Positions 1 through 16,709 of a stretch of 16,709 nucleotides of DNA are shown here, piece by piece. The notes under the pieces are model-generated. The model was not told where the DNA came from and did no database searches. It worked only from the letters and a program-made list of their open reading frames with translations. Every line of letters begins with the position of its first letter. Position 1 is the stretch's first letter. Origin of the DNA: Candidatus Thorarchaeota archaeon (GTDB lineage Archaea > Asgardarchaeota > Thorarchaeia > Thorarchaeales > Thorarchaeaceae); the NCBI GenBank assembly GCA_048882385.1, contig JBHLRQ010000072.1, forward strand, positions 1-16,709, given 5' to 3'. The translations under genes and the position numbers were made by a program.

Positions 1-236
1 CTTGGCAAGACCCTGCAATGATGCAGATTGGAAAGGGTGGTGTGTCAGATAGTGTGGTTGAGGAGGCAAAGAGGCTCCTAAAGAAACATCATTATATCAA
101 GGTCCGCATCTTACGAAATGCAATTGGCAATCATAGCAAGACCGACCTCATGGATCTCCTGTGTCAGAAGACCGGAGCCAAAACTGATGGTTTCCGTGGA
201 AATACTGCAGTAATCTACAAGACCAGGCATATGTGA
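1..236 (+). CDS. yhbY: YhbY/CRM-domain RNA-binding protein, 5'-truncated by the window edge
   Basis: The frame is open from position 3 (WQDPAMMQIGKGG...). The motifs QIGKGG, HHYIKVRILRNA and RGNTAVIYK match the CRM domain. The position upstream of rps19e is the usual archaeal context. Confidence 0.88.
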   Translation, partial: WQDPAMMQIGKGGVSDSVVEEAKRLLKKHHYIKVRILRNAIGNHSKTDLMDLLCQKTGAKTDGFRGNTAVIYKTRHM

Positions 237-270
237 GGTTCTGAGTGATTACTAAAACCGCCAACACAAC

Positions 271-284
271 GATAATCTTTTATG
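271..284 (+). promoter_or_regulatory. Putative BRE/TATA promoter for rps19e
   Basis: GATAATCTTTTATG. The same TTTATG core lies about 27-32 nt upstream of the tRNA gene (13910-13915). Confidence 0.45.
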
Positions 285-311
285 CGGACTCTAGACGGTG
301 GGTCCAGCCTT

Positions 312-358
312 TTGAGATAGGTCATTCGCCGAAATCGTGTGAGGTGACTTGTTCTCAA
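312..358 (+). promoter_or_regulatory. Long imperfect stem-loop in the rps19e 5' leader
   Basis: TTGAGA/TCTCAA, TAGGTCATT/GGTGACTTG (with G-U pairs), CGC/GTG and CG-AAAT-CG give about 20 bp with single-nt bulges. Confidence 0.55.
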
Positions 359-376
359 TGAATTTGGTGACGACAT

Positions 377-829
377 ATGCCAACAGTCTACGATATTCCG
401 GCAAACATCTTGATACGCCGACTCGCACAGGACCTAAAATCCCGAGAGGAGATTACTCCGCCGGACTGGATGCAGTTTGCAAAAACTGGCGCCCATAAGG
501 AGCGAGCACCAGAGGATCCAGATTTCTGGTTTGTCAGGTGTGCAAGCATTCTTCGCAAGATCTACCTCAACGGACCAATTGGCACTGAGAGATTGCGTAT
601 CGACTATGGAGGCAGGAATAGACGCGGTGCAAAGCCCAACAAGTTCCAGAAGGGTAGCGGTGCTATCGTAAGAACCGCTCTTCAACAGCTTGAACGAGCA
701 GGCTTTATCATGAAGCGAGGAACTAAGGGCAGAGAGATGACCGATATTGGTAGATCGTACATGGATAAACTGTCATCAGCATTGAAGAATGAACTCTCAA
801 AAGCAATCCCAGAACTGGAGAAATACTAA
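377..829 (+). CDS. rps19e: 30S ribosomal protein S19e (eS19)
   Basis: Motifs MPTVYDIPA, AKTGAHKERAP, WFVRCASILRKIY and GSGAIVRTALQQLE. GGTGA SD upstream. Confidence 0.98.
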   Translation: MPTVYDIPANILIRRLAQDLKSREEITPPDWMQFAKTGAHKERAPEDPDFWFVRCASILRKIYLNGPIGTERLRIDYGGRNRRGAKPNKFQKGSGAIVRTALQQLERAGFIMKRGTKGREMTDIGRSYMDKLSSALKNELSKAIPELEKY

Positions 830-847
830 GCCGGGTGACAAGGCTCG

Positions 848-1177
848 ATGAGTGATGATGAACTTGAAGCTATACGCCAACGAAAAGAGGCACAACTTCG
901 AGAGCAGGCACTAAGAGAGCAAGCCAACGAGCAGCAGATAGCTGAGGCTCAAGCACAGAAAGAGGCTCTGTTGAGGCAGATCCTCACACCTGAGGCACGC
1001 GCTCGACTTACTAACATCAGAATGGTTAAACCTCAGTTCGCAGAACAGATTGAGATTCAACTCATTCAACTGGCGGGCTCTGGAAGACTAAGAGAGCGAA
1101 TAACCGATGAACAACTGAAAGGCCTCCTGAAACAACTCCAGGGAAAGGAACGCGAACGGAAAATTTCGTTCAGATAA
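848..1177 (+). CDS. PDCD5/TFAR19-family dsDNA-binding protein
   Basis: Motifs DDELEAIRQRK, LRQILTPEARARLTNIRMVKP and ITDEQLKGLL. Conserved position after rps19e. Confidence 0.95.
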   Translation: MSDDELEAIRQRKEAQLREQALREQANEQQIAEAQAQKEALLRQILTPEARARLTNIRMVKPQFAEQIEIQLIQLAGSGRLRERITDEQLKGLLKQLQGKERERKISFR

Positions 1178-1199
1178 TGGACTGCGATAGGTGAAGAAA

Positions 1200-1355
1200 A
1201 TGGCACGAAACAAGCCACTAGCGAAGAAGCTGAGAATGGCCAAAGCAATGAGAAGTAACTCCTCTGTCCCCACATGGGTCATCGTTAAAACAGGTGGTAG
1301 ACTGAGAAGAACACCTTCGCAGAGGAATTGGCGTCAGTCTAAGCTAAAGCCATAG
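1200..1355 (+). CDS. rpl39e: 50S ribosomal protein L39e (51 aa, absent from the ORF track)
   Basis: Manual translation: MARNKPLAKKLRMAKAMRSNSSVPTWVIVKTGGRLRRTPSQRNWRQSKLKP*. AGGTGA SD upstream, and it directly precedes rpl31e. Confidence 0.96.
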   Translation: MARNKPLAKKLRMAKAMRSNSSVPTWVIVKTGGRLRRTPSQRNWRQSKLKP

Positions 1356-1369
1356 TCAGGTGGGTATAG

Positions 1370-1762
1370 ATGTCTAAGAAGAAAAAGAAAGAACCAAAAG
1401 CTGAGGTTTCTGAAGAGGAACCTGAGATTGAAGAAGCTCCCACCGAAGACACCGAGGTAGTTGAAGCAGTTCCTGAGGAAGTAGAACCAGAAGAGGAAGA
1501 AGAGATTATAGACGAGCGGATTTACACAGTGCCCTTGAGAAAGGCATACTGGACTGGAAGTCGGCTTAGAAGGTCTAACAAAGCAGTCAAGGTTCTACGA
1601 GAATTTGTGGAAAGGCACATGAAACCCGAGGAATTACTTATCCAACCTGAAGTCAATGAACGAATCTGGGCAAGAGGAATTCAAAAGCCACCTAGAAGAG
1701 TGAGGATTCGAGCGACCAAGAACTCAGAAAATCTTGTGCGCGTCTATCTTGCGGAGGGATAG
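1370..1762 (+). CDS. rpl31e: 50S ribosomal protein L31e with acidic N-terminal extension
   Basis: Motifs ERIYTVPLRKA, RSNKAVKVLREFVERHMK and VNERIWARGIQKPPRRVRIR. Confidence 0.97.
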   Translation: MSKKKKKEPKAEVSEEEPEIEEAPTEDTEVVEAVPEEVEPEEEEEIIDERIYTVPLRKAYWTGSRLRRSNKAVKVLREFVERHMKPEELLIQPEVNERIWARGIQKPPRRVRIRATKNSENLVRVYLAEG

Positions 1763-1768
1763 TCCAAA

Positions 1769-2434
1769 ATGATCGCCCGAACCGACTTCGAGGGCGATTC
1801 TAATGTTGGAGCTTACGGAATCGCCACAGACAGTTTTGTATTTACAAGCTCTAATATGTCTGAGAAAGGATTAGACACAATCGAGAGGACTTTCAATTTA
1901 CCTCTCGTTCAGTCAACAATTGCCACACTGGATGCAATAGGGCTAGTATCAGTAGCGACGTCTAATGGCATTCTTGTCCCATACACAACCACTGATGAGG
2001 AACTGGAGCAGATTAAAACTGCTTCAGAAGTGAATGTTGATTGGATTGATGACAAGATGACAGCACTTGGTAATATTATCATTGCAAATGATAATGGAGC
2101 AATGTGTCATCCTGATTTCAATTTCAAGGCAAGACAGAAAATTTCAGACACACTTGGAGTTGAAGTTGTTTCTGGTAGTATTGCTAAACTGCCAATTGTT
2201 GGGGCAAACACTGTGGCAACGAATAGAGGAGCAATTGTGCATCCTCTGGCAACTGCTGGAGAGATAGAACTGCTAGCACAGCTGTTAAAAGTACACGTCG
2301 AGGTCGGAACTGTGAACAGAGGAAGCCCGTACACTAGTCTAGGTGTATTGGCAAATGTCGATGGAATGATTGCAGGGACTGACACAACTGGTGTTGAACT
2401 GGCTCACATAAGCCAAGTCCTGGGATTTGTATGA
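1769..2434 (+). CDS. eif6: Translation initiation factor 6 (aIF6)
   Basis: Motifs FEGDSNVGAY, TALGNIIIANDNGAMCHPD, ATNRGAIVHP, GTVNRGSPY and TTGVEL. Confidence 0.97.
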   Translation: MIARTDFEGDSNVGAYGIATDSFVFTSSNMSEKGLDTIERTFNLPLVQSTIATLDAIGLVSVATSNGILVPYTTTDEELEQIKTASEVNVDWIDDKMTALGNIIIANDNGAMCHPDFNFKARQKISDTLGVEVVSGSIAKLPIVGANTVATNRGAIVHPLATAGEIELLAQLLKVHVEVGTVNRGSPYTSLGVLANVDGMIAGTDTTGVELAHISQVLGFV

Positions 2435-2449
2435 TGAGGTGTAATTTGG

Positions 2450-2689
2450 ATGTCAAAAATCTGGCGTGCAACAGGTGAGTACAAGAAAAAGAAGAGAAGT
2501 TTCTCTTTCACTAGAGAGTTACTTGCTGAGAAGGAATCACATGTCAGGGAGAAGATACTCTCTGAGCTTGGCAGTCGTCATAGAGTGAAACGAAGAGAGA
2601 TTGAGATTAAGGAAATCAAGGAAATAAAACCCGAGGAAGTTCAAAATCTGGATCTCAGAAAAATACTAGGCCTGGAGACGGAGTTCTGA
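2450..2689 (+). CDS. rpl18a: 50S ribosomal protein L18Ae/LX (eL20)
   Basis: Motif EKILSELGSRHRVKRREIEIKEI. Canonical position between eif6 and pfdA. Confidence 0.93.
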   Translation: MSKIWRATGEYKKKKRSFSFTRELLAEKESHVREKILSELGSRHRVKRREIEIKEIKEIKPEEVQNLDLRKILGLETEF

Positions 2690-3138
2690 TGACTGAAGAT
2701 CAGCAGAAGCTGCTTCAAAGAATCTATACCGAACAACAGATGACTGAATCAAATCTTGGTCTGATGCAACAACGTATAGAGGCAATTCAAGTATACCTTA
2801 CAAACTACCGGTCCGGTCTAATGGTTCTTGAGGAAATTGAGAAGAAGGGGGAAGGGGAGGAGTTGTTGATTAATGTTGGTGGAAGCATCTTCGTTGAAGC
2901 CAAGCTTATGAACCCGAATAAAGTGACTCGTGGACTTGGAAGTGGGATTAGAATAGAACAAAGTGTTAAAGATGCAAAGGAAGTAGTTACTGGTGCTGTT
3001 GAGAGTCTTGAGCAGCAATATGAGAAACTGGTGCAGGATTATCAGAAACTTCTACAACGTGCTTCTATTCTCAATGCACAATTTCAACAACTCGCGGCAC
3101 AGATACAGAGTACTCAGTCCCCTGATGAGGAGGAGTAA
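2689..3138 (+). CDS. pfdA: Prefoldin subunit alpha
   Basis: Coiled coils flank ELLINVGGSIFVEAK...KVTRGLGSGIRIEQS. TGATG stop/start overlap with the upstream gene. Confidence 0.93.
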   Translation: MTEDQQKLLQRIYTEQQMTESNLGLMQQRIEAIQVYLTNYRSGLMVLEEIEKKGEGEELLINVGGSIFVEAKLMNPNKVTRGLGSGIRIEQSVKDAKEVVTGAVESLEQQYEKLVQDYQKLLQRASILNAQFQQLAAQIQSTQSPDEEE

Positions 3139-3142
3139 GTGA

Positions 3143-4054
3143 TTGTTCGAAAAGCTCAGAGGAGCTATTGACACTGCCGTCACAAAAGCTACCACCAAGG
3201 AGCTCAATGAAAAGAGTCTTGCTAATGCAGTTTGGGAGCTGCAGATGGTCTTGATTCAGAATGATGTAGCTGTTGAAGTAGCAGAACATATCTGTGATCT
3301 AACAAAAGAGAAACTGCTTGGGACTAGAACAGGAAGACTGGAGAATGTCAGCAAGTTCTTCAAGACTGCAATTCTAGAGTCTGTACTTGAAGTGCTCACA
3401 CCGAAACATCCGGTAGATCCAATTGAATTCGCGGCTGAAAAGAAACAGAAAGGAGAACCTACGACAATCTTGTTTGTAGGAGTCAATGGAACAGGTAAGA
3501 CCACAACACTCGCAAAGATGGCTAGTATCTTTAAACAAAAAGGATTCACTGTGGTCATTGCGGCAGGTGACACATTTCGTGCCGGAAGCATTGAGCAGCT
3601 TGAGAAACACGCTCAGAGACTTGACATACGAGTCATAAAGCAGGACTACGGGTCAGATGCTGCTGCCATAGCGTATGATGCAATTGCGCATGCAAAGGCC
3701 AGACATATTGACATTGTACTTATTGATACTGCTGGAAGAATGCAGAGTAACAAGAACCTACTTGAGGAAATGAAAAAGATAGTTCGCGTCGCACAACCAG
3801 ATTTGAAGATTTTCGTTGGAGATGCGCTTGCTGGAAATGATGCACTTTCTCAAGCAAAGGAGTTTCATAATGCAATAGGTATTGATGGAGCCATCTTGAC
3901 AAAAGTTGATGCAGATCCCTCTGGTGGCGCTGCTCTCTCTATTGCGTATATTACAGGAAGACCTGTGATATATGTGGGAGTAGGCCAGAATTATGGTGAT
4001 CTCAGGAGATTCGATCCTGACTGGTTTGCTCAGAGACTTATTGCTGATAATTGA
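3143..4054 (+). CDS. ftsY: SRP receptor FtsY (NG domain)
   Basis: Motifs GVNGTGKTTT, GDTFRAGS, DTAGR, TKVD and GVGQ. TTG start. Confidence 0.97.
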   Translation: MFEKLRGAIDTAVTKATTKELNEKSLANAVWELQMVLIQNDVAVEVAEHICDLTKEKLLGTRTGRLENVSKFFKTAILESVLEVLTPKHPVDPIEFAAEKKQKGEPTTILFVGVNGTGKTTTLAKMASIFKQKGFTVVIAAGDTFRAGSIEQLEKHAQRLDIRVIKQDYGSDAAAIAYDAIAHAKARHIDIVLIDTAGRMQSNKNLLEEMKKIVRVAQPDLKIFVGDALAGNDALSQAKEFHNAIGIDGAILTKVDADPSGGAALSIAYITGRPVIYVGVGQNYGDLRRFDPDWFAQRLIADN

Positions 4055-4066
4055 ATAAGTGGGCAG

Positions 4067-4076
4067 TTTTTTATAG
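4067..4076 (+). promoter_or_regulatory. T-tract/TATA box between ftsY and argF
   Basis: TTTTTTATAG lies about 46 nt upstream of the argF start. It could act as the ftsY terminator and/or the argF TATA box. Confidence 0.4.
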
Positions 4077-4121
4077 GACTCACCAATGATGGGCGTCTTA
4101 GATAGCTCTGAGGTGTGACTA

Positions 4122-5045
4122 TTGAGCTTGAAAGGTAGAAATTTCGTTGATCTTGCGGACTTTGAAAGGTTCGAGCTTAGACAGTTTTTGGATGCTGGTC
4201 ATGACCTGAAACGAAAACAGAAACGAGGCGAACCTCATGAGGTGCTAAAAGGTAAATCTATGGCAATGATCTTCATGAAATCTTCAACAAGAACGCGTGT
4301 TTCATTCGAGGTAGGGATGACTCAACTGGGAGGTCATGCACTCTTCCTTCAACCAAGTGGCACTCAACTTGGAAGAGGAGAAACAATCGCTGATACTGCT
4401 CAGGTTTTGGGTAGATATTGTGATGTCATTATGGCACGTGTTTTTGGACATGATGAAGTGATTGACCTCGCAAAATACGCGGGTGTGCCTGTAATCAATG
4501 GTTTATCAGATTTACTTCATCCTTGTCAGATAATGGCAGATATGATGACAATTGAGGAGCATAAGGCTAAGCTGGAAGGTTTGAAAATCGCATATGTTGG
4601 GGATTCTAACAACGTCAGTAATTCTATAATGCAGGGCTGCACAATCATGGGAATGGATGTAACTATAGGGTCTCCAAAAGGATACACTCCTTCAGAAGAT
4701 ATGATGAAGAAGGCGACTGCTCTGAGCAAGAGATATGGAACCACCTTGAATGTTGAGAATAATGCTGCTGATGCTGTGAAAGGCGCAGATGTGATCTATA
4801 CTGACACATTCTTCAGTATGGGACAGGAGAAGTCAAAGGAGAAAGAGGAAGCTTTGATGCCATTCCAAGTGAATGATGCTCTTGTTGGAAAAGCAAAGAA
4901 AGATGTCATTGTCATGCACTGTCTACCAGCACACCGTGATGAAGAACTCACATCTAAAGTGATGGATGGACCTCATTCAGTTGTGTTTGATCAGGCTGAG
5001 AACCGCTTGCATGCACAAAAAGGAATCCTTGCTCTCATCGTTTAA
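4122..5045 (+). CDS. argF: Ornithine carbamoyltransferase
   Basis: Motifs STRTR, HPCQ, SMG, HCLP and DQAENRLHAQK. TTG start with GAGGTG SD. Confidence 0.97.
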   Translation: MSLKGRNFVDLADFERFELRQFLDAGHDLKRKQKRGEPHEVLKGKSMAMIFMKSSTRTRVSFEVGMTQLGGHALFLQPSGTQLGRGETIADTAQVLGRYCDVIMARVFGHDEVIDLAKYAGVPVINGLSDLLHPCQIMADMMTIEEHKAKLEGLKIAYVGDSNNVSNSIMQGCTIMGMDVTIGSPKGYTPSEDMMKKATALSKRYGTTLNVENNAADAVKGADVIYTDTFFSMGQEKSKEKEEALMPFQVNDALVGKAKKDVIVMHCLPAHRDEELTSKVMDGPHSVVFDQAENRLHAQKGILALIV

Positions 5046-5057
5046 GAGGCGGATGTC

Positions 5058-6053
5058 TTGTCCGGTGAAATTGTCGCAATTGGCAGAATCAACATTGACA
5101 TCAACATGAGAGTGAGTACACTACCCAAGGCAAATGACCATGTAATTTGCGAAGAGGGGCGAATAGCCTTTGGTGGATCTGCGGCCAATTTCGCAACACA
5201 GAGCGCAAGATTAGGTGTGAAGACCGCTCTCGTGAGTTGTCTAGGTGATGATACCTATGGTCAACTAGCAGCAAAAGCGATTGCAAATGCAGGTGTTGAA
5301 ACTAGTTGTCTTGTGGTTCTAGAGAAACAGTCCACAGGGATTTTCTTTTATGTTCATGATTCAGCAAATGAACGAATTGTAGTTGTTGAACCAGGAGCTA
5401 ATAGGTTCCTCGAAAAACATCTTTTCGAAGAAGACAAGCTAGTCAATGCTCAACTGGTACATGTTGCGGGATCATTTCCAATGATGATAGATCGCGTAAC
5501 AAATGTAACGACTTCAAACGGTATGATAATGTCACTTGATCCAGGAAGAGCGGGAGGAGATCTTGATTATGAGAAGGTGCTTCGTGCAACTGATCTTCTT
5601 TTTGTGAACCAGAGAGAGCTGAAGGAATACTTCAAGATCAACCCAAATGAACGAGCCCTTCGTGCTTTTGCCAAGACATTTCCAGGTGTTATTGTTGTTA
5701 AAATGGGAAAGAGGGGGGCGATTGCTACTGATGGGTTCGAGTATTGTACATCAGAGGTTTTTGAAGTGCCAGTCGTGGACACACTTGGGGCTGGAGATTC
5801 TTTTGCAGCAGGGTTTGTAACAGCTTGGATGAGATCTGAGAGGATTGAACAGGCATTAAATGTTGCAAATGCAGTTGCAGCTCTCACAATTACCAAAGCA
5901 GGAGCACAAAATGGTCAACCAAATCTGGAGGAGGTTGACAAACTTCTTCGAAGACATCAGATTTCCATCGATTCTATCTTAAAGACATTCAGACCCAAAA
6001 CACGAAGAAAACCCAAGGGTAAACCCAAAGGGAAGAAAAAGAGTCGACGCTGA
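5058..6053 (+). CDS. PfkB/ribokinase-family carbohydrate or nucleoside kinase
   Basis: PfkB signatures GGSAAN and VVDTLGAGDSFAAGF, plus NQRE and ANAVAA. Substrate cannot be assigned. Confidence 0.92.
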   Translation: MSGEIVAIGRINIDINMRVSTLPKANDHVICEEGRIAFGGSAANFATQSARLGVKTALVSCLGDDTYGQLAAKAIANAGVETSCLVVLEKQSTGIFFYVHDSANERIVVVEPGANRFLEKHLFEEDKLVNAQLVHVAGSFPMMIDRVTNVTTSNGMIMSLDPGRAGGDLDYEKVLRATDLLFVNQRELKEYFKINPNERALRAFAKTFPGVIVVKMGKRGAIATDGFEYCTSEVFEVPVVDTLGAGDSFAAGFVTAWMRSERIEQALNVANAVAALTITKAGAQNGQPNLEEVDKLLRRHQISIDSILKTFRPKTRRKPKGKPKGKKKSRR

Positions 6054-6084
6054 GGAGTAATACCTGGGTAGTATTCCACTTTTT
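6054..6084 (+). terminator. Possible hairpin + T5 terminator after the pfkB kinase
   Basis: GGAGTA-A-TAC-CTGG-GTA-G-TATTCC is followed by ACTTTTT. Confidence 0.4.
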
Positions 6085-6102
6085 GTTACAACAATACCTG
6101 GG
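6059..6102 (+). repeat. 10-bp direct repeat AATACCTGGG x2 upstream of ftsZ
   Basis: Exact copies at 6059-6068 and 6093-6102. Confidence 0.7.
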
Positions 6103-6132
6103 AAATACATCATCCAGATGTGAGTGGTATAT

Positions 6133-7260
6133 ATGCACCCATTGTTAGAAGAGGTCCTTAAGTCATCAAGCGGAAAACGCGAAACACCAGCAAAGAAAAC
6201 CAAGAAAGTACCAAGATCAGCCACAACTGATGAGGAACTAGCCGAGCTGTTAGAATCTGTGAGCGCTAGAATATTGGTTGTCGGTGTTGGCGGTGCGGGT
6301 AACAACGCGATAACTCGTCTCATGGAAGTAGGTGTAGAGGGAGCTGAAACTCTTGCAGCAAATACAGATGCTCAAGACCTCTACTTTTGTAATTCTCATC
6401 ATAAACTGCTTCTTGGAAAGGAAACCTGCGGAGGTCTGGGTGCAGGAAACGACCCAGATATTGGTGAAGCTGCAGCAATTGAAACATATCCAGATATCAA
6501 AGATGCAGTCGTAGGTGACCTTGTCTTCATTACTGCGGGAATGGGTGGAGGAACTGGAACTGGTGCAGCAGCTCATATCGCAAAGGCAGCAAAAGAGAAT
6601 GGCGCGTTAACTGTAGCCATAGTATGTCTACCATTTGATGTGGAGGGTGCTACAAGGAAGAAGAATGCAACTAGGGGTCTCAATGCGTTGATGGAACATG
6701 TAGACACTCTCATTGCAATACCAAACGAGAAACTTCTGGAGATTGCACCAGACCTCTCAATGCCAGAAGCGTTTATGGTTGCGGATGAAGTACTTGTGCG
6801 AGCTGTAAAGGGAATTGCTGAGCTCATCTCAAAACCAGGTCTTGTCAATCTGGACTTTGCAGACGTTCGTACAACGATGAGGAATGGCGGAGTATCTATC
6901 ATTGCACTTGGTGAGGCAAGAGGAGATGATCGAGCAGAAGAGGCTGTCATCAATGCACTTCGTAATCCACTGATAGATGTATCAATTGAGAATGCTCGAA
7001 ACATTCTCGTGAATGTTAGTGGAAGCGCTGATCTACAATTGCTTGAAGCAAAGCGAGTTGTTGAACTTGTAACTGAGCAGGTCAATCCTGGTGCTGAGGT
7101 CATATATGGTGCTCTCATAGTTCCTGAATTAGAAGATAGACTACGAGTGACAATAATTGCCGCAGGTGTGAGCTCACCATACGTTTTTGATAAGACTGAA
7201 CCCTTCACACCTCTTGTAGAAGACCTGAAGAGCGATTTGGGAATCCCGAAGCTCACGTAG
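6133..7260 (+). CDS. ftsZ: Cell division protein FtsZ (FtsZ1-type by context); start ATG 6133 or GTG 6124
   Basis: Motifs [24 protein letters not shown] and T7 loop GLVNLDFAD. The ftsZ-secE-spt5-rpl11 order is typical of archaeal ftsZ1. Confidence 0.97.
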
Positions 7261-7360
7261 TCAAACTTGGTTAGTCAGCAAATGTTAAAAGTGAACCAAG
7301 ATAGACTGCAACCGACTCCAGTAACTGCTACAGCAGTATAGTACAAGGATGTGAATAGAA

Positions 7361-7543
7361 ATGGGTGTTGGTGAATTCATCAACGAGAGTAGACGAATCC
7401 TGAAACTGGCAACAAAGCCTTCCAGAAAGGAACTTTGGATGAGCACTAGAGTAAGTCTACTGGCTATGATCCTTGTTGGAGCAGTCAGCTTCATAATCCA
7501 GATTATAATGACCCTACTCACAAGTAACTGGGGTGTCTATTAG
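7361..7543 (+). CDS. secE: Protein translocase SecE/Sec61-gamma
   Basis: ESRRILKLATKPSRKEL is followed by one transmembrane helix. It lies between ftsZ and spt5. Confidence 0.95.
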   Translation: MGVGEFINESRRILKLATKPSRKELWMSTRVSLLAMILVGAVSFIIQIIMTLLTSNWGVY

Positions 7544-7589
7544 ACAGCCAATAGGGGCATGAAGCTTCTGACATTTGGAGGGTTCTCTC

Positions 7590-8276
7590 GTGGAAACAAG
7601 TACTAGTATCTATGCAGTGCGTACAACAATTGGACAGGAACGGAGTGTCACTGACCTCATAACAACAGCAGTCATCGGTGAAACTGATGTGTGGCAATGT
7701 CCTTTTTGTTCAGAGGATTTCTCGTCCGAAAAAGCCACACTAGATCACATGAAGAGTTGTAAAAAGAAGAAAAAGAAGGGAGAACCACAACTAGTTTCCA
7801 CAAACCAACTCATCGGACGGGTCAAAGCTATTCTGGTTCCTGAAACACTTAGGGGTTATGTGTTCATTGAAACCACGGAATTCAGGGACGTTGAGATTGC
7901 TATCTCTGGTGTTCCTCATGTACGTGGTCGTGTGGGCGGTAAAGTTAGTCTTGCAGAGATTGACAGGTTCCTAGCACCTCCACCTGCTGCAGAGGGTATT
8001 TCGGAGGATGATGTTGTCGAGATCATCTCAGGTCCCTTCAAAGGTGAACGTGCAAAGGTTGTTCGAGTAGATGCAGGTAAAGAAGAGCTCATTCTTGAAC
8101 TTCTGGATAGTCCGTACACAATACCAGTTAGAGTTCATGCCGATTTCGCAAAGATTGTCGAGAGAGCTGCAAAGAAAGAAGAACCAGTTGATGAGGAAGA
8201 AGATAAAGAACTCGAGATTGATGAAGACGAGTTCGATGAAGAGGACTCGTTCTGGGCTCATGAACCTGAAGATTAG
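7590..8276 (+). CDS. spt5: Transcription elongation factor Spt5 (NGN + KOW) with zinc-finger insertion and acidic tail
   Basis: NGN motifs IYAVRTTIGQE and LRGYVFIE, KOW motif VEIISGPFKGERAKVVRVD. GTG 7590 is preferred over TTG 7575 because GGAGG lies at 7577-7581. Confidence 0.95.
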   Translation: METSTSIYAVRTTIGQERSVTDLITTAVIGETDVWQCPFCSEDFSSEKATLDHMKSCKKKKKKGEPQLVSTNQLIGRVKAILVPETLRGYVFIETTEFRDVEIAISGVPHVRGRVGGKVSLAEIDRFLAPPPAAEGISEDDVVEIISGPFKGERAKVVRVDAGKEELILELLDSPYTIPVRVHADFAKIVERAAKKEEPVDEEEDKELEIDEDEFDEEDSFWAHEPED

Positions 8277-8340
8277 ATTGATTGCTGCGTCGTAATCCTT
8301 AAAACAAGAACTCACCCGAGCCAGTCTATCCTCTTAATCT

Positions 8341-8365
8341 GACATAGACGCACAGACGTCATGTC
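8341..8365 (+). promoter_or_regulatory. Stem-loop in the putative rpl11 operon leader
   Basis: GACAT-A-GACG-CACAGA-CGTC-ATGTC (9 bp, one bulge). It lies downstream of a TATA-like CTTAAAA near 8298-8304. Confidence 0.45.
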
Positions 8366-8495
8366 CGGGGTGAAGAAAAGTGACAAAGAATGCAGTAGAC
8401 CTAGCTGGACGTATGAAGAATTCTGTCTTGCAGGTCGACAACATCAGAAGCGTTGCGTACGCCCTGTATTTACTGCATCAGGAGTCGTGTTAGAA

Positions 8496-8996
8496 TTGAG
8501 CGAGAGACCAGTAATAGTAGAAGCGATGGTTGAAGGTGGAAAGGCTAGTGGAGGACCACCAATTGGCCCTGCACTCGGTCCCACAGGTGTAAACATCTTT
8601 CAAGTTGTAACAAAAATCAATGAAGTCACACAGGCATTCTCAGGATTGAAAGTTCCTGTGACAATAATTGTTAATCCAAATGACAAAAGCTTTGAGGTGG
8701 AGGTAGGTACTCCACCAACAAGTGCTTTGATACTGAAAGAGGTTGGAGCTGAAAAAGGATCAGGAGAACCTAATTCAAAAATGATTGGTAACCTCACTCT
8801 AGATCAATTGAAGACAATCGCTAAAGGTAAGGCAGATGACCTCTCAGCCCAGACCATGAAATCAGCTGCCATGATAATATCAGGTACCTGTGGTCAAATG
8901 GGTGTGACAATTGAGGGAAAAACAGCAAAGGAGTTCCAGGCAGAAATCCGAGAAGGCACATGGGACGCTCAGCTTGACGAACCTCTCAGGGAGTGA
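8496..8996 (+). CDS. rpl11: 50S ribosomal protein L11 (uL11)
   Basis: Motifs VEGGKASGGPPIGPALGP, GLKVPV, VGTPPTSALI and GTCGQMGV. The start is reassigned from 8361 to TTG 8496, where homology begins and AGGAG lies at 8480-8484. Confidence 0.95.
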   Translation: MSERPVIVEAMVEGGKASGGPPIGPALGPTGVNIFQVVTKINEVTQAFSGLKVPVTIIVNPNDKSFEVEVGTPPTSALILKEVGAEKGSGEPNSKMIGNLTLDQLKTIAKGKADDLSAQTMKSAAMIISGTCGQMGVTIEGKTAKEFQAEIREGTWDAQLDEPLRE

Positions 8997-9002
8997 TAGT
9001 AA

Positions 9003-9659
9003 ATGTCATTTAGCGTAGAATCTATTGAGGCAGCAGTTGCGGCGGCGAGAGCTGAGGGGAAGAAAAGGAAAATCAAGTTCGAGCAAAGCTTTGATTTAGC
9101 AGTCAACTTCAGAAAGAAAGAACTTGATGTTACAAAACCTGAGAATAGACTCAACCAAGAGCTAGTGCTTCCTAACGCATTGTATCCACCGCCTAAGATA
9201 TGTGCATTTGGAGATGGAGAGTTCGCAGAGAAAGCTACAGAGGCAGGAGCTGAACGCGTCATCCCTAAGGACGATATTCCAAAGATCGGTGAAGAGAAGA
9301 AGGAGAGAAAGTCATTAGCTAAAAGCTTTGAGTTCTTCATTGCAGCAGTTGATGCGATGCCATTGATTGGTCGATACCTTGGACAAACCTTAGGTTCGAG
9401 AGGAAAAATGCCTAGACCATTTCCACCACAAGCCGATCTCAGCGCGATAGTCAATCAGTACCATCGGACGGTTCGTGTCAGAATGAGAAACACGCCCACA
9501 TTTCATGTGAAAGTGGGTCATTTCAAAATGAGTGATAGAGAGATAGCGGATAACGTGGTTGCTGTGCTCAACTTCGTGGAGAGCAAAGGCTTCTCTGAGA
9601 GAGTTAGTAGTGTCAAGGTCAAAACAACCATGGGACCAGCAATTGAGGTGTCTGCTTAG
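9003..9659 (+). CDS. rpl1: 50S ribosomal protein L1 (uL1)
   Basis: Motifs FEQSFDLAVNF, LGQTLGSRGKMP and KTTMGPA. Confidence 0.97.
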   Translation: MSFSVESIEAAVAAARAEGKKRKIKFEQSFDLAVNFRKKELDVTKPENRLNQELVLPNALYPPPKICAFGDGEFAEKATEAGAERVIPKDDIPKIGEEKKERKSLAKSFEFFIAAVDAMPLIGRYLGQTLGSRGKMPRPFPPQADLSAIVNQYHRTVRVRMRNTPTFHVKVGHFKMSDREIADNVVAVLNFVESKGFSERVSSVKVKTTMGPAIEVSA

Positions 9660-9674
9660 GATTGGTGATTATTG

Positions 9675-10697
9675 ATGTCTGTATATGAGAAGAAAATTCC
9701 ACAATGGAAACAAGACGCAGTGGATGCTCTAACCTCAACCATTAACGAAGCCAAAATGATTGGTCTTGTCAATGTCGAAGGTGTCGGAGCTAAACAGCTC
9801 CAAGGAATTCGTGAGAGCCTGCGAGGTTCTGCAGTCATTAAAATGGCACGCAACACTCTGATGATTAGAGCTCTTGAGAAATGCAACAAAAAGGGAATCA
9901 GTGACCTAATTGAGCATGTCACAGGTCCGGTTTCTTTTGTCTTTAGTGATCAGGACCCATTTGCACTTAGCAAATTCCTTAGTGAGAACAAGACTGCAGC
10001 CCCTGCAAAAGGAGGCCAGATTGCACCAAACGATATCATCATTCCAGAGATGAACACTGGTGTAGCTCCTGGACCGTTCATTAGTGAACTTGCGGGTCTC
10101 AAGATTCCATCACGCGTTAAAGGAGGTGTAATCCACATTACTGCTGATACTGTGGCAGTCAAGGCTGGGGATGTCATCTCAAACGCTATGGCATTAATGC
10201 TCTCAAGGCTGGGTATTGAGCCCATGGAACTGCAGCTCAAACTTATTGCAGCATACAGTGATGGTGAAGTACTCACTGCGGACTCATTCGAAATTGACCT
10301 TGAAGGACTATTCAATCAGGTCATTGCTGGTCACCAGTACGCAATCAATCTCTCAGTGAATGCGGGAATCCCAACCACAGAATCAATTCCACTCATAATT
10401 GTTAAGGCCAATAATCAGGCCAAAAGTCTGGCACTGAAAATAGGTTTCTTTGAACCAGACTTGGTTGAAGCATTTTTGGGAAAGGCCAACTCAGAGGCAC
10501 ATGCACTGATTACAGCAGTCGCTGAGAAGGATCCCGAAGCAATACCTTCCGAGTTAGTAAACCAGGTTCAGACCGCTGCTACGGCAGCATCAACAGCGGC
10601 TGCACCCGCCACAGACGCGGCTGAGCAGCAAGAATCTGAAGAAGACGAGGAAGAGGAAGAAGAAGCCGTGGCAGGCATCGGAGGCCTGTTCGGTTAA
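9675..10697 (+). CDS. rpl10: 50S ribosomal protein L10/P0 (uL10); start ATG 9675 or TTG 9672
   Basis: Motifs IPQWK, QLQGIRESLRG, MARNTLM and APAKGGQIAP. Ala-rich hinge and acidic tail ending GIGGLFG. Confidence 0.97.
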   Translation: MSVYEKKIPQWKQDAVDALTSTINEAKMIGLVNVEGVGAKQLQGIRESLRGSAVIKMARNTLMIRALEKCNKKGISDLIEHVTGPVSFVFSDQDPFALSKFLSENKTAAPAKGGQIAPNDIIIPEMNTGVAPGPFISELAGLKIPSRVKGGVIHITADTVAVKAGDVISNAMALMLSRLGIEPMELQLKLIAAYSDGEVLTADSFEIDLEGLFNQVIAGHQYAINLSVNAGIPTTESIPLIIVKANNQAKSLALKIGFFEPDLVEAFLGKANSEAHALITAVAEKDPEAIPSELVNQVQTAATAASTAAAPATDAAEQQESEEDEEEEEEAVAGIGGLFG

Positions 10698-10718
10698 GAA
10701 CAACAAGAGGTAATATCA

Positions 10719-11024
10719 ATGGAGTACGTATACGCAGCACTTCTGCTCCACAAGGCGGGTCAGAAACTCACAGCAAAGGCAATGGAAGCGACTCTAACCG
10801 CAGCAGGTGTAGAGCCTGATAAGGGAAGAGTCAAGGCACTTTTAGCAGCCCTCAAAGATGTCGATATCGATGAGGCTCTCAGGAGCGCCGCAGCCATGCC
10901 AGTAGCAGCTGCTCCAGCAGCCGCTGGTGGTGCAGCTCCCGCTGAGGAAAAGAAGGAAGAAAAGAAAGAGGAAGAAGAGAAGGAAGAAGAAGAGGTCGCT
11001 GGACTCGGTAGCCTCTTCGGTTAG
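10719..11024 (+). CDS. rpl12: Ribosomal stalk protein P1/L12
   Basis: [11 protein letters not shown], Ala hinge, and acidic tail ending GLGSLFG. Confidence 0.98.
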
Positions 11025-11069
11025 TTGGGTCAGTAATTGTCCCCTCCAGACCATTCCTCTAATATAAGA

Positions 11070-11118
11070 GGGCGGATGGGTCGCGAGCTCGTCTGCCCGC
11101 TAAATCCTTTTTCTTTCT
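11070..11118 (+). terminator. GC-rich hairpin + pyrimidine tract ending the r-protein operon
   Basis: GGGCGGATGGG/CTCGTCTGCCC forms 11 bp including G-U pairs (11070-11098). TTTTTCTTTCT follows at 11108-11118. Confidence 0.6.
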
Positions 11119-11164
11119 GAACCAACCCACACACACAAATCCTACTTTTAGCTGAGAATATCTT

Positions 11165-11947
11165 GTGAAAATTGTATATCATCCCTTGATGCAGGAGCAT
11201 TATGATAGGACTCCTGCAGGAGCAGCAGGTAGACTCGATACATCTGTAGAGATATTGGGAAGTCACCCAGACTATGAGTTTGTTGAAGCAAGACCAGCAA
11301 CTGAGGAGGAGATCCTTCGGGCTCATGGTACTCGTACATTGGAATCAGTAAAACATGACTATGACTCAACCAGATCTGGTCTACTCTACAGGATGGCTAC
11401 TTTAGCTGCAGGAGGTGCCATTCAGACAGCAGAGATTGCAGTCCAAGGGGAGCCAGCTTTTGGTTTAATACGACCTCCAGGGCATCATGCATCTTTTGAT
11501 TCGTATTGGGGATTCTGCTATTTCAACAACATCGCAGTGTCATTGCTCCACCTCAGATCAAAGGGGCTTATTGAATCAGCGTACATTCTTGATTTCGACC
11601 TTCATACAGGTGATGGAAATATCAACATCTTGGGAAATGACCCGAAGTTCATCATCCATAACCCAAGTGGAAATGGCGATGTACAGTATCTGAGAGATGT
11701 GAAACAGTCCATGGACTCTGCTCCTGATGTGGATATCATAGTTGCATCAGCTGGATTTGATCAATACGAAGAGGACTGGGGAGGTAATCTCTCTACAAAT
11801 GCTTTCAACAAGATGGGCAAGATGATGAAGGACTTTGCTGATGAAAGATGTGAAGGACGTCGATATGGACTTCTAGAGGGTGGTTACAACTTTGAGGACC
11901 TTGGGAAAAATGTTCTTGCATTCTGTGACGGATTAAGAGGTGCTTAG
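11165..11947 (+). CDS. Zn-dependent histone deacetylase/AcuC/AphA-family protein
   Basis: Motifs RPPGHHA, GFCYFNN, DFDLHTGDG, SAGFD and LEGGY. GTG start. Confidence 0.93.
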   Translation: MKIVYHPLMQEHYDRTPAGAAGRLDTSVEILGSHPDYEFVEARPATEEEILRAHGTRTLESVKHDYDSTRSGLLYRMATLAAGGAIQTAEIAVQGEPAFGLIRPPGHHASFDSYWGFCYFNNIAVSLLHLRSKGLIESAYILDFDLHTGDGNINILGNDPKFIIHNPSGNGDVQYLRDVKQSMDSAPDVDIIVASAGFDQYEEDWGGNLSTNAFNKMGKMMKDFADERCEGRRYGLLEGGYNFEDLGKNVLAFCDGLRGA

Positions 11948-11949
11948 CC

Positions 11950-12405
11950 ATGGTGTATGAATTACTCAAAGATGCTGTTCGGCGGCATCTCGACGAAACA
12001 ATGCCCTTGATAGAGCAACTTAGGGATGTTGATATCATGAGTAAACCTATCTCCGAAGGGAGGGAAATAGGCGAGGTTGTTCTTCATCTAATACGATCAT
12101 TAGAGTATTATATGCGAGGGATTGTCGAGTCTTTTTGGGAACCTCTTCCTTATACACTTGAAACATACAACTCGTCGGAAGCAATTATCCAGCTTGCTGA
12201 TCAGGTGTTCAAAAGAGTGAGTGAATACATGTATTTTGTCCGTTTGGTCAATTTCAACGAGAGAATTGATTCTTTCAACCGACCTGCAACTATCGCTGAG
12301 ATAATCTTGGAGATGATTGAGCATAGCATCCATCATCGAGGACAACTCACTGTGTACTATAGGCTGCTAGGAATCACACCTGAGCAAATTTCCTACATTA
12401 TCTAA
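11950..12405 (+). CDS. DinB/YfiT-family protein
   Basis: N-terminal REIGEVVLHL and C-terminal EHSIHHRGQLTVYYRLLG supply the metal-binding His triad. Confidence 0.88.
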   Translation: MVYELLKDAVRRHLDETMPLIEQLRDVDIMSKPISEGREIGEVVLHLIRSLEYYMRGIVESFWEPLPYTLETYNSSEAIIQLADQVFKRVSEYMYFVRLVNFNERIDSFNRPATIAEIILEMIEHSIHHRGQLTVYYRLLGITPEQISYII

Positions 12406-12436
12406 GAAAGAAAGAGTTTGGGAGAACCTCCCAAAT
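12403..12436 (-). terminator. Hairpin between convergent genes with a minus-strand pyrimidine tract
   Basis: TTTGGGAG-AAC-CTCCCAAA is a perfect 8-bp stem (12417-12435). On the minus strand it is followed by CTCTTTCTTTCTT. Confidence 0.6.
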
Positions 12437-12754
12437 CTATTTTGGTAAATCCTTGAAAACTCGGTCAATTGCCTTCCGATAATCGTCGAATGCTTTTCGA
12501 CCGCCTGAAGTCAATTTTAGTATGGTTCGAGGCTTTTTGTTCAAGAACTCTTTCTGGACCTCAACATATCCTGATTCTTCAAGTTTACTCAGATGAGAGG
12601 AGAGATTTCCCCATGTGAATCCAAGTTGATTGAGAAGGAATGTGAAATCAGCAGATTCTACAACATAGAGTTGGGCCATTATTCTCAATCTTGATGGTTC
12701 ATGAATAACCCTGTCAATTTCTCCTTCTGAATTCGGATCATTGGTCTTGTTCAT
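12437..12754 (-). CDS. Winged-helix transcriptional regulator (ArsR/MarR-like, HTH_34 type); start ATG 12754 or GTG 12757
   Basis: Motifs IDRVIHEPSRLRIM, TWGNLSSHLSKLEESGYVEVQK and KPRTILKLTSGGRKAF. GGAGG SD. It overlaps the end of the upstream gene. Confidence 0.92.
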   Translation of the reverse strand: MNKTNDPNSEGEIDRVIHEPSRLRIMAQLYVVESADFTFLLNQLGFTWGNLSSHLSKLEESGYVEVQKEFLNKKPRTILKLTSGGRKAFDDYRKAIDRVFKDLPK

Positions 12755-13370
12755 CACTCACGTCCTCCAAATCGAGGATTGGATATTTCTTCACAAACCG
12801 GACCAAACTTGTTAGTCCAGCTAGGAAGAAGATTGCACCTACAAAAGCCAAGTATAGAGTCATTCTATACACAGGAGTAGGGAAATCTAGCAGAGTGAAT
12901 GCTAGTCCAGCGATAGTAGCAAAAGCTCCAATACCATAGTATCTCTTGAGGTTTGACTTCTCAACTAAGTATAATGTTGGTTGAATTAGACCAATCCCTA
13001 TTAGCACTGGTGACCATTGGGCCAATAGGAAGAGTAGGTCGTTCTCAATTCTCGTTGAAAAAACAACTGACGCGATAGCTGGAATCATGATGACAATGGC
13101 AAATATCCATCCATATCCTGTTGGCATTTCAGCTTCGCCACGAAGCTTTACCTTGCCAATCCTTGGATAGGTGAACCTTTCTTTCACTTTTTCAGTTAAA
13201 ACAGCCTGAAATATGATGAGAAGTGCAACTGTGCCAACAAAAGCTGTCTGTATCAGTACTAGTGCTATTGCCGTTATCATCAAGCCCATCCATATCTCAG
13301 TTAGCCCGTCTTGATTCGCTATTCTGAAGGTTGCCTGTTCCAGTTTTACTAAATCAATATCTTCGTTCAT
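12738..13370 (-). CDS. Hypothetical multi-pass membrane protein (about 210 aa, about 6 TM)
   Basis: Several hydrophobic segments, plus DGLTEI and KERFTYPRIGKVK. The start is moved to ATG 13370 because the 13445 extension runs through the TATA/operator region. Confidence 0.8.
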   Translation of the reverse strand: MNEDIDLVKLEQATFRIANQDGLTEIWMGLMITAIALVLIQTAFVGTVALLIIFQAVLTEKVKERFTYPRIGKVKLRGEAEMPTGYGWIFAIVIMIPAIASVVFSTRIENDLLFLLAQWSPVLIGIGLIQPTLYLVEKSNLKRYYGIGAFATIAGLAFTLLDFPTPVYRMTLYLAFVGAIFFLAGLTSLVRFVKKYPILDLEDVSDEQDQ

Positions 13371-13388
13371 CGTAATTGTCAACTTCGT

Positions 13389-13428
13389 AAAGTTCTTTGC
13401 GATGCAAAGTACTTTGTAATAATATAAA
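13389..13428 (-). promoter_or_regulatory. TATA box plus palindromic operator for the membrane protein/wHTH operon
   Basis: Minus-strand TTTATATT at 13428-13421. The 27-bp inverted repeat AAAGTtCTTTGC-gat-GCAAAGtACTTT spans 13389-13415. Confidence 0.7.
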
Positions 13429-13471
13429 GCTTCGTTCCCAAGCAATATTAGTAGTAAATTGATTTCAGGAG

Positions 13472-13478
13472 TTTATAT
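13472..13478 (+). promoter_or_regulatory. TATA box for the small membrane protein gene
   Basis: TTTATAT ends about 26 nt before ATG 13505, consistent with a leaderless or short-leader transcript. Confidence 0.45.
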
Positions 13479-13504
13479 GGCGCAGTAAGAATAGAATTAC
13501 AGGT

Positions 13505-13762
13505 ATGGCGATGTTACTGTACCACATGCTCAGTCCACTGTCCGACTTTGTGGCGTTGATTGCCGCATACTTTGCGGAGATTTGGGAGTTCCTGATCTTT
13601 ATTGGGAATATCTCAGCAGTGATAGTCGTTCTAGTCGGTGCGATACTTTGGTTCACAGATGTGAACACCGGGAGAGGAAAGGGGTTAGTCCTTAGTGGCA
13701 TACTCCTTGCTGTGGTAGTTCAGTACTTCGTGATATACCCACCAGCCTTTGTAATGAGCTAG
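13505..13762 (+). CDS. Small hydrophobic protein, TrbC/VirB2 pilin-like helical hairpin
   Basis: Two long hydrophobic helices are joined by WFTDVNTGRGKG. It has its own TATA box. The family assignment is by pattern only. Confidence 0.7.
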   Translation: MAMLLYHMLSPLSDFVALIAAYFAEIWEFLIFIGNISAVIVVLVGAILWFTDVNTGRGKGLVLSGILLAVVVQYFVIYPPAFVMS

Positions 13763-13901
13763 GTATTTGATATGACTAGGGGAATGCAAGATTTGACTCC
13801 TTTATGATTAACACCCAGTACATACTCTGGACTGGTTTCACACACACCCACTCGCCCGGGGTTCTTCTCTGAATCTCGGGCACCAACTTCTCAGGACCAA
13901 T

Positions 13902-13916
13902 CGGAAAGCTTTATGA
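13902..13916 (+). promoter_or_regulatory. BRE/TATA promoter of tRNA-Arg
   Basis: CGGAAAGC-TTTATGA, with the TATA box about 27-32 nt upstream of the mature tRNA 5' end. Confidence 0.6.
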
Positions 13917-13941
13917 CCCTAAACCATTGACGCTGGGTGCA

Positions 13942-14019
13942 GGGCCCGTTGCCTAGCCCGGATAGGGCGCCAGCCTTCTAAGTTGGAGTTCGTGAGTTCA
14001 AATCTCACCGGGCCCGCCA
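13942..14019 (+). tRNA. tRNA-Arg(TCT), intronless, CCA encoded
   Basis: Acceptor stem GGGCCCG/CGGGCCC, anticodon arm CCAGC-CTTCTAA-GTTGG, T arm GTGAG-TTCAAAT-CTCAC, discriminator G followed by CCA. Confidence 0.97.
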
Positions 14020-14031
14020 TTTATTCTCAGG

Positions 14032-15753
14032 TCAATCAAAACTCAGGGTTCTAGAAAGCCAATCAGGAAGATCAATTTCCAATGTTACCTCTAGCTTTGC
14101 TATATCGTTGATTGGACCAACTGATTTGATTCTAGCAGCACGTTTTGCACCTATACCAGGAACAGATTTCCATTGGGTCAGTGATGCTTTTTGAACAACA
14201 AAGGGATAAGGAAGAACAGTGAGCGAACGTGGTCCGTGATCAACAACGAAGACATCCTTTGGAACGATATCAGCTCCCTTAGGCATATGACATAGAAGGG
14301 GGTATGTTCCAAGAGGTCTCAGAAGAAGGCTATTACCAATTTGACCATCTACATAGACAGATTTGACAACGGTACCAAGTGGGGCAACTCGTTTAATCAT
14401 TTCAATATCTATGGTATCGCGAATCATCTGTTTATGTTTGAAAAACTGATTTCTCTTGATTCTCGTTCCATAGTTCTGATTTACCCCAGTTCCAGGCAGA
14501 CCTATCACTTGGCGAACATTAATTCTACGGACGAGCAGACCCTCATTGAGTAGCTGATTTAGAAAATTCATATTGTGGCTCAATGTCTTCTTTGATTCTC
14601 CAGGAAGACCATAGAGTAGGTTTATGCCAGGCAGAAGGTGCGGGAGCCCCCATGGTTCACGAGCTCCACCCACCTCATTCAACAACCTAACTGCTGCTAT
14701 CACCTCTTCTACATCTGCCTTCAGGTTATTTCTGCGAATAACCTCTGGATCTGTGGATTCAACACCAAAAGCAGCAACATCACCTGGAGTGTGATATTTC
14801 ATGATAGATTTGGCTACTTCTTTTGATTCTTGGGGATGCCGCGCAAGAGTTCCAGGATTGACATTATCAATATGTAGTACTTCTAGAGCAGGGGCACCGT
14901 TTCTTATCTTTGCGAACAGGTCATCAACCGCTTTTGGACTGGGAGTAGGAAACTCAAGCTCACCCATCTCACGAGACCCATACGTGAAAAGATCAGCTTG
15001 ATGGCCAATGCGAAATGCACGGACTCCTTGTTCATATAGGGCATGAATCTCTCCCGCAATTGCATTTGCATCACGTTGTTGTGGAGGACCATAAGAAGGC
15101 TCTATACAGAAAGTACAACCTCCAGAGATAAATCTTGGACATCCACGATACGACTCTATCTCACAGATGATATGACCCTTTGAAAAACCTGGAAATTGAT
15201 TAACAATTGGAACTCCCCGTTTGATAAAATCTTCAATCTCTTCTGAAGTTTTCCGAGTCAGGTTAAGATCTACGGATTCAAAATCATTGTCATGCTTGAG
15301 AGCTTCAGCAATCACAAGCTCCGGGTCCCCACGAACGATGTGGTCGAAGGGAGGTGAGAGAATATCAGCACTCAGAGCAAGTTTTCCTCCCTCAAGGCCA
15401 CAACCAAATCGTGCCCATGGACCGATGAGTACTTTTGGAATGTCCTCAAGTTCTGGGATTGAGAATAACTCATGTGCCTCTCTGACCGAGATTGGTGTGC
15501 CACCAATATATTTCCCAGGTACTATCATTCCTGCTATGAGAATAATGAGATCTGTCTTAGACCAGATTTCTTGTGCTCTCTGAAAGCTTTCACGAACTTG
15601 ATCAATCGTTATGTATAGGACTTCCGTTTTTGGAAACTGGGTCCAGATTGCACCTGCAACATAGCGAGGGTAGATACTGACATAGGGCGGAACACCGAGG
15701 CATGTTGGCTCATCAACATACCCGTCGACAAGGGCGACTCGTTCCACGTGCAT
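14032..15753 (-). CDS. Radical SAM protein with C-terminal helix-hairpin-helix (COG1031-like)
   Basis: N-terminal DGYVDEPTCLGVPPY, cluster motif RGCPRFISGGCTFC, LHIDNVNP, FGVES and HhH motif VPGIGAKRA. ATG 15753 has AGGTG 6 nt upstream; the alternative start is GTG 15762. Confidence 0.88.
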   Translation of the reverse strand: MHVERVALVDGYVDEPTCLGVPPYVSIYPRYVAGAIWTQFPKTEVLYITIDQVRESFQRAQEIWSKTDLIILIAGMIVPGKYIGGTPISVREAHELFSIPELEDIPKVLIGPWARFGCGLEGGKLALSADILSPPFDHIVRGDPELVIAEALKHDNDFESVDLNLTRKTSEEIEDFIKRGVPIVNQFPGFSKGHIICEIESYRGCPRFISGGCTFCIEPSYGPPQQRDANAIAGEIHALYEQGVRAFRIGHQADLFTYGSREMGELEFPTPSPKAVDDLFAKIRNGAPALEVLHIDNVNPGTLARHPQESKEVAKSIMKYHTPGDVAAFGVESTDPEVIRRNNLKADVEEVIAAVRLLNEVGGAREPWGLPHLLPGINLLYGLPGESKKTLSHNMNFLNQLLNEGLLVRRINVRQVIGLPGTGVNQNYGTRIKRNQFFKHKQMIRDTIDIEMIKRVAPLGTVVKSVYVDGQIGNSLLLRPLGTYPLLCHMPKGADIVPKDVFVVDHGPRSLTVLPYPFVVQKASLTQWKSVPGIGAKRAARIKSVGPINDIAKLEVTLEIDLPDWLSRTLSFD

Positions 15754-15766
15754 TTGGTTCACCTAC

Positions 15767-16709
15767 CTATTTCCATTCCTTGAAGTTATCGTATCCTGAA
15801 GACGGAATGGGGAGGTAGCCTTCCTCTGACTCCCAGACTACTTTGTTTCCTCTGACTACCGAGCCTATCTCTTTGAAAAAGACCTTCTTCTTCTTGGTAA
15901 TCTCCAAAGCTTCATCATACTTGTTCGAAGGAATTGTAAGGACTAAGAGAAACTCTTCGCCGCCCTGTGTCACCATATTCAATGTACTCAATTTATTTTG
16001 ACGACAGAAGAACTCCACCTCAGGCGTGACAGGGAGGTCTTCGACTATTATTCCACATTTGCTCATCTTAGCAATAGTGTGCAATGTGATGCCAAGACCA
16101 TCACTACTATCCATCGAGGCTGAAACAGCCCCTGCTTTTGCAAGTGAGGTCACAAGATTGAGGTGAATCTTTGGACGGTAGGCAGCTGCTAGCGCTTCCT
16201 GATGCAGTTCAGATTCAGCTTGGAGTCCTCGAAATATTATTTCAAATGCAACCGATGTTAGCCCAAAATATCCTGTGACCACAACACTATCTCCCTCCTG
16301 TGCACCACTCCGTGACACAATTTCTCCTGGCGGAGCAGTACCAAGTGCAACTCCAGTTAGAACAACGTCTTCACACATTCCAATGTCGCCCCCAAGGTAT
16401 GGAATGCCTTCCTTGAGTCCATAGTGTGAAAAACCACGTATTAGCTCGCTGGCCTTCTCAACTTCATAATCATCAGGCACACAGAGAGAGAGCATCGTGG
16501 CCAGTGGCTTCGCACCCTTTGCAGCCAAGTCACTCAGAGCCATTACTGCAGTCTTACGTCCAACTTGAGCAGGCGTCATTCCACGTAACCAGTCAGTCTT
16601 TCGCACAAAGGTATCAACGTTGACAACAAGATTGTTCTTGTCAGATATCGGAATATCTGAGGCATCATCGTCGAAGCTTAATACTGCACCGTCTGGTGTA
16701 TCGACAAAA
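15767..16709 (-). CDS. thiL: Thiamine-monophosphate kinase, 5'-truncated by the window edge
   Basis: The frame stays open to the edge (FVDTPDGAVLSFDDDASD...VVNVDTFV). Motifs LSDLAAKGAKP, GGD, RSGAQEGD, MDSSDGL and GGEEF. Confidence 0.92.
   Translation of the reverse strand, partial: FVDTPDGAVLSFDDDASDIPISDKNNLVVNVDTFVRKTDWLRGMTPAQVGRKTAVMALSDLAAKGAKPLATMLSLCVPDDYEVEKASELIRGFSHYGLKEGIPYLGGDIGMCEDVVLTGVALGTAPPGEIVSRSGAQEGDSVVVTGYFGLTSVAFEIIFRGLQAESELHQEALAAAYRPKIHLNLVTSLAKAGAVSASMDSSDGLGITLHTIAKMSKCGIIVEDLPVTPEVEFFCRQNKLSTLNMVTQGGEEFLLVLTIPSNKYDEALEITKKKKVFFKEIGSVVRGNKVVWESEEGYLPIPSSGYDNFKEWK

Follow-up and report, generated by a model that had tools for sequence, protein, structure and literature searches.

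A predicted C2HC zinc-finger module inserted in the NGN domain of Spt5 throughout a family of Thorarchaeota-type Asgard archaea

The window that we have analysed, a stretch of 16,709 nucleotides from a Thorarchaeota archaeon, carries the gene of Spt5 in the cluster S19e...ftsZ-secE-spt5-L11-L1-L10-L12. The open reading frame, whose translation agrees with that of a preliminary description of this DNA, can be read on the forward strand from GTG 7590 or from the in-frame TTG 7575, in both cases up to position 8276; GTG 7590 is the likelier start, because the database copy of this Spt5 has 228 amino acids and its congeners have an ATG at the equivalent position. The open reading frame 7590-8276 is matched by TIGR00405, the equivalog model of archaeal Spt5 (141.1 bits against a cut-off of 69.95), by the Pfam Spt5-NGN model PF03439 (61.4 bits, gathering score 22.4) and by the KOW model PF00467 (32.6 bits, gathering score 22.3); it is the single Spt5 match in the genome of the window, and each genome of the same GTDB family (hereafter, the family) has one. 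It is the housekeeping, single-copy Spt5 (NGN and KOW) of a Thorarchaeota-type Asgard genome, and it contains, within NGN, an insert that is the subject of this work. In the following list of features and throughout the text, the numbers of the ligands and of the insert residues (W40-C62, G35-T76, K63-K68) refer to the 233-residue protein that starts at TTG 7575, and the numbers of the AlphaFold2 (AF2) elements and of the contact residues refer to the 228-residue protein.

7361-7543: SecE, the upstream neighbour of spt5
7590..8276, + strand: the Spt5 gene, 228 aa from GTG 7590 (233 aa from TTG 7575)
7605..7676, + strand: strand β1 and helix α1 of NGN, 5' of the insert (AF2 E6-12 and H17-30; aligned with residues 2-22 of the M. 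jannaschii Spt5)
7677..7802, + strand: the insert, about 42 residues (G35-T76) in the α1-β2 loop of NGN (alignment with 20 non-family Asgard Spt5 and with solved Spt5; profile match in 84/86 family genomes)
7692..7760, + strand: predicted C2HC zinc-finger core, W40-C62 (ligand conservation, AF2 fold, dN/dS 0.075)
7698-7700, + strand: codon of ligand C42
7707-7709, + strand: codon of ligand C45
7746-7748, + strand: codon of ligand H58
7758-7760, + strand: codon of ligand C62
7761-7778, + strand: K63-K68
7761..7781, + strand: Lys-rich linker KKKKKKG (net charge +5 in the Spt5 of the window; dN/dS 0.13)
7782..7802, + strand: conserved EPxLVSx segment, a predicted extra β-strand (P, L and S nearly invariant in 43 sequences; AF2 E67-70 in the full model, E42-45 in the model of the insert alone)
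7803..7985, + strand: the remaining NGN (β2, β3, α2, β4, α3), Pfam NGN stretch 74-133
8007..8084, + strand: KOW motif (PF00467 at residues 145-170, 32.6 bits)
8166..8273, + strand: acidic C-terminal tail, net charge -17, with the conserved motif DSFWAH at 8244-8261
8361-8996: L11, the downstream neighbour of spt5

The insert-bearing protein keeps every hallmark of Spt5. The NGN segment 7803..7985, which evolves at a dN/dS of 0.010, contains both the strand VKAIL, which pairs with Spt4, and the invariant Glu; the strand GY-V-F-IE, which would bind the clamp coiled-coil of the RNA polymerase, is conserved; and the acidic tail with its [SG]FW motif is found in 43/43 aligned Spt5 sequences of the family. 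With the canonical archaeal Spt5 [M. jannaschii (PDB ID 4zn1 and 3lpe), P. furiosus (PDB ID 3p8b and 3qqc) and T. kodakarensis (PDB ID 9bct)], the protein shares NGN and one KOW, its gene neighbourhood, the strand that pairs with Spt4, the invariant Glu and, in the strand that binds the clamp, the conserved Tyr (Foldseek E 1e-15 to 3e-13; phmmer E 4e-28 to 2e-26). The two differ in the spacing between α1 and β2, which is about 7 residues in the solved archaeal Spt5 and about 50 in the Spt5 of the window, and in their C-termini: the solved proteins end right after KOW, while the Spt5 of the window adds an acidic tail of 36 residues. TAL-effector repeat proteins, which also appear among the whole-protein phmmer matches in the PDB, are composition artefacts, with no significant single stretch.

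The preliminary description had counted about 40 extra residues in NGN; the alignments confirm a true insertion of about 42-43 residues in the α1-β2 loop, which splits the PF03439 match into two stretches. Residues 7-27 of the query are aligned with residues 2-22 of the M. jannaschii Spt5 and residues 78-192 with residues 30-144 (228-aa numbering), giving about 43 extra residues; similarly, the fixed alignment anchors are separated by 57-61 residues in 43 family sequences, against 15-17 residues in 20 Asgard Spt5 from 18 other families. The insert consists of the finger, followed by the linker and then by the extra strand. The pattern C-x2-C-x12-H-x3-C had been located at 7698-7760, with a Phe at C+4 and with KKKKKK after it, and these coordinates are exact; the aromatic residues of the finger core are W40 and F49, the latter being the Phe four positions after C45. 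It had also been assumed that the canonical archaeal Spt5 is a bare protein with a short loop at this place, and this is true for the solved proteins and for the 20 other Asgard Spt5, but it does not hold everywhere: in further Spt5 homologues of archaea, unrelated, Cys-free insertions occupy the same α1-β2 loop, so that lineage-specific insertions recur in archaeal Spt5 at this loop, which is located beside Spt4.

The distribution of the insert has been explored with an insert profile in 86 genomes of the family and in 314 other Asgard genomes, a full-length match being one with E <= 2e-22. The full insert occurs in 84/86 family genomes (83/85 others and the window's own); of the two genomes where it is missing, one has no Spt5 that we could find, and the other has its Spt5 split over two contig ends. 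Both misses are assembly gaps, and the insert is fixed in the family. The profile search has returned no full match in the 314 other Asgard genomes, whose non-Spt5 open reading frames gave only 20 weak, partial matches (E 6e-5 to 1e-3). In a search of 1.84 billion protein representatives, only two of the 150 matches listed span the insert, both of them from the same lineage; in a search with the insert only, all 127 candidates have the length of Spt5, and those that are named belong to Thorarchaeota or Promethearchaeota. The insert-bearing Spt5 is known from 16 genera, in which 84 inserts have been read. The literature that we have searched holds no description of the insert, in line with the expectation of the preliminary description that the feature is undescribed, and we regard the insert-bearing Spt5 as a genuine new variant, unreported in that literature.

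A lack of conservation of the Cys and His residues among relatives had been named in the preliminary description as a refutation; the inserts that were read support a C2HC finger of classical spacing: the first three ligands, in the arrangement C-x2-C-x12-H, occur in 84/84 inserts, and the fourth ligand is a Cys in 81 of them (at H+4 in 80 and at H+5 in one) and a Glu at H+4 in the other three. All three Glu residues are found in a single genus, g2. This Glu of genus g2 counts against the explanation that we favour below. Around the ligands, the 43 family inserts that were compared have the Trp in 41/43, a Trp or a Tyr before the first Cys in 43/43, the Phe in 43/43 and the Pro in 43/43, the start CPxC being present in 43/43; at the position before the His where classical fingers have their core Leu, there is a Thr in 39/43, an Ala in three and a Val in one. 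Apart from the ligands, conservation is highest at acidic or hydrophobic residues (E, D, W, E, T, M) and in the strand EPxLVSxNxL. The values of dN/dS are 0.075 for the finger core, 0.063 for the EPxLVSx strand and 0.13 for the linker; the insert is under purifying selection.

That the insert might be a neutral passenger, or an artefact of annotation or assembly, has next to no probability left, and is already refuted by the data on its distribution and selection: 84 genomes, assembled independently of one another, carry the insert in frame, as do 127 protein clusters drawn from several sources; purifying selection acts on it, and it is located in the sole Spt5 copy of each genome. The assembly artefact that the preliminary description had named as a possible refutation is excluded by the 84/86 family genomes that carry the insert. 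It is highly probable at the least, in our judgement, that the insert is a real, selected finger module.

The models of the insert agree with this reading. The AF2 model of the full Spt5 has a mean pLDDT of 85.8, with the blocks of the insert at 86-96 and its elements at E34-36, H47-56 and E67-70; when the insert is modelled alone (mean pLDDT 79.1), the same elements are obtained. The insert is thus predicted to fold as a beta-beta-alpha finger of the classical C2H2 type whose ligands are C2HC, in which a third strand closes a small sheet, and it would bind one zinc ion. In the PDB, the nearest sequence neighbours of the insert profile are classical C2H2 fingers, the best single-finger matches (INSM1 and B-129 of an archaeal virus) having E values of 0.07-0.14. 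The C2H2 model PF13894 scores 20.8 bits against the insert of the window, below its gathering cut-off of 27, and matches 43/43 inserts at E <= 1 (best 3.9e-5); gathering cut-offs of Pfam are often missed by single fingers. The model of the MYST-type C2HC finger, PF17772, matches 37/43 inserts at E <= 1, and the structure 6ba4 is aligned with the insert at an rmsd of 0.7 A over 25 columns with a non-significant E of 1.3.

Structural searches with the insert alone point in the same direction: its neighbours are mostly zinc fingers, none of them significant, with no Foldseek match at E <= 0.001 (best 0.63, a Tramtrack finger) and no VIA-align match at Z >= 5 among 48,161 chains (best 3.6, AFV1p06); a search of the ESM Atlas with residues 30-75 returned no usable match. 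The modelled fold class is consistent across these searches, and no specific structural relative can be named. With the classical C2H2 fingers and their C2HC variants (MYST/MOZ, B-129, AFV1p06), the insert shares the pattern C-x2-C-x12-H-x3-[C/H], the aromatic residue two positions before the first Cys, the Phe four positions after the second Cys and the predicted beta-beta-alpha fold; AFV1p06, the top structural row, is aligned over 41 residues (Z 3.6, rmsd 2.8 A), within the range of noise. The insert differs from the classical C2H2 fingers in its last ligand (a Cys, or a Glu in one genus), in the Thr that replaces the core Leu, in the third strand that follows the finger, in its score below the Pfam gathering score (20.8 vs 27 bits) and in being a lone finger embedded in another domain.

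Whether the genome keeps spt4, a question raised by the preliminary description, is answered by the gene itself: Spt4 is encoded in the window's genome, with its four Cys residues read, and is found in 43/45 other family genomes. An open reading frame pattern that requires the four Cys has found spt4 in 22/31 loci, a count that is silent on the conservation of the Cys residues, as these are built into the pattern; the Spt4 of the window's genome is the one that was read independently of it. The gene of Elf1 is also retained in the genome of the window. The possibility that the insert replaces Spt4 or Elf1 has been rejected, because both are still encoded. Spt4 and Elf1 resemble the insert in being small zinc modules that are located beside NGN on the elongation complex, the tails of Elf1 being charged and contacts with DNA having been proposed (in an excerpt of PMC7289017), and differ from it in being separate zinc-ribbon proteins of the C4 type.

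A model of the Spt4-Spt5 complex has a score of 0.71 against 0.00 for the best control, a mark that is reached by 116/157 solved complexes and by 2/215 mismatched pairs; at least 93% of the contacts are common to its runs, and the pLDDT of the partner is at least 84. As Spt4/5 is a textbook pair, this pass may reflect memory of solved structures. The modelled contacts of Spt4 involve residues 17-29, 75-85, 94 (E94) and 121-129 of Spt5, and no confident Spt4 contact is formed by residues 30-74, i.e. by the insert; the canonical Spt4 interface is predicted to be kept, with the pairing through β2, the conserved Glu and helix α1. Excerpts of PMC3094117 describe Spt4 as pointing away from the polymerase, and a positive surface of Spt4/5 that is followed by the upstream DNA and by the non-template strand; Spt4 may interact with the upstream DNA, according to an excerpt of PMC7289017. 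Since the insert leaves and re-enters NGN at the seam with Spt4, and Spt4 points away beside the upstream DNA, we infer from the topology of the loop and from these statements that the elongation complex would expose the finger on its outer side, that of the upstream DNA.

The explanation that we favour, although as a whole we consider it somewhat less than evenly probable, is that of a self-contained mini-domain, inserted in the α1-β2 loop of NGN in a housekeeping Spt5, which would most likely provide an accessory contact on the outer, upstream-DNA side: the finger, stabilised by zinc, may serve as a rigid spacer, and the tether that follows, being basic, may help to hold upstream or non-template DNA (or nascent RNA) through non-specific electrostatic contacts, which would strengthen Spt4/5 in its function as a clamp. 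Nucleic acid is a tentative choice of partner, with a chance a little short of one half; the linkers that are basic on average in half of the genera count in its favour, as does the nearest finger of the same genome, which has a basic tail and heads a NYN ribonuclease. The preliminary description had proposed a module that binds DNA or RNA, or else a protein; binding of DNA or RNA is plausible, though not implied by the sequence, since the finger core is neutral to acidic, with a net charge of -6 to +2 across genera. The poly-Lys stretch that it had emphasised is present in the window but is not among the conserved parts of the module: across the 16 genera, the net charge of the linker ranges from +6 to -3, its mean being at least +3 in 8/16 genera, -1 to +1 in five genera and acidic (-3) in genus g4. 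With this variation by genus and a core that is not basic, binding of nucleic acid is a plausible hypothesis; judging by the acidic linker of g4, the near-neutral linkers of the five genera and the dN/dS of 0.13, the one feature that is clearly nucleic-acid-like is the least conserved part of the insert. At the helix positions with which DNA-binding C2H2 fingers read bases, the insert of the window has S, K, A and D, and these residues vary among genera; binding of nucleic acid by a lone finger is rare.

In a different, rather unlikely reading, the finger would be a knob for protein docking: on the outer face of the elongation complex, it would recruit a partner specific to the lineage, or be held by one, for example a subunit of the polymerase, a factor of termination or RNA processing, or a protein of the chromatin. 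This reading is favoured by the neutral to acidic core, by the acidic or hydrophobic character of the most conserved non-ligand residues together with the EPxLVSxNxL strand, by the presence of MYST-type C2HC fingers among the nearest neighbours (PF17772 and 6ba4, the latter at a non-significant E), and by a parallel in metazoan Spt6, whose S1-inserted C2HC finger is described in an excerpt of PMC13289920 as electronegative and as an unlikely binder of RNA; it is weakened by the model that has no confident Spt4 contact, and it leaves the Lys-rich tether of most genera unexplained. A purely structural role, with the insert as a zinc-stapled cap that would stabilise the NGN fold or the Spt4-NGN seam without any external partner, is less probable still: the insert does emerge between two elements that touch Spt4 (the end of α1 and the start of β2), its loop accommodates unrelated insertions in further Spt5 proteins of archaea and all of the insert is predicted to be ordered (block pLDDT 86-96), but the dN/dS of 0.075 and the near-invariant residues of surface type over 16 genera exceed what a passive cap needs, and the Spt5 of the sister family, like all solved Spt5, is stable without it.

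Binding of ubiquitin by a UBZ-like finger, which had been mentioned in the preliminary description, is very improbable. The C2HC ligand set and the CPxC start are as in UBZ4 fingers, a chain of SLX4 matches the insert profile at E 0.0086, and the UBZ of Rad18 (Z 2.2) and NDP52 (Z 2.1) appear in the structural search within the range of noise; classical C2H2 fingers seem to match the insert profile better than any UBZ, SLX4 ranking below many of them. Ubiquitin itself (PF00240) is found in 0/43 other family genomes, in neither the window's own 95%-complete genome nor one genome of the sister family, against 139/201 Asgard genomes searched overall; it is because no ubiquitin gene was found in 44 family genomes that this reading is unlikely.

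To our knowledge, no transcription factor other than Spt5/NusG is conserved in all cellular life, and NGN is usually regarded as its invariant core; here, a whole Asgard family (16 genera, 84 genomes read) runs on an Spt5 that has a selected zinc-finger module in this domain. Bacterial NusG offers a comparison in its domain II (Aquifex aeolicus, PDB ID 1m1g and 1npp; Thermotoga maritima, PDB ID 2xhc), likewise a lineage-specific domain inside NGN, whose chains are among the Foldseek matches; unlike the finger insert, it is much larger, has no zinc finger and is found in bacteria, where Spt4 is absent, and it occupies a different loop of NGN. Another likeness, without implied homology, is the S1 insertion domain (SID) of Spt6 in metazoans and choanoflagellates, which an excerpt of PMC13289920 describes as a predicted C2HC finger of about 50 residues in a domain of an elongation factor, clade-restricted and independently acquired; protein (Spt6), host domain (S1) and kingdom are different. 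The insert of Spt5 parallels this independent insertion in metazoan Spt6, and by itself gives no link to a eukaryotic feature. It is also a compact handle for probing extra contacts on the upstream-DNA side of the archaeal elongation complex.

A speculative and quite improbable reading would join the finger and its basic tether with the conserved acidic DSFW tail in a two-handed adaptor of the Thorarchaeal Spt5; in it, the acidic-aromatic peptide of the tail would capture a basic partner, e.g. archaeal histones, a ribosomal factor or a termination factor. If true, it would represent an independent prokaryotic invention of extensions that handle chromatin or other partners, comparable with those that eukaryotic Spt5 has gained (its acidic N-terminus and its CTR), in a lineage that is placed near the stem of the eukaryotes. 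Covariation of charge between linker and tail, which would suggest intramolecular masking, has also been considered and dropped, with a rho of -0.36 over 43 sequences and of -0.02 (p 0.95) over 16 genus means.

As to the origin of the finger, duplication from another finger of the same genome is a lead, and is not evidence of a donor: the insert profile finds one other finger only in the genome of the window (E 0.002), at the N-terminus of a Zc3h12a-type NYN ribonuclease; in this finger the spacing is C-x2-C-x12-H-x3-C, as in the insert, and the tail is basic.

In the Spt5 protein of the window, the NGN domain is interrupted by an insert of about 42 residues, consisting of a zinc-finger core, a lysine-rich linker (the tether) and an extra strand. 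The open reading frame is recognised by TIGR00405 at 141.1 bits (cut-off 69.95) and by the Pfam NGN and KOW models at 61.4 and 32.6 bits, both above their cut-offs, with the NGN match being broken into two stretches. Translation probably begins at GTG 7590 and yields a protein of 228 aa; this start is favoured by a near-identical database protein of 228 residues and by the ATG that congeners have at the same position. Residue numbers follow this start, and the features are the following:

7575/7590-8276, + strand, Spt5 open reading frame
7677-7802, + strand, insert in the NGN α1-β2 loop
7698-7700, 7707-7709, 7746-7748 and 7758-7760, + strand, codons of the zinc ligands (translation of the open reading frame)
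7761-7778, + strand, six lysine codons (same translation)
8166-8273, + strand, acidic C-terminal tail of 36 residues, net charge -17, with a conserved DSFWAH motif at 8244-8261

The finger sequence quoted in the preliminary description is present exactly as written, and its placement as an insertion in the NGN domain is borne out by two comparisons. Aligned with the Spt5 of M. jannaschii (4zn1), the protein matches at 7-27 (to 2-22) and at 78-192 (to 30-144), which leaves about 43 residues extra; when 43 Spt5 genes of the window's GTDB family (its own and 42 others) are aligned with 20 that represent 18 other Asgard families, the only sister family within the order among them, the residues between fixed anchors number 57-61 in the family and 15-17 in all 20 others.

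The insert is confined to this family in our searches. Each family genome yields one Spt5 match in a search of 201 Asgard genomes, where the match spans the insert in the family only (43/43), every other listed row beginning at about residue 75-85. When 400 Asgard genomes are searched with a profile of the insert (A2, 43 rows), a full-length match (E ≤ 2e-22) appears in the window's own genome and in 83 of the 85 others of the family; of the two misses, one genome has no Spt5 found, and in the other Spt5 is split between two contig ends and lacks the insert region. A full match is absent from the 314 other Asgard genomes, which have just 20 weak partial ones (E 6e-5 to 1e-3), all in non-Spt5 reading frames. 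Database hits to which NCBI gives a name are ‘Candidatus Thorarchaeota archaeon’. Among 1.84 billion protein representatives, Spt5 has 529 matches at E ≤ 0.001, and the insert is covered in only two of the 150 matches listed (one a fragment); a search with the insert only has returned 127 candidates, the 120 listed all being NGN-bearing, of Spt5 length and from this lineage.

All 84 family inserts read keep C-x2-C-x12-H, while the fourth ligand is a cysteine at H+4 in 80, a cysteine at H+5 in one and a glutamate at H+4 in three. The latter (HMKKE) belong to the three genomes of genus g2 (G005, G204, G207; loci L057, L103, L104), in which the remaining finger is intact; the metal there would be held by a C2H-Glu site or one completed by water, or else the finger is on the way to losing it. 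In a 43-row alignment, the proline after Cys1 and the phenylalanine at Cys2+4 are invariant, the position Cys1-2 is tryptophan in 41 rows and tyrosine in two, and the segment EPxLVSxNxLxGR after the finger is nearly invariant. Pairwise Nei-Gojobori dN/dS (17-31 pairs per region, whole-gene dS of 0.1-1.5 only) is 0.075 for the finger core, 0.13 for the linker, 0.063 for the extra strand, 0.006-0.014 for the NGN and KOW cores and 0.16 for the acidic tail; purifying selection acts on the insert, less tightly than on the ancient core.

The AlphaFold2 model of Spt5 (105-row alignment) has a mean pLDDT of 85.8, with ten-residue blocks over the insert at 86-96, and predicts a strand (E34-36), a short bridge (43-44), a helix (47-56) and a strand (67-70); the insert predicted alone has the same elements (mean pLDDT 79.1). 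The whole model matches solved Spt5 structures at E 1e-15 to 3e-13. In the PDB, the insert profile finds fingers of the classical C2H2 type, the best single-finger E values being about 0.07 (INSM1) and 0.14 (B-129, from an archaeal virus), with large whole-chain scores stemming from multi-finger proteins; PF13894 matches 43/43 inserts at E ≤ 1 (best 3.9e-5), all below the gathering score. Structural searches with the small insert model list mainly zinc fingers (Tramtrack, MYST/MOZ C2HC, AFV1p06), none significant.

The genome does retain spt4, a point that the preliminary description had left to be checked: the gene lies elsewhere, adjoins a Rpo7-like gene and has both CxxC pairs. Among 45 other genomes of the family, Spt4 is found in 43, both misses being 74% complete, and Elf1 is also encoded in the window's genome. 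The predicted complex of Spt5 residues 1-135, Spt4 and two zinc ions scores 0.71 against 0.00 for the best control, a mark reached by 116/157 solved complexes and 2/215 mismatched pairs; at least 93% of contacts recur between runs, with partner pLDDT of at least 84, and the pass may reflect solved structures, Spt4/5 being a textbook pair. The confident Spt4 contacts are all canonical, i.e. helix α1 (17-29), strand β2 (75-85), the invariant Glu94 and 121-129; residues 30-74 are not among them, which is not evidence of no contact. As these contacts flank the insert, the insert would exit and re-enter the NGN domain exactly at the Spt4 seam, and it does not replace Spt4. Passages of PMC3094117 describe Spt4 as directed away from the polymerase and the positive Spt4/5 surface as the path of upstream DNA and the non-template strand, and according to part of PMC7289017, upstream DNA may be contacted by Spt4; we infer that a module anchored at this seam would be shown on the outer, upstream side of the elongation complex. 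In the family Spt4 (L001 758-958, - strand; L071-L098), a loop of conserved sequence, ILPG-x5-EDPR-x3-SY, separates the zinc ribbon from the C-terminal strands.

The net charge of the lysine-rich tether averages at least +3 in 8 of the 16 genera, which suggests that the tether would add an electrostatic contact with nucleic acid; in genus g4, however, it is acidic, and in five further genera it is near neutral. Net charge in the finger core runs from -6 to +2, and at the helix positions with which DNA-binding fingers read bases, the residues here are neither basic nor conserved. Because the tether charge is variable and neither the core nor these helix positions are basic, we divide the odds: contact of the insert with nucleic acid is tentatively proposed, at somewhat below even chances, a protein-docking role is possible but rather unlikely, and a purely structural cap is less likely still. 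The ubiquitin-binding (UBZ-like) reading offered earlier is unlikely, since ubiquitin (PF00240), present in 139 of 201 Asgard genomes searched, is not found in any of 43 other family genomes, in the single sister-family genome or in the genome of the window itself, which is 95% complete.

Unrelated, cysteine-free insertions of about 35-150 residues occur at the same α1-β2 loop in five of ten other archaeal Spt5 homologues read (P0125, P0150, P0158, P0204, P0208), and this loop therefore appears from the sequences to be a recurrent insertion site, an apparent hot spot for lineage-specific elaboration, at which the zinc finger would be one lineage's solution. A full-text literature search (Spt5 with Asgard, Thorarchaeota, NGN, insertion, Elf1 or RNA polymerase) has turned up no account of an archaeal Spt5 with a zinc finger, and passages of the most relevant survey (PMC13289920, 218 Asgard proteomes) do not mention one. 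The closest parallel, described in the same paper, is a C2HC insertion that metazoan Spt6 has acquired independently.

The Spt5 gene lies in a cluster with the genes for S19e, a COG2118-type dsDNA-binding protein, L31e, eIF6, prefoldin, FtsY, a carbamoyltransferase, a PfkB kinase, FtsZ, SecE, L11, L1, L10 and L12; passages of PMC10833476 give the same arrangement for Asgard genomes. In the L11 reading frame (8361-8996), about 50 residues from the first ATG, several of them cysteines, precede the Pfam L11 N-terminal domain (from residue 54); either the protein is extended at its N-terminus, or translation may in fact begin further downstream.

Solved archaeal Spt5 structures end directly after KOW, in contrast to the window's Spt5 with its acidic tail, which occurs with [SG]FW in all 43 aligned family sequences (L003-L064) and may be a peptide motif for some basic partner; long acidic tails are seen in other Asgard families too, with DEWAKF (f9, f24) or DIFSEFF (f27) at the end. 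The sole other match of the insert profile in the window's genome (G000:C15:16968-17051, - strand, E 0.002) is a C-x2-C-x12-H-x3-C finger that has a basic tail and stands at the N-terminus of a 163-aa protein (L069 1108-1599, - strand), whose remainder forms a NYN ribonuclease domain resembling Zc3h12a (PF11977, 52 bits); weak matches of the profile occur in reading frames of 162-163 aa in several other Asgard genomes.
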